Program-made: the position numbers and the translations under genes
Source: an uncultured delta proteobacterium
Lineage (GTDB): Bacteria; Desulfobacterota; Desulfomonilia; UBA1062
Assembly (NCBI GenBank): GCA_963752595.1
Contig: CAVVYZ010000001.1
Coordinates: forward strand, 32,001-96,000
Reading direction: 5' to 3'
DNA length: 64,000 bases
Part shown: positions 1-64,000 of the stretch, piece after piece
How the letters are laid out: each line of letters starts with the position of its first letter
Position numbering within the stretch: position 1 is the first letter of the stretch
Notes under the pieces: generated by a model
What the model saw: only the letters and a program-made list of their open reading frames with translations
Told to the model about the DNA's origin: nothing
Database searches by the model: none

Positions 1-726
1 GTCTTCATGGCGAACCTTTTCGGAACCCTTGTCCTGCTGCCCATCTTTCTCCAGACACTCATGGGCTATACCGCCATGCTCGCGGGCCTCGCGCTTGCCC
101 CGGGGGGAGTGGCAAACCTGCTGATCATGCCCATCGTCGGCAGGTTCCTCCACAGGTTCAACCCAAAGACCTTTGTCCTGGTCGGCATACTCTTCACCGC
201 ATACTCCACATTCCTCATGTCGGGATTCTCTCTGGGCGTGGATTTCGATACGGTTCTCTGGCCCAGGATCTTCATGGGCATCGGGATGGGCATGCTCTTC
301 ATCCCGCTCACCACGCTGACGATAGCAGGCATCAGGAAGGAAGACATGGGCAATGCGACTGCCTTGTATAATCTGATACGAAACATCGGGGGCAGCATCG
401 GGATCGCCATTATCACGACCATGGTAAGCCGCAGGGCCCAGTTCCACCAGTCACGCCTGGTAGACCATCTGACCCCGTATGACCCGGTGTATTTTCTCCG
501 TACCCAGCAGGCAACGGACCTCCTTCAGCAGAAGGGGATCGACCCGTCCATGGCAAAGCACGGAGGGCTCGGCGTCATATACGAAAACACAGTCAGGCAG
601 GCCTCCATGCTCTCGTTTGCGGATGTATTCTTTATCCTAACCCTGATGATGCTTGCCCTCATTCCCCTGGTGCTCTTCATGAAAAATACCGGGCCCGCAC
701 AGGAGCCGGCACCCGTAGCAGAGTAG
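1..726 (+). CDS. DHA2 (EmrB/QacA) family MFS efflux transporter, C-terminal part; begins before the window
   Basis: Multiple TM helices; LPIFLQTLMGYTA, GNATALYNLIRNIGGSIG and SFADVF segments typical of EmrB C-terminal halves. Confidence 0.9.
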   Translation, partial: VFMANLFGTLVLLPIFLQTLMGYTAMLAGLALAPGGVANLLIMPIVGRFLHRFNPKTFVLVGILFTAYSTFLMSGFSLGVDFDTVLWPRIFMGIGMGMLFIPLTTLTIAGIRKEDMGNATALYNLIRNIGGSIGIAIITTMVSRRAQFHQSRLVDHLTPYDPVYFLRTQQATDLLQQKGIDPSMAKHGGLGVIYENTVRQASMLSFADVFFILTLMMLALIPLVLFMKNTGPAQEPAPVAE

Positions 727-814
727 CCTTTCCCTCCCATTAACAGATCTGTCCTGTTTCCTGCTCAGGTATTGGACCAGATGTTCGGAATTCCCCGGAC
801 CGTTAGACATAAGT

Positions 815-852
815 CCCCTCGCCCCTTGCGGGAGAGGGACAGGGAGAGGGGG
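815..852 (+). repeat. REP-like palindromic element (CCCCTCGCCCCTTGCGGGAGAGGGACAGGGAGAGGGG)
   Basis: Imperfect hairpin plus GGGAGAGGGG tail; a related copy lies at 50741-50792. Confidence 0.65.
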
Positions 853-859
853 TATGCTC

Positions 860-1807
860 GCCCGGAATTGCCCATCCTTCACCGTGATGCTCTGCCGGGT
901 ACTAGGATCGGCCGGGGCAGCCGTCACGCTGGTTACCGCCAGGTCCGGGCCTTTCACGGTGATGAAAAAAGCCCAGGGGTTGTTGTTATCATTGTTCTCT
1001 TTAACCGCATTCTGCGGGTCCACCATCATCCGGATTTCGTGAGCCCCGGGCCGGGTCAGCTTTACCGCAGGGATCTCGAATTCGTAATGGATCCCCTTTT
1101 CGGCCTTCATGATATGGGTGTCGGCCACCACATAGGCTCCCACGGGCTGTCCGTTCTCGGTTGCCTGTATCAGAAGCAGCCCTTTCGGCAGAAAGGCCGG
1201 CTGTTTTCCGATGTTCTCCAGGGCATGCAATGCGACCGTGACCGAGCTGCCGGATGTTATCTCTCTATTCAGCCCGGATACTGTTCTCCCATCGCACTTT
1301 GTATAAAAATCCCGTATAAACAGATCCGGCCATCCCGGGTCCCCCTTGGTCGGATCAATCACTTCCACCTGTAAATAACTTGTGTTGTCTGCCGGATTCA
1401 GATCTTCGGCGAGGTTGTAATGATTTATCGTTGCCTCGACAATATGTCTTCCTGCCGGCAGAGTGCCGGTACCAGACCCGAATAGACGATCGACACGGCA
1501 GTCATACGTCTGCCCCGGGCTCAAGGTTATGGATTGCGACCCCCACGGCCGGGTGGTGGCGCTTTACATGACATCGTCGTTCCGCTCAATCCCGAGATCC
1601 TTCAAAGGAGCCGGCGTACTGCCAACGTTCCTGATGGTCACAAAGTAGGTGAAGCCGGTACTGATCGTCCCCTGGAAAGGCTCAACCCCTGAAAGCTGTT
1701 ACGGCAAGATCATATTGTCCGGCAGCATACGCCTGCGGGCCTCCGGTGAGCGTCATTGCAATGGTAAGAAAAATGAAACACAGTCCGTGAATAAAAAGCC
1801 TCATCAT
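860..1807 (-). pseudogene. Secreted CARDB-repeat protein, disrupted and 3' truncated
   Basis: Signal peptide (MMRLFIHGLCF...AYA) then YDLAVTAF; frameshift near 1688 and in-frame TAA near 1563-1565; CARDB-like motifs NLAEDLNPADN, VDPQNAVKENNDNN, GPDLAVTSV; homology stops near 870, next to the REP-like element. Confidence 0.65.
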
Positions 1808-2021
1808 TGGTTGCCTCCTCTTGCCTTTTGTTACCGCGGTGTCGTTACGTATTTTATTGAACTCCATTTCCATGCTGCATTGTCCTTGAAATCTTAATAC
1901 ATTACAAGCAGAAGTATAGAGTCGATCCTGAAACTTTCTCTTGAAAATCATTTGCTCCTCAATTATAAACAATAAAGTAATACTTTAATGTTTAATTAAA
2001 AACATCCGCCAGGAGGGCATT

Positions 2022-3058
2022 ATGAAGACAAGAATCACCGAAATGATGGGCATTCAGTACCCGATCTTTCTTTCCGGCATGAGCTGGATCAGCGTACCCG
2101 AGATGGTGGCTGCCGTTTCGAATGCAGGCGGCCTGGGCATCCTCGCCACCGGTCCTCTGGAAAAGGAGCAGACCCGGGCATCCATCCGCCGGATCCGCAA
2201 GCTCACGGACAAACCCTTCGGGGCCAATGCCTCGCTTCTCTTCCCCGGCGCCAAGGAATCGGCGAAAGTCCTTCTGGAAGAGCAGGTCCCCGTCATCAAC
2301 TTCGCCCTGGGCAAAGGGGACTGGATCGTCGAGGAAGCACACAAGTACGGCGGCAAGGTCATCGCCACGGTGGTGAGCCCCCGGCATGCAAAGCGTGCGC
2401 AGGAGTACGGCTGCGATGCGGTCATCGCCACAGGCAACGAGGCTGCGGCCCACGGTGAATTCGTCACCACGTTCTGCCTTGTCCCGAGCCTGGTGAATGC
2501 CCTTTCTATCCCGGTGATAGCAGCCGGAGGCATAGCGGACGGCAGGGGCCTGGCCGCAGCGCTCGCGCTGGGCGCCGAGGGAGTGGCCATGGGGACCCGG
2601 CTCATGACCACCAAAGAAAGCCCGCTGCACCGGAACTATAAAGACCTCTCCATCACCAGGGATACACGGATACCCTCTACTCAAAGCGTATCGACGGCCT
2701 CTGGTGCCGCGTCCTCAAGACCGATACTGCGGAGCGGCAGAAGAAAAAGGGCCTGGACCTGCCCGCAGCATTCTTCAATGCTCAGGATATTGCGAGATCG
2801 CTGCATCTGCCCTTCCTGAAGCTCTTCATCGGCGTGCTGCTGTCCGGATGGAAGACCTCCATGCAGTTCGCTTATCTGGCCAACGCATCCAAGGCCTTCC
2901 AGCTGGCCACGGAAGACGGCGACCTCGAGAAGGGCATCCTGCCGGTTGGCCAGTGCACCGGCCTGATCAAAGACGAGCCTACGGTCAAGGAGCTGATCGA
3001 CCGGATGGTACAGGAGGCGGAAGGCATCGAGAAAAGGATGGCCGCCATCTTCTCATGA
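2022..3058 (+). CDS. Nitronate monooxygenase / FabK-like flavin oxidoreductase (one frameshift near 2665)
   Basis: AAVSNAGGLG, PVIAAGGIADGRG, ALGAEGVAMGTR; the C-terminus (PVGQCTGLIKD) continues in the frame of ORF 2834-3058. Confidence 0.85.
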
Positions 3059-3095
3059 GCGCCCGGTAGGAAACGCACAAAGGACTGAAAAAGAC

Positions 3096-3809
3096 ATGGG
3101 CCTCAAAATAGGTGAGATAGCGAAGAGAAGCGGGGTCCCGGCCTCCACGATCCGGTATTACGTGAAGGAGGGGCTCCTCCCTTACCCGGAGAGGATCAAC
3201 AAAAAGATGGCCTACTATGACGAGGCCTGCATCAGGAAGCTCGAAGCGATCCAGCACCTCCAGGAAAAGAAGTACTACCCCCTCTCCGTGATCAGGAACA
3301 TCCTCCGCCGCATGGATGACGGCTTCAGCCTCGAAGAATCCGAGGAAGTGGAGAATGCCGTGTTCTCCCCCATGGCCGGAGGCGAGACGGATCTGGTGGA
3401 CCGCCCTGAGTTCCTGCGATTGACCGGGCTTACTCCCGGGCAGCTCGACGAGGCGGAGAAGATCGGTCTCGTCATGCCCTACTTAAGGGAAAAAAAGAAG
3501 GTGTTCTACAACCAGGAAGACATCACCATAGCCCGGGATGCTGTCCGGCAGGTCTACCGGTACGGTCTCGACCCCAAGGATCTGGAGTTTTATGTCCGCC
3601 TCGCCCGCGAGATTACCGACCACGAGGTGGCGCTCCGCAGGAAGATCACCAGCGGCATGTCCGCAAAGGGCAATGCCCGGATAACCACTGACCTCACCCG
3701 GGCAGCCAATCTTTTCCGCAGCTATATCTTAAGGAGGCTCCTCCAGCAGAAGATCCAGACCCGCATCCAGCGGAGCCTCGGCAGGACGAAGAACGATCCG
3801 CAGGAGTAG
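3096..3809 (+). CDS. MerR-family transcriptional regulator
   Basis: N-terminal IGEIAKRSGVPASTIRYYVKEGLL MerR HTH; second HTH-like repeat in the C-terminal half. Confidence 0.9.
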   Translation: MGLKIGEIAKRSGVPASTIRYYVKEGLLPYPERINKKMAYYDEACIRKLEAIQHLQEKKYYPLSVIRNILRRMDDGFSLEESEEVENAVFSPMAGGETDLVDRPEFLRLTGLTPGQLDEAEKIGLVMPYLREKKKVFYNQEDITIARDAVRQVYRYGLDPKDLEFYVRLAREITDHEVALRRKITSGMSAKGNARITTDLTRAANLFRSYILRRLLQQKIQTRIQRSLGRTKNDPQE

Positions 3810-3893
3810 CACTCTGATGACGAGAGATGCTGAAGAATGGGCATCAAGTTGTCATTCTTGGCAGGACAGTGACAAAGCCTCTCTGACCAAGAT

Positions 3894-4850
3894 TCACCCC
3901 AATTCTTTATCCTTGTCAGTCCTATGAATTCTATCATGACAAACAGTACAAAGCGTCTTGAGGTTCTCTTCAGTATTATCACCCTTCTGGACATGGGGTT
4001 TGATATGGTGCAATTCCAAATGGCGAGGATCAGATGGATTCCATTCTTCATGTGACCATCCGCAATTCTTACATCTATAACTATCACGCCTGAGGACTTC
4101 TCTTCTGACATCGTCAGGGATTTTACGATCATGTTCTGGGCTTTGTCGATCCGCTTGTAATACATAAGCGCCCACCGGTAAATCCGGGTTGCCTGTTGTC
4201 TTGGTCATAATAGGCCAACCGAATTCGGTACGAAGTTCACGGACTCTCCTGGCCCACTCGGTCTTATTACCGGCCACATAACGAAGTTCTTCACCGGTTA
4301 CGGGAAGCCCGACATTCTCCCTTAAAAATCTTAGGATCTTATCACGCACCGATGCTTTTTCTTTGCGTATCCTATTGGCAATATTCCATCGGTGTGCAGC
4401 ATCGCGGTCTTGCTGTTCGCTGAGGAGAATATATTCATCCGGTTTCATCTTTTTCAGTTCTTCGGGAATCTCCTCTTCTTCTGCATCTTCCATTTCCTTG
4501 ATCGTTACCCCTGTAGCTATCGACCAACCGAACTGAACTCTCAATTCTCTAATTCTTCTTGCATATTCCTGGATACCGGATACAACAAGAAGCTCATCTC
4601 CTTTAATGACTACTTCCGGATAGCTTCGGAAATACTGGAGGATACGATCCCTGGCCGCAGATTGATACTTTTCCGGAATCAAGGATTTGCCGAGATTTCT
4701 CAGGCTTTTAAAAATCGGTATAAGGGCAAGGACCTTTGGCCGTAGTCCGCTCGATTGAAGCTCGGTTTTAAATTCCTTGATTAAAATCTCTACCTTTTGC
4801 CTTAGTTCTTCCGGATCAGTTGCTTTCGATGAGCCCTTAACTTTTGCCAT
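3894..4850 (-). CDS. HNH endonuclease, putative restriction endonuclease
   Basis: C-terminal VLRRDSYRCKNCG...LELHHIKPH...N..NLKTLCTVCH (HNH with Zn ligands); two internal ARR(I/V)RELR.(Q/E)FGW.I repeats; in operon with MTase and vsr. Confidence 0.85.
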   Translation of the reverse strand: MAKVKGSSKATDPEELRQKVEILIKEFKTELQSSGLRPKVLALIPIFKSLRNLGKSLIPEKYQSAARDRILQYFRSYPEVVIKGDELLVVSGIQEYARRIRELRVQFGWSIATGVTIKEMEDAEEEEIPEELKKMKPDEYILLSEQQDRDAAHRWNIANRIRKEKASVRDKILRFLRENVGLPVTGEELRYVAGNKTEWARRVRELRTEFGWPIMTKTTGNPDLPVGAYVLQADRQSPEHDRKIPDDVRREVLRRDSYRCKNCGWSHEEWNPSDPRHLELHHIKPHVQKGDNTEENLKTLCTVCHDRIHRTDKDKELG

Positions 4851-5253
4851 GTAGAAACCCCTCCAGTTTACCGAGCAATTCATCAGGTTTTCTCGTTTCG
4901 CATTGCCAGATAACGAGAACCTTCCATCCTTGAGATATCAATTCCGATTCAAAGCGCTTATCACGCTCAATATTCAGATCAAGCTTCCGGTTCCAGAACT
5001 CTACATTCGTTGTCGGCCTTTTAGATCGCGGACAGCCTTCATGACCATGCCAGAAACAGCCATGAACGAAGATCACTTTTTTATGTCTCTGCAAAACGAT
5101 ATCCGGATTTCCGGGAAGGCGGCGTACATTGACCCTGAACCGATAACCCATTTTATGTACTGATGACCTCACAAGGATCTCCGGCTTTGTATCGCGTCCT
5201 TTGACGCGCCCCATTATCCGGCTTCGTTTCTCCGGTGAAAAAACATCGGTCAT
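4837..5253 (-). CDS. vsr: Very short patch repair endonuclease
   Basis: MTDVFSPEKRSRIM, DTKPE, LPGNPDIV, FVHGCFWHGH, IWQCE motifs. Confidence 0.95.
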   Translation of the reverse strand: MTDVFSPEKRSRIMGRVKGRDTKPEILVRSSVHKMGYRFRVNVRRLPGNPDIVLQRHKKVIFVHGCFWHGHEGCPRSKRPTTNVEFWNRKLDLNIERDKRFESELISQGWKVLVIWQCETRKPDELLGKLEGFLHGKS

Positions 5254-5254
5254 G

Positions 5255-6472
5255 TTATTTAGTGTTCATCGTAAGAAGCAGATAGACGACATCAGCCACA
5301 CGGGCCGCTAAGAGAGGGGGAACAGCATTCCCTATTTGTTTGGCGATCTCGATTTTCGATCCTTTGAAAGCAAAGTCGTCGGGGAATGATTGTAATCGCG
5401 CTGCTTCGCGATGCGTTATCGGGCGATGCTGTTTAGGATGAAGATATCGCCCCTTCTCAGGTTTGAAGAATTCCGTCCGAATCGTGAATGCCGGTCTATC
5501 CCACCATAATCTTCCGAAGAGGTCGGTGCCTCCGCTTTTCTTCCGTATCCAGCAGTCAGGTGTGAGGTCCGGTGCCATTCTCTGTAGGTCGAACCGGTTC
5601 ATTCCCTCATCAGGTATGGATTTGTACCTTGCAATGCTCAACGGAGTCGGTGTCCTGCCGAAGTGAAGGTCCATAGGCGGATCGATATTTCGGATTTCAG
5701 TACCTTCCGGCTGAGGTAAATCAGCTATAGCATCCTGGACGGTTCGCCATTTTTCTGCATTCGGCAAGTACCCATCTCTTGAACCATCAATCAATGTTGA
5801 TTGGACCACACCTTTTGACGGATCGAAATGTGACTTCCGTGGCGGGAAGACGAGAGCCGGGTTGAAATGCTTACAGCCGATAATAAATGCCCTTTTCCTT
5901 GCTTGAGGGACACCGTAGTCGGTAGCACAAAGTTTGTCGCTCCATACATGAAAACCCATTTCTTTAGCCATGTGAATGATTTCGTCATGTTCAGAAGATC
6001 CCAGGATTTGCGGAACGTTTTCCATTACAAAGATTCCGGCTCCCGACCGTTTGACGACTTCGAAAAACGGTCGCCAGAGTTCTTTTCTCGGATCGACCTC
6101 GCGATTTTTATTCAAAAGGCTAAAACCCTGACAAGGCGGCCCGCCGATGACCACATCGGCTTCCGGAATTTCTATCTTCGGGTTTTTAAGTATGTCTACG
6201 ACATCACCAGGAAGACAGTGATCACCAAAGTTTGCATTGTAAGTTTTGACACAATAGCCATTAAAATCATTGGCCCATACAGAATCGAAAGCATGACCGA
6301 ACCTCTTGGAAAATCCCAGCGTCATGCCTCCGGCCCCGGCGAATACATCTATAAGTCGATATCTTTTAGGAGCTGTTATAATGCTTCCGCTGACTCTCGC
6401 ATCATATACAAGCTGCTCTTCTCGTAACAACCATTCGGAATAAGATATTTCCTCTGCGATCTCATATTTCAT
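5255..6472 (-). CDS. DNA (cytosine-5)-methyltransferase
   Basis: Motif I DVFAGAGG, IV GGPPCQGFS, VI ENV, VIII PQARKR, IX-X REAARLQSFP / QIGNAVPP. Confidence 0.95.
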   Translation of the reverse strand: MKYEIAEEISYSEWLLREEQLVYDARVSGSIITAPKRYRLIDVFAGAGGMTLGFSKRFGHAFDSVWANDFNGYCVKTYNANFGDHCLPGDVVDILKNPKIEIPEADVVIGGPPCQGFSLLNKNREVDPRKELWRPFFEVVKRSGAGIFVMENVPQILGSSEHDEIIHMAKEMGFHVWSDKLCATDYGVPQARKRAFIIGCKHFNPALVFPPRKSHFDPSKGVVQSTLIDGSRDGYLPNAEKWRTVQDAIADLPQPEGTEIRNIDPPMDLHFGRTPTPLSIARYKSIPDEGMNRFDLQRMAPDLTPDCWIRKKSGGTDLFGRLWWDRPAFTIRTEFFKPEKGRYLHPKQHRPITHREAARLQSFPDDFAFKGSKIEIAKQIGNAVPPLLAARVADVVYLLLTMNTK

Positions 6473-6571
6473 AAATATATTTTAGCATGTTTATCCTTAC
6501 ACATCTATGTGGACTTATGATTATCGGCCTGCATTATTTTCGGGTAATCGGGATAGGCTCGGGAAGATAAT

Positions 6572-6593
6572 TAAATATGCTGTCCCCAGAACT
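6572..6593 (+). repeat. REP-like half site (TAAATATGCTGTCCCCAGAACT) at the edge of the R-M island
   Basis: GTCCC-core motif resembling those at 8351-8373 and 13789-13845. Confidence 0.35.
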
Positions 6594-6620
6594 TCAAGGA
6601 CCCCTGGTGTATCGTTTCGA

Positions 6621-7109
6621 TCAGCTGGTTCTTTTTTTTACTCCAGCCTTGCTCTTCGTTCCCTTACGTTTGCGGTATGCATTATAATCGGGCAGCAGGC
6701 GATTGTATTCTCCCTCCATCAGGGGCGAGGAAATCATGAAATCAGCAGATGACCGGTTGCAGGCAATGGGGATGTTCCAGACTACTGCCATCCGCAAGAG
6801 GGCTTTAACATCGGGATCGTGGGGCATCGGCTCGAGGGGGTCCCAGAAGAAGATCAGAAAGTCGATCTCGGCATCCGCAATCTTGGCCCCGATCTGCTGA
6901 TCGCCGCCCAACGGCCCGCTCTGGAGCTTCGTAATCCCGAAGCCGAGCTCCCGTTCCAGGATGTCTCCGGTGGTACCTGTTGCATAGATCTTGTGGTGCG
7001 CCAGGAGGTCGCGGTTGAACTTTGCCCATTCAAGAAGGCCGCTCTTCTTATGATCATGGGCCACCAGGGCTATCCTTTTATCATGCTCCATGACGATTTT
7101 CTGATCCAT
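6621..7109 (-). CDS. mgsA: Methylglyoxal synthase
   Basis: [40 protein letters not shown]; GGAGG upstream of ATG 7109. Confidence 0.95.
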
Positions 7110-7345
7110 ACTTCCTCCCTTTGATTGTGCTGAAACACTGCTGGCAGGACGGCAGGCTATCCGGTGAATGTCCGAGGTGCCGGTGTTTCTGAACACGATC
7201 TCTTTGAAAAGCTGTGGATTAATATATTGTAAATAATTAGGAACCATCCGGAACGGTTTCAACCCCTAAGGCCGGCATAGAATAAATGAGATGGAGCTTG
7301 ACCGGCTCGATAAACAGGGCATACCTGAAGATGAGGAGATTTTTG

Positions 7346-7549
7346 ATGAACGGAAGGAACCGTAGCGATATCAAACCGGGATCGCGTGTACGAATAGTAC
7401 AGAAACAGGACCAGCAATCCGGAAGGCTGACCGAGGGAACAGTAAAAGACATCCTGACGAACTCGCCGACCCATCCCCACGGGATCAAGGTGCGCCTGGT
7501 GAGCAGTGAAGTGGGGCGGGTGAAAGAGATCCTTGCCGGACAATCCTGA
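7346..7549 (+). CDS. YwbE family protein (DUF2196)
   Basis: VRIVQKQDQQSG.LTEG.VKDILT.S..HPHGIKVRL...VGRV; AGGAG upstream. Confidence 0.85.
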   Translation: MNGRNRSDIKPGSRVRIVQKQDQQSGRLTEGTVKDILTNSPTHPHGIKVRLVSSEVGRVKEILAGQS

Positions 7550-7695
7550 CCCTCAGGCACGTTATTTCCGTTTCTTGCCGGCTCTTACGGTGCCGTTCTT
7601 TCCCATTTATTCCTATTACATTATCAGTGCTTCCTTGATGGCCGAGAGGCCTGCGAAATAGGCCCTGGTCCACATCAGGGGGATCTGGGGCAAAT

Positions 7696-7715
7696 AGCAA
7701 GACCTGACCTCTGAT
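7696..7715 (+). repeat. REP-like right arm AGCAAGACCTGACCTCTGAT
   Basis: Matches the right arm of the dyad at 40106-40169. Confidence 0.6.
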
Positions 7716-7798
7716 AACCCAAGAACCTTTAGGTTCCATAAATTATACATATTTATATTTCTCATAATGGATTCTCTTCCATGCAATAGGAGGTTCCC

Positions 7799-8278
7799 AT
7801 GAGGACGATGTTTGTTTTCAGAAAAATGAGAGGACTTTCTCTTTTTCTGACCATATTTTTCGTTTTCGCATGCAGTGGAGGCGGAGACGGAAGCGATGAC
7901 AGTGACCCTCTATCAAGGGAGGACAATGACTCAGCAGCAAGCGAGGATACCGCACTCGCTGTTGTTTCGGCATCCCCGTCAAACGGATCATTGGGGGTTC
8001 AAACGGATACTCAGATAGACATTACTTTCAATAATGCCATTGATCCATGTACGATTAACATCAATACCTTCACGGTAAGCGTAAACAGGGTTTCTATCCC
8101 GGGAGACATATGTATAAACGACAACATACTTACCTTTTACCCGCGGCATCTGTTGTCAAACGGCGAAACCTATACGCTTAAGCTATCAACCGGAGTGAAA
8201 GATCTTGACGGCAATCCTCTGCCTCTCGATTTCATCGCTACATTCACTACTGCAAATACTGATCAGATGACCCTTTAG
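7799..8278 (+). CDS. Lipoprotein with Ig-like (Big_5/SbsA-type) domain
   Basis: Lipobox FVFAC; VVSASPSNG..V.TDT.I.ITFN..IDP, YTLKLSTGVKDLDGNPL...FTT; AGGAGG RBS. Confidence 0.85.
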   Translation: MRTMFVFRKMRGLSLFLTIFFVFACSGGGDGSDDSDPLSREDNDSAASEDTALAVVSASPSNGSLGVQTDTQIDITFNNAIDPCTININTFTVSVNRVSIPGDICINDNILTFYPRHLLSNGETYTLKLSTGVKDLDGNPLPLDFIATFTTANTDQMTL

Positions 8279-8285
8279 CTGTCCT

Positions 8286-8338
8286 CAGGGTCAGTAAAGG
8301 GGATAGTTTTTACCAGTAAAGCGAAACCTGACACTGAT
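8286..8338 (+). repeat. Degenerate REP-like dyad (CAGGGTCAG...AAAGCGAAACCTGACACTGAT)
   Basis: Right arm resembles AAAGCAAGACCTGACCCTGAT. Confidence 0.5.
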
Positions 8339-8548
8339 ACCGTTAAAGAGAAAAGTGAACCCGTCCCGATTTACCCGGCTAAAGCCTGTTTGGTGAGGCT
8401 TAAGGCAGGATGCGAAGATGTCGCCTTGTCTTCGAGAGATATAGCTGTACCATGTAACAGTAGACACGTTTCAATAGCCTCTACGGCAGCCGGATTATTC
8501 TGAAGTCGCAGCGGTGGCCGGAACCAGGGCGAGCGACTCGAGAACCTT

Positions 8549-10500
8549 ATGCAGAATGCAAGTGATGCCGTTATCATTGCCGGCGAGGATCTCAAGATCA
8601 TGGAGGCAAACACCTTTGCCCGGGAAATGTATGGATACGGCAAGGATGAGTTTACCGGCATGGATCTGATCGATCTCACGGCGCCGGATAAAAGAGACAG
8701 CATCGAGACCGTCATACGCCTCATCAGAGAGAAACACCAAGACAGATTCGAAACAATGCATGTAAAGAAAGACGGAACCGTGTTCCCGGTTGAGATCAGC
8801 ATCAGCGAGATGGAGATCTCGGGTATAAAGGTTTTGATGAGCATCATCCGCGACCTCGCCGAACGCAAGCGATCCGCAGAGGCTTCATCCTGCATCGACC
8901 GTCAGTTCAGGCTGATCTTGGATGCAGGACCTACGCTGCTTTCGTACATAGGCGCTGACACCCGCTATCGCTGGGTTAACGGAAACTATGAGAAATGGTT
9001 AGGCCGAACCGCCGAAGAGTTCCGCGGGATGAAGGTGCGGGAAGTTCTGGGCGAGGCGGCCTGGCGCAGCATCCGGCCGTACATAGAACGGGTACTGTCC
9101 GGGAAACAGTCACCTACGAGCAGGAACTGCTTCTCCCTAAAATAGGACCGCGCTGGGTGCACATAACCTATACGCCCGACCGCGACGAATCAGGGCGCGT
9201 TCGAGGGTTTGTACTGCACGTCATAGATATCAGTCATCACAAGAAAGCGGAAGAGGCATTGCGCATCTCCGAAGCACGCTTCCGGAATCTTTTCGAACAA
9301 ACGCCGCTGAGTATACAGATCCTCCATCCTGGCGGACGGACACTTGAAGTCAATAATGCATGGAAAAGTCTCTGGGGGCTGACGTACGACTTGGTAAGAG
9401 AGTACAACATACTCCAAGACAGGCAACTGGTAGATAGCGGCATCATGCCTTACATACAGAAAGGTTTTGCCGGAGAGATAACCGATGTTCCGGTGACTCT
9501 GTATGATCCGGCCAAGATCGGCATTCCCGGAAGGCCCCGGTGGGTAAGGGCCTTGATCTATCCGGTAAAAAGTGAAAACGGTAGTATTCTTCAGGTTGTA
9601 CTGATGCATATAGACGTAACCGAACTTGTGGAGGCGCAATCTGCTTTGAGAAAAGCCAAAGATAATCTGGAAAGCCTCGTAGAGGAGCGGACGAAAGAGC
9701 TCGCGGAAAGGAACAAAGAGCTGATTCAGGAAGTGGCAGAGCGCAGAAAAGCCGAAGAAGAGAAGAGCAAAGTAGAGATGCAGCTCGTTCAATCCCAGAA
9801 AATAGATGCTCTGGGAAGGTTTGCCGGCGGTATTGCCCATGACCTGAACAATATCCTCTATCCCATCATCATCAACACCGAGATGCTTCTTGACGATGCC
9901 GACCCGGGGACAGAGCTTTATGAAATGCTGGATCAGACGTTGCAGGCAGCTCGCCGGCAAAAGGACCTGGTAAGGCAGATCCTCTCCTTCAGCAGGAAGA
10001 GCGAGCAGAAGCTTGAGCCCATAGAGACGGCACCCCTGGTAAAGGAGACGCTCGCATTTTTACGCTCTTCACTGCCCAGCACCATCGAGATCAGATCTCA
10101 TATCAATGTTCGCGAAGATATGATCATGGGAGATTCGGGCCAGATTCAGCAGGTTATCATGAATCTCTGCAGAAATGCCGCAGATTCACTGGAATCTCAG
10201 AGTGGTGTTATCGAGGTAAGCCTTGAAAACATCCGGGTAGAGTCGCTCCCGGGTCATCCGGAAATGAAACCGGGCGAATATCTTCGTCTGAACGTGAAGG
10301 ATACGGGCCGCGGGATGACAGCCGATGAGCTTGAGAAAATCTTTGAGCCGTTCTTTACTACAAAGGAAGTCGGGAAAGGCAGCGGAATGGGACTGGCCAT
10401 CATTCATGGGATCGTGAAGGACCACGGCGGCGTCGTTACGGTGGAGAGCGAGCCGGGAAAAGGTTCTCTCTTTACCGTGTATCTACCCTCTCTCCGCTGA
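8549..10500 (+). CDS. Multi-PAS sensor histidine kinase (frameshift near 9101)
   Basis: Three PAS domains; H-box AGGIAHDLNNIL, N-box QQVIMNLCRNA, DTGRGM, FEPFFTTK, GSGMGL. ORFs 8549-9145 and 8995-10500 join by adding one G in a G run. Confidence 0.9.
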
Positions 10501-10604
10501 AAAACTCAGATAAAACGAAAGAGCATCAAAGCACTCATAATAACCATGGGAAAGAGGGGAGACCCACGTATAGAGAACCCGGCCTCCCCATTTTTTTCTC
10601 AAGC

Positions 10605-11111
10605 TCAACCCAGGCAATCGGCGAGCTTGTCGAAGGATTCGCTCCATCCCTGCTGTATATCGTTACGATCAGAGTCTTTGATCCTGTCGATGCCTGAATG
10701 CTTCAGGGTGAGCTTCGTCTTTCCTCCATCTTCTTCGAACGTCACCGTCACCAGCATTTCAAGCGGCCGGTCTCCGCTCATTCCATAGTACGAAGCAGGG
10801 ACAATGTTGCCTTTCTCATCCGCAAAGGAATCGGTCATGACGAGCCGTTCCGATTCTTTGATTTCGCGAAACTCGCCTTTGCTCCAGAATTCCTTGCCGT
10901 CGGGCGATCGCATGCTGTTGATATATTTTCCTCCCACGTGGGGATCTATCTTACATGCAGGGGCAGTGAAGCCTTTGGGCCCCCACCATCGAGTCAGGCG
11001 GTCACAATCCGTCCAAGCCTTGAACACACGCTCGCGCGGTGCGTCGAAGATGCGCGTGATCACAAGCTCATCCTTCGCGGACTCTCCGGAAGAACTTCCT
11101 ATCGTAGCCAT
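10605..11111 (-). CDS. SRPBCC (AHSA1-like) domain protein
   Basis: ELVITRIFDAPRERVFKAWTD...WWGP, GWSESFDKL. Confidence 0.9.
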   Translation of the reverse strand: MATIGSSSGESAKDELVITRIFDAPRERVFKAWTDCDRLTRWWGPKGFTAPACKIDPHVGGKYINSMRSPDGKEFWSKGEFREIKESERLVMTDSFADEKGNIVPASYYGMSGDRPLEMLVTVTFEEDGGKTKLTLKHSGIDRIKDSDRNDIQQGWSESFDKLADCLG

Positions 11112-11263
11112 GTTTTCTCTCCTTTCTTGTTATTCAGCTTTGCGGCCGTGTGCGATCCGGCCGGTGCACTATCGGTGCATTATTATATTTAGATGCAAAA
11201 AATTATGAGATGGATCATCTGCATTCTCAGGTGACGCCAAATGAGTGACCGCGCCGGGGAAGC

Positions 11264-13111
11264 CTATCTAAGCAGGCATTCGCGGCCGTTCTGGATGAAG
11301 CATGATTTCAGGTCCTGGTACTTCTCCGGGGTCAGGAGGTAATAGTTCTCATCCCCCTTGGTCCGGTAGTACACCACCATGTCGGGATTGCTCTCGATGT
11401 TGTAATGATCCCGCTTGTAGGGACGGACCACGATCTTGTGCGTGTCGGTCACGGGGAAGCTGTCGATGACCCGGATGAAGTCGGGCATCCACTTGGGGTC
11501 CATGCCTCCATCCTGCTGCTGCCGGATCAGCCAGGCATGGACTGCTTCAGGGTCGAACCGGGCATCTTTCTTGAGCTGGACCGCCACCATGACCTTCTCG
11601 TCTGCCACGTCGCACGGCGCGCCGTAGGCAATGGCGCAATCCACCCCGGGCATCTCCTGGGCATACTGCAGTACATTCTCTGCGGAGAAGTTTTCGCCGT
11701 CCTTGCGTATCCAGTCGTCGGTGCGGCCGTTGAAATACAGGTAGCGCTTGCGGCCTATCATCCGGACATGGCCCAGGTCGCCCGAATGGTAGATCCCGTC
11801 TCTGAACTTCTGCGTGGTGGCCTTGGCGTCGCCGATATAGCCCTCGAACCTGAGGTTGTCGCTGTCCACCCTGCTGCAGATCTCGCCCACGGCCTGGTCG
11901 TAATTCGTGAGATATCCGTTCGCGTCCGTGATACCGGGAGCGCATTCCCGGCACTGCTCATCGAGGATCACGACCGAGCCCGTCACCCGGCCCACGGAAT
12001 CGATGGGGTCGCCCGGCCGGTTGGCTGTGGTGATGACCGCCTCCGTGGACCCGTAGATCTCGAAGATGTGTTCCATGCCGAGCCAGCGCATCAATTTCTT
12101 GCGGTCCACCGCCGAGGCCCCGTTTCCGTAGGCGCGCCGGAACCGGTTCTTCGGATGCCTTGCCAGCGCCTTTTCCACGGCCTCGGGGCTGCCGTATTTC
12201 TTTTCCAGGGCATCGATAATGTAGTGGAGCGGCTGGCCGACATAGTTCAGGAAGGTCACGCCATGGGCCAGCATGTCCTCCTCGAAGGCCCGGGCGCTGA
12301 AGCGGGGCTTGAGCACGAAGCTGCTCCCCGCGATCATCTGCGGCAGGATGCCGATGTACCAGGCATTCGAGTGGAAGAGCGGCATGGAGATGTAGCCGCG
12401 GTCTTTTTTGGTGAGGCGGACATCGGACTCGACGACGAACCCTGCTCCCACGAGCTTGATATGCGTGCAGGGCACCGCCTTGGGGAGACTGGTGGTGCCG
12501 GAGGTATAGATGATGAGAACCGGGCTGAAATTGTCGATGGGCACCATGCCTGGTTTTACGGCAGCAGGCAAGGCCTGTGCGATGGCTTGTTCCAGCACAC
12601 GGTAGCTCCTGCCGGCGACCTCTTTTTCGCTGCCTGCAAACAGGATATCCCTGCGGCCGAGCACGGTGATGCCCGGCAGGGCGCTTTCCACTTCCGCGGC
12701 CGAGCCTAAGTTCGTTATCAGGCGGGCGATCTTCGCCTGGTTGATGACCTTGGCCAGTGTGTCCCCGCGGAAACCGGTGTTGATGGCAAAGAGAATCGAA
12801 TTGCTCAAGCCTGCGGCGAGTGAGGCGAAGATGAACTCCGGGGTGTTCTCCATGTAGATACCCAGCGCCAAGCGCTCGCTGCCGGCCAGTTTTCCGCCCT
12901 CCACGAGCCTGCTGCGCTCGGCGAGGAAGAAATCGGCATAGCGCTGTGCCTGACTGTAGACCTCGCCATAGGTATATTCCCTGCCTTCAAAGATGAAGAA
13001 GGTCCGGTTGCGCCTCAGCAGAAGCCACGACATGGTGAGTTTGATCATAGTCCTGAAATTGACAAACCCAAAGAAGGTGCGGATAATGGTTTTCAAGTTA
13101 ATGCGTTTCAT
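11264..13111 (-). CDS. AMP-binding acyl-CoA synthetase (FATP/FadD17-like)
   Basis: YTSGTTSLPK, PLFHSNA, YGSTE, HSGDLG, GRTDDWIRKDGEN. Confidence 0.9.
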   Translation of the reverse strand: MKRINLKTIIRTFFGFVNFRTMIKLTMSWLLLRRNRTFFIFEGREYTYGEVYSQAQRYADFFLAERSRLVEGGKLAGSERLALGIYMENTPEFIFASLAAGLSNSILFAINTGFRGDTLAKVINQAKIARLITNLGSAAEVESALPGITVLGRRDILFAGSEKEVAGRSYRVLEQAIAQALPAAVKPGMVPIDNFSPVLIIYTSGTTSLPKAVPCTHIKLVGAGFVVESDVRLTKKDRGYISMPLFHSNAWYIGILPQMIAGSSFVLKPRFSARAFEEDMLAHGVTFLNYVGQPLHYIIDALEKKYGSPEAVEKALARHPKNRFRRAYGNGASAVDRKKLMRWLGMEHIFEIYGSTEAVITTANRPGDPIDSVGRVTGSVVILDEQCRECAPGITDANGYLTNYDQAVGEICSRVDSDNLRFEGYIGDAKATTQKFRDGIYHSGDLGHVRMIGRKRYLYFNGRTDDWIRKDGENFSAENVLQYAQEMPGVDCAIAYGAPCDVADEKVMVAVQLKKDARFDPEAVHAWLIRQQQDGGMDPKWMPDFIRVIDSFPVTDTHKIVVRPYKRDHYNIESNPDMVVYYRTKGDENYYLLTPEKYQDLKSCFIQNGRECLLR

Positions 13112-13302
13112 GCCAGGCCCTCCGGGAGTAAAGATCTCTCAACCTTCTTAATATACTATGAATATTGAGATTATGAAACGTATTTTATAGACAGAAAGGT
13201 CATGTGCCGGTTCCGAATGTACGATGCGAAACCGTCGGGGTGATCGGGAGCGGATTAATGAATGGGGCCAGGGTACATTTTTCTGTTGTGCAGAAGCTTG
13301 GT

Positions 13303-13656
13303 TCAAGGCTTTTCCTGAACAGTATAGTGAATGGTCATGACCCTGATGCGGCCGTCTTTTATCCAATAAGAATCCGCCCCATCGTCTATGCGTGCGCGGT
13401 CAGTATCCGCAGTCCATTCGAGAAAGGCCAGCTCTCCATGCCAGAGACGTGTGCGGTATTCGTACCGGGTCTTCCCGATCTGCTCGTCCAGGAGGTCGGC
13501 GGCTTTACGCGCCCCATCCAGGCCCGAGAAAACACCGTAGCCGGTAAGGAGGACGCAGTCTTCGGAGAAATTGCGACGTAGATCTGTTTTGACATCTCCT
13601 TTCTGAGCCAGATCGAGATGATCTTCAAAGACTTCCTGTGTTGAACGGATCTGCAT
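13303..13656 (-). CDS. SnoaL/NTF2-like protein
   Basis: RSTQEVFEDH...FLEWTA...DGADSY.IKDGRI..MTIHY. Confidence 0.8.
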   Translation of the reverse strand: MQIRSTQEVFEDHLDLAQKGDVKTDLRRNFSEDCVLLTGYGVFSGLDGARKAADLLDEQIGKTRYEYRTRLWHGELAFLEWTADTDRARIDDGADSYWIKDGRIRVMTIHYTVQEKP

Positions 13657-13788
13657 GGCACATCCCTCATTCTTGCAGAGTCATTGGATAGACTTGAATT
13701 ATACAATATATAATAGCAAAATAGCACCCGGATGGGTCTCTTCAAGCTTGAAAAAGGATGCAATGCCCTCGAAGGATAAATGGCGGGA

Positions 13789-13845
13789 TAAATGGGGACG
13801 TGCTCACATTAAGAGAGAAATATGAATCCGCTCCCGGTTCCCATT
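13789..13845 (+). repeat. Degenerate GGGAC/GTCCC-core dyad
   Basis: TAAATGGGGACGTGCTCACATT is close to the reverse complement of 8351-8373 (AAAAGTGAACCCGTCCCGATTTA); a partner arm AAATATGAATCCGCTCCC follows. Confidence 0.45.
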
Positions 13846-13923
13846 GATCAGCTGTTACAGAGCTCCGGAAAGCTCATAGTTTTCTGGTACCCTCTGTCGT
13901 CTTCCGGAGCCCGGTTATCGATT

Positions 13924-14394
13924 TCAATTGCACTCCCCCACATTGGACAATGCTGCATAGACGACCACCTTCTGGCCGGCCATATTTGCAACCTTGTAAT
14001 ATGAGCACTTGGCCTCGGGAGTATTGTTGTTCTTAGGGTTGGGCCACAAGTAGCTGGTCCACCCAGCCCCGTCCTTCTTTGCCTTGCCGAGCATTTCCGC
14101 ACCAAAATATTTCCCGCCTGCATCTTTGATAGTCATGCAGTTCTTTCCCAGGAGCTCCTTTGCAACCGGATGCATGATGACTACCGCATCCATATTCGTC
14201 ACATAGATATAGCCCTCTCCCCCTGCAAAACGATACGGTTTCAGCTCATCCAGGCCTGCTTTTCCCTTGCTTTCAACCACCTTGACTCCATAATCCACCC
14301 CATCCATCAATTCTTTCTTCCGATCTTCTGCGAAAGCAGGATGACTGAGAGCAATGGCCACAAGACATACGAATGCCGTTTTGAAAATCTTCAT
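13924..14394 (-). CDS. Secreted stand-alone Cache domain protein (sCache_2-like)
   Basis: Signal peptide; YIYV....VIMHP...LLGKN...IKDAGGK...GWTSYLWPNP....K.SY; no second TM or output domain. Confidence 0.85.
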   Translation of the reverse strand: MKIFKTAFVCLVAIALSHPAFAEDRKKELMDGVDYGVKVVESKGKAGLDELKPYRFAGGEGYIYVTNMDAVVIMHPVAKELLGKNCMTIKDAGGKYFGAEMLGKAKKDGAGWTSYLWPNPKNNNTPEAKCSYYKVANMAGQKVVVYAALSNVGECN

Positions 14395-14735
14395 AGTGTA
14401 TTCCTCCAGAGATGTTTTATTGATTATTTTATCGGATAATATGTGACCGGTTATAATGAAAATATCCGGCATGACGCCTTGTTATCGAGAGATGTGGCGG
14501 TACCATGGGATACATTGCACTCACCACAGATATCTATGGAAACGGCCATGTTGCGAAAGATCGGAACGAAGAAAAAGCACTTTCCGAAAAATTCATGCAG
14601 GGCGACCGCAAACTCCTCCTGGACTTTGCCGAGATATTCAAATAGGCAAAGGGAGAGCAAAGCCCGTGTCCCGCTTAAACTCTTCAGTATCGTCCAATCT
14701 TGATTTGTATAAAAAAGACAATTAAGTATAAAGGC

Positions 14736-15026
14736 TTATACATAGAGGCCTTCATCTTTTTTATACCAGAATGCAAATATCCAGCTTCCCGTTTCATTGA
14801 TAGTTACCGGGAGGGGGTCGGATAAATGTACGATGGTCCCGACACTGTTGGGAACTTCATGAACCGTGAATCCCGCACCCTTATATTCGCCGTCAGCGAA
14901 CTCTGTCTCATCCTGGGTAAACCCATAAGCACCACAGGAACACCTGACGAACCAGAGGTCCGCATCTTCATTATCCAGCACGTGACGTTTTCCACAGAAG
15001 ATGCATCTTACAATTAGAGTAATCAT
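14736..15026 (-). CDS. Hypothetical protein with zinc-ribbon-like Cys pairs
   Basis: CIFCG...CSCG; no family recognised. Confidence 0.45.
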   Translation of the reverse strand: MITLIVRCIFCGKRHVLDNEDADLWFVRCSCGAYGFTQDETEFADGEYKGAGFTVHEVPNSVGTIVHLSDPLPVTINETGSWIFAFWYKKDEGLYV

Positions 15027-15204
15027 AAGATTATGTGTGTGGGTGAGTGTTTTAAATGTCAACCTGTGTAAAAGGTCAATATTTACCGGATGATTCGGGC
15101 ACAGAGCCGCATTTCTCATGATACAGCACGGGAAATACGAGCAGGAACAATCGGCTTCCTGCAATATTCCTGCTGAGAGAGTTGACCATGAAGCCTTTGT
15201 GCCT

Positions 15205-15252
15205 CACCAGGGCCATCCTCTTATCATGCTCCATGACGATTTTCTGATCCAT
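15205..15252 (-). repeat. 48-bp copy of the mgsA 5' end
   Basis: 46/48 identical to 7062-7109, ending at the ATG. Confidence 0.85.
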
Positions 15253-15349
15253 TAAGACCCTGATTGTTCAGACGTAATAATACAAAATCTGATCCGTGTT
15301 TGCGTGTTCATGCCAGGCAGCCGTAGCTCATAGAGAAACGGCTGCTTTC

Positions 15350-15358
15350 TGCTATAAT
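15350..15358 (+). promoter_or_regulatory. Extended -10 promoter element (TGCTATAAT) for the MCE/ABC operon
   Basis: TGnTATAAT 15 nt upstream of ATG 15374. Confidence 0.5.
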
Positions 15359-15373
15359 TAATCTTCATTACCC

Positions 15374-16528
15374 ATGAATGATCAAACCGATGTGCCTTTC
15401 TCTCAGGGAACAGTCAGCTTCAGTAGGATAAATAATGAAACTCTGCTGGTAAGGCTAGCGGGGGCCTGGGAAACAAAGTCCGAAGTGCCCTCGGCAGAAG
15501 AAGCCATGAAGCGGACCGGCTTCGATCCGGATATGCGGTTCATGACATTCGAAAGTTCGGAGCTCGTTTCCTGGGACAGCAGTCTGCCGGCATTCCTTGC
15601 CGGTCTGAAAGATCGGACGGATGCCAAGGGGATCACGATGGTTTCTGCCGGTCTCCCAGAGGGTGTTGTGCGGCTGCTGAAAATTGCCTCAGAAGCAAAG
15701 GATCTCAAAGGCATACTTGATATGCCTGCAAAAATGTCCTTTGTCGAATCCATCGGTGCGAGAACAATTTCCCTTGCCCGCTTTGCCTGGGATGTGCTGG
15801 CCTTTGTCGGTCAATCATCCCTGGCCTTATTCAATCTTTTCAAGGGCAGAGCACGGTACCGGCCTTCCGACATGGCCCTCTTCATCTATGAAAGCGGCGC
15901 ACAGGCACTGCCCATCGTGTCACTGATCAGCATCCTCGTGGGGCTCATCCTCGGCTTCGTCGGCGTGATCGAACTGCGGACGTTCGGTGCGGAGATCTTT
16001 ATTGCCGATCTCGTGGGGATCTCCATGGCCCGGGAGATGGGCCCGATGATGACGGCCATCATCATGACAGGACGTACAGGCGCAGCCTATGCTACGCAGA
16101 TCGGAACCATGGAGACGAATGAAGAGATAGATGCATTGAAAACAATTGGTTTTCCTCCCCTGGAATTTCTCGTGGCACCCCGGATGCTTGCCTTGATTCT
16201 CATGATGCCTCTCCTGTGCGTGTATGCCGACATCATGGGTATACTCGGCGGAGCGATTGTGGGTATAGGGATGGCCGGGATTCCCGCTTCCCAATATTAT
16301 ACGGAATCCGTGTCGGCACTCACGTTGACGGAATTTACCATCGGTGTTGTCAAAAGCGCTTTCTATGCTGTTCTCATCGCCCTGTCAGGCTGCTTCTATG
16401 GGATAAGGGCTTCGCGGAGCGCTATGGCGGTGGGCTATGCAGCAACGAGGGCAGTTGTCACGGGAATCGTTTTGATCGTAGTTGCTGACGGCATTTTTGC
16501 TGTCATCACAAGCATTCTCAATATCTAG
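15374..16528 (+). CDS. mlaE: MlaE-family ABC permease with N-terminal STAS-like domain
   Basis: WDSS, REMGPMMTAIIMTGRTGAAYATQIGTM..NEEIDAL. Confidence 0.9.
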   Translation: MNDQTDVPFSQGTVSFSRINNETLLVRLAGAWETKSEVPSAEEAMKRTGFDPDMRFMTFESSELVSWDSSLPAFLAGLKDRTDAKGITMVSAGLPEGVVRLLKIASEAKDLKGILDMPAKMSFVESIGARTISLARFAWDVLAFVGQSSLALFNLFKGRARYRPSDMALFIYESGAQALPIVSLISILVGLILGFVGVIELRTFGAEIFIADLVGISMAREMGPMMTAIIMTGRTGAAYATQIGTMETNEEIDALKTIGFPPLEFLVAPRMLALILMMPLLCVYADIMGILGGAIVGIGMAGIPASQYYTESVSALTLTEFTIGVVKSAFYAVLIALSGCFYGIRASRSAMAVGYAATRAVVTGIVLIVVADGIFAVITSILNI

Positions 16529-16531
16529 CGT

Positions 16532-17338
16532 ATGGCACAGTCACGGAAGGAAGAGAAAGCAGACAGACCCCATATCACGGTGCGCAATCTCACCCTTGCC
16601 TATGGCAGCGCCTTGGTTTTGAAAGATATCGATTTTTCCGTGGACAGAGAGGACATCTTCATTATCATGGGTGTGAACGGCTGCGGGAAGAGTACGCTGC
16701 TGAAGTCCATGATCGGCCTGAAGCAGCCTGTAAAAGGCCAGATATTCTATGACGGCATCAACTTCTGGGATACAGCCCCTGATATCCGCAGCCGGGTTTT
16801 GATGCGGATCGGCATTCTGTACCAGAAAAACGCCCTCTGGAGCTCCATGACCCTGGGAGAGAACGTAGGGCTTCCCCTTGAAGAGTTCACTGAACTCGGC
16901 AAGGACCGGATCCGGGAGATCGTTTCGTTCAAGCTGTCTCTCGTTGGTCTCGGGGGTTTTGAAAAGTACTTTCCTTCACAGCTCAGCGGCGGGATGCAGA
17001 AGCGGGCAGCACTCGCCCGTGCCATGTCCCTGGACCCCGAGATCCTGTTTTTCGATGAACCCTCGGCCGGGCTTGACCCGGTAAATGCAGGCCTGCTGGA
17101 TGATCTGATTCTGGATCTCAACGAGAGCATGAAGACGACGATCGTCGTCATATCCCATGACCTTGAAAGCATATTCGCCATCGGCAACACGGCCATATTT
17201 CTCGATCCTGAAGCAAAAACGGTCATAGCTGCCGGCAACCCGAAGCAGCTTCTGGAGGAATCCCAAAACCCGAAAGTGAGGCTGTTCCTGACAAGGGGAC
17301 GGGCGAATATCGGGAAAGGGTATTCTGCCGGGAGCTGA
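16532..17338 (+). CDS. mlaF: MlaF-family ABC ATPase
   Basis: Walker A GVNGCGKS, LSGGMQKR, FFDEPSAGLDP, ISHD. Confidence 0.9.
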   Translation: MAQSRKEEKADRPHITVRNLTLAYGSALVLKDIDFSVDREDIFIIMGVNGCGKSTLLKSMIGLKQPVKGQIFYDGINFWDTAPDIRSRVLMRIGILYQKNALWSSMTLGENVGLPLEEFTELGKDRIREIVSFKLSLVGLGGFEKYFPSQLSGGMQKRAALARAMSLDPEILFFDEPSAGLDPVNAGLLDDLILDLNESMKTTIVVISHDLESIFAIGNTAIFLDPEAKTVIAAGNPKQLLEESQNPKVRLFLTRGRANIGKGYSAGS

Positions 17339-17365
17339 TCCGGCTATTTATATGATTATGAGGGC

Positions 17366-18343
17366 ATGATGAAGAAGCTTAATGTTACCTTGATCGGGGT
17401 TTTTGTCCTGGGTGCAGTAATACTTGCCATAATAGGAGTCGTTGCCCTTGGAGCGGGAAGATTCTTTACCAGGCACCCTACGTTTGTGATGTATTTCAGA
17501 GGGTCGGCAAAAGGTCTCGATACAGGGGCATCGGTCGTGTTCAAAGGTGTGAAGGTGGGCAAGGTGACCAGTATCGGGCTTGAGTATAATCCTGCTGGAA
17601 AGTCTGTCCTCATAGTCGTGCTTGCCGAGATAAACCTGAAAGCCATTACCCGGACGCCCGGTGAAACAGCCACGCAGGATTTCTTTATGCAGCTTATACA
17701 TGAGGGCCTCAAGGCACAATTCCAGTACGAGAATTACATGACCGGCCAGCTTCTCATCGACCTCGATTTCTTTCCGCAAAAGCCTTTCATCCTGGTGAAA
17801 TCCAATCTGGCATACCCCCAGATACCTACCATGCCTTCAGCCATTGAAGAGCTGTCCAAAGCGTTCGAAAGCCTGCCCCTCGAAGAGCTTGCAACCAAAT
17901 TGATGCGTTTGATGGAAGGTGTCGAGCGTGCTGCGAATTCATCGGATTTCAGAAACACATTGGTTTCCCTGAAAGCCGCACTTGATGAGATCCGAAGCCT
18001 GACAGAGAACATAAACAGGAACGCGGTTCCCCTGATATCGGACATGAGATCGACCTTAAAGGATTCAAGGAAGCTGCTGCAGGATTTCGATAAGCGCTCG
18101 GTATCCCTGCTGGCAAGTATGGAGAAAACCACCGAGGCTACCCGATCGGCAGTCATAAAGGCCCAGGATACACTCAAAGCGGTCGAGCGTTCCGGAACAA
18201 CCGATTCGCAGCTCCTATACCAACTGACACAAGCCCTGGAAAAGGTCGCGGCTGCAGCTGATTCGATGCGGGCCCTTTCCGATTATCTCAACCGCCACCC
18301 TGAGGCGCTCCTGCGCGGTAAAGGTGCATCGGATGAAAAATAA
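17366..18343 (+). CDS. MCE (MlaD/PqiB-like) protein with long helical C-terminus
   Basis: N-terminal TM; GLDTGASVVFKGVKVG.V; ends YLNRHPEALLRGK. Confidence 0.9.
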   Translation: MMKKLNVTLIGVFVLGAVILAIIGVVALGAGRFFTRHPTFVMYFRGSAKGLDTGASVVFKGVKVGKVTSIGLEYNPAGKSVLIVVLAEINLKAITRTPGETATQDFFMQLIHEGLKAQFQYENYMTGQLLIDLDFFPQKPFILVKSNLAYPQIPTMPSAIEELSKAFESLPLEELATKLMRLMEGVERAANSSDFRNTLVSLKAALDEIRSLTENINRNAVPLISDMRSTLKDSRKLLQDFDKRSVSLLASMEKTTEATRSAVIKAQDTLKAVERSGTTDSQLLYQLTQALEKVAAAADSMRALSDYLNRHPEALLRGKGASDEK

Positions 18344-18971
18344 AGCCATGAAAACCGGATATTTTCTTGTCATGACAATGATCAGCATCACGTTGTTCTT
18401 CTTGAATGGATGCGCTGTATCCCAGCCCACGAGGTTCTATACCCTGAGCGCCATGGAGAAACCGAAGATATCACGACCATGCTCCGATACAAGCCCGATA
18501 ACGATAGCGATCGCCCCGCTTGCGATTCGGAAATATCTCGACAGGCCGCAGATCATGACGCGGGTCGATGAAAATGAGCTTCAGCTGTCCGAGCTCGATC
18601 AATGGGCAGAGCCCCTCAATGAAAATATCTCGAATGTGATTGCGCAGAATTTAAGATCCCTCCTGTGTGCTGATATTGAGACATTCCCTGTGACGGTTAA
18701 CGGGCAGACTGACTTCCGGCTGTCAGCATCCATAATCCGCCTCGAAGGCAAACCCGGCGGCGATGCATTTCTGGAAGTCAGGTGGTCGGTCTCCGGTGAT
18801 CAGTCCAAGGCGCCGTTATTCGTAAAGGAATCATTTTACAAAGAGTCTGTGCGGTCCCAAGATAATAAAGGACTGGTTTCGGCCTACAGCAGCCTGTTCG
18901 CATCATTCAGCCGGGAAATCGCCGGCTCTCTCGAACCGTACCTCACAGCCGGATCCGGTAATAAGAAATAA
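18333..18971 (+). CDS. PqiC-like ABC-type transport auxiliary lipoprotein
   Basis: Lipobox LNGC, RFYTL, YLDRPQI, WAEPL. Confidence 0.85.
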   Translation: MKNKAMKTGYFLVMTMISITLFFLNGCAVSQPTRFYTLSAMEKPKISRPCSDTSPITIAIAPLAIRKYLDRPQIMTRVDENELQLSELDQWAEPLNENISNVIAQNLRSLLCADIETFPVTVNGQTDFRLSASIIRLEGKPGGDAFLEVRWSVSGDQSKAPLFVKESFYKESVRSQDNKGLVSAYSSLFASFSREIAGSLEPYLTAGSGNKK

Positions 18972-18992
18972 ATATCTTTTAATCAGAAGACT

Positions 18993-19036
18993 CTTGACCG
19001 GCTCGGCAAACAGGGCATAGCTGAAGATGAGGTGAT
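18993..19036 (+). repeat. 44-bp copy of the ywbE upstream region
   Basis: 40/44 identical to 7297-7340. Confidence 0.85.
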
Positions 19037-19896
19037 CATGAGAAAAGATCAAGCCACTCCGTTGTATGCTTCCAGAGCGTCTGCCGCATCTTTTCCTTGA
19101 AAAAGCCCAGGTGCCCTATCTTGCCGGCACCCAGCTCGGATGCCCTGATCCTGCGGCGCTCGATCCTCGCTTTGGGATACTGGGACAGAAGATGCTCGAT
19201 GGCTGCTTCCGGGGCATAAGTGTCGTCATCAAAGCTATAGGCCAGGATCGGGAACATAAGCTCGGCGTATAGCCTCGTGTCGATGCCGAACTTTTTCGTG
19301 AACAGATGGTCTTTCTGTCGTGCCCACTGTGCCCACTGCGAGATGATGCCTGTGGGAACATTGACCGATGAAATGCCGAAGGCCCGCGCAGGGAAATTAT
19401 CCCGCCCGAAAGACAATACCGGTACGATCACATGCATCAGAAGGAAGATGACGATACAGAAGGGCCACGGATACATGTGCCGGTTTGCAGTCGATGCAGG
19501 GGCGAAGACGACTCCGGACAGTCTTGAAGACAGGGGAGCCAGGCCGATGAGCTGGCCGCCTGCGCTGTGGCCCACAAGAAAGATGCGCTGTGCGATCCCT
19601 TCTGCGATTACTGTACCCAGAACTGCCTCCAGGTCCTGTGCCCCCCAATCAATCATTCTCAGGTCGCGGCCGCGGATAACATCGGTCCGCGACTCTCCTA
19701 TGCCCCGGTTGTCATAGGTGACGGCGGCATATCCCTGCTCTGTCAGGAAGCGTGCAAATGGTTCATAGAATTCCTTGAGGACTCCCAAGGCAGCGCTGAT
19801 GACCACAATTCCTTTCGCTGTATCCTGAGGCAGGAAGAGATATCCGCTCAATGCGACGCCGTCCTTGCAAGTGACGGGTATCTTTCTTTTCTGCAT
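19036..19896 (-). CDS. Alpha/beta hydrolase (COG4757-like)
   Basis: YDNRGIGES, nucleophile GHSAGG, FDDD, IGHLGFF. Confidence 0.9.
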   Translation of the reverse strand: MQKRKIPVTCKDGVALSGYLFLPQDTAKGIVVISAALGVLKEFYEPFARFLTEQGYAAVTYDNRGIGESRTDVIRGRDLRMIDWGAQDLEAVLGTVIAEGIAQRIFLVGHSAGGQLIGLAPLSSRLSGVVFAPASTANRHMYPWPFCIVIFLLMHVIVPVLSFGRDNFPARAFGISSVNVPTGIISQWAQWARQKDHLFTKKFGIDTRLYAELMFPILAYSFDDDTYAPEAAIEHLLSQYPKARIERRRIRASELGAGKIGHLGFFKEKMRQTLWKHTTEWLDLFS

Positions 19897-20007
19897 GTAC
19901 TCTCCCCCTCAAGAGCTCAACTGCGGCTGCAGTTCCTGAAAAATATACATTCTTTAGATGCTCGTATGTAATAATAAATTACGAACCATAATAATCAAAG
20001 GTGCCAT

Positions 20008-22266
20008 TCATGCCAGAGGTTCTTCCGGATCAAAAGAAGGACTTCCTTTTTTATGCCTCCCTCTCTTCGTCGATTGATTGCATCTTCCCAATGCTTGGTC
20101 ATAATCGGCTGTCGCGTTCTTCCTGAAAAGATCCTGTATAACGGTTTCGCGGTTGGAATCGGTTATTCTGCTGTATCCGTTCTCGCATAAAATAAAATCG
20201 ACTTGTGAAATCGGGATGATGTCTTCCCGGGGATTATATAAGAAAATCCTCCTGATCATACTTTTATCCCTGATATCAGTTTCATCCTGGCATAGTGACT
20301 TCATCGCTTCCTTATCTTTGAGAAGCCAAACAGATTCACGCATGCTCACGATCTCATTTTTCAGGTATGTATATCCTTCGATACAGTAACGCTCTTTTCT
20401 GTTATTTTCAAAAATTGTGCTCACGGAATCGATTTTCCCCAGGTAAGGATGCTCCTGATGGCTTTCAGGCAGGTATTTCTCGCCTGAGCATACCAGCAGG
20501 ATCAAAGGCTGGTTTAGATCATTCTCCTGCCTGGAACGGTATTCCCGGGCTAAGTTTATGATAGAGCTGTGCCCTGCAGAATGCCTGAAATACTGGTCGT
20601 TGATTCCGTTTGCTCCCACTATAACGAGGTGAATGGGCATACTTTCTATTACGTGACCTGCCACGATGTCGGGGATCAGAGCGATGTTGCAGAAATTCCT
20701 CCTCCGCAAATGTAGGCAGTATTGTGTCCCGTCATGGTAAATGAGATGATCCCCGTAACTGCTTTGCGTTTTCGGCTGGCCTTCACATACGAAGATGTTG
20801 ATCTTTTTTGAAATAATATACTCACGACGTGAGCCCCGGATCTCTTCAAACCTTTTGTCACGATAGGCATGCTCGATCAGTGCCTCCCGGAACCCGCACA
20901 ATACCGTTGATACCATCTCACTATAACCGTACAGCAGCACGTTGAACTCATTCTTTTTGTTATACAGACTCATCAGCTCATTCATAAAAATATTTCGGGA
21001 ATTAACGCGGATCTTTTTGCGATGTGTATAGTGATCTCTATACAATTCCAATATTACATTCAGGATCTCTTCTCTATCCGTTTCTTGTTTATCATCGATC
21101 CTTTCTTTAAGGATTCGTACAAGCTTATGCAGGCCAAGGTGGCAGGACCGTTTTTTTAACGGGTTTTCGGTAAGGTAATTGAGGAATTCTTTCAGTTTCT
21201 TTTGGTAGCCGTCATATATCTGGAAATCATACAACTTTATAGTTCCATCTGTATCCCTGTAGAGGGAATAACCAAGGATATTGGCTACCGAGATAAGAAT
21301 CATTTCCAGCAGCTTGGAAGCACTCGGCGCCATCATGATATCATAATTCAATACCATTTCTCTCAGGTCGATTTCCATTTGGTTGGTGACTTCAAAAGGA
21401 GACACCTTATGCTCGATATCCAGATAAAAAGTAATCCCCTCCTCTATCAGAACATCAGCGATGCTGAAAAGCTCGCTCTTGAGATCATCGAGAACCATTC
21501 TGATAATCGATTGTAATTTGACACGCATGAATAACTTGATGTTTTCATCAAGTTGAGAAACATCAAACCGGGGTTCCTTGAAGATAATCTGGATCTTGTG
21601 AGTGGTGAAATCCACATCGATGCTATGGATTATTCTGCTTTTTATCCAGTGAATTTTTGACTCGATCGGAATATCATAGGTGAGGCACATGGAATAGGGA
21701 CCGTCGGGTACGCGTGAAGCACTGATATCAAGGGCATCCGCCAGTCTCAGATACGCCGACAGGAGCCTGAGCCTCACGCGGTCATTATTCACGGGTAGTT
21801 CTTTATCGCAGGTGTTAATGTCCTCTTGCTTCCTATGATAGCGGCATAATTTGCCCAGGGCTTCTTTGTGGAATTGATCAACTCCAAGCTCTGCATATTT
21901 TTCCACGATGCATTTTTCGGATAATACATGGTGTTTGTTTCTTATCTCATTAGGTTTTCCTCTTGAGCCGGCAGGGAGATACGTTTCCACTAAGTCCGGA
22001 AGCATCCCGACATCATGGAGCCAGGCTGATGCCAGGAGAAAGAATCGCTCCTTCTCTGAGAGATCAAGATACTTTTTTTTGGGTATTAATTTATGGATAA
22101 TATCTTCAACTGCCTGGAAATGGTCTACTCCGTGTGGGGTGAAGAACGGCAGGTCTCTTTTATTATTATTGCAGAGCCAGGTAACTTTTTCGCGGATGTT
22201 AATTAATTTTTGTGAATAGCTTTCTCCAAGCCAACTTTTCCAGTGTTTTTCATCGGTGTTATCCAT
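20008..22266 (-). CDS. HD-CE-like phosphohydrolase fused to an eIF2B alpha/beta/delta (IF-2B)-like domain
   Basis: N-term FTPHGVDH...LHDVGM...HH...YH...LRLADALD...HW; C-term VLLYGYS, FVCEGQP, LIPD, VIVGANGI, HSAGH, EK, NPREDIIP...DFILCENG; AGGAGGT RBS. Confidence 0.75.
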   Translation of the reverse strand: MDNTDEKHWKSWLGESYSQKLINIREKVTWLCNNNKRDLPFFTPHGVDHFQAVEDIIHKLIPKKKYLDLSEKERFFLLASAWLHDVGMLPDLVETYLPAGSRGKPNEIRNKHHVLSEKCIVEKYAELGVDQFHKEALGKLCRYHRKQEDINTCDKELPVNNDRVRLRLLSAYLRLADALDISASRVPDGPYSMCLTYDIPIESKIHWIKSRIIHSIDVDFTTHKIQIIFKEPRFDVSQLDENIKLFMRVKLQSIIRMVLDDLKSELFSIADVLIEEGITFYLDIEHKVSPFEVTNQMEIDLREMVLNYDIMMAPSASKLLEMILISVANILGYSLYRDTDGTIKLYDFQIYDGYQKKLKEFLNYLTENPLKKRSCHLGLHKLVRILKERIDDKQETDREEILNVILELYRDHYTHRKKIRVNSRNIFMNELMSLYNKKNEFNVLLYGYSEMVSTVLCGFREALIEHAYRDKRFEEIRGSRREYIISKKINIFVCEGQPKTQSSYGDHLIYHDGTQYCLHLRRRNFCNIALIPDIVAGHVIESMPIHLVIVGANGINDQYFRHSAGHSSIINLAREYRSRQENDLNQPLILLVCSGEKYLPESHQEHPYLGKIDSVSTIFENNRKERYCIEGYTYLKNEIVSMRESVWLLKDKEAMKSLCQDETDIRDKSMIRRIFLYNPREDIIPISQVDFILCENGYSRITDSNRETVIQDLFRKNATADYDQALGRCNQSTKRGRHKKGSPSFDPEEPLA

Positions 22267-22467
22267 GTGCACCTCCTGTCATGGCTATTTCCAAACAAGC
22301 GACAAGTGTAACGGTAGCGTACGTTTTATTGGGCTAGAAAAACACAAGGCTGCTTCTGGCACGTTGCCGGCCGGAATATCGAGGTGAAATTAAAAAATAC
22401 ACGATAAGAGGATAAATTGATAGTTAATTTTTGCCAATAAACCCTAAAGATGAAAAAGGCACCCAAG

Positions 22468-22481
22468 GTATATCGATATAC
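22468..22481. promoter_or_regulatory. Perfect 14-bp palindrome GTATATCGATATAC, possible operator
   Basis: Lies in the divergent intergenic region about 100 bp upstream of the CoA-transferase pair. Confidence 0.3.
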
Positions 22482-22580
22482 TCTGAAACCCGTCCAGTAC
22501 CAGCGAAGCTGTTGCCTGGAAAAATTGTCTTGCTTCTCCCGGATGGATCATTAATCTTAACCAAGAAAGGAATATCCTTT

Positions 22581-23924
22581 ATGACAACCGTAAACGACGT
22601 GGCACGGGAGAAGTATGGCCGGATACTCCGCACAGCAGACGAAGTAGTCCGGATGATCAATTCAGGTGACAAGATTTTCTTCAGCGAGTTTATGCTTTAC
22701 CCCGAGGCCCTCGATGAGGCCCTTGCAAAGCGCGCCCCTGAGCTCAAGGATGTCGTAATCGAGGGCGTATGCATAACGCGTGTACCCCATTTCATCAAGG
22801 CGGACCCGGCCAGGGAGCACTTCATCTACCAGGACTGGCATATGTCCGGAGTCGGCCGCAAGCTCTACCAGCAGAACCTGTGCAACTATATCCCGAACAC
22901 CTACCACCAGGGCCCGAGGGTCATCAGGAAGTACAACGAGTATGACTATGTGTTCGTGAATGCCTGCCCCATGGATTCGCGGGGGTATTTCAACTATGGA
23001 ATCTGCAACTCGCTCACCTCTGCCGTCATCACCAAGGCAAAAAAGGTCATTGTGGAGGTGAACGAGAACATACCCCACTGCCTCGGCGGCAACCAGGAGT
23101 CGGTGCACATCTCACGGGTCGATTATGTGGTCGAAGGGAAAAACAGTCCGCTGCTTGAAATACCCCCGGCGAAGCCGTCGGAGACCGATATCATGATCGC
23201 CGAATTTATCATGAATGAGATAGAGGACAACGCCTGCCTGCAGCTGGGCATCGGCGGCCTTCCCAATGTTATCGGCGAGATGATCGCGGAGAGTGACCTC
23301 AAGGACCTGGGCATTCATACCGAGATGATTGTCGATTCCATGGTGGACCTCTACAATGCCGGGAAAATCACAGGCAACTTCAAGATCATCGACCGGTTCA
23401 AGATGGTCTATACCTTTGCCATGGGCACGAAAAAGCTCTACGATTTCCTTGAAGATAACCCGGCCTGCGCATCCTACCCGACCAATTACACGAACGACCC
23501 GCGGGCCATTGCCATCAACAGCAAGGTGATCGCCATCAACAATGCCATTGAGATCGACCTCTTCAGCCAGGTGTGCTCGGAATCTGCAGGCACAAGCCAC
23601 ATCTCGGGCACAGGCGGGCAACTCGACTTTATCTTCGGGGCATTCATGTCAAGAGGCGGAAAAGGAATCATCAGCCTGAGCTCCACCTTCAAGGACAAGG
23701 ACGGCATCATCAAATCGCGTATCGTACCTACTCTTACACCGGGGGCCATCGTGACCGTGCCGAGGTCCATCATCCAATACGTCGCAACCGAATACGGCAT
23801 CGTGCAGCTCAAGGGCAAATCGACCTGGGAAAGGGCCGAGGCCCTCATCAGTATTGCGCACCCAGACTTCCGGGAAGAGCTCATCAGGCAGGCCGAGGCC
23901 ATGAAAATCTGGGGAAAGCGATAA
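22581..23924 (+). CDS. Acetyl-CoA hydrolase/transferase (butyryl-CoA:acetate / 4-hydroxybutyrate CoA-transferase-like)
   Basis: LQLGIGGLPN, DLGIHTEM (catalytic Glu), SGTGGQLDF, VATEYG, ALISIAHPDFR. Confidence 0.92.
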   Translation: MTTVNDVAREKYGRILRTADEVVRMINSGDKIFFSEFMLYPEALDEALAKRAPELKDVVIEGVCITRVPHFIKADPAREHFIYQDWHMSGVGRKLYQQNLCNYIPNTYHQGPRVIRKYNEYDYVFVNACPMDSRGYFNYGICNSLTSAVITKAKKVIVEVNENIPHCLGGNQESVHISRVDYVVEGKNSPLLEIPPAKPSETDIMIAEFIMNEIEDNACLQLGIGGLPNVIGEMIAESDLKDLGIHTEMIVDSMVDLYNAGKITGNFKIIDRFKMVYTFAMGTKKLYDFLEDNPACASYPTNYTNDPRAIAINSKVIAINNAIEIDLFSQVCSESAGTSHISGTGGQLDFIFGAFMSRGGKGIISLSSTFKDKDGIIKSRIVPTLTPGAIVTVPRSIIQYVATEYGIVQLKGKSTWERAEALISIAHPDFREELIRQAEAMKIWGKR

Positions 23925-23939
23925 GGAGGACTGGATCCT

Positions 23940-25820
23940 ATGATGATAAACTGGCATGAAACCTATAAAAAAAGGCTCATGGATGCGGGTACCGCGCTCT
24001 CCCGGATCAGAAGAGGAGCGAGGATATTCATAGGCTCTGCCTGCGGCGAGCCTCAGCTCCTTGTCAAAACCCTCATCGACGTAGCGCCGAACCTTGCCGA
24101 CACCGAGATCATTCACTTTCTGGATCTCGGTGTCGCTTCCTATACGGATGAGAAGTATAGCGAATATTTCCGCCACAATGCACTGTTCATAGGCTCGAGC
24201 ACACGTTCTGCCATCCGGGAAGGCCGGGCTGATTATACGCCTGTTTTCCTCTCGGAGGTTCCCCTTCTTATGCAGCGCGGGACCATGCCCATCGATGCGG
24301 CACTCATCACGGTATCCCCTCCCGACAACAGCGGGTATGTAAGCCTGGGTATCTCGGTTGATATTACCAAGGCCGCAGCCGAGGTTGCCCGATACGTGGT
24401 GGCAGAAGTTAATCCGAACATGCCGAGGACGCTCGGGGACAGCTTCCTGCACGTGAGCGAGATCGATGCCTTTGTGGAAAACGATGCCCCTCTTCTGGAG
24501 TTCGTACAGAAGGCGCCGGGCAATATTGCAAAAGCGATCGGAGAACTTATCGCCGATCTGATCGAGAATGAATCCACCATTCAGACCGGTGTGGGAAGGA
24601 TACCCAGCTCGGTATTCCCCTACCTCATGAACAAACGGGACCTGGGTATCCATACCGAAACGTTCACCGAGGGGCTTATCGATCTCATCGAGGCGGGCGT
24701 CATCACCTCCAGAAAGAAGTCTCTGCATCCCGGAAAAATCGTCTCATCCTTCTGCATGGGTACGAAACGCCTGTACGACTATGTCCACAATAATCCGCTC
24801 TTCGAATTCCGGCCATGTGATTATGTCAACGATCCCTCTGTGATCGCCCGGAATGACAGGATGGTCTCCATCAATTCCGCCCTCACCGTGGATCTTACGG
24901 GACAAGTGTGCTCCGATTCTCTAGGTTTTGAATTTTACAGCGGCATCGGCGGACAGGTGGATTTTGTCCGGGGTTCTGCCATGTCAAATCGGGGCAAATC
25001 CATCATGGTGCTGCCGTCCACCACGGACGACGGGAAGATATCCAGGATCGTCCCGTATCTGTATCCCGGCAGCGGTGTGACCGTCACCAGGGGCGACATC
25101 CATTATGTGGTCACGGAATACGGGGTTGCCTATGTGCATGGGAAGTCCATACGTGAACGTGCCATGTTGCTGATCAACATAGCACATCCCGACTTCCGCG
25201 AGGAGCTGCTGGAAGCGGCGAAGAAGCAGGCCTACATTTATCAGGACCAGACTCTGCCTGTTGTGCTCTATCCGAAGGAATACGAGACAAGCTGGACAGA
25301 CAAACAAGGGGCCAGGATTTTCTTCCGTCCGGTAAAGGCAACTGATGAACGGGCAATCCAGGATAAGATTTATGCCCTCCCGGAGCAGGACATCTACACC
25401 CGGTTCTTCCACAGCCTCAAGTCCTTTTCCCATAAGGTAGCCATGCCCATGGCTGCCATCGACTACAACGACAAGATGTCCATTGCTGCGGTCACCGGTA
25501 AAGAGGAGCCTGAGAGCCGGGAGCAGATCGTGGCCATCGGGCAGTACATCCGAGACCCCCAGACCAACTTTGCCGAAGTCGCCTTCACCACGGGCAAGGA
25601 TTGGCAGAACCGGGGCATCGGCACGTTCCTCCTCCAGTATCTGATTCGCATCGCCAAAGAGAAGGACATCAAAGGATTCACGGCAGATGTCCTGGCAAGG
25701 AACACCCCTATGATGAAGGTGTTCTCCAAGACCGGATACCCCATCAAGACCCACCTGGAATCGGGTGTGTATGAACTCGAGATCACCTTCGATGAAGAGG
25801 AGAATAAGGAAGCCCTCTGA
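23940..25820 (+). CDS. Acetyl-CoA hydrolase/transferase with C-terminal GNAT domain
   Basis: DLGIHTE, SGIGGQVDF, VTEYG, IAHPDFR; then AEVAF...WQNRGIGT...N.PM (GNAT motif A). Confidence 0.92.
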   Translation: MMINWHETYKKRLMDAGTALSRIRRGARIFIGSACGEPQLLVKTLIDVAPNLADTEIIHFLDLGVASYTDEKYSEYFRHNALFIGSSTRSAIREGRADYTPVFLSEVPLLMQRGTMPIDAALITVSPPDNSGYVSLGISVDITKAAAEVARYVVAEVNPNMPRTLGDSFLHVSEIDAFVENDAPLLEFVQKAPGNIAKAIGELIADLIENESTIQTGVGRIPSSVFPYLMNKRDLGIHTETFTEGLIDLIEAGVITSRKKSLHPGKIVSSFCMGTKRLYDYVHNNPLFEFRPCDYVNDPSVIARNDRMVSINSALTVDLTGQVCSDSLGFEFYSGIGGQVDFVRGSAMSNRGKSIMVLPSTTDDGKISRIVPYLYPGSGVTVTRGDIHYVVTEYGVAYVHGKSIRERAMLLINIAHPDFREELLEAAKKQAYIYQDQTLPVVLYPKEYETSWTDKQGARIFFRPVKATDERAIQDKIYALPEQDIYTRFFHSLKSFSHKVAMPMAAIDYNDKMSIAAVTGKEEPESREQIVAIGQYIRDPQTNFAEVAFTTGKDWQNRGIGTFLLQYLIRIAKEKDIKGFTADVLARNTPMMKVFSKTGYPIKTHLESGVYELEITFDEEENKEAL

Positions 25821-25830
25821 AAAAAGATTC

Positions 25831-27626
25831 TTACACGGCCTGCATGAGGGCCTTGATCTCGTCCTGGTCGATCTTCTCCTTTTCAAGTAACAGACACGCC
25901 CCTCTGACGAGCGTTTCCTTCCTGTTCATGAGAATATCCAGGGCCACCTTGTACTGGTTTGATATGATCTGCTGGATCTCGGCGTCAATGGCCTGGGAGG
26001 TGAGCTCGCTGTAGTCGCCGGGCTCCTGCCGTTCCATGTCGAGGAACCGGGAGCGCCTGTCGTGGGCAAGATAGACCTGCCCGAGGTTGCTGCTCATGCC
26101 GTATTCCTTGATCATGCTTTTGGCGATATCTGTGGCGCGGGAGAGATCGTTATGCGCACCGGTGGATATGTCTCCGAAGATGATTTCTTCTGCAGCCCTG
26201 CCGCCGAGCAGTGAGGCGATCTTGTTCAGGAGCTCGGTCTTCCTCATGAGAAACCTGTCGTCGGTAGGCACCTGCATGGTGTAGCCGAGCGCGGCAATAC
26301 CGCGAGGGATGATCGAGATTTTCTGCACCGGATCGGTGCCCGGGAGGCTCATGGCCACGATGGCGTGCCCCATTTCGTGGTGGGCGACGATCTCCCGCTC
26401 ATCTTTGTTGATCAGCCTGTTCTTCTTCTCGAGCCCGCCGATGATCCGCTCCACCGCTTCCTGAAACTCGGGCATGCCCACAAGCTTCTTGTCGTGCCGG
26501 ACCGCCAGCAGAGCCGCCTCGTTCACCAGGTTGGCAAGGTCTGCACCCACCATCCCCGGGGTCATGGCGGCGAGAGTTTCAATGTCGATGTCCGGTTCGG
26601 TCTTGATGTTTCTGAGATGAACCTTGAGGATCTCCGCCCGGCCGACCTTGTCCGGCCGGTCCACAAGGACGTGGCGGTCGAACCTTCCCGGCCTGAGCAG
26701 TGCCGGATCGAGTATTTCAGGCCGGTTGGTGGCTGCCATAAGGATCACTCCCACTTTGGGGTCGAAGCCGTCCATTTCAGAGAGGAGCTGGTTGAGCGTC
26801 TGCTCGCGCTCGTCATGGCCTCCCGTCATTCCGCCGATGCCCCGTGCCTTGCCCAGGGCGTCGACCTCGTCGATGAAGATAATGCAGGGGGCCTTTTCTT
26901 TGGCCTGAACGAAGAGGTCCCTGACTCTCGCTGCACCGAGCCCCACGAACATCTCCACAAAATCCGAGCCGCTCATGCTGAAGAACGGGACTCCGCTCTC
27001 TCCTGCCACTGCCTTGGCCAGGAGTGTCTTGCCCGTGCCGGGCGGGCCCACGAGCAGGATTCCCTTGGGTATTCTGCCGCCGAGCTCGCCGAACTTCCCA
27101 GGGTTTTTCAGAAAGTCGATCACCTCCACGAGCTCCTGCTTTGCCTCGTCCACGCCCGCCACATCGGTAAACGTATTTTGAGCTCGTTCTCCATGTAGAT
27201 CTTTGCCTTGTTTTTACCAAGCGACATGAAGCCGGGCTGCTGTCCCGCCATGCGCTTCATGAGGAGGTACCAGACCCCGACGAATATGAAGACGGGCAGT
27301 ACCCAGGATATGACATCACGAAGGATGGTAGATTCGATCTTTCCCTTGAAAACGACATTGTATTGCTCCAGGGTCTTTGAGAGCTCGGGGTCCACCCGCA
27401 CGGTCTTGAATTCCTCCATCTGGCCCTGCGGGTTTTTCATCTTGCCCTGGATCTCGTCTTGCGAAACCGCGATCTCGGTCACCTTTCCCTGCTTCAACGA
27501 ATTCATGAACTGACTGTAGGGGATGGTCTTCACCGCGAGCATGGAAGCTATGTAACTCTGGACCAGGAGCACCACCCATATCCCGATCAGGACATACCAG
27601 ATGGAGACCGCATGTTTTTTTTCCAT
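25831..27626 (-). CDS. ftsH: ATP-dependent zinc metalloprotease FtsH (frameshift near 27170)
   Basis: Two TM N-terminus; [16 protein letters not shown] ([20 protein letters not shown]), HEMGH; adding one T to a T run joins the two ORFs. Confidence 0.95.
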
Positions 27627-27827
27627 AATTTCTCCAGCATTTCAGCGGATTATTTTTTAAAAATACTACTTATCTTATAGAGCTAACACCTTGAAATTCA
27701 AGGCTACTCAAAAAATCACCTTAATATTTCACTAATACATTCTCTATGAAATGTACGTGAAGAGTTGCCATTGCAGGCCTCTCCAGGGACTATAGCATGA
27801 ATGGGTCATGTTTACACCAAGCCTATC

Positions 27828-28644
27828 CTACGGCATGGCGGCCCTGATCGGCCCGGGCATTTCGCAGGTGAGCCGGATCTCTGATTCGGTGCGGAGGAAG
27901 CAGGACGGATCTTCGCTTAAATAATCGCCTGAGTAAGCCATAGACCGTCCCCTGCAGCAGCCGCAGATGCTCCGGTAGCCGCACTCGCCGCATTTGCCCT
28001 TGAGCATGTTCTCACGGTTTCTTAAATGTTCGAATATCTCGCTGCTGCGCCAGATATCGTCGAAGGGCCGGGTGCGGACATTGCCTGCGCTGATCTTTAC
28101 GAAGGGGCAGGGCCATGCATCACCGTTCGACTTGATGTAGACGTCCTGCTGCTTTTTTGCAAGGAACTTGAGCAGCCGCTCGTTCTCGTTGATCTTGAGC
28201 GTGGCGTCTTTGATAATCTCGCCCCTTCCCACGGGCACGAGCTGGTACATGAGCATGATGCCCGAGCCCAGGTCGCCGGCAAGCTCCACGAGCTCGTCCA
28301 TGTCGTGGATGTTGTACTGCATGGCCGTGCAGTTGATCTGCAGGGGGATTCCTGCCCTTTTCATGGCCCGGATGCCCCGCATGGCGAGCTCAAAGGTGTT
28401 GGGCTTGTTGCGCACGAAGTCGTGCACCTCGTCGTGCCAGGAATCGAGACTCACCGCAAGCCCATGCCGATGGACCCCGCAGCAATGGGCAGGGAGTTGA
28501 AGCCGTGTGTACATCCCAGCGGGGGAACTGCTTCCACTTGATCATGTGGGAAAAGAGCAGGGCGCTCCCCAGCTGGCGCATGACCAGGCTCGGGGGCCAG
28601 AAAATGGATTTCAGGGGCCAGTTCGCAATCTCGGTTATCTTCAT
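27828..28644 (-). pseudogene. Radical SAM/SPASM protein remnant
   Basis: AVSLDS....HD.VR barrel strands and SPASM motifs (YIKSNGDAWPCPF, GKCGECGYRSICGCCR) are present, but there is no CxxxCxxC motif; frameshift and apparent internal deletions. Confidence 0.8.
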
Positions 28645-28648
28645 GGTG

Positions 28649-29593
28649 TTATCCCTTGAGAATAAGCCCTGCGCTGTAGGCAGCAGGGATGAGGAGGTTC
28701 GTTATGATTGTCGCTGCGCACATCCGTTCGAGTTTCTGCCTGTCCTGATACTCTCCCCGGGCCATGCCCAAGGCAGGGTAGAGGCCGCACAGGGCGACGA
28801 CGGGGAAGAAACCCCAGGTGATCTCAGGTGCACCGGCCGGGATCGCCAGGGGGAAGGCAGCCACCGCACCCACTTGTGCCAGGGCATACAGCCATGCTGA
28901 CTTCTGTTTCCCCAGCCGCACCGCGAGCGTCTTCTTGCCGGTCATGACATCCGCCGGATAGTCGGGGAACTCGTTGATGAAAATCACGTTGAAGATGGTG
29001 AGCGCAATGGGGATACTCATCCAGTGGACCAGGGGATCGAACCGGGATGTCTGGAGGTAGTAGGCAGCGGCAACCGGCAGCCATCCGTAGCAGAACCCGA
29101 TGATGATCTCGCCGATGCCCCGCTCCACGATCCGTATGGGCTTCGTGGAATAAAAGAACCCCGAAAACAGGCCGATGGCGCCGAGCGGGATGGTCCAGGG
29201 ACCGGTATCGTAATAGAACCGGAGGATGAGCCCGATGGCGATCGCAGCACCGGCGGACAGGTAGCCGGCGATCAGGGCATGGGAGGGCGGGACAACGCCC
29301 TGGGCGACAGCCTGGGACCCTCCGGTGAACTGGTTTCTCTCCAGCTTTGCCGAGAGCCTGTCGCCTTCCAGGTCATAGTATTCCCCCGACGTATAGGTCA
29401 TCAGCATGATGAGGACCGCGGCAAGGATGCTCAGCGCGAACACGGGGAGATTGAATGTGCCGGTCGTCTTCCATGCGAGGACGGCACCCAGGAGAAAGGG
29501 CATGATCCCTACGGCGTGGAAAGGGAACCGTGCCATGACGAGCCAGCCTCTGATAAGGCCGGCCGTATCGTCGTGAGCCTGTGACCGTGCCAT
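28649..29593 (-). CDS. UbiA/MenA-family prenyltransferase
   Basis: EYYDLEGD, FTGGS, FYS..P...RG.GE, INEFPDYPAD...GKKTLAVRLG; multiple TMs. Confidence 0.88.
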   Translation of the reverse strand: MARSQAHDDTAGLIRGWLVMARFPFHAVGIMPFLLGAVLAWKTTGTFNLPVFALSILAAVLIMLMTYTSGEYYDLEGDRLSAKLERNQFTGGSQAVAQGVVPPSHALIAGYLSAGAAIAIGLILRFYYDTGPWTIPLGAIGLFSGFFYSTKPIRIVERGIGEIIIGFCYGWLPVAAAYYLQTSRFDPLVHWMSIPIALTIFNVIFINEFPDYPADVMTGKKTLAVRLGKQKSAWLYALAQVGAVAAFPLAIPAGAPEITWGFFPVVALCGLYPALGMARGEYQDRQKLERMCAATIITNLLIPAAYSAGLILKG

Positions 29594-29862
29594 GCGATCC
29601 GCCTCTGCCCTCAAGGCAAGCCGGGCATATGTCCGGAAGACCTTTGTAAGTATATGAGGATATGTGAAAAAGGAAGCTAGTAAATATCCCGGGCTATGTC
29701 AATGACAGGAGAGATATCACCAACTAGAGACAATACATAGTCATTTCAATTCCAGTTTGCTTAAGATTTCTCCGAATAGCATAGTCAGAGGCCGGCCACG
29801 ATCAAGAGACTGCTGCTGAAATGGAGTTCGCCACTGACCCCATCATGCGACCCTATCTTGAT

Positions 29863-30255
29863 TCACTCATACCCTAGCTCGATAAGCCTTTCTTCGCTTA
29901 TTCCGAAGTAGTGGGCGATCTCATGCACGATTGTGATCTCGATTTCCTGCTCCAGCTCGGACATGTCTCTGCAGATGGCAAGGAGCGGCTCCTTGAACAG
30001 GATGATGGTGTCGGGATACGGCGACGGCCAGGTAGCGGACCGCTCGGGGAGCGAGGTCCCGGTGTACAGGCCTAGAAGGGGCTCGTCGGCAGGCAGGCCC
30101 AGGTCATCGAGCAGCTCGGGCCACGGTCTGTCCTCCACAGTGATGGCGACATTACTCACCTGCTGCATGATCTCATCGGGTATCCGGTCAAGCGCGCTGC
30201 CTGCGATCCGGGCAAATTCCATATCGCTTAAGCTCATCATGGAAAAATGATACAT
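29863..30255 (-). CDS. Zincin-like metallopeptidase (DUF1025 type)
   Basis: LLGLYTG, PDTIILF, VHEIAHYFG. Confidence 0.9.
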   Translation of the reverse strand: MYHFSMMSLSDMEFARIAGSALDRIPDEIMQQVSNVAITVEDRPWPELLDDLGLPADEPLLGLYTGTSLPERSATWPSPYPDTIILFKEPLLAICRDMSELEQEIEITIVHEIAHYFGISEERLIELGYE

Positions 30256-30570
30256 GAAAACGTGGGTGAAATCGATTGTTGCATGTACGTGTAACCGGCA
30301 ATCCCCATGTGATTCTGTCCTTGGCCCTTTGTATTTTTTGCAAGAATCCGCAATTTCAAGAATGTGGCGGTCACATATTGATTTCCAGTCCCAGAACTTT
30401 ATTATACTGTAATATTATATTTTACATTTTGACTTTTGTAATGAGACGCAACTCAGACGCGATCATTTTAATAACAGGAGGGAGCGCCTATGACCTGAAA
30501 AGTCTTTTGTCTCATACGTTCGGCGGCAGTCGTGATTTCAAGGCAATTAAAAATCGAGGAGGTTGAAAGG

Positions 30571-31896
30571 ATGAAATCTCGTAATGTATTCATCACACTT
30601 GCAGGAGTTTTATTCATTGCGTTCTTTGCAGGCAGTGCCTTTGCGGGCGATACATTTAAGCTGGTCTACTATGACGGGCACATACACACCTACCGTTCCG
30701 ACGGCAACGGCTCTGTTGTCAACATCAAGGAAATGGCGCTGAGACGAGGTCTGAACGCGGTCGTCGTCACCGACCATTGCAGGATGCTGACCAGGGAAGA
30801 ATGGGCGTCTCTGGTTTCGGAATGCAGTGCGGCCTCGGATGAAACCTTCCTTGCCCTGCCGGGATTTGAAGTCACCGGCAGCGACGGCATCTTCAACCGC
30901 ACCCACATAAACGCACTCGGCGTTTCGGATCCCTTTGCCGGAAACGACAGTGACTGTCTCTGCCCCGAGGAGGTATGGCCGTCCCCACCCAACCCGGCCG
31001 GTACCGGGGCTTTGTATCCGGAAAACCTGACGGAATGGGTTGGCTATATCCACTCCCAGGGAGGAATTGCAGTGCACAACCATCCGTCGGGAACCACCAA
31101 GCTCATGTACGGTGTAAATGCCATGGAGGTCTATAACCAGGGCCATGTCGACGATGTTGCCGGCTATGCAAAAATGCTCGGTTACTCGGATTCACAGGCC
31201 TGGCAGTTCGGCATGACGCTGAATAATTTTGCACTCTACGGCGAAAGGGACGTGAATACACTCGTTCCGTTCCCCGGCTACGGAATGATCCCCCTGAGGT
31301 ACGCTCTGTATTATGCGACGCAGTACTTCGAGCCCTATGTCGGCCAGTGGCTGGGCGCACCACAGGCGCCCTTGAGCTCGTGGGACCAGCTTCTCATGGC
31401 CTATGTGAACGGCACTGCCCGCGATCCCATCTTCGGCCTGGCCAATAGCGATGCCCACAACACAAACGATCTTGACTGCACGGACGGCAGCTGTTCGAAG
31501 GTAGGGATGGGCAAGAACGGTGCCTATGTGAAAGAGCTCACTGCCGGGGAGCTATATAAGGCCATCAAGGCCGGACGCACCTTTGCCACTACCGGTCCGT
31601 CACTTAACCTCGACGTCAACAGCGAGCTCATGGGTGATACGGCATACATCCTCGACGGCGCGGCCGAGATCAACCTGAGTGTTGATTCGGAAACTCCCGG
31701 CTTCATAGTGGCCAGGATCGACATCATAAAGAACGGCGTGGTCTGGAAAACGATAACACCGTACCTGCCCGCCTGTGATTTCTCGTTTGAAGATGTCGTG
31801 GCCGGGGACGGTTATTACCGGGTCGAGGTCACTACCTACAGCAGCAGGGGCTACCAGTTCGCCTGGTCGAATCCGGTGTTTGTCAGGGTAGAGTAG
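30571..31896 (+). CDS. Secreted PHP-family (CehA/McbA-like) metallohydrolase
   Basis: Signal peptide; DGHIHT..SDG, VTDH, HINALG, HNHP, MEVYN, NSDAH, YYRVEV...WSNP. Confidence 0.85.
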   Translation: MKSRNVFITLAGVLFIAFFAGSAFAGDTFKLVYYDGHIHTYRSDGNGSVVNIKEMALRRGLNAVVVTDHCRMLTREEWASLVSECSAASDETFLALPGFEVTGSDGIFNRTHINALGVSDPFAGNDSDCLCPEEVWPSPPNPAGTGALYPENLTEWVGYIHSQGGIAVHNHPSGTTKLMYGVNAMEVYNQGHVDDVAGYAKMLGYSDSQAWQFGMTLNNFALYGERDVNTLVPFPGYGMIPLRYALYYATQYFEPYVGQWLGAPQAPLSSWDQLLMAYVNGTARDPIFGLANSDAHNTNDLDCTDGSCSKVGMGKNGAYVKELTAGELYKAIKAGRTFATTGPSLNLDVNSELMGDTAYILDGAAEINLSVDSETPGFIVARIDIIKNGVVWKTITPYLPACDFSFEDVVAGDGYYRVEVTTYSSRGYQFAWSNPVFVRVE

Positions 31897-31929
31897 TACG
31901 TACCCGCTTTATTGAGATTGCACGTCTTT

Positions 31930-31972
31930 CATGCGGTCCGGCCGCAGGAGCAAGAGAGGGCTGGACCGCATG
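31930..31972 (+). terminator. Stem-loop downstream of the PHP gene
   Basis: CATGCGGTCCGGCC / GGCTGGACCGCATG inverted repeat; no clear U-tract. Confidence 0.4.
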
Positions 31973-32114
31973 GGGGAGGCTGACCCGGGAACAGCACGGA
32001 TTCATTCTTGAATGGGAAGAGGAAGGTTGATTATTTATTATCGCTTAGCCTCGTTTTAGTTTCCATATCCGATAATCTGAAGTAAAATCCGACCATTTGC
32101 AGGAGGAGGGTGAT

Positions 32115-33794
32115 ATGAATACAAGTTTCCGGTGCTGTTCGGCGGGGAAAATACTTGCGGCGGCCTGTTTCGCGGTATGCTTCTTCTTGGTGACGGGCCT
32201 GTTCTTCACCGCCTCTGCCGATGAGCCGGCAGGTGAGGCACTGTCACGGCACGATCTCGTGTTCCTGCCTGCGTATAAACTTGCCGAGATGATCCGTACC
32301 GGCAAGGTCACTTCGAGCGAGGCCGTAGAGGCATACCTGGACCGGATCGCAAAGGTCAATCCCCGCCTGAAAGCCATTGTCACCCTGGATGCCGACGGGG
32401 CACGGAACCGTGCCCGGGAAGCAGATGAGGCCCTGCGCCGGGGTGAGGTCTGGGGGCCGCTCCATGGCGTTCCCATAACCATCAAGGACAACATAGCAAC
32501 CAAAGGGATAAAAACCACCAGCAGCATGCCGGATCTGGCCGAATATGTACCTCAATACGATGCAACAGTCGTAGTGCGGCTGAAGAAGGCAGGTGCGGTC
32601 ATCCTCGGCAAGACAAACCTTCCGCCCATGGCTATGGACCTGCAGACCAACAGCTTAATCTTCGGCATTGCGAACAATCCGTGGGATCTCAAGCGGACCA
32701 CCGGAGGATCTTCCGGCGGAGAAGCAGCTGCTGTGGCCGCCGGACTTACCGCTCTCGGCTTCGGCAATGACATCGGCGGGTCTATCCGTATCCCCTCGCA
32801 CTTCTGCGGTATCTACGGCATCAAGCCGACTGAGAACTTCACCTCCACCTTCGGCGTCTCTCCGGGGAGAAGAAGCTACGGCATCCGGGCTGTCCGCCAC
32901 CTGACCTGCAGCGGCCCTCTTGCCCGTTCCATCGAAGATCTGAAGCTGGCGCTGTCCGTCATTGCCGGGCCGGATACGAAGGAGCCTGACATTCCCTGGG
33001 TAGATCTGGCACAGGCCCCTGACAGGGAGATAAAAGATCTTCGCATCACATGGACCGATAATTTTGACGATGTCCCGGTTTCGGCGGAGACTAGAGCGGC
33101 ACTGAAAGCCTTTGCCGAAAAACTCGAAGCCCGGGGTTGTAAAGTGGAGAGGCTGAAAGGCAGTATCTTCGAACCCCACCTTAAGGTCATGAGCGACGAG
33201 TGGAAGGATCTTTACGCTGTGAAGTCATCGGAGGTCATGGCAGTCGATTTCAAATCCGCATGGACCACCTACGGCAAGCTCATGGACTTCGAGCTCGGGG
33301 AATACCAGCCATCCTTTTTCAGGCTTGTGAGTTATCTGAGCGGGCGGTGGTACCGCAAGGGTGTCCCCATGATCACCATGGCCTATCCCCACAGCTATGA
33401 GAAATACCTGAAGACTATGACGGAAAGAGACTTTTTCGTCTCAGCAATGGATGCCTTTCTCTCGGAAAGGGATGTCCTCCTCTGCCCGGTGACCTCGACC
33501 CCTGCCTTCGAGCACATTGCTCCCTGGATGTACTTCGGTCCGTTCGCGGTTTATAAAGACCCGATGATCGTAGACGGCCGGCCCGTGAAATACCTGGTGG
33601 CGAATATGTCCTATACCACCATTTTCAACCTCACCGGCAACCCTGTAGTGGTGATCCCCATCGGCTATACGAAGGACGGCCTTCCCATCGGCGTCCAGAT
33701 CGTCGGGAAGCGCTGGCGCGACATGGAGCTGCTCGCTATCGCCGGGCAGATCGACAAGGTTGCATCTGCATACCGGAAGCCCTCCGGGTATTAA
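32115..33794 (+). CDS. Amidase signature family enzyme, exported
   Basis: LHGVPITIKD, GGSSGG, GNDIGGSIRIP (Ser-cisSer-Lys triad); N-terminal signal/TM. Confidence 0.93.
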   Translation: MNTSFRCCSAGKILAAACFAVCFFLVTGLFFTASADEPAGEALSRHDLVFLPAYKLAEMIRTGKVTSSEAVEAYLDRIAKVNPRLKAIVTLDADGARNRAREADEALRRGEVWGPLHGVPITIKDNIATKGIKTTSSMPDLAEYVPQYDATVVVRLKKAGAVILGKTNLPPMAMDLQTNSLIFGIANNPWDLKRTTGGSSGGEAAAVAAGLTALGFGNDIGGSIRIPSHFCGIYGIKPTENFTSTFGVSPGRRSYGIRAVRHLTCSGPLARSIEDLKLALSVIAGPDTKEPDIPWVDLAQAPDREIKDLRITWTDNFDDVPVSAETRAALKAFAEKLEARGCKVERLKGSIFEPHLKVMSDEWKDLYAVKSSEVMAVDFKSAWTTYGKLMDFELGEYQPSFFRLVSYLSGRWYRKGVPMITMAYPHSYEKYLKTMTERDFFVSAMDAFLSERDVLLCPVTSTPAFEHIAPWMYFGPFAVYKDPMIVDGRPVKYLVANMSYTTIFNLTGNPVVVIPIGYTKDGLPIGVQIVGKRWRDMELLAIAGQIDKVASAYRKPSGY

Positions 33795-33817
33795 CCGCGG
33801 AAGTGGTCTGATCACCT

Positions 33818-33867
33818 TATCTGCCTGCCGGTGAATTCTCGTTTGAAGATGTCATGGCCGGGAACGG
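33818..33867 (+). repeat. 50-bp diverged copy of the PHP gene 3' region
   Basis: 44/50 identical to 31762-31811 (YLPACDFSFEDVVAGD vs YLPAGEFSFEDVMAGN). Confidence 0.8.
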
Positions 33868-34058
33868 CGGAATCTTAAACGAAAAAAGAGTAATCGTTGC
33901 GGGAAATTTCCTCTCGCATTCTCATGAACCTATTCATTTTAAGCAACATCATTATACTATGTGGTAGAACCATAAATCCTCAACCGGGAGGACAGCTCGC
34001 GTATCCCTTTTTGCGTGCATGAAAACGATAGTACCCGGTTCTCATCAACCATAGCCGA

Positions 34059-34810
34059 TTGAGAGCAAAAAAGAACGTGGATGAAAAGAACCGTTCAAAG
34101 CATAACGAAACAAGGATGAGACAGGAGTTCGAAGAGCTCAGTGCAGTCTACAGCTCGGTGCCTATCGGGCTGTGCGTCCTCGACAGGCACCTGAGGTATG
34201 TCAGGGTAAACAGGCGCCTGGCCGAGATCAACGGCGTTCCCGAAGCCGAACACATGGGAAAGAGTTTAAGCGAAGTCATCCCTTTTCCAGTCTCCGACAC
34301 GATCGAGTCTCTGGCCCGTAAAGTACTGGAAACCGGTGATCCGGTTTACAATAGAGAAATACCGGGGCCTTTGGTTTCCGGGCAGGCAGGACAGCGTTGC
34401 TGGAACGTTCATATGTTCCCCATCAAAGAAGAAAACGGCCAAGTGCGTGCAGTCAACATGACGGTCGAAGAGATCACCGAGCGCAAGCAGACCGAGTCGG
34501 CCCTGCGGGAGAGCGATGAACAATTCCGCGCCATGTTCGATCAACGAATGTGGGAATTGCCCAGGCCGAGCCTTTCACGGGGAGGCTTCTGCGCGTAAAC
34601 GAAACCTCTGCAAACATGCTCGGCTTCACCGTTACGGAATTGACCGGTACCCCGTTCTCTCAAGTGACGCACCCGGATGACCGTCAGGAAAACTGGGAAG
34701 GGTTCTCACGCCTCGTGCGGGGGGAAATAGGCACCTACATGGTCGAGAAGCGATTCCTCCGCAAGAATGGCGACATCGTATGGGCCCTGGTCACGGCCGA
34801 TCTTGTCCGG
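34059..34810 (+). pseudogene. PAS-PAS sensor remnant, frameshifted and truncated
   Basis: PAS (PIGLCVLD..LRYVRVN...EITERKQ), frameshift near 34545, second PAS (THPDD...EKRFLRKNG.IVW) ends abruptly near 34810; no output domain. Confidence 0.8.
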
Positions 34811-35076
34811 GTTCGGCACGGTGACCCTGAACGCCGTCATGTTCATCCACTCGAGAGGCGACTCGGCCCTGTTATCCCCTCAATTACATGCAATTTTTTA
34901 CAAATGTTTTACCCATGACATGCTCGAAACAGGATATAAGGACGGCATGCTGACCTATGTCATCATGATTGCCGGGGCATTCACCTTAAAGCCGCACTGC
35001 ATACGCAAAAGCGGTTCTGGTGTGAGCGAACATGCGCAAACCACTTCTTGGAACTATGGTTGGAGGATAGAGGGTA

Positions 35077-36162
35077 ATGAATTATGATCTGTTGTTTCTT
35101 GCCGGGAAAAACGCATGGGAGCGGATTCATGACGGAGGCCTCGCCCCCGAAGACATCACGGTTGTAGCAGGTGCCGCAGGGGCAGCCAAGTGGCTGGTCA
35201 TCTCCGAGCTCGACAAGATCATCTTCAGCCGGTGGATGAAAGACCGCATCAAGCCGCTTCTTCTGTACGGGACTTCAATCGGCTCATGGAAGCTTGCCTC
35301 AGCCACCCTGAGCGACCCGGTATCCGCGATCGACGCCCTTGCGGATGCCTATACCCAACAGCGATACAATGGCCGCATCACACCGAAGAAGGTCAAGGAG
35401 GAATGCCGCAAGATACTTGATGCATGCTTTCCCAAGGAGCGTATTTCGGAAATCCTCAACCACCCCGTGATGCGCTTCAACCTTACTGCAGTCAGATGCA
35501 GAGGCGTTACCGGCTCCGAAAAAATTTCCGTCCAGTTTCTCGGGCTCGCCTTGGCGTTTCTGCTCAACAGGGTCAGCCGTAAGTTTCTCTCGGTTTTCTT
35601 CGAGCGGGCGTTCTTCTACGATCCCCGGGAGAATCCGGCCTTCTTCCAAAAAAGCGAGTTTCCCATCCAGAGGGTGCCTCTGGATGACGAGAATTTCCGT
35701 CATGCCCTGCTTGCCACAAGCTCCATACCCTTGGTTATGGGAGGGATACGGGACATCGCCGGCGCAGAAGCCGGTGTCTACCGGGACGGCGGTATCCTCG
35801 ACTACCACCCGGCATCATTTTCTCCGAAAGAGGAGAAAGGCATCATCCTCTATCCGCATTTCTCCACCAGGCTCATTCCCGGATGGTTCGACAAGAAGAT
35901 TCGCAGGCGCAGCGCCGACCCTGAACACATGAAGGACATGCTCATGCTGGTTCCCTCGCCTGAGTTCGTTTCCCGCCTCCCCTACGGCCGCATCCCCGAC
36001 AGGGCGGACTTCAAGACCTTTGACGGCCGTGATGCGGAGCGGATAGCCTTCTGGAAGGAAGCGACATCCAAGGGAAAAAGGCTGGCAGACGCCTTCATGG
36101 AAAGCGTGCTCAGCGGATCGATCCGGACACAAGTCAGGAGACTGGAAGCTCTTCCGAGTTAG
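35077..36162 (+). CDS. Patatin-like phospholipase family protein
   Basis: GAAGAAK oxyanion loop, GTSIG nucleophile, DGG. Confidence 0.8.
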   Translation: MNYDLLFLAGKNAWERIHDGGLAPEDITVVAGAAGAAKWLVISELDKIIFSRWMKDRIKPLLLYGTSIGSWKLASATLSDPVSAIDALADAYTQQRYNGRITPKKVKEECRKILDACFPKERISEILNHPVMRFNLTAVRCRGVTGSEKISVQFLGLALAFLLNRVSRKFLSVFFERAFFYDPRENPAFFQKSEFPIQRVPLDDENFRHALLATSSIPLVMGGIRDIAGAEAGVYRDGGILDYHPASFSPKEEKGIILYPHFSTRLIPGWFDKKIRRRSADPEHMKDMLMLVPSPEFVSRLPYGRIPDRADFKTFDGRDAERIAFWKEATSKGKRLADAFMESVLSGSIRTQVRRLEALPS

Positions 36163-36217
36163 CCGGCGTGCCGGGACCGTTATGCCAATCGGCCGATCCT
36201 CGCTCTGACCGGGCGGG

Positions 36218-36233
36218 AAGCAAGACCTGATCC
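36218..36233 (+). repeat. REP-like right arm AAGCAAGACCTGATCC
   Basis: Matches the right arm of the 40106-40169 dyad. Confidence 0.55.
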
Positions 36234-36267
36234 ACATTCGATTAACCGTCCTTCCGGCATCCGTCCT

Positions 36268-36468
36268 TCAAGCAGGCGGAAAATAGTGGCTCAAGTAATC
36301 CGCTATCTCCAGCGGAGGGTAGGGGAATGCGAGCAGGCAACCAGTGCTGTCAGTAAGCGCATCCATATCCTGCCGGATGACATCCGAAGGCATCACCTCC
36401 TGTTCATAGTCTCCGGGGATATTTTCATTTCCTGTCCGGTAACTGTCAGTCCGCATTGTCCTTTCCAT
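36268..36468 (-). CDS. Small hypothetical protein
   Basis: Short ORF with a purine-rich GGAGG/AAGGA upstream; no recognisable motif. Confidence 0.25.
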   Translation of the reverse strand: MERTMRTDSYRTGNENIPGDYEQEVMPSDVIRQDMDALTDSTGCLLAFPYPPLEIADYLSHYFPPA

Positions 36469-36751
36469 TCCTCCCTTTGTTCGCGATCTTTCATCTCCCA
36501 GTGCTGAAGGGCATTCAGATCTCGTTGACATAGTCCCACCTCCTTTGAAGCCTCTCTTCTGTCGTTGGGTGATAGGAGGTAATGTGTCTGTAGGGTCTCT
36601 TTAGGAATATTCAAGATAGATGAGATGATTCCAGTTCTTTCTTTTGTGCCCGGATACGAAATTGGGATTCTCACTGCAAAGCTGAATTGATTTACCTTCT
36701 TGGGAATTCATTATTCATTATGTAGATCATCAAACAAGATAGCACGATAAG

Positions 36752-36990
36752 ATGACTGTAAAAGGATATATCATAAGAGAAGCTGAGACGCATGATGCAT
36801 CCGCCATTGCCTCGCTCATCACCCAGCCGGGGTACCCCGTTTCCACGGAAGAGATGGCGGGGAGAGTAAAGATCCTGTTCTCAATGCCGCAATATATGAC
36901 CTTTGTCGCAGAGGCTGGGGGCGATGTTGTCGGGCTTGTCGGGGCCTATATGGGGCATTCCTGGAGTTCTCAGGGATGTATGGAAGGCTG
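36752..36990 (+). pseudogene. GNAT acetyltransferase N-terminal remnant
   Basis: IREA...DA.AIASLI.Q.GYP...FVAEAGGDVVGLVG; acetyl-CoA-binding motif A is missing. Confidence 0.6.
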
Positions 36991-37185
36991 CGGTAAGCAT
37001 ACCTTCAGAGAAGAAGCTGCCTTACGGCTAATGACCGTGCAAAGGGGATGCGAAATGCCGAGTGAGAACACGAGGCTCTCGCTTTCACGCCGGACTCAAC
37101 ATTTGCGGCATTTGGGTCTACCCGGATTTTTCTCCTTAATGTCTATGCATTGATGAGACCCGGGAGAGAAAGGGGACAGGTGCCT

Positions 37186-38019
37186 GTGACACGGAAGAAA
37201 GGGCTTAAGACCGATGCTGTTCCACCCGTATATATCGTGTCCGGGGGGACCGGATCCAGCGGCGAGCAGATCGTGAACACGGTTCTTGCTCAGTTCCCTG
37301 AGAGCAAAGTTCCCATGATTACCATCGGGAGCGTGTGCGATAAGGAGCAGGTCGAAAGCATTATCACACAGGCAAGAGAGACCGGCGGCACGATCGTGCA
37401 CACCCTGGTCGATGGAAGACTCAGGGGCATGCTGACGGACTCGGCACGGGACCGGAATGTCGAGGAGGTGGACCTCATGGGCCCGCTGCTGAAACGTCTC
37501 TCGTCAGTTCTCTACCGGGAACCTCTCGGCAGGCCGGGTCTCTATCGCAAGCTCCATGAGCCGTATTTCATGCGTATCGCTGCTATCGAGTACACCCTGG
37601 ACCATGACGACGGGCAAAACCCTAAAGAATGGTACAAGGCTGATGTCGTGCTGGCCGGTGTATCCCGCAGTGGAAAAACCCCGCTCAGTATATATTTATC
37701 CGTTCTGGGCTGGAAGACAGCCAATTATCCTGTTGTCCCCGGAGTTTCCGTTCCCAAGGAACTGTTTGGACTGGACCCTAAGCGGGTTTTCGGGCTGATT
37801 ATCGACCCGGACCGTTTGATGAAGACCCGGTCGCAGAGGCTCGCCCGGTTCGGCGTATCAGATCATACGCCCTACACGGACCCGTCCATGATCGAAGAAG
37901 AGATCCGGACTGCCAGGAAGATATTCAGGAAAGGCGGGTTCCACGAAATAGACATGACGGATAAAACCATTGAGGCCTGCGCATCAGAGATCATCAGACA
38001 CATCAGCCGGATTCAATGA
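37186..38019 (+). CDS. PEP synthase / PPDK regulatory kinase-pyrophosphorylase (DUF299)
   Basis: YIVSGGTG, YFMRIAAIEYTLDHDDG, ADVVLAGVSRSGKTP, KTANYP, TDKTIE; start codon uncertain (37150-37186). Confidence 0.92.
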   Translation: MTRKKGLKTDAVPPVYIVSGGTGSSGEQIVNTVLAQFPESKVPMITIGSVCDKEQVESIITQARETGGTIVHTLVDGRLRGMLTDSARDRNVEEVDLMGPLLKRLSSVLYREPLGRPGLYRKLHEPYFMRIAAIEYTLDHDDGQNPKEWYKADVVLAGVSRSGKTPLSIYLSVLGWKTANYPVVPGVSVPKELFGLDPKRVFGLIIDPDRLMKTRSQRLARFGVSDHTPYTDPSMIEEEIRTARKIFRKGGFHEIDMTDKTIEACASEIIRHISRIQ

Positions 38020-38553
38020 AGAACTCTTTACGCCGGGCTCAAGAGGAACCCTCTGATTGATCAACCATCGGGCGGGAATGAGAGGTGAGGGCTTCAGTGT
38101 TTTTCGGGTCTGGTTCGCTTTTTTCCTCTGATTACAATTTATCCCGCAGTACCGGCTTATGGCAAGATGTACAGCGATCAGGCCGGTGACGGTTTCCGTG
38201 TCGGGTCTTTCGTGCTTGACTTATCCATACTTATTGCATAAGGATGGGCTCCATCTGAATTGCGATTTAGTTTTACCGGGTCTTTTATCCACGTTGATAT
38301 CAGATAGCCTTATCAGGGCTTGCCGTTGATACTTCTTCCGTTGTTCAGAAATATAAGAACAAATACGGCATGGAGAAAGTAGCACGGTATTGAGGAACAA
38401 AAGGTCATCAATCATCAGGAATGCATCTTTTCAAGAGTAATCTTAAACGAATAAGCTTCATTCTGAAGAGCGAATGTCCGATAGTATCGTGGAAAACCCG
38501 GCGGGCTAATTTGATATGCCGCTGATAAGGCTGCTGTAACGAAGGAAAATTAT

Positions 38554-38751
38554 ATGGCAAGAAAAACGAATTATTCTTTTCAGAAATCAGAACGCGAAAA
38601 GATCCGCCAGAAAAAGAAAAAGGAAAAGCTGGACAGGAAGCAGGAAGCCAAGGATCGCAAGACTGCCTTAAATGAAGAGGGCGAAGAAATCGACCCCGAT
38701 ATTGCCGGCATTGAACCGGGCCCGCAGGCTGCCATCAAGCCGGAAGAATAG
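38554..38751 (+). CDS. Small Lys-rich hypothetical protein upstream of the DEAD-box helicase
   Basis: NYSFQKSEREK..QKKKKEK then acidic DPDIAGI.PGPQ; AAGGA RBS. Confidence 0.7.
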   Translation: MARKTNYSFQKSEREKIRQKKKKEKLDRKQEAKDRKTALNEEGEEIDPDIAGIEPGPQAAIKPEE

Positions 38752-38844
38752 CCCCCCATAAAACCGACAAAACACTTTGACCCGGAAAGTTCCGGCAAAA
38801 AGAAAATCTATGGAATAACACCAGATAAAAACAAAGGAGTATTA

Positions 38845-40095
38845 ATGAAATTTGATGCATTTGATCTTCACCAGGACATTATCAGGGCCATTGCAAACAA
38901 CGGGTACGAAGTGCCGACCCCCATTCAGGCAGAGGCCATTCCATCCATACTGACAGGGCACGACCTTCTCGGCCTGGCACAAACCGGAACCGGCAAGACC
39001 GCAGCATTCGTGCTGCCGATTATCCATCATCTCATGGAAGGGCATCGCCGGTGCGTACGTGCACTGATCCTCGCCCCGACACGCGAGCTGGCTGCCCAGA
39101 CAAATGAAGCTGTAAAGCTTTTCAGCAGAGGCACCGGTCTCCGCAGCGTGGTCATCTACGGAGGAGTGGGCATGAGCCCCCAGATCGAGGCCCTGAAACG
39201 CGGCGTCGAGATCGTGGTGGCATGTCCGGGCCGTTTGCTCGACCATATTTCCCAGAAAAGGATCGATTTTTCCCGGCTTGAGACCCTCGTAATCGACGAG
39301 GCAGACCGCATGTTCGATATGGGCTTCCTTCCGGACGTCCGCCGCATCGCCGGCCATCTCCCCAGGAAGCGGCAGACACTGCTTTTTTCCGCCACCATGC
39401 CCGATGATATCCGCCACCTGGCCGATGATATGCTGCACGATGCAATTACGGTGCAGATCAGACATACGAAGCCGATTGAAACGGTATCCCATGCGCTCTA
39501 CCCGGTGGAGCACCACCTGAAGACGGCACTTTTGAGGGAGCTGCTGAAAGCCACCGATACGGATTCGGTTCTCGTATTCACCCGCACAAAACATCGCGCC
39601 GAGCGTCTTGCGCACCAGCTTACGCATGCAGGCTTCCGTGCGACTTCGCTCCAGGGCGATCTCTCGCAGAGCAAGCGCGAGAAGGCCATCGAGGGCTTCC
39701 GCAGGGGCTCATTCCAGATACTCGTTGCCACCGATATCGCTGCGCGCGGCATCGATGTTTCGGCAATCTCCCATGTCATAAATTTCGATATGCCGGATAC
39801 CGCTGATGCCTATACACACCGCATCGGCCGTACGGGCCGAGCCGAGAAAACCGGCGACGCCTTCACGTTCGTCACGCGCGACGATGCGGACATGGTCCGG
39901 ACCATTGAGAAGATCCTTGGTGAGAAACTGGAGCGGAAAACCCTGCCCGGCTTCGATTACAGCAAGCCGGATGAGAGACCTTCCCAGGCAGCGGGCCCAC
40001 GGTCCCGGCAGCATAATCCGCGCATGGCCCGCCCTGCGGTTCGCCGTTCGGAAAACCCACGATCACGCGGGGACAGGCGTATATCACAGGCATAA
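38845..40095 (+). CDS. rhlE: DEAD-box ATP-dependent RNA helicase (RhlE-like)
   Basis: PTPIQ, AQTGTGKT, PTRELA, DEAD, SAT, ARGID, HRIGRTGR. Confidence 0.93.
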   Translation: MKFDAFDLHQDIIRAIANNGYEVPTPIQAEAIPSILTGHDLLGLAQTGTGKTAAFVLPIIHHLMEGHRRCVRALILAPTRELAAQTNEAVKLFSRGTGLRSVVIYGGVGMSPQIEALKRGVEIVVACPGRLLDHISQKRIDFSRLETLVIDEADRMFDMGFLPDVRRIAGHLPRKRQTLLFSATMPDDIRHLADDMLHDAITVQIRHTKPIETVSHALYPVEHHLKTALLRELLKATDTDSVLVFTRTKHRAERLAHQLTHAGFRATSLQGDLSQSKREKAIEGFRRGSFQILVATDIAARGIDVSAISHVINFDMPDTADAYTHRIGRTGRAEKTGDAFTFVTRDDADMVRTIEKILGEKLERKTLPGFDYSKPDERPSQAAGPRSRQHNPRMARPAVRRSENPRSRGDRRISQA

Positions 40096-40105
40096 TTTTT
40101 TCCGC

Positions 40106-40169
40106 ATCAGTGGTCAGGTCTTGCTTTTTCAATACTCTATATTGAAAAAAAGCAAGATGTGACCCTGAT
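40106..40169. repeat. Complete REP/REPIN-like dyad
   Basis: ATCAGTGGTCAGGTCTTGCTTTTTCAATA-CTCTA-TATTGAAAAAAAGCAAGATGTGACCCTGAT, a long imperfect inverted repeat between convergent genes; may also act as a terminator. Confidence 0.75.
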
Positions 40170-40267
40170 CTTCCCGACAATTCCCATCACCTTTCGTGGC
40201 GGAAGACTTTTTCTGCAGGGTCAGTGTGTGAAAGACTGCAGGCAGGATCTGCCCCCATTGGTGCTCT

Positions 40268-40621
40268 TTATTTTGCGATAGCCCGCTGCCTTGTCTGTAC
40301 CGGCCCTTCACCTTCTTCTTCGGCCCGGATGCCCGATTTGGCCCCTGGTGCTATCTGTGTCCTGGGAGCGGTATTGCCCCAGTCCCAGCTGCCCTTTATC
40401 ATGCTGCCTTTTGCTCTGACTTTGTCACCCACCTTGATGCCTGCCGGCGAGGTTGTCTGAAATATCTTCTCCACCCCTGCGTCACTCTTTATCGTTACCG
40501 TGCTTCCCTGGATCTTCGTAACCGAGCCGTAGAAAAAATCGTCCCATGTTTCGGCAAAACCCAAGCCCGCTACGCCCAGAATGAATGCCGCCGCGCCGAT
40601 AAGAACAACAAACTTCCTCAT
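40268..40621 (-). CDS. Small secreted protein, OB-fold-like
   Basis: Signal peptide; GSVTKIQGSTVTIK...IKVGDKVRAK. Confidence 0.65.
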   Translation of the reverse strand: MRKFVVLIGAAAFILGVAGLGFAETWDDFFYGSVTKIQGSTVTIKSDAGVEKIFQTTSPAGIKVGDKVRAKGSMIKGSWDWGNTAPRTQIAPGAKSGIRAEEEGEGPVQTRQRAIAK

Positions 40622-40852
40622 GCTATTACCTCTTCCTTAACATCTTAAAAACCTTATGGAAAGTATACCATTACAGGTTCCAATAACAATAGAAGAAGAT
40701 CACGACATCGCCGCATTTATCTGAATCAGATTGACTTTGCATTCGCCGGGATTATCTTTTCCCCGTTGCCCGAGCTTTTGGGTGTATGCAATATCCTGGC
40801 TTTTCCTGGGGAGGGAAGTTTCAGCACGAACCTTTACGTTCAGGGAGGTTAT

Positions 40853-41914
40853 GTGGATATTCAATACAGTTTTCGTCTGTCTCTCGGCACCCTTTTCATG
40901 TGCATCTTTATGTTATCTGCCGTTCCCTCCGGGTATGCAGCTGTTTCCGACCCGCTTGACGTGCAGGTCTCCAATGTCAATTCAGGAGGGGGTTATTTCT
41001 CCTTTGTTCATCTCACCGACCTCCACATCGGTGAAGGCTCGGCCGATTACGGAACCCCGGGGTATGATGATGCCCCGCCCGCCGGTGATGTAGGCGTTCC
41101 TGCCCAGCTGCTGCGCAAGCAGGTCGACTGGATCAATGCAAACCTCAATGCCTACAATATCGATTTCGTCATTGTGACGGGAGACCTTACGCAGAGCGGA
41201 GAGAAGTCGGAGTTCCTGAAGGCCAAGGAAATACTTGATTCATTGCATGTTCCCTATGTCCCGATTCCGGGGAACCATGATGTGTGGCCGTATACCGACA
41301 GCCTGGAGGCTGCTTCGCCCATCGGGGATCAATACTTCAAGGAGATATTCGCATCCACGTTCAGTAACCTGCAGAGCGTCATGCCCGGCTGGAATAACGG
41401 GACACGCCTTATCCAGGTCTGGAACCCCGAACACAGCTGCTACAGCTACTTCCAGAACTTTTCATTCAGCTACGGAAGCTACCATTTCGTCTGCTCCGAC
41501 TTCGTGACGCGCGGACATGCCTTGTCCGGCAGCGGGGCGAATCCGGAGGCCGACCTGCATAATTTCACCGGAGGCACCTGGCCGTGGTTCAAGTCGCGGT
41601 ACGACAGTTTCCCTCACGAGAACAGGGACGACATCCTCATTTTTGCACACCACCCGCTCACCAAGGACCCCTGGAACGGCATCTATTCTTTTTCCTACGG
41701 GGAATATAATACGGTGGCGAGCTTCCTCAACAACAGCTCGCATAAATACAATACCGGGCTCTTCAATGCCGGGCACATGCACCGGAACTCCGCATACAAT
41801 ATTAAAACCCTCGGCTTCCCGCCGAGCACCATCTGTCCCGGAATTGAAACGAACGCAGCAAAGAACGACGGAGGCCACCTCAGGGTCATCAAGGTCTGGA
41901 ATGCATCATTTTAA
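40853..41914 (+). CDS. Exported calcineurin-like metallophosphoesterase
   Basis: TDLH, TGDL, PGNHD, AHHP, AGHMH; start uncertain. Confidence 0.88.
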   Translation: MDIQYSFRLSLGTLFMCIFMLSAVPSGYAAVSDPLDVQVSNVNSGGGYFSFVHLTDLHIGEGSADYGTPGYDDAPPAGDVGVPAQLLRKQVDWINANLNAYNIDFVIVTGDLTQSGEKSEFLKAKEILDSLHVPYVPIPGNHDVWPYTDSLEAASPIGDQYFKEIFASTFSNLQSVMPGWNNGTRLIQVWNPEHSCYSYFQNFSFSYGSYHFVCSDFVTRGHALSGSGANPEADLHNFTGGTWPWFKSRYDSFPHENRDDILIFAHHPLTKDPWNGIYSFSYGEYNTVASFLNNSSHKYNTGLFNAGHMHRNSAYNIKTLGFPPSTICPGIETNAAKNDGGHLRVIKVWNASF

Positions 41915-42038
41915 TGCGTTCGAAAGAGATTGAACGTCACCAACCCGTAACCGGCTAAGGCATCAGAGAGATGAAAAAGTTCTGCGGCCTTTTTTTTAGA
42001 CGAGCTCTTCATAGGGCTCATTCTACTGGAAAACCGGT

Positions 42039-42067
42039 TTGTAAATTCGATTTAATGGGCTTATAAT
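42039..42067 (+). promoter_or_regulatory. Sigma70-type promoter for the GRE cluster
   Basis: TTGTAA-17 bp-TATAAT. Confidence 0.65.
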
Positions 42068-42081
42068 ACAATAATACAAGT

Positions 42082-45057
42082 ATGAAACCGCCGGGCAGAA
42101 TCAATCCGATGAATCTGATCACCCACACGGTTCTGGGTGCCATGGCTTTTGCGTTCAATCATTCCAGGACGTTGAAACGCCACATGAAAAACACCGATGG
42201 GTGGATCAATTTCTCCATTGGCATCCGCACGGGAAACGGCACGGTCGCCCAGACCGTCAGCTTCCAGAACGGCCGGGTCAGGGTATTGAAAGGCGTGAAC
42301 GGCGGTGCGGATGTCGTGCTCGAAACAGCGGACGACTCGGTCCTCAAGGAGCTCGCTTCTGCCCCGCCCAGCGAAGTGCTCAACATGATGCTCCGGAACA
42401 AGCTTACGATAGAGGGCAACGTGTCTTACCTGCAGCTCTTCACCTATTACCTTTCCCTGGTGTCGGGAAGCCTGCACGGCCGGATGCTCGCAAAGGCCCG
42501 CAGGCAAGATATAGAGTCTCGCAAAGAGGAATTTTGCGTCAATATCCCCGGTCTGGCCCAGGATCTGAAAGACAGGCGGAAAGAGCACCTGAAAGCCGAC
42601 AGGTCTGAAGACAGGGGCGTCGTGTATCTCAGTGATCCGTATCTTTCCAGCTATGACCTGGAGGACTTTCCCCGCCTCAAGACGCTCATGAAAAGGCACC
42701 GGAGCAGCAGGCCCGAGCTGTGCGCCGAGCGTCCGAAGCTGCTTACCGAGTGGTTCCGCAGGAACGGGTTCGAGGAAGCGAGCCCGGGCAGGCCGTGGCA
42801 GCCCGTACTGAGGCAGGGCCTTGCCTTCGAGCACCTGATGAGGCACAAAAGGCCGGTCATTGCCGATTCCCAGCTCCTGGCCGGATCGACCACCACCAAT
42901 CCCGTCTGCGGGGTGATCGTGTACCCCGATGCGCAGGCCACAATGATCTGGGGCGAGCTGAACTCGGTCGATAAACGGCTCCTGAACCCATACGATATCA
43001 GCGATGAAACAAAAGAAACGCTGAACGACATCTTCCCGTTCTGGACCAAAAGGACGTTCCATGAATGGGTGAACAGGGAATACAACAGGCCGCTCTCCTT
43101 GAGACTCAGCGAGCGTCTCGTCGCTATCGTCTGCTCCAAGGCTATCTGCGTGTCGCACACCGTTCCCGGCCTGAAAACATTTTTGGACAAGGGCACTTCC
43201 GGCATTATCGAGGATATCCGGGAGAGACTCTCCGAAGATACGCCGGATGAAGACGGCCGGGCAGTGCTGGAGGGCATGATCCATTCCCTGAAAGGCCTGG
43301 AGGCATACGCCGATCACCTGGCAGCAGAGGCACGGCTGCAGGCTGCCAAGGCCGCGGACCCTGCCCGGGAGAAGGAGCTGCTCCGCATGGCGGAGATCTG
43401 CGGACACGTTCCCCGCCTGCCTGCAGAAACGCTGGATGAAGCCGTCCAGAGCATCTGGACTGTCTGGATCGGCATGCACATGGAGAATACCAATGCCGGG
43501 CTTTCCCCCGGCCGGCTCGATCAGTGGCTGCAGCCTTATTACCTGGCAGACATGGAAAAGATCAGTGTGGAAGAAGGTCGTATAGATTACATCCACCGGG
43601 CCGTCGAGCTCATCGGCTGCCTTTATTTGAGGATATCAGACCATATGCCGCTCTCGCCGGACATCGGCAACATCCTCTTCGGCACGTCTCCTTCCAATCA
43701 GGTCATCACCCTGGGCGGCGTCACGCCGGAGGGCGAAGACGGCGTGAACGACATGACCTATATCTTCCTCAAGGTCACCGAGATGCTGGGCCTCCCGGAC
43801 CCGAACATCAATGCCCGCATCAACACTGAAAAGAACAGCGAGACCTATATCAGGAGGCTCTGTGAGGTGAACTTCACCACATCGGCCACGCCCTCCCTGC
43901 ACAACGATGCGGCGGTATTTGCCTCTTTGCGTCAGCACGGCTACCCGGAAGAGCACATCCGCGACTGGAGCGCCACCGGCTGCGTGGAGCCCACCATTTC
44001 CGGCCGCCATAACGGCCATACCGGCAGCATCCTCATCAACCTGGTCGCTGCCATGGAGATGGCACTTCACAACGGCTGCCACCCCCTCATGAAGTGGGAC
44101 TTAGGCCCCAAGACCGGAAACGTAGAAGACTTCCGCACCTTCGAAGAATTTTTCGAGGCCTATAGGGCCCAGATTACTTTCCTGATCGATCAGGCGGTGA
44201 GCTTGAACAACATGTTCGGAGAGGTACATGCGCGGATGAGGCCCACACCGTTCTTAAGCTCGACTATCGAGGGCTGCATCGAGAAAGCATGCGACATGAC
44301 GCGGGGCGGCGCCCGGTACAACACCACGGGTGCGGCGAACATCGGGCTGACGGATGTCACTGACAGCCTCATGGCTGTCAAGAAGCTGGTATTCGATGAG
44401 AGGAAGCTCAGCTTCTCTGAGCTCAAGGATGCCGTGGACTCCGACTTCCGGAACGCACCCGGCGTCAGGGCACTGGTACAGAACAAGGTGCCGCTGTTCG
44501 GCTCGGGCAATGCAGAAGCGCTTGCCATGGCCAACCGCGTTGCATCGCTCATCCACGGGATCTATACATCGCACCGCAACTTCCGCGGAGGCAGGTATAC
44601 GAGCGGGTTCTGGTCCATGTCCCAGCATACGGCCTACGGCAATCTTTCGGGCACGTTGCCATCGGGGAGGCTCGCCGGAAAGCCCTTCACGCCGGGGCTC
44701 ACTCCCGAGCCCCATGCCAGCCGGAGCTACCTTGATTTCATCTCGGATGTTGCACGGCTCAATCCCGAGAACATGGACAACAATATGGCATTCAACGTCA
44801 AGCTCTCACCTTCATCCAAGGACAGCCGGGAGAAAATTGTCGGCAACATGGCCGGCTACGTGAAAGCCTACTGCAGCCTGGGCGGCATGCAGATGCAGTT
44901 CAACGTGGTCGATTCCCGGATGCTCAAAGATGCTTATTCAAACCCCGAAAACTACCGCGACCTGATCGTGAGGATATCGGGATACAATGCCTACTTCGTC
45001 GCGCTTAACAGATCCCAGCAGCTCGAGCTCATCGAGAGGGCCGAGTACGGTGTCTGA
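42082..45057 (+). CDS. Glycyl-radical enzyme (PFL2/eliminase-like) with N-terminal SCP2-like domain
   Basis: Cys loop GCVEP (43978-43992), Gly loop RISGY (44971-44985), SPGRLDQ, MQFNVV, YRDLIV; about 190 extra N-terminal residues including ADVVL...MMLRNKLTIEGN. Confidence 0.9.
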   Translation: MKPPGRINPMNLITHTVLGAMAFAFNHSRTLKRHMKNTDGWINFSIGIRTGNGTVAQTVSFQNGRVRVLKGVNGGADVVLETADDSVLKELASAPPSEVLNMMLRNKLTIEGNVSYLQLFTYYLSLVSGSLHGRMLAKARRQDIESRKEEFCVNIPGLAQDLKDRRKEHLKADRSEDRGVVYLSDPYLSSYDLEDFPRLKTLMKRHRSSRPELCAERPKLLTEWFRRNGFEEASPGRPWQPVLRQGLAFEHLMRHKRPVIADSQLLAGSTTTNPVCGVIVYPDAQATMIWGELNSVDKRLLNPYDISDETKETLNDIFPFWTKRTFHEWVNREYNRPLSLRLSERLVAIVCSKAICVSHTVPGLKTFLDKGTSGIIEDIRERLSEDTPDEDGRAVLEGMIHSLKGLEAYADHLAAEARLQAAKAADPAREKELLRMAEICGHVPRLPAETLDEAVQSIWTVWIGMHMENTNAGLSPGRLDQWLQPYYLADMEKISVEEGRIDYIHRAVELIGCLYLRISDHMPLSPDIGNILFGTSPSNQVITLGGVTPEGEDGVNDMTYIFLKVTEMLGLPDPNINARINTEKNSETYIRRLCEVNFTTSATPSLHNDAAVFASLRQHGYPEEHIRDWSATGCVEPTISGRHNGHTGSILINLVAAMEMALHNGCHPLMKWDLGPKTGNVEDFRTFEEFFEAYRAQITFLIDQAVSLNNMFGEVHARMRPTPFLSSTIEGCIEKACDMTRGGARYNTTGAANIGLTDVTDSLMAVKKLVFDERKLSFSELKDAVDSDFRNAPGVRALVQNKVPLFGSGNAEALAMANRVASLIHGIYTSHRNFRGGRYTSGFWSMSQHTAYGNLSGTLPSGRLAGKPFTPGLTPEPHASRSYLDFISDVARLNPENMDNNMAFNVKLSPSSKDSREKIVGNMAGYVKAYCSLGGMQMQFNVVDSRMLKDAYSNPENYRDLIVRISGYNAYFVALNRSQQLELIERAEYGV

Positions 45058-45132
45058 CAGCGGAAACGTGACCGGCAGCCTCTTATATTAAGCAGACCGG
45101 ATCGGCAGCCTGAATCCAATGACGGAGATACC

Positions 45133-46742
45133 ATGGAGAGTAAAGACTTAAAGGATTTGATAGATACCTTCTTTACCTGCGATAAACAGGAAGTCCTGCA
45201 GATCTTCAACGAGTTCCTGGATACCCTGGTGGCGGAGGAAACGCTCACGCTCCATCGAGCCCATGAGCAGGAATTACGAGACGGCCCAGTCGAACCCCGA
45301 GATCCACATCATCCCCGGCAATCTCAAGGATGCCCGCGACGCCATTTTCCCCTTCTTCTGGGGCACGGACGGGTGGTACTCGCGGCTCCACCTGGAAAAC
45401 GTCAAGGGCCCGGCCAACTATGCCTCGCTGGTCGGCTCGTTCGCCTGCCTGCTGAAAAACCCCAACCTCTGCGTCGACACCTACAGCCAGCGCTCCAACG
45501 AGCTGGAAGTCAAGGCCATCACGCGCTGGCCAATCTCGTGTTCTACCACACCGAAGACCCCTGGGGCGTCTTCACCATGGGCGGAACCATATCCAATCTC
45601 TACGGCGGCAAGATCGGCATTGAAAAGGTGCTGCCCGGCGCCATGCAGAAGGGGCTCTGCAGGCGAGGAGGCTCGTCGGGCATCGTCTCCGAAGCCGCCC
45701 ACTATTCCAATGCAACCCTGGCCGGCTGGCTGGGCATGGGGACCGACAACCTCATCGCCATCCCCACGGACGATGCCTGCAGCATGGATCTGACCTGCTC
45801 GAAGCCGAGCTGGAAAGGCTCTACGCGGGAGGCACGCCCTGGTGGCCTTTGTCATGGCCACCTTCGGCACCACCGATGCCTTCGGCATCGACGACATTGC
45901 CGGCATCCGCAAGATCATCGACGCAAAGTCAGCGGCAATACTCCGTGCCCGCGCCGCAACTTCACGTGGATGCCGCTGTCGGCTGGCCGCTGAGCTTCCT
46001 CACCGAGTACGATGCGGAAAAGAACCCGTTCAAGCTGAACAAGGATGTGCTGGCCGTGGTGGCAGAGCTCAGGGACAAAGGCCATGAGACATCAGGTATG
46101 CCGACACCGTCACCATCGATTTCCACAAGATGGGCTGGGGCCATTATCCGTCGAGCGCCTTCATCGTCTACAACCGGAACGACATCAGCCTGCTCTTCCG
46201 GAGCATGGAGCAGATGCCGTATTTCTCCGAGGCCGATTACCGGCACGATCCGGCCCTGTTCACCCTGGAGATGCTCGCGGCCCGGCATAGGCCCGTATTC
46301 GGTCATGGCCTCGCTGAACGGCATCGGGCTGAGGGCTAGCAGATGCTCGTGGCCCATGCCCTGGAGATGGCGCTCCTAGCGCAAAGAAGCAGATCGAGAA
46401 GCTCGAATACTGCAAGGTGCTCAACATGAAATGCCTGGGGCCCAGCGTCGTCTGGTGGGTTCTGCCCAAGGGGCGGAATGCGAAAACGGATCTATCGAGG
46501 ATTTTGTCCAGGGCAGGGTCCGGCAGGAAGAGTACCAGCGGTACTTCTCCGAGGTCCACCGTCTTTTCGAGAAGCGCAAGGCTGCCATGGATCCCAGGAA
46601 AGATGCCCGGCTCAGCTTCACCACATGCATGGGCTACCAGCCCGGGGGGATTGCCATGCCCGCATGGAAGGCCGTGTTCTTCAATCCCAAGACCGATGCC
46701 GAGGTGGTGAGGCAGATCATCAGAAGCATCGAAGAAGTGTAA
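45133..46742 (+). CDS. Group II PLP-dependent decarboxylase (multiple frameshifts; assembly errors or pseudogene)
   Basis: Across frames: GVFTMGGTISN, SEAAHYS, ATFGTT, LHVDAAVG, TIDFHK (PLP lysine, about 46118-46129). Confidence 0.8.
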
Positions 46743-46830
46743 TGAGAGCCAAAAATATGAACCTGCTGATCGGCAGCTCACGGTTTCTGCCCTTAAGCAG
46801 GCTTAAGTTCTTTACCCGGAGGTTTAAAAG

Positions 46831-47898
46831 ATGAAGGGAAATCCGTTCGAAAGGCTCCAGACGTTTCTGGATCAGCTCCCTCTCGGGTTTCCCCGCACCG
46901 AGTCCGGCATTGAGATCGAGATCCTGAAAAGACTATTTACCGAAGAAGAAGCCGGGATTGCAATGCTTCTCACCCCGTTCTCCGAGGATGTGGAGCAGAT
47001 TGCGGCGAGGAACGGCATCAGCGGGGCGGGTCTCGGCGAAAAGCTGGAGTTCATGGCAAAAAAAGGCCTCTTTTTCAGGATCCGGCGTGACGGGAAGACA
47101 TATTACAACACCGCTCCCTTCATGATCGGACTCTATGAGTACTCGGTGCAGAAGATGGACCGGGAACTGGCAGAGCTCTATTCGCGATACTACGAAAAGG
47201 CCTACCAGATGGAGATGGGTGCAAGCGATGTGCCCGGGTTCAGGGTTATCCCCGTGAGCGAGAGTATCGATCCCGAGATACGAATCTACCCGTATCCTGC
47301 ACTCGAAATGGAGATCCGATCTGCCAGGAAGATCTCGGTTGCGGAGTGTATATGCCGCAAAGAAGCCGGAATGATCGGGAAGGGCTGCGGCGGGTCTCTC
47401 GAAACCTGCCTTCATTTCGGATCTGCAGCGGAATATTATATTGAAAACGGCATCGGCCGGGAGATCGATGCGGATGAGGCAATAGAGATCGTCAAGGCTG
47501 CCGACAAGGCCGGCCTGGTGCACGCAGGGGTGAACACCAGACATCTCTCCAATCTCTGCAACTGCTGCCCGTGCTGCTGTGCATCGATGAAAGGCATAAC
47601 CGCCAAAGGACTGGCCAGGCGCAAATACCTGAATCCCCTCTATGAGGCCGTTATCCATGATGATAATTGCACCGGCTGCGGGCTCTGTGCCGATCGATGC
47701 CCGGTCAGGGCCGTCACGATCGATGATGCATCCCGGATAAACAGAGACCTGTGCCTTGGCTGCGGTCTGTGTGCCGGCACCTGTCCAACGGGTGCGATAT
47801 CCCTCATCCCGCGGTCGGACAGGGAGGAGCCCTTCGAGCATATCCTCGATCTGGGTATGGCAATCCTTCAGGGCAAAGCTCGACCAGCCAAATCATGA
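46831..47898 (+). CDS. 4Fe-4S dicluster protein with N-terminal winged helix
   Basis: GFPRTESGIEIEILKRLF, CICR, CNCCPCCC, two CxxCxxCxxxCP motifs. Confidence 0.88.
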   Translation: MKGNPFERLQTFLDQLPLGFPRTESGIEIEILKRLFTEEEAGIAMLLTPFSEDVEQIAARNGISGAGLGEKLEFMAKKGLFFRIRRDGKTYYNTAPFMIGLYEYSVQKMDRELAELYSRYYEKAYQMEMGASDVPGFRVIPVSESIDPEIRIYPYPALEMEIRSARKISVAECICRKEAGMIGKGCGGSLETCLHFGSAAEYYIENGIGREIDADEAIEIVKAADKAGLVHAGVNTRHLSNLCNCCPCCCASMKGITAKGLARRKYLNPLYEAVIHDDNCTGCGLCADRCPVRAVTIDDASRINRDLCLGCGLCAGTCPTGAISLIPRSDREEPFEHILDLGMAILQGKARPAKS

Positions 47899-47913
47899 GC
47901 CCTGTAGAAAGCT

Positions 47914-47934
47914 TGCCTGCTGATTCGGCAGGCA
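47914..47934 (+). terminator. Hairpin after the Fe-S gene
   Basis: TGCCTGCTG-ATT-CGGCAGGCA. Confidence 0.35.
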
Positions 47935-48088
47935 GATGAAAAAATCGAAGGAGTTCAGCATTGAATCCGGGCACCGCCGTTTAGGGGTCACCCTTGACGG
48001 TGAAGTCGAGAGTATGGATGCCCCGCTTCATTACCACATACTCTCCGAGGCATTACGGGTAATTGCTCCCCTGCCTGTGCAGTAAACC

Positions 48089-48450
48089 ATGCGCAGCATT
48101 GTTCATTTATCCGACCTTCATTTCGGACGCGTGGATCATACCATGCTCAAGCCTCTTGCTGCCGCAGTATGGGAAATCATGCCCGACCTGGTGGCGATAT
48201 CAGGGGATCTCGCGCAGCGGGCACGGGTCGAAGAGTTCAAGGAAGCAAGAGCATTTCTGGACTCGCTTCCGGTTCCCCAGATCATTGTTCCCGGGAACCA
48301 CGACATTCCGCTCTACAATCCATTCTTTCGTTTTCTGCTTCCTCTTGCAAGGTTTACCCGGTATATATCTGCCGACCTGTCGCCTTTGTATGCGGATCAG
48401 GAAATCGCTGTACTGGGCGCCAATGCCACCCGTTCGCTGGTGGCAAGGCG
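48089..48450 (+). pseudogene. Metallophosphoesterase, 3' truncated
   Basis: HLSDLHFG, SGDL, PGNHD are present; homology ends after NATRSL, and the later His motifs are absent. Confidence 0.8.
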
Positions 48451-48665
48451 AAGAAGGGAAAAGATATTTTTCCTGAAATACGTGACCCTGCCCCCATTTC
48501 AATTGTTGCTGCCGTGCTTGTTATAATCTTACCTGTATCCGGAATCTGAAGGCAATCGGATAACATTGTCTTGATATTGTATGAGAAAGAGGAGAGCCGG
48601 TGTGCCTGCCGGCTCTCATTGTTTCGCACTTCCTGAGGGAGTGTCTTCAAAAGGGTATCTTGCCG

Positions 48666-49343
48666 TTACTCTTTTCTCTTTTCCCCGCTGCTGGGTGCTT
48701 CATTTGTTTCAATTTCCAGATCTTCACTCCTTATTTCACCGCTCACTTCGCGCTGCTCTGTATGAACGACTTTCTTGGCATGCACCGTCTCTCTTACCTT
48801 CTGGCGTTTTGAAATCTCTACTTCCTCTTCCATGAGCGGGATGGATGTACTCTGCTCGGTAAAGGCCCTTTTGTCCTCGGTTGATTCGCTGGTCGGGCTC
48901 CCCGGCGTACGTTCAATGACGACCTCTTCCTTGGTCACGGGGATCGAGAAAGACTGCACCTCTGTATGCACAATCCTATTCAACCGGACTTCTCCCGTCT
49001 TATGAGCTGTCTTATGTGCCTGAAGCTCTTCTTCATGGAGAGGGATCTCGATATCCCCACTGGTTTTGAGCGCATCAAATTTATTCCATCCTTCATATTC
49101 CTCACTCTTCCAATCGCTCAATTCCTTGCCCTGCCTGTCAATGATCAACTCATTGTCGTGGATATCTACGACATTGTCATAGCGGACGAAAAAATCTCTG
49201 GGAAAGAAAAACCCTTTTTCGATATCGATGCTGTCTTCATTCAGGGCTGTAACCCTTCCCAGCTTCTCTCCGTCACGGGTGTATGCAACCATGTCACCTT
49301 TTATATTCGGGTGATCCCTTAAAAACTCTTCTCTTCTCATCAT
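48666..49343 (-). CDS. PRC-barrel + YsnF/AvaK (DUF2382) protein
   Basis: DGEKLGRV...EKGFFFP.D..V; IPLHEEEL..HK...GEVR, IPLMEEEV; AAAGGAG RBS. Confidence 0.88.
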   Translation of the reverse strand: MMRREEFLRDHPNIKGDMVAYTRDGEKLGRVTALNEDSIDIEKGFFFPRDFFVRYDNVVDIHDNELIIDRQGKELSDWKSEEYEGWNKFDALKTSGDIEIPLHEEELQAHKTAHKTGEVRLNRIVHTEVQSFSIPVTKEEVVIERTPGSPTSESTEDKRAFTEQSTSIPLMEEEVEISKRQKVRETVHAKKVVHTEQREVSGEIRSEDLEIETNEAPSSGEKRKE

Positions 49344-49763
49344 GGTGTAATCTCCTTTCCACAATTGGATTTTTATTCCGGATATTCCTGTCTCATGCCT
49401 CTGCTTCTTCCGTTTTTTTCTCACCAAGCATGGAAACAGAAAATATGGAAAAAATAATGCCTGACAGAAACCTATGGCTGCTCTTTTGTCCCGTTCACGG
49501 GAGGTATAAAATCCATCTCTCGATGCCCTGGAGGAGTAATCTGCCTGGTATTCATTATCTCCCCTCCTTTGGCCTTTTAAGACAGTTTCGGTGGAGGTTG
49601 CTTTTTTGTAGGGATGCAGTTCTGAAAGTCAATAGGGGGTTGGCGGGATGTCTCTACAAAAATGCATTTGCATATTTCGACAGGGTAGGTCCAAGATATA
49701 TATACAGATAACATAGTGAGATTACCCGATAGAGGAGAAATATCCGTACGAAGGGGATTGTTC

Positions 49764-50669
49764 ATGAAAAGGCTTGCAGCAGGGTCGATTACTGAGTTCA
49801 TATCCGTGGCAGGTAATTCGTTTTATCCCGACTATGTGATCAAGGGGCGCCGGAAAAACCTGATGATAGAGGCAGGGCTGAATCTTATGGGGCCGCTCTA
49901 CTGCAGATCCTTGGACGAAATCCTGGGCAGCCGGGACCTGCTTGATTATCTCTTCATCACCCATTCCCATTACGACCACCTGGGCGCGGCACATTATCTC
50001 AAGCGACTTATCCCTCAGCTTGCGATCGGCGCTCACGAGCGGGTAGCTCCTCTGCTGCAGAAGGAATCGGTCCTCGCGTTGATGAGCCGGCTGAGCGAGA
50101 TCCAGCGTGAGCTGTTTCGGGATATCGCAGGGGATGAAGACCTTTCTATCAGGCCCGTGGAGATAGAGCTTTCCCTGAAAGAAGGGGATGAGATCGACCT
50201 GGGAGGGATTTCATGCCGCGTATATGAGGTCCCAGGCCACACAAAGGACTCGCTTGCGTATTTCATACCTCAGATCCGGGCCCTGTTCTCCGGCGAAGCG
50301 GCCGGGGTACCCCAGGGAATGGATGCGGACGATCCGCAGGTGGAATTCCTCTCCTCATATAATGATTACCTGGTCTCTCTGGAAAGGATGATTTCCCTTG
50401 AGCCCGAGATACTATGCGTCGGCCACGGCTGGGTTTTCACCGGCGAGGATGTCTCTCCATTCCTCCGCACATCCCACGCTGCGACATTCGAGTACCGGAA
50501 GCTCATTGAATGCTACCTCGATAGCGCAGGCAGCGATATTGAAAAGGCCGTAGAGATGATGACAAGGAAGGAATACGACGAAAAGGGGACTATTTTCCAG
50601 GAGCGCAACGCATATATAACAAACCTGTCGGCTCAGGTACGGCATATCGCAGGCCTGAATGGATACTGA
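49764..50669 (+). CDS. MBL-fold metallo-hydrolase
   Basis: THSHYDH, PGHT, GHG. Confidence 0.9.
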   Translation: MKRLAAGSITEFISVAGNSFYPDYVIKGRRKNLMIEAGLNLMGPLYCRSLDEILGSRDLLDYLFITHSHYDHLGAAHYLKRLIPQLAIGAHERVAPLLQKESVLALMSRLSEIQRELFRDIAGDEDLSIRPVEIELSLKEGDEIDLGGISCRVYEVPGHTKDSLAYFIPQIRALFSGEAAGVPQGMDADDPQVEFLSSYNDYLVSLERMISLEPEILCVGHGWVFTGEDVSPFLRTSHAATFEYRKLIECYLDSAGSDIEKAVEMMTRKEYDEKGTIFQERNAYITNLSAQVRHIAGLNGY

Positions 50670-50740
50670 AGGCAAAAAGAGCCGGGCGTGTCTTCATTAA
50701 GATGATACCTCTTAAGCTTGCTGCGAAGTTTCTCTTTCTT

Positions 50741-50792
50741 CCTCTCCCGACCCGCTTTGCGGGTACCCCGGGGAGAGGATAAAGGCGAGGGG
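50741..50792 (+). repeat. REP-like element (CCTCTCCC...GGGAGAGG...GAGGGG) with an internal hairpin
   Basis: Same outer pattern as 815-852, with ACCCGC-TTT-GCGGGT inside the loop; lies between convergent genes. Confidence 0.55.
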
Positions 50793-50924
50793 ATATAATC
50801 AAAAGGCTTTTTGATACCCCGTCTGCAGTCTGTAAAGATGCCCGGCTAATACCATGAAGGGACAGAGCAGGACAGACGTTCGGCCGGCCTGCTCCACCTT
50901 TGGTATTCAAGCTTGGTCGCGGTT

Positions 50925-51950
50925 CTATTTGGCGTTCAGTTTATATCCGGAAGGGACATCGAAGGTGCCGGAAGGCAGCGAGTCCACTTTAATGGACTTT
51001 ACCTCGGTTGTGCTCGAGAAGAACGGAGCGTTCTCGTCAGCCTTCATTCCATCCGACATCTTCTGGGAGATTACCCCTGAAAGGATGCCTCCCCAGCCGC
51101 TGGAGACATCGATGCCTCCGGATGAGCCTGCCTGTTCACTCTTGGGCGCCGGCTTCTTGTCATCTTCAATTCTCCAGTTTATGGTTGTACGGATCGGGTA
51201 GCCTTTGACCTTTGCCATCTCTTTCTTGAAGCCTTTGAACTCTTTTTCCATGCCTTTTTCCGGAGCCCCGCTCATCATGGAAAAAACGCTCATGCCGTAC
51301 TGCTTCGTCTCTTCCGGTGTGAGGTTCATGCCCGCCTTCTTCATGTATGCCTTTGAAAAGGCCATCTCCTCGGCCTGCAGTTTCTTGGTGGATGCATTTT
51401 CAGGGGTTGTCCAGAGATTGGTGGCCATGGTGTTTTTCGTTTTGGCCTTTGTATCCGGATTCTCTATCTCGATGAGCCAGGTAACAAGGTATTCCTCGCA
51501 GGGAAAGCTGTTGATCGTCTCGAATTTGCCGGTCTTCTTGACCGTGAACTCGCTCTTTGTCACCCGGACATTGGGCTTCTCGCCTGCGTCTTCTTTTTTT
51601 GCCTTCTCTTCCTTGGCAGCCGGATCATCAGGCCTGAAAGAGGTAATAGGATCTTCGGTATAGACCTTTTTATTCGGATCAAGGACCCACATGACACCCT
51701 TATCGATCCGGGTAATCGTGGTCGACTCGCTTCCGCCTGCCGCCCAGGAAAGAATGGCCCCGGTGAACTTGATCGACGAGGATTCCCACTGCTTGTCCCC
51801 TTGAATCCGTGAGACCGTGGTCTCCTCGTATGCCCCGCTGCCTTTGAAACCGCCGAACTTGGTGAATGATTCAACCGTGGCATCGGCCCACACGGATGAA
51901 GCAGCCATGAACAAGCACAACGCCGACATCAGAACACCCAGTTTTTTCAT
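50925..51950 (-). CDS. Secreted DUF4412-like protein
   Basis: Signal peptide; TITRIDKGVMWVLDPNKKVY, KTGKFETINSFPCEEY, GYPIRT, FDVPSGYK. Confidence 0.75.
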   Translation of the reverse strand: MKKLGVLMSALCLFMAASSVWADATVESFTKFGGFKGSGAYEETTVSRIQGDKQWESSSIKFTGAILSWAAGGSESTTITRIDKGVMWVLDPNKKVYTEDPITSFRPDDPAAKEEKAKKEDAGEKPNVRVTKSEFTVKKTGKFETINSFPCEEYLVTWLIEIENPDTKAKTKNTMATNLWTTPENASTKKLQAEEMAFSKAYMKKAGMNLTPEETKQYGMSVFSMMSGAPEKGMEKEFKGFKKEMAKVKGYPIRTTINWRIEDDKKPAPKSEQAGSSGGIDVSSGWGGILSGVISQKMSDGMKADENAPFFSSTTEVKSIKVDSLPSGTFDVPSGYKLNAK

Positions 51951-52385
51951 AAAAAAACCTCCTCTAGCTTGTTGCTTGAGCTGTTTCTTCCCAATTCGGC
52001 AGGATATAGACCTCTCCATTGATGTCAAGGAATATTATTACGGATAAGACCACGGGTAGGGGCACCGGTATGCACACTTTTGAAACCGCCATGGCAAAAA
52101 GGTTACCCGCTTAAAAAGAAGAAGCAACTTTTGAGTGCTTCGATTTTCTTATGGTGCGAAGTCATGAAAGGGCCTCCATACCGGCAGCGCTTCGATCCTT
52201 TCAGGACCTATGCCTTCTTCAACATATTCAGTGGAATAAGTATTGCAGAAAAGTTCATGCATGAAAAAAGGCAGAGGTCATTGTCTCATGAAGAAAAATG
52301 GAAGCAATCTAATACCTGTGGTGATGAAGATGGAGTTCAAGAACTATCTTCACGGTGAGCCTTTGAAATCGGAGGGAGGAATTCG

Positions 52386-54317
52386 ATGAGGAAGTTTTTT
52401 GACCCGATATGCAAGGTCATAACGTTTTTCTGTTTCATCATGGTCGCGCTCTTTGTCTACGATTTTTTCTTCTGGTCGAAGACCGAGGAGGGGAGGCTTG
52501 CATCAAAGGTAATCATAATCTTTTTCTCCCTCGCGGGATTCTTTATGTATTGCATCCACTGCATGATCAGGAAAGGAGAACACGCTGACAATCAAAGCTC
52601 ATGGGACAGCTTTGAAGCCCAAAATGAATATGAAAAAGAATATATCGCACTGGGATATGCCCTTCCCCATGAAAGGACCGAAACTCTCCCCGTACACGGA
52701 CCTGAGATCACGAGTATATACAAACTGAAAGTCATGAGCCTTGCAATAGCAGGTTATGCATATATCTTCGGGATTATTTGCGCACTTGCCTCTCTCCTGT
52801 ACCATCTTGTCCGGTTTGCTTTCACGACTTCCTATCCGTACATTCTCTTGCTCATGAGCATACCGGTTCTGTTCGTCGTCACGGTATTACTGGGAGCCAT
52901 GCTCGCGACAGTCCGAACCCGCATGACACCCCCGAAGGGCATCGAAGTTGCCCGCGACGATGCACCGGAACTTTTTGAAACGGTGAACCATCTGAGGAAA
53001 CGGCTGCAGGGCCCTCGCGTGGGCAAGATTGTGCTTACGAATGATTTTGCTGCATCCATTGTCCGGATTCCGCGGCTCGGGATTTTGGGATGGCACAAGA
53101 ATTACCTTGTCCTGGGGCTCCCGCTTCTTCAGGCCCTTTCCGTAACACAGACACTCGCACTTCTTGCGCATGAGTACAGCTATCTCTCAGGAGAGCACGT
53201 CTGGTTTGATTCCTGGATCTACAGGCTCAGGCAAACCTGGATGCAGACCATGAGGGCCCTGGAGAACCGGAAACACTGGAGCCGGTCGATCGCAACTCGG
53301 TTTTTCCGATGGTATGCCCCGTATTTCCATTCATATACCTTGCCACTCGCAAGGTCCCGGGAATACGAAGCGGATCTGTGCTCCGCCACCTTTGCAGGCG
53401 AGAGTGAAACCGCAGCAGCACTGGTACGGGCCCATGTGCTGGAGTTCTATCTACAGGAGTCATTCTGGCCGATGATAACGGATATGATGGAGACCCAGCC
53501 CGAACCCGTTGCATCGCTCTATGGGCTCATGCAGGAAAAATTCCAGCAGGGCATTGATGAGGGTCAGGCAAAAGAATGGGTCGAGAGATCGCTCCAAAAA
53601 GAGCCGGGATCAACCGATGCCCATCCGGACCTGAAAAAACGTCTGAATGCCATAAATGAGGCACCGGTCTTCCATAATTCCCTGGCGATGAGCTCCGCGC
53701 AATACTATTTTCCGGATCTCGATGCATTCAGAAAGCTTTTCGATGACGAGTGGCGATCATATATCAGAGCATCCTGGCAGGAAAGATATGCCTATGTACA
53801 CAAATTGAGAACCAGAATCGAAGAACTGTCTTCAAAGGCACGGCTGAAGCCATTGAATCTCGAAGAAGCCCTGGATCTTGCCTACCTCACCGAGGACCTT
53901 TCGGGCAGTGGAAAGGCATTACCTTTGTTCGAGCGCATCCTGAAATACAAACCCGAGTGCGTACCGGCTCTCTGTGCAGCGGGAAGGATAATGCTGGCAA
54001 ATGGAGACGAATCCGGGGCAGCCTGCATCGAACGGGTAATGGCTTTGGATTTGAACTACAGCATTTACGGCCTTGAAGCCCTTTATAATTTCTACCTGGA
54101 AAAAGGAGACCGGGAAAAGACCGGGAAGTATTACCAGAAGCTGTCCGATCAGAGAGATCTGATCGAGCATGCAGAACAGACGCGGAAATTGGAGACGGAA
54201 AGAGCCGCGTCCGCAGAAAAAGGTAAGAAGAACATCCGGAAGAAATTGCATACGGAGAGAATGAGCCTGGGATTGATAAAGGTGTGCCCTGTAGAGAATA
54301 ACCCTATCTTCCCGTAA
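52386..54317 (+). CDS. M48 (HtpX-like) membrane peptidase homolog with TPR-like C-terminus
   Basis: TMs, APELF, LVLGLPLL, ALLAHEYSY, REYEAD, AHP...RL. Confidence 0.85.
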   Translation: MRKFFDPICKVITFFCFIMVALFVYDFFFWSKTEEGRLASKVIIIFFSLAGFFMYCIHCMIRKGEHADNQSSWDSFEAQNEYEKEYIALGYALPHERTETLPVHGPEITSIYKLKVMSLAIAGYAYIFGIICALASLLYHLVRFAFTTSYPYILLLMSIPVLFVVTVLLGAMLATVRTRMTPPKGIEVARDDAPELFETVNHLRKRLQGPRVGKIVLTNDFAASIVRIPRLGILGWHKNYLVLGLPLLQALSVTQTLALLAHEYSYLSGEHVWFDSWIYRLRQTWMQTMRALENRKHWSRSIATRFFRWYAPYFHSYTLPLARSREYEADLCSATFAGESETAAALVRAHVLEFYLQESFWPMITDMMETQPEPVASLYGLMQEKFQQGIDEGQAKEWVERSLQKEPGSTDAHPDLKKRLNAINEAPVFHNSLAMSSAQYYFPDLDAFRKLFDDEWRSYIRASWQERYAYVHKLRTRIEELSSKARLKPLNLEEALDLAYLTEDLSGSGKALPLFERILKYKPECVPALCAAGRIMLANGDESGAACIERVMALDLNYSIYGLEALYNFYLEKGDREKTGKYYQKLSDQRDLIEHAEQTRKLETERAASAEKGKKNIRKKLHTERMSLGLIKVCPVENNPIFP

Positions 54318-54341
54318 CGCCTTTTTGTTTATCATACCGAG

Positions 54342-54388
54342 AAGGCATCCTCCCTTTCCCTTAAAAAGAGAAGGGAGGATGCCTTTTT
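54342..54388. terminator. Intrinsic terminator between convergent genes
   Basis: Perfect 15-bp stem AAGGCATCCTCCCTT / AAGGGAGGATGCCTT followed by Ts. Confidence 0.8.
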
Positions 54389-54397
54389 CAGGTTCTG

Positions 54398-56203
54398 TTA
54401 TTCGCCTTCCTTGTACAGAGCTTCGATGCTGTTGTTGTATCTTTCCGTGACATTCTTGCGCTTGAGCTTCATGGTCTGGGTCAGCATCCCGTTTTCCAGG
54501 GTGAACGGCTCTGAGATGAAGATGAACTTTTTCGGGATCTCGTAGCTGCCGTACTTGGTCTTCAGGGCATCGAGGATCTCCTTGGTGATCATCTTCTGCA
54601 CATCCTCCCGCTCTGTGAGGGCCTTGTAGTCTTTCGGCAGGTTGTTCTTCTGAGCGTATCCGTCCAGGGCGACAGGATCGGGCACGATCATGCAGACATT
54701 GTAAGGCCTTGTTGGCGCCGTAGATCAGGGCGTTCTGCACGTAGTGGTTCAGGCAGATATCCTCCTCCAGTGCTGCGGGGAAGACATACTTGCCGTTTTC
54801 GAGCTTGAACTGCTCCTTGATGCGGCCCGTGATCCACAGGAACCCGTCTTCGTCGATGCGGCCGCGGTCGCCGGTCCTCACGCCGCCGTCCGGGGTCATG
54901 ATCTCTTTGGTCGCTTCGGGCTTGTTGTGGTAGCCCTTCATGACATTGGGGCCGTAGCAGATGATCTCTCCGTCTTTGGCACCCGGCTCGACCACGGACT
55001 GGTCGATGACCACCCTGATCTTGTCCATCACCGGGCCCACGCTCCCGATCTTGAAGTTGCCGGGGCAGTTCATGGTAATGCCCGGGGTGGTTTCGGTCAT
55101 GCCGTAGGCATCGTAGAGAGGAATGCCGATGTCGTAGAAGAATTTGGAGATATCGGGGTTCATGGCCGCGCTGCCTGTCATGGAGCCGCGGAGCCTTCCC
55201 GCCGAAGAGGTCGCGGATCTTCTGGAACACGATCTTGTCCACGAGCTTGAACTTGAGTTCTGCCATGAAGCTCGACTTGCCCTGATCGGCCAGGCGTCGC
55301 GCTTTCTTTGCCGGCCTCAACGCCCATATCGAAGAGCGGCTTTCTTGAACCCGCCGGCATCATTCACTTTCGTGACGATCGTATCATACACCTTGTTGAA
55401 GATGCGGGGGACCGCGATGAGGAAGGTGGGCCTGATCAGCGCCATGTCCTGAACAACGGTGTTCGTGCTCTCCATGAAACCCATGGACCCGCCGAGCGCC
55501 GTGAACGTATGGAGCTCTCCCAGGCCGAAGCAATGCGCCCAGGGCAGCAGCGAGAGGACCTGTCGTTCTCGTTGAAATCGGGATAGGCCTTTGCCCGTGC
55601 ATGGTGGTTGCTCGTCCAGTTCATATGCATGAGAAGGACGCCCTTCGGGTCTCCCGTCGTACCGGAGGTGTAGACAAGGACTGCCACTTCCTCGGGATCC
55701 GGATAGATGGACTTGACCGGGTTCTTCTCTCCGATCTTTTCCAGCTCGGCCATCGTGTCCTTGCCTTCCCCGGCGATCACGATTGATCTTTTCCAGGGTA
55801 GGAATGCGAGAGGGAAAATCCTTGATCTTTGCCAGGATCTCCGGCTTTGAAACAAAGAGGACCTTGATGGCGCTGTCCTTGATGATGTATTCCCAGACAT
55901 GGGTCAGCTCCGCTTCGTACATGGGGACGTAGAAGGCCCCAAGACCCACGGTGGCATAATGGCCGACAGCCCAGTCGGTGCTGTTGTTGGAAATGATGCC
56001 CACTGCATCGCCCCTCTTGATGCCCAGGCCTGCCAGTCCGCCCGCAGATTATCGACACGACGGCCTACTTCGCGGTAGGTGACCCATTCGTACACCCCCT
56101 GCTTGTTCTTCGTGCCCAGAAACGGCCTGTCGGGAAATCGCTTCACGCTGCTCTCGAACAGCTCCACCAGATTGTCCGGTTTATCGAGCTGAAATTGAAC
56201 CAT
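54398..56203 (-). CDS. Long-chain fatty-acid--CoA ligase (several frameshifts)
   Basis: Across frames: [60 protein letters not shown]. Confidence 0.9.
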
Positions 56204-56367
56204 GTTACCTCCACTATCTGTTTATTATACCTTGCATTATTAAGTTTTATTATAAACATAAATTCGATCTTATATCTACTGGTTCCGGATAATCTTTTTG
56301 AAACGGGCAGAAAAACCATGAGGGCTGGAGCCGGCCGCCTTGGTTTGAAAAGTAGGCCGGCTTAAGG

Positions 56368-57508
56368 TCAATCTTTCAGGACATTTCGTGCAATGACGAT
56401 CCGCTGGATTTCGGAAGTTCCCTCATAGATCGTTGTTGCGCGTGCATCGCGGGAGAGCCTCTCGATCTTGAATTCTTTCGTGTAGCCATAGCCGCCGTGG
56501 ATCTGAACGGCGTGATAGGCGGTCTTGTTGGCCACCTCGGAGGCAAAGAGCTTTGGCCATGGATGCCTCAGTGGTAAAGGGCAATCCCCTGGTCCTTCTT
56601 GTCTGCTGCAGACAACGTGAGCAGGTGAGCGGCCTCGATGCCGGTGGCCATGTCGGCGATCATCCACTGGATGGCCTGGAACGAGCTGATGGACCTGCCG
56701 AATTGCTTACGGTCCTTGGCATACTTCACCGCCTCGCTCATGCATGCCCGCGCGATCCCGATGGCCTGCGATGCGATGCCGATGCGGCCGCTGTCCAGGG
56801 CAGTCATGGCGATCTTGAACCCCTGTCCGGCCCTTCCCAGGAGGTTCTCCTTGGGCACGCGGCAGTCCTCGAAGATGAGTTCTACGGTATTGGATGCCCT
56901 CAACCCCATCTTGTCTTCTTTGGATCCCACAGAAAATCCTGGAGTGCCTTTCTCCACGATGAGGGCGGAGAGGCCGCTTGTTTCCCTTCTCGGGGTCGGT
57001 CCTGGCGATGAGGTTAACCACGTCGGCATACCCGCCGTGGGTAATGAAGATCTTGGTCCCGTTCACGAGATAGTGGTCGCCTTTATCCTATGCCCTGATC
57101 TGAAGGCCCCCGGGTCTGACCCTGCAGAGGGCTCGGTCAGGGCAAAACATCCGAGCATCTCGCCGCCGGCGAGGCGGGTCAGGTATTTTTCCTTCTGGGC
57201 CTGGCTCCCGAACTTGAGCAGCGGCTCTGTGGAGAGGTTGGCAACCGACATGGTCACTGCTGTTGATGCACAGGCATAGGCGATCTCCTGGAGGGCAAGG
57301 CAGTAGCTCACCGCTCCTGCACCCGAGCCGCCGTATTCTGCCGGCACCATCATGCCGAGCAGACCCAGCCCTCCCATCTTCTTGACTGCCTCCAGGGGAA
57401 AGGTCTCTTCCCTCTCCCACTTCGATGCGAAGGGCTCGAGCTCTTTCTTTGCAAAGTCCTTGGCCATGAGGCCGATCATTTTCTGTTCAGCGTTCAGGTG
57501 AAATCCAT
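56368..57508 (-). CDS. Acyl-CoA dehydrogenase, short-chain type (several frameshifts)
   Basis: [49 protein letters not shown]; AAGGAGG RBS. Confidence 0.92.
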
Positions 57509-57518
57509 AGAAGCCTCC

Positions 57519-58068
57519 TTACGGCACATAGATGACAACCAGGAGCTCGGCCTTTTCCCTGGTGGGGTTGCTCAGTGCATGATGGAGCGAGGAATCGAAG
57601 GTGATGCTACTCGCCCTTCTTCAGGGTGGTGGTATTCTGCCCGACCTGGATCTTGAGGCCGCCGCTCAGGACATAGACGAATTCTTCTCCCTCGTGGTGA
57701 TACTCGACACCCTTGTGCTCGGTCTCAGGGTCGATGGTTACGCGGTATGCCCGCAGGTGCTTTTCCTCTCCGGGGCGGGTAAGCGGGGTATAGGCATAGG
57801 AAGCAACCCGCTTCTTGTGGCTTTTCACGCGCTTCTTCGTTGCCTCTTTCTCCTGGCCGCCCTGGACCTGCTCGATATCCATCTTGAAGGTCCGGCCGAG
57901 CTGGAGCACCAGCGCCACAGGCGGGGCAACCTTTCCCTCTTCGACATCTTCCAGCACCTTCGCAGGATAGCCGGTTTCCCGTGAGAGGGCCTCCAGGGTG
58001 ATGCCTCTTTCCTCCCGCAACGTACGGATTCTTCTGCCAAAGCTTTCTTCCGTTTTTTTCGCCATCAT
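57519..58068 (-). CDS. XRE-family regulator with cupin domain (frameshift near 57610)
   Basis: GRRIRTLREERGITLEALS HTH; HEGEEFVYVLSG; C-terminus SITFDSSLHHALSN in a shifted frame. Confidence 0.88.
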
Positions 58069-58220
58069 ACCTCCTCCTGCCGTAGGGTAAGCACAGTAAC
58101 AAAAAATAGTCAGGAATATATTGCTTGTGTATAGGTAAACTCAAAACCGATCTATGAGTCAATAAATATTTTCACAACATTAAAGGTAATCGTGTATCGG
58201 TATATCGGGAACTGAGAGCA

Positions 58221-58505
58221 TCAATTCCAGGCGGGCCGTTTCAGGAACAGGAGATGCAGCGCAAGCCAGAGGAAGACCATGCTTAAGGCTTTGGACAGTA
58301 TGGCCTGCAAGGGTCCGCGCTTGAGAAGAAATTTTCCGAGGGAGCCGGACAGGTAGCCGAGGGTGATGAAAAACGCCAGGGCCATCAGCCCGATCACCCC
58401 GCCCAGACATAGTATCTGCAGGAACAGGGGGCCGTGCCCCGCGGTGATGAGCAGGACCGCGGCTGCCCCAAGAAAAATCGGAAATGTCTCGGGGGCGAAT
58501 GCCAC
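58221..58505 (-). pseudogene. LysE/RhtB translocator remnant with internal deletion
   Basis: First helix (FLGAAAVLLIT) is joined directly to a C-terminal QILCLGG...VFLWLALHL segment; 94 aa versus about 200 aa for the family. Confidence 0.55.
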
Positions 58506-58518
58506 CGGGATCCTCTTG

Positions 58519-59025
58519 TCAGTTCGATGGAGAAGGCATGGGCGCTTCGGCGTCTTCCTTCGGGGTTCCCATCAGTTTCCTGTAGGTGTCGAGATATTCG
58601 GGCTTGCGCTCCGCGCAGAGCGCCTTCGTGATGAGCTCCACTGCCTCGGTTTCCCGGCTTCGTTCGTGCAGGAGGTTGGCGAGATTGTTCATTATGTCGG
58701 TATTCGTGCTGTCATAATCCAGGGCGCGCCGGTAATATATCTCGGCTATCATGAGGTCGCCCTTTTTGTAGAAGAGGTTCCCGAGGTTGAAATAGGGGAG
58801 CCACCAGTCATTCTCCTTTTCAAGTGCCTTGAAGTACTCCTTCTCGGCAAGGTCGAGCATGCCCTTCTGCTCGTAGACTACACCGAGGTCATTGTGCTCG
58901 GTCGCCGTCAGGGGGTCCTTCAGGATGATGATGCGCGGTGCAGAGCAGGAACTGACAAAAAGAGCGAGAAAGAGCATCCCTATCAGGGATGGATGACGAG
59001 ATATGCAGAGCCCTTCTTTTTCCAT
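58519..59025 (-). CDS. TPR lipoprotein
   Basis: Lipobox VSSC; DPLTA.EHNDLGVVYE, YFNLGN, NNLA TPR motifs. Confidence 0.85.
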   Translation of the reverse strand: MEKEGLCISRHPSLIGMLFLALFVSSCSAPRIIILKDPLTATEHNDLGVVYEQKGMLDLAEKEYFKALEKENDWWLPYFNLGNLFYKKGDLMIAEIYYRRALDYDSTNTDIMNNLANLLHERSRETEAVELITKALCAERKPEYLDTYRKLMGTPKEDAEAPMPSPSN

Positions 59026-59495
59026 ATTCTCACGAATTCCTCATCGCTGAAATGTCTGGATGCCTCATAGCCTGTGTGTGCGATGACACTGTTGCCCGCG
59101 CACCCCGTGACTACGAGATAGTGAGGTTTGGATACCACCCAGAAGCCCATATCAACAAGCACAATGACCGGTTTTTTCTGTTCGATGAAATTTCTGATAT
59201 CTCCGAGGCTGCCCTGCCCCAGGTGGGTTTTAAAACCTTTGGCTCTGGCGTAATTATCCAGGTCGGTAATCAGTGAGCCTTTGAGCCCTTCGCAGTAGAC
59301 TGATTCTCCGATGGTCTTCTGGTCGATTTCAGAGCCGTAGAAGGACATGACCGATGCAAGCGAAGCAGGCCCGCAGAAGCCGGTTGCCTGCTCCACGAAC
59401 GGCACTCCCTCTATTTCGGAAGCACAAGCGTTACCCGATATGAGCGTGAGCAGGAGAATCAGTATTTTCAAGGGAGAACTTGATGATGATGTCAT
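58983..59495 (-). CDS. C39-like cysteine peptidase (PA2778-like)
   Basis: VPFVEQ...FCGPASLASV, PVIVLVD.G, PHYLVVTG. Confidence 0.85.
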   Translation of the reverse strand: MTSSSSSPLKILILLLTLISGNACASEIEGVPFVEQATGFCGPASLASVMSFYGSEIDQKTIGESVYCEGLKGSLITDLDNYARAKGFKTHLGQGSLGDIRNFIEQKKPVIVLVDMGFWVVSKPHYLVVTGCAGNSVIAHTGYEASRHFSDEEFVRIWKKKGSAYLVIHP

Positions 59496-59871
59496 GGTTG
59501 AGCAGCTTCAGGATTATGATGACAAGGATAACGATAATCAGGACGCCGATAACGGCACCGACCCCGTCTCCCCCTGCGAGAACGTCCCCGGACGCCTGGG
59601 AAAGCAGATGTATCTGCGCGGGGCTCATTCCTGAGAGCTTGGTTCTGACCTCGTCTGCCGTGAGCCCGTAGTCCTTAAGCTTTTCCTGAACAAGCTTGTT
59701 TTCAAGGGCGAGCTGGATCGTGTCGATCTCCTCCTGGATCCGGGCCTTGCCGTCAGCTCCGGTTGAACCCTGAGATGGAACCATGGCAGCCCATGCAGGT
59801 GATGCTACAAGCCCGATCATGTAGGCAGCGACAACGGTCGCCAGGATGCGATTTCTCATAAATGATATCAT
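59431..59871 (-). CDS. PA2779-family protein
   Basis: Signal peptide, LEN..V..KL..YGL...EV..KL..MS, AGGDG, then hydrophobic tail. Confidence 0.8.
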   Translation of the reverse strand: MISFMRNRILATVVAAYMIGLVASPAWAAMVPSQGSTGADGKARIQEEIDTIQLALENKLVQEKLKDYGLTADEVRTKLSGMSPAQIHLLSQASGDVLAGGDGVGAVIGVLIIVILVIIILKLLNHDIIIKFSLENTDSPAHAHIG

Positions 59872-60043
59872 TTAACTACCTCCTCACATTTCTCTTTTGA
59901 TAATCCGCTTCCCCGGAAGTGTCAACAGGAAGGCAAAGGATGGGATTGCACTCCTGCCGGATCCTGATTTCCCAAGCCGGTCTCTTTCTATTCTTTACCA
60001 ATATCCTAGAAAAAACGAAAAACAAGGTTCGGCATGGTTGGAT

Positions 60044-60325
60044 TTATTCAGGCAGTCTCTTGCGCACTGCCGAGACTGCTTCCTGCCGGCGGTACATGTT
60101 CACCGGATGCGGCCCGATTATTTCATAGCGGTAGTCGTTGCCCGTCTTCCGGATCAGGGTATCGACCACGGTCTCGCTGGGCGAACCGTTGGCGTTGACC
60201 TGATCCTGGTAGCCGATATAGGGGCGAACTTTTTCCTTGTCGTACGGCTTTGTATTCAGCTCATCACAGTTCTTGAACTGCTTTTCAAGGGGGACACCTT
60301 TTTCTTCCAATGGATTGAAGGCCAT
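60044..60325 (-). pseudogene. Remnant of a conserved hypothetical protein, probable internal deletion
   Basis: Start MAFNPLEEKG.PLEKQ..N..ELN..PYDK resembles a longer conserved protein (from memory); AAAGGAGG RBS; only 93 aa. Confidence 0.45.
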
Positions 60326-60350
60326 AATTCCCTCCTTTATTGCGTTTATG

Positions 60351-60387
60351 AATGAAGGCAAAGACAAACTCATCCTTTGCCTTCATT
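60351..60387. terminator. 13-bp stem hairpin downstream of the acyl-CoA ligase
   Basis: AATGAAGGCAAAG / CTTTGCCTTCATT. Confidence 0.5.
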
Positions 60388-60536
60388 TCATTCATAATAC
60401 AGCAGGGAGGGAGTATTCAAGCAAATACCGGCCCAAGAAGGGCTGTTATCTACTTGAATTAACAAGGTAAAAAGGGTAGGGGTTTCTCCCGACGAGTCTT
60501 GCCTGCCGTCGGTTTACGTTAAGAATATCGTCCTTT

Positions 60537-61955
60537 TCAAGAAACTTGCCCGCCTTTGAATTTCCTCTGGAACTGCGCATACCGGATGAGGTGAAGGATC
60601 GCCTTGAAGCTGTCCTCCGGGTGCTCGATGTAATACACACCCTGATCGTGATAATACTTCCTGGCATAGTCATTGATCTCCCGGAAGGACAGGGCGACGA
60701 CCGGCTTGTCAGCTGTGCGGGCAAGAGGAAAGACGGTTTCGTTGAAAAGCCTGGGCATGCCGTCGTTATCGTCTGCGGGCGCAAAGGACAGGCAAGCGAT
60801 CATGCCGAGATTCTCATCATCGAGCAGGACTTTGAGGATTTCACCCATGCCCTGGGAGAATCCCGATCCTGTCACATCCAGGGGATTGTCCGGCTGTGCG
60901 AACTCCGGAAGGATTGCGTTCAGCGAAGCGACCGTCTTTTCCGAGAGCTTGGGCAGTTCAATGCCATAACGGCTGCACAGGTCTGCATAGAGCCCGCAGA
61001 GCCCTCCGGAAAGCGTGCAGATACCTAAGCCTGTGCCCTGAGGGAGGCGGCAGCGGGAGAAGATGGTCGCTGTTTCCACGAGCTCTTCGATCGTGTCGAC
61101 ACGGACGATGCCATACTGCCTGAAGAATCCCTCCATTGCGGCATCGTTGCCTGCCATGGCGCCTGTATGGGAGCGGGCGGCCTGCATACCTTTTTCCGAT
61201 CGGCCGACCTTGATGAGGATAATGGGAATCTCCCTTTCTGCAGCAACGACAGCGATTTCCTTCATCCTCGAGATATCCCTGAACCCCTCCATAAAGGCGG
61301 TGATCACGCGCGTGCGGCTGTCGTGCACGAGATACTCCATACAGTCTTCCGTTGTGATCATGGCCTCGTTGCCTGTGGCTGCGTACAGAGAAATACCCAG
61401 CGACCTCTTCAGGAGCTTGGTTGCAATCATCTCGCTGCTGGCACCGCTCTGGCCGAGCAGCGCAATGGAGCCCGGCAGCAGCTCTCCCTCGACGGACCCG
61501 CCGGTGAAGACGCTCACCCTCTCGGACAGGTTCATGAAACCGAGACAGTTCGGGCCCATGAGCCTGATGTCATGCTCGCGGCAGAAACGGGTGAGCTCTT
61601 CCTGATGCGATACGCCTTCGCCGCCCATTTCGGCATAGCCCGAGGATATGAGCAGCACATCCTTCACTCCTTTCCGAAGAAGTTCCTGAAGGGATTGTAA
61701 GACGAGGGTGCTTTTTACCATGATTACTGCAAAGTCGATCGTACCTTCCGGAAGGCTTGGGATAGAAGGGTATGCCCTGATGCCGCAGACCTCTGATGCC
61801 TTGGGATTGACGGGGTATATGCGGCCGGCGAGGCCCGCCTGATAGGCATACCTGACCATGTTGGCGAACCAGTGGTTCTTTGTCGAGGCGCCGACTACTG
61901 CAATATGAGTTGGCGAGAAGAATTTTTTTATCCTTTCAAAGGTTGCCTGTTCCAT
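60537..61955 (-). CDS. ADP-forming acyl-CoA synthetase alpha subunit (CoA-binding protein)
   Basis: IAVVGAS, YPVNP, GPNCLG, QSGA, GNEA, KVGRS, SHTG (phospho-His), NPLDV. Confidence 0.9.
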   Translation of the reverse strand: MEQATFERIKKFFSPTHIAVVGASTKNHWFANMVRYAYQAGLAGRIYPVNPKASEVCGIRAYPSIPSLPEGTIDFAVIMVKSTLVLQSLQELLRKGVKDVLLISSGYAEMGGEGVSHQEELTRFCREHDIRLMGPNCLGFMNLSERVSVFTGGSVEGELLPGSIALLGQSGASSEMIATKLLKRSLGISLYAATGNEAMITTEDCMEYLVHDSRTRVITAFMEGFRDISRMKEIAVVAAEREIPIILIKVGRSEKGMQAARSHTGAMAGNDAAMEGFFRQYGIVRVDTIEELVETATIFSRCRLPQGTGLGICTLSGGLCGLYADLCSRYGIELPKLSEKTVASLNAILPEFAQPDNPLDVTGSGFSQGMGEILKVLLDDENLGMIACLSFAPADDNDGMPRLFNETVFPLARTADKPVVALSFREINDYARKYYHDQGVYYIEHPEDSFKAILHLIRYAQFQRKFKGGQVS

Positions 61956-62203
61956 ATGCAAGAGGTCTCCTTTCGCTTAACTGCTCATTCAAGATCATCC
62001 GACGATGAGCTTTGTCAAGAAAAAACGAACCTTTGTTCTTTTTTATCCGGCCCCGGAAGTCTCAAAGTGTCCCTTGGTATATGTGCAAAGAATATTATTC
62101 AAATATCTAGGCGCCATTGATATCTAAAACAGGGCAAAAACCCCGTATGCAGGCATTGGAGCAAAGCCGTGGAATATGGTTCGTAACGTCAAAGGAGGGA
62201 AAT

Positions 62204-62698
62204 ATGACAGGGAGAAGACGGATTATAGTGCCGACTGCAGCGGCCTTTATCATTCTCGGGCTGGCTGCCGTACTATCTGCCGAGGAAAGCCTTTCATTCA
62301 CTGAAGCGGTAAAGCTCTATCCTGCCCCCAGCCAGCACGATTCCTATTCGCTCTACTACGATATCACCATAGAATCTCCCGGCCTCATCTGCATCGGCCT
62401 CGAGGTCAGCGATGTCTTCCCCGAAGTGCAGAACAGGGGCAAGTTCATAAGCGTATCCCTGAGGCAGCGCGACGAGGAGAGAGAGGTGCGCTTCGTCGAA
62501 CTGGGAAGGGAAGGCGGTACATTTTCCTATGGTGTCGATGCCTATGAGCTGAACCTGACCAAAGGGGAATACCGGATCGTGGTCTCAAACTGGTCGCTGC
62601 AGAATACCATTGCAGCAAAGCTCGTGGCCTTATACCCTGGCACAGTGGAGGCCGAGGTCGAAACAAAGATTCTCATGATCCCCGGAAGCGCGATCTGA
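62204..62698 (+). CDS. Secreted beta-rich hypothetical protein
   Basis: AGGAGG RBS, signal peptide, GEYRIVVSN. Confidence 0.6.
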   Translation: MTGRRRIIVPTAAAFIILGLAAVLSAEESLSFTEAVKLYPAPSQHDSYSLYYDITIESPGLICIGLEVSDVFPEVQNRGKFISVSLRQRDEEREVRFVELGREGGTFSYGVDAYELNLTKGEYRIVVSNWSLQNTIAAKLVALYPGTVEAEVETKILMIPGSAI

Positions 62699-62755
62699 CC
62701 GATGGACAGGATGGCTCGTCTTCAGGACACCTTTGGCCAAAGCTTTGCTTTCCAC

Positions 62756-63475
62756 TTATGCATCTTCCGCCAGGTACTTCTCGCGGTTCAGGAGGAAATC
62801 TTTATAGATGAGGTAATAGTCAGTCTCTTCATACGCCACGCTGGTGAGCATGCTGCCTTCGAAAGAGACGATCGCGGCTCCGGGGCAGCTCAGGAGTATG
62901 GGTGAATGCGTGGCAATGATGAACTGGGCATGGCCGTCTCTGCTCTGCTCCCTGAGGAGCCGGACGAATTCGATCTGCCGGCGCGGGGATAGAGCTGTCT
63001 CGGGCTCGTCGAGAAAGTAAATGCCTTCGATGGCATAGCGTGCATGGAAAAACGACATGAAGGACTCGCCGTGTGACTGGGCCAGGAGGGACTTCCCGCC
63101 GAAATAATCGAGCAGATGGGGATCCGAGCAGGCCAGTTCGTCAATGACCTTTGAAAGGTGCTGATATCTTTCCGAAGAAAAGAAGGCGCCTGCCTTCCTG
63201 TCCTTTGTCCAGGCAATATCGATATATTTGAACAGATCCTCCTCGTGGGGATTGTTCCCGAACCTGCCCCTGTCCTCCTCCCAGATGTAGACGCTGCACC
63301 TCCTGGCAATGGCCTTGAGAAGCGTCGATTTGCCCGAGCCGTTCTCTCCGATGAAGAAAGTGATGTTCGTTGCGAACGAAAGGCTCCCGGTGTCGCGGAA
63401 GATGTTCAGGTTGAAGGGATAGGCGTCCTGCACCGGATAGGCTTCAGGATGAAAGAATACACTCTCGATATGCAT
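62756..63475 (-). CDS. Predicted ABC/AAA ATPase (COG3910 type)
   Basis: YPF, GENGSGKS, QSHGESF, LDEPETALSP, ATHSPIL. Confidence 0.9.
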   Translation of the reverse strand: MHIESVFFHPEAYPVQDAYPFNLNIFRDTGSLSFATNITFFIGENGSGKSTLLKAIARRCSVYIWEEDRGRFGNNPHEEDLFKYIDIAWTKDRKAGAFFSSERYQHLSKVIDELACSDPHLLDYFGGKSLLAQSHGESFMSFFHARYAIEGIYFLDEPETALSPRRQIEFVRLLREQSRDGHAQFIIATHSPILLSCPGAAIVSFEGSMLTSVAYEETDYYLIYKDFLLNREKYLAEDA

Positions 63476-63565
63476 CGCTCTGACACCTCTTAAAGACCTT
63501 TTTTATCATGGTATCCGGCCTGCGGGCAATCCAAAACGGTTACCTTTATCTGATCCTTGTTCCTC

Positions 63566-64000
63566 TCACCGGTGCTTTGCCACACCTGCCTGCCTGCACA
63601 TGTCCAGGATCGGGCAGGTGGAGCATTTCGGGAGCCGTGACGTGCAGATGTGCTTGCCGAAGGGAACGAGCAGCCGGTTGATATCCACCCAGTGCTTTCT
63701 GGGAAGGATCTTTTCAAGTTCCTTCAGGCTCTGCTCAGGTCTCGTCGTGTGTATGTAGCCCCAACGGTTCGGCACACGGTCCACATGTACGTCGACAGAG
63801 ATACGCGGCTGCCCGCAGGCCGCCCCCAGCACCAGGTTGGTGCACTTGGGTCCGACCCCCTGAAAAGACAGGAGCACTTTTTCCTCGCACGGAAGCTCGC
63901 CGCCGTATTCATCCATGATCCGGCAGGCGATACCATGGATGATGCGTGATTTCGTATCATGGAATCTGCAGGCTGAGATGGCTGCATCAATGCGGGCGGT
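63566..64000 (-). CDS. nth: Endonuclease III, partial (starts beyond the window; frameshift near 63945)
   Basis: HhH motif LLSFQGVGPKC, VDVHV, Fe-S loop CTSRLPKCSTCPILDMC. Confidence 0.9.
   Translation of the reverse strand, partial: TARIDAAISACRFHDTKSRIIHGIACRIMDEYGGELPCEEKVLLSFQGVGPKCTNLVLGAACGQPRISVDVHVDRVPNRWGYIHTTRPEQSLKELEKILPRKHWVDINRLLVPFGKHICTSRLPKCSTCPILDMCRQAGVAKHR

Follow-up and report, generated by a model that had tools for sequence, protein, structure and literature searches.

The window analysed here, i.e., the whole 64,000-nucleotide stretch of DNA from an uncultured delta proteobacterium, encodes an oxygen-sensitive glycyl radical enzyme (GRE) with a long N-terminal extension. 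The locus raises the question of what substrate such an enzyme acts on, and with which partner genes.

A GRE with a fused SCP2-fold domain

A first-pass annotation of this DNA had claimed a 991-aa GRE with intact GCVEP and RISGY loops, and the open reading frame and both loops were found (Table 1). The domains and loops of the superfamily are present, namely a PFL-like barrel, a C-terminal Gly radical domain, and the Gly and Cys loops, with Pfam matches to PFL-like at aa 198–853 and to Gly_radical at aa 870–973. An SCP2 domain had also been claimed for the N-terminus. Pfam PF02036 matches aa 30–120 (E 1.1e-4; 22.9 bits against a cut-off of 21.3), the predicted structure of aa 7–135 has a pLDDT of 80.8, and Foldseek searches with that model retrieved the SCP2-fold structures UbiJ-SCP2 (E 3.6e-7), AF1534, the alkylsulfatase SdsA1 and rabbit SCP2. 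The SCP2-GRE fusion is therefore real, and it is family-wide, since the SCP2 domain is present in 120/120 top homologues. Beyond the domain, a long helix and a linker extend up to about aa 190; a profile search with aa 1–190 gave 135 representatives, short proteins for the most part.

Table 1. Coordinates of features at the GRE locus
Feature	Position in window	Strand	Remarks
SCP2-fused GRE, subtype A, activase-less paralogue	42082..45057	+	991 aa
N-terminal SCP2-fold domain	42106..42471	+	~aa 9-130; Pfam PF02036, models, Foldseek
Cys loop GCVEP (C634, E636; eliminase CxE motif)	43978..43992	+	aa 633-637
Gly loop RISGY (G967)	44971..44985	+	aa 964-968
Sigma-70-type promoter TTGTAA-17-TATAAT	42039..42067	+	14 nt upstream of GRE ATG
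Group II PLP decarboxylase gene, frameshifted in assembly	45133..46742	+	lineage-local neighbour, outside system
4Fe-4S dicluster protein, multi-paralogue family	46831..47898	+	355-aa Fer4 protein; outside system

The window GRE scored under the cut-off of every characterised GRE model in NCBIfam, and active-site mapping matched none of the substrate sets of glycerol/propanediol dehydratase, CutC and HypD, in line with the earlier claim that it lies outside the characterised clades. It belongs to an uncharacterised GRE clade with a fused SCP2-fold domain. In the 2026 GRE review PMC13450708 (sections 2.5, 4.3, 5.6 and 5.7, plus a term search) there was no match for “SCP”, “sterol” or “fused”. 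A literature search joining “glycyl radical enzyme” and “SCP2”, covering main texts mostly of non-subscription journals, returned nothing relevant. The term “glycyl radical” was absent among the literature matches listed, which likewise came mostly from non-subscription journals, and no anaerobic bacterial sphingolipid pathway was among the matches listed.

The claimed TTGTAA-17-TATAAT promoter is present. By itself the promoter scan was at chance level (8 found vs 6.6 expected), but the same spacing, 14–15 nt upstream of the start codon, recurs in 11/13 subtype-A upstream regions, the window included. No ribosome-binding site was visible upstream of the GRE, and we infer a short-leader mRNA. 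No RNA datasets containing the window were listed; four DNA runs, all from one study, cover it in pieces.

Family loci, subtypes and the activase

Locus counts are based on 79 related loci and genome counts on 50 carrier genomes. The conserved partner genes encode a TetR regulator, an activase, a 3-ketosphinganine-reductase-like (KDSR-like) SDR, found in 18/79 loci and each time with a subtype-D enzyme, and an aldehyde:ferredoxin oxidoreductase (AOR), found in 6/79. Subtype D is about 53% identical to the window GRE. The 13 subtype-A loci contain no KDSR-like gene, TetR or activase, and the window GRE is of this derived subtype, lacking activase and TetR and having an altered active site. The subtype-A active-site changes are W352S, D539N and N648G; Asp539 is found in 47/47 subtype-D enzymes.

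The window's genome (G000) has a second GRE paralogue on another contig, C15, beside TetR, activase, AOR and acyl-CoA synthetase genes. The family-type activase lies at G000:C15:159359-160318, with none near the window GRE. When the TetR operator pattern was searched in 30 genomes, perfect operators were found upstream of stand-alone activases in G209, G210 and G227, and upstream of an AOR in G203, where the GRE is located elsewhere. None was found on the window GRE's own contig (C1), nor at ceramidase or non-operon KDSR loci. The C15 activase may activate the window GRE in trans, because second paralogues occur in at least 10/12 subtype-A genomes as well as in G000, the RISGY loop is identical in the window GRE and the C15 paralogue, and operators lie at stand-alone activases.

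The active site

C634, V635 and E636 are unchanged in 58/58 aligned homologues, bearing out the claim of an eliminase-type loop, and C634-V-E636 agrees with the description of GRE 1,2-eliminases in section 5.6.1 of PMC13450708. The folds closest to the window GRE model are the propanediol, glycerol and Hyp dehydratases. The glycerol (1R8W/1R9D) and 1,2-propanediol (5I2A/5I2G, 9RCO) dehydratases align with TM-scores of 0.91–0.93 on the target at 26–30% identity, and share CxE, His164 (H359) and F333 (F533) with the window GRE. Unlike the window GRE, these dehydratases are without an SCP2 domain, and unlike them it has no adjoining activase. Of their substrate set His164, His281, Asp447 and Tyr339, only His164 is retained. 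Glycerol dehydratase (GD) H281/S282 align with A/G, Y339 with N, D447 with G and Y640 with W; apart from His164, Cys433, Glu435 and Phe333, the GD numbers are in part those read from the alignment. With A/G, N and G in place of H281/S282, Y339 and D447, the site of the window GRE appears roomier than that of GD. His164 of GD is a proposed acid, according to section 5.6.1 of PMC13450708.

With CutC (5FAU, 9F3W) the window GRE shares CxE, the Gly after the beta-2 Thr site (TG), the invariant Thr647 at the T502 position, and the Ser-x-Ser following W844. The CutC numbers presumably correspond to these motifs as given. Asp216 gives way to His, and the Phe395 and Tyr506 aromatics are missing; with H359, N539 and L651, the window GRE does not have the CutC set Asp216, Phe395 and Tyr208/Tyr506, and the CutC model TIGR04394 gives 403 against a cut-off of 1050 bits. 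HypD (6VXC/6VXE) has the His160-equivalent and CxE in common with the window GRE. Around the D339/F340 site, where the alignment is gapped, subtypes B and D also resemble HypD in carrying an acidic residue. The window GRE has no Asp278 equivalent and does not carry the HypD set Asp278, Phe340 and Thr645 (PMC7077986); the HypD model NF043068 gives 425 against a cut-off of 1100 bits.

Possible links to sphingolipids

Of the single-domain matches to the C-terminal half of the KDSR-like SDR, TSC10 (8JAT) ranks first. Whole-length PDB searches did not place TSC10 in the top 60, and the SDR reaches 128 on the bacterial KdsR model, whose cut-off is 400. Metagenome loci of this SDR family have an SPT/AONS-family neighbour in 14/80 cases, and the four neighbours tested scored best on the SPT model NF047600, at 495–541 bits, under the cut-off of 640. 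GRE-linked and SPT-adjacent SDRs fall in one clade (support 0.998), in which they form sister groups; the GRE-linked SDRs do not nest among the SPT-adjacent ones.

Ceramidase PF04734 was found in 17/50 carrier genomes, with carriers at 3/12 vs 3/189 in the phylum sample and 2/7 vs 0/124 in the order of G079. The KDSR-like gene was found in 38/50 carrier genomes, and the corresponding figures are 6/12 vs 10/189 and 4/7 vs 8/124. The background frequency of the SDR may be undercounted, because fewer candidates were scored per genome in the phylum (≤12) and order (≤19) searches than in carriers (up to 50). An SPT-like gene in just 1/12 carriers of the phylum sample fits sphingolipid breakdown rather than synthesis. 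Among the 12 subtype-A genomes, none showed the ceramidase and 9 have the KDSR-like SDR. Ceramidase, KDSR-like and SPT genes were not seen in G000, which is 84% complete, nor was a KDSR-like SDR seen in its nearest relative, G201. The co-occurrence may also reflect kinship and a lipid-scavenging lifestyle.

Proposed reaction and alternatives

In the reading that we tentatively place first, the substrate of the window GRE is a long-chain lipid, most likely a sphingoid-type amino-diol, whose polar head would undergo an O2-free radical 1,2-elimination that leaves a long-chain aldehyde. The eliminase type is suggested by the dehydratases as closest folds, the invariant CxE, and the alignment of H359 with GD His164. 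The aldehyde product is suggested by the AOR in family loci and the perfect operator before the AOR in G203. The sphingoid link comes from the KDSR-like SDR in subtype-D loci, its SPT-adjacent relatives, and the enrichment of ceramidase and KDSR-like genes. In the proposed mechanism, the radical on Gly967 would be installed in trans by the C15 activase, and the SCP2 domain would hold the alkyl tail while the head group is fed into the barrel. The Cys634 thiyl radical would abstract H from C1, Glu636 would deprotonate the C1-OH with the assistance of His359, and the C2 substituent would depart, as ammonia if the substrate is a sphingoid base. The 3-hydroxy-aldehyde would then be oxidised by the AOR and, via a CoA ligase, enter beta-oxidation.

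For the family as a whole we suggest, with more reserve, that SCP2-fused GREs are anaerobic sphingoid-base lyases. The TetR-controlled subtype D, with Asp539 and the KDSR link, would be the core enzyme and deaminate sphinganine supplied by the KDSR-like reductase. Activase-less paralogues such as the window GRE would borrow the same activase and widen the range, subtype A, with its three substitutions, taking a variant head group, e.g., a 4-hydroxylated or N-acylated base. Besides the gene absences, the sister placement of the SDRs and the scores under cut-off given above, further points stand against the sphingoid reading. The link comes from subtype D, whereas the window GRE belongs to subtype A; position 359 carries His, a dehydratase feature, where CutC has Asp; and subtype A is without the Asp539 that would be expected to bind the ammonium group. 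The wider claim of a lipophilic amino-alcohol or diol is supported as the likely substrate class.

It seems rather unlikely to us that the enzyme dehydrates either some other vicinal long-chain diol or polyol (an alkane-1,2-diol, a dihydroxy fatty acid, a hopanoid side chain) or phytosphingosine, as a 3,4-dehydratase that would supply the KDSR-like SDR with 3-ketosphinganine. His359 with CxE is as in diol dehydratases, two family members (L192, L193) have Zn-alcohol dehydrogenases and split transketolase beside them, and the best NCBIfam match of the extended SDR, far under cut-off, is the hopanoid-associated HpnA. The KDSR-like SDR of most subtype-A genomes also speaks for this reading, but it was not seen in G000 or G201, and a ketone product fits the operator before the AOR less well than an aldehyde does.

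Also unlikely is an alkylglycerol (ether lipid) lyase or dehydratase converting 1-O-alkylglycerol to 3-alkoxypropanal or free fatty alcohol, with the SDR acting on alkyl-dihydroxyacetone. The closest structures, with His164 preserved, are glycerol/propanediol dehydratases, an AOR is compatible with the aldehyde product here too, and phospholipase A1 and an FAD_binding_4 oxidase lie near some family loci. Ether C-O cleavage has precedents in the GREs YbiW and PflD (PMC13450708 section 5.7), and the carrier Desulfatibacillum alkenivorans DSM 16219 (L031), which has TetR, activase, GRE and KDSR-like SDR genes together, belongs to a species that produces alkylglycerol ether lipids, according to PMC11181052. 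The absence of Asp539 from subtype A agrees with such a substrate, but its presence in every subtype-D enzyme is left unexplained, as are the SPT-adjacent SDR relatives and the ceramidase enrichment.

It is improbable that the SCP2 domain serves as a structural element or ties the enzyme to the membrane, with a soluble amino-alcohol or polyol of small size, e.g., serinol, as substrate. Ligand binding by the domain is putative, and the characterised eliminases in PMC13450708 (section 5.6) use small soluble substrates throughout; on the other side, the domain is retained in all 120 top homologues, alkylsulfatase-fused SCP2 domains have C10–C12 ligands per structure entry titles, and the partner genes are of lipid type.

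The flanking decarboxylase and Fe-S genes

The first-pass annotation had joined the GRE to a downstream PLP decarboxylase and Fe-S protein in one candidate pathway. Both genes are there on the same strand, the decarboxylase 75 nt from the GRE, but its frame is broken: compared with the 532-aa orthologue in L001, which is intact, it has 16 small indels, against none in the GRE gene. The first two of these indels are absent from close-strain contigs, and some segments in G000 exist as a clean copy and an indel-rich copy, which makes assembly error the likelier cause. The decarboxylase resembles amino-acid decarboxylases in a PDB search, with no S1P lyase among its 24 matches. It adjoins the GRE in 1/79 related loci, and its orthologue occurs in 4/50 carrier genomes, GRE-adjacent in G201 only; it was therefore rejected both as an S1P lyase and as a partner in the pathway. 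Lack of co-conservation of the decarboxylase was a refuting condition that the first-pass annotation had itself set. The Fe-S gene, also rejected as a partner, has a match in 0/79 loci and about 10 paralogues within G000. A DAGK-family gene occupies its spot in L001, and an L005 protein grouped with it by clustering gave no match at E≤1e-20. A pathway fed by the decarboxylase and served by the Fe-S protein is thus largely refuted and very improbable, even though no terminator-like site was found between GRE and decarboxylase, their order is preserved in L001, and close-strain contigs span both intergenic gaps.

Significance and comparison with known systems

A large lipid-carrier GRE clade in fat-degrading sediment and digester anaerobes would bring membrane lipids within reach of radical elimination. 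CutC is the sole C-N-cleaving 1,2-eliminase in section 5.6.2 of PMC13450708; if the SCP2-fused GREs are sphingoid lyases, they would open the GRE eliminases to membrane lipids for the first time, add a second C-N-cleaving eliminase, and allow sphingolipids from plants, fungi and bacteria to be recycled in sediments without ATP or O2. The “lipophilic substrate” is now narrowed to a short assayable panel. The family also offers a defined TetR operator with which inducers can be screened, a reductase partner that can be assayed in one step, and the natural active-site variants A, B and D, which would share one activase.

PFL differs in having a Cys-Cys pair in place of GCVEP, and its model TIGR01255 gives 107 vs 994 bits. 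The fumarate-adding BssA/MasD enzymes, unlike the window GRE, have small subunits and a different Cys loop; no small-subunit gene was recurrent among ORF clusters of ≥90 aa in the related loci. The alkylsulfatases SdsA1/Pisa1 and UbiJ resemble the window GRE in having an SCP2 fold attached to a catalytic unit for hydrophobic substrates, but their chemistry is unrelated and identity is 12–17%. The sphingosine kinase and S1P lyase route consumes ATP, depends on PLP and cleaves between C2 and C3 to yield a long-chain aldehyde from a sphingoid base. The proposed GRE route would likewise give a long-chain aldehyde, but by radical loss of ammonia and with all 18 carbons retained.

An SCP2-fused glycyl radical enzyme family

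The first-pass annotation described a 991-aa glycyl radical enzyme (GRE) with intact GCVEP and RISGY loops and an N-terminal SCP2 domain. The ORF and motif positions confirm the enzyme. The fused domain is recovered by Pfam, which finds PFL-like, Gly_radical and SCP2 domains, the last at aa 30–120 with a score barely over the gathering level. In a full-length AlphaFold model (58-sequence alignment; pLDDT 88.1, pTM 0.91), the N-terminus forms a compact alpha/beta domain followed by a long helix. When aa 7–135 were modelled alone, every strong structural match was an SCP2-fold protein: UbiJ-SCP2 (E 3.6e-7), AF1534, the alkylsulfatases SdsA1 and Pisa1, and animal and fungal SCP2.

In a homologue search with the window GRE, 747 of 7,995 scored candidates passed E<=1e-50; the best 120 of the 747 are 54–100% identical, nearly all about 950–1070 aa long, and all 120 have the N-terminal SCP2 domain. 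A genome scan for SCP2-GREs retained 79 loci, with the SCP2 domain matched in 74; in the remaining five the match begins later, at a contig end. Carriers include Syntrophaceae, Smithella, Desulfomonilia, Desulfatibacillum alkenivorans, Desulfosudis, Spirochaetota and Actinomycetota, and fat and hydrocarbon degradation is common among many of these taxa. Literature searches of open papers found no description of an SCP2-fused GRE, and a term search of a 2026 GRE review (PMC13450708) found no mention of "SCP", "sterol" or "fused". The SCP2-GRE architecture is real and apparently undescribed until now.

Features of the window and of contigs C9, C13, C15 and C17 of its genome assembly, G000
Feature	Location	Length	Remarks
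SCP2-GRE ORF	window 42082-45057	991 aa	GCVEP aa 633-637; RISGY aa 964-968
Metallophosphoesterase gene	window 48089-48526		appears broken
AMP-binding enzyme gene (apparent)	window 53919-55922		appears broken
Locus of the second SCP2-GRE, subtype D (L081)	G000:C15:159359-166220		GRE frameshifted in assembly
Uncharacterised GRE (L082)	G000:C13:95491-97866		own activase; unusual Cys loop CVEMA
Uncharacterised GRE (L083)	G000:C9:64000-65982		own activase; unusual Cys loop CLENT
Class III aminotransferase and RuBisCO-like protein (L235)	G000:C17:3-2525

Subtypes and a second paralogue

A tree of 98 sequences and an active-site table split the family into subtypes D (45 loci and two tandem B+D loci; W352, A472, D539, N648, N848), B (16 loci; W352, T472, D539, G648) and A (13 loci and the window; S352, A472, T535, N539, G648). 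K353, H359, G473, F533, C634, E636, T647, W844, M846 and H849 are common to all. Subtype D has an activase in 33/45 loci and holds all 18 neighbours resembling 3-ketosphinganine reductase (KDSR-like SDRs); no activase, TetR or SDR was found in the neighbourhood of any subtype-A gene, the window's included. The window gene is an activase-less SCP2-GRE paralogue with a distinct active site. Of the promoter proposed before it, the sequence pattern is at chance level (8 matches, 6.6 expected), while its spacing to the start codon does recur, upstream of 11 of 13 subtype-A genes.

At least 10 of 12 subtype-A genomes carry a second SCP2-GRE copy, which was subtype D in all seven fetched (L215–L221) and also at L068, L071 and L016. 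In G000 the second copy, on C15, is accompanied by a TetR gene, a strong operator at 164082, an activase and a divergent aldehyde:ferredoxin oxidoreductase (AOR), with an acyl-CoA synthetase and a CoA ligase close by. Its Gly loop is identical to that of the window GRE, and activase specificity tracks the Gly loop (PMC13450708, section 2.5). G000 encodes two further GREs (Table), and at L237 a ceramidase lies near an L082-like GRE.

Neighbouring genes and the TetR regulon

An operon of GRE, group II PLP decarboxylase and Fe-S protein had been proposed from the adjacency of the three genes. The decarboxylase frame is broken by 16 small indels relative to its orthologue at L001, the locus whose GRE is 88% identical to the window's; the GRE gene has none. 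The breaks are more probably assembly error than gene decay, because the first two are absent from a close strain's contigs and some G000 segments are present as both clean and indel-rich copies. The two other broken window genes (Table) fit an assembly in which indel errors are patchy. The decarboxylase adjoins the GRE in 1/79 loci (L001), and its orthologue occurs in 4/50 carrier genomes, GRE-adjacent only in the nearest relative, G201; the Fe-S gene is found at 0/79 loci and has about ten paralogues in G000. The operon fails, both neighbours having been wrongly assigned to the GRE system, and as a pathway it is very improbable.

Across the 79 loci, many of which end at contig ends or come from related genomes, the recurring neighbours are activase (43/79), KDSR-like SDR (18/79), extended SDR (12/79), AOR (6/79), acyl-CoA synthetase (6/79) and TetR (31/79 at >=40% identity; 39/79 by looser clustering). 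At L192 and L193, Zn-alcohol dehydrogenases, a split transketolase and an SCP2-GFO oxidoreductase fusion flank the SCP2-GRE.

An operator of two 11-bp palindromes (consensus TAACACTGTTAACTTAACAGTGTTA) precedes 52 of 57 TetR genes (e.g. L058:7142, L081:12083), these upstream regions being related and some sharing a genome. G000 has a sole strong operator, on C15 (score 35.1; runner-up 17.6; 2–3 matches scoring 8 or more in shuffled sequence), and its scan gave none at the window's GRE gene. Most perfect operators in 30 scanned genomes sit at TetR-GRE loci, with subtype B and subtype D both represented. Those fetched elsewhere lie before stand-alone activases (G209, G210, G227), an AOR (G203), a TetR-ADC-like-SDR unit (G233) and, at the end of a G202 contig, TetR/AOR. 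Most of the weaker sites told little (L309, L311, L312, L314, L344, L348), and no operator was found at ceramidase loci. By these sites, activase and AOR remain in the regulon after relocation; activation in trans gains support from this, as does an aldehyde product. A perfect operator also lies at a TetR, acetoacetate-decarboxylase-like and SDR group beside a saccharopine-dehydrogenase-like gene (L343), and one with two mismatches at a saccharopine-dehydrogenase-like gene with an FGGY kinase (L310); such a block is absent at the corresponding place in G000.

A possible sphingoid link

Scanning metagenomes with a profile of the partner SDR retained 80 loci from 3/64 parts of the collection. 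The closest matches lie in SCP2-GRE operons (L085, L086, L088, L090) or with an activase only (L084), and 14 more distant ones adjoin an SPT/AONS-family gene (SPT, serine palmitoyltransferase). All four SPT-like neighbours scanned scored best on the SPT model, yet under its cut-off. In a 119-SDR tree the GRE-linked SDRs form a sister subclade within one clade (0.998) that holds 12 marked SPT-adjacent SDRs. TSC10 is the best single-domain match to the C-terminal half of the partner SDR, and the SDR's top named ESM Atlas cluster is "3-dehydrosphinganine reductase family", an automatic name; whole-length searches and the KdsR model did not single out a KDSR identity.

Direct SDR-SPT pairs (L092, L093, L095, L102, L106, L112, L114, L116, L117, L119, L122, L123) are candidate operons for making sphingolipids, their reductase being eukaryote-like. 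The L093 pair is preceded by a GNAT, presumably resembling bacterial ceramide synthase, with no NCBIfam match at 1e-20. At L177 a KDSR-like SDR lies near an acyl-CoA dehydrogenase, an ADC-like protein and a GH5 protein with a C-terminal PF18564 domain, which we take to be endoglycoceramidase-like.

In the window's phylum, ceramidase occurs in 3/12 carriers and 3/189 others and a KDSR-like gene in 6/12 and 10/189, the 12 including two contig-edge or short matches; in the order of genome G079 the counts are 2/7 and 0/124, and 4/7 and 8/124. Both genes are enriched in carriers, an enrichment that the Fisher p-values (<=0.003) overstate because kin genomes are not independent. Among 50 chosen carriers, 17 have ceramidase and 38 a KDSR-like gene. 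An SPT-like gene is present in 41/201 phylum genomes but 1/12 carriers, so that by gene content carriers look like sphingolipid consumers, not makers. Ceramidase was found in none of 12 subtype-A genomes nor in G000, and a KDSR-like gene in neither G000 nor G201; these absences count against transferring the sphingoid link to the window gene. The L235 gene pair and its counterpart at L180 are 70–87% identical to a pair in the G079 ceramidase-TetR-FGGY kinase-aminotransferase-RLP locus; the L235 upstream genes may be unassembled, the contig starting inside the aminotransferase.

Proposed reaction and relation to known GREs

A lipophilic substrate of some kind is probable. In the established eliminase scheme (section 5.6 of PMC13450708), a C634 thiyl radical would be generated by the Gly967 radical and would take H from a carbinol carbon while E636 deprotonates the hydroxyl and the adjacent group leaves. 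In our leading though tentative reading, with every substrate step one that we infer, a sphingoid-type head group would lose H at C1 and then its C2 substituent. The resulting 3-hydroxy long-chain aldehyde would pass to AOR and then beta-oxidation, the SCP2 domain holding the lipid tail. A modest chance goes to other long-chain diols or polyols, among them phytosphingosine as a target of dehydration; alkylglycerols are a less probable substrate, and a small substrate is improbable.

The window GRE falls under every NCBIfam GRE cut-off, and its best structural matches are the diol, glycerol and Hyp dehydratases and CutC, at ~30% identity. Compared with glycerol dehydratase, several bulky residues are replaced in the alignment by small ones, which would make space for a tail. 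In CutC and HypD an aromatic residue packs on the substrate amine (PMC8473560); in the alignment its position is taken by Asn in subtype A and, in subtypes B and D, by Asp539, which would be suited to a primary ammonium.
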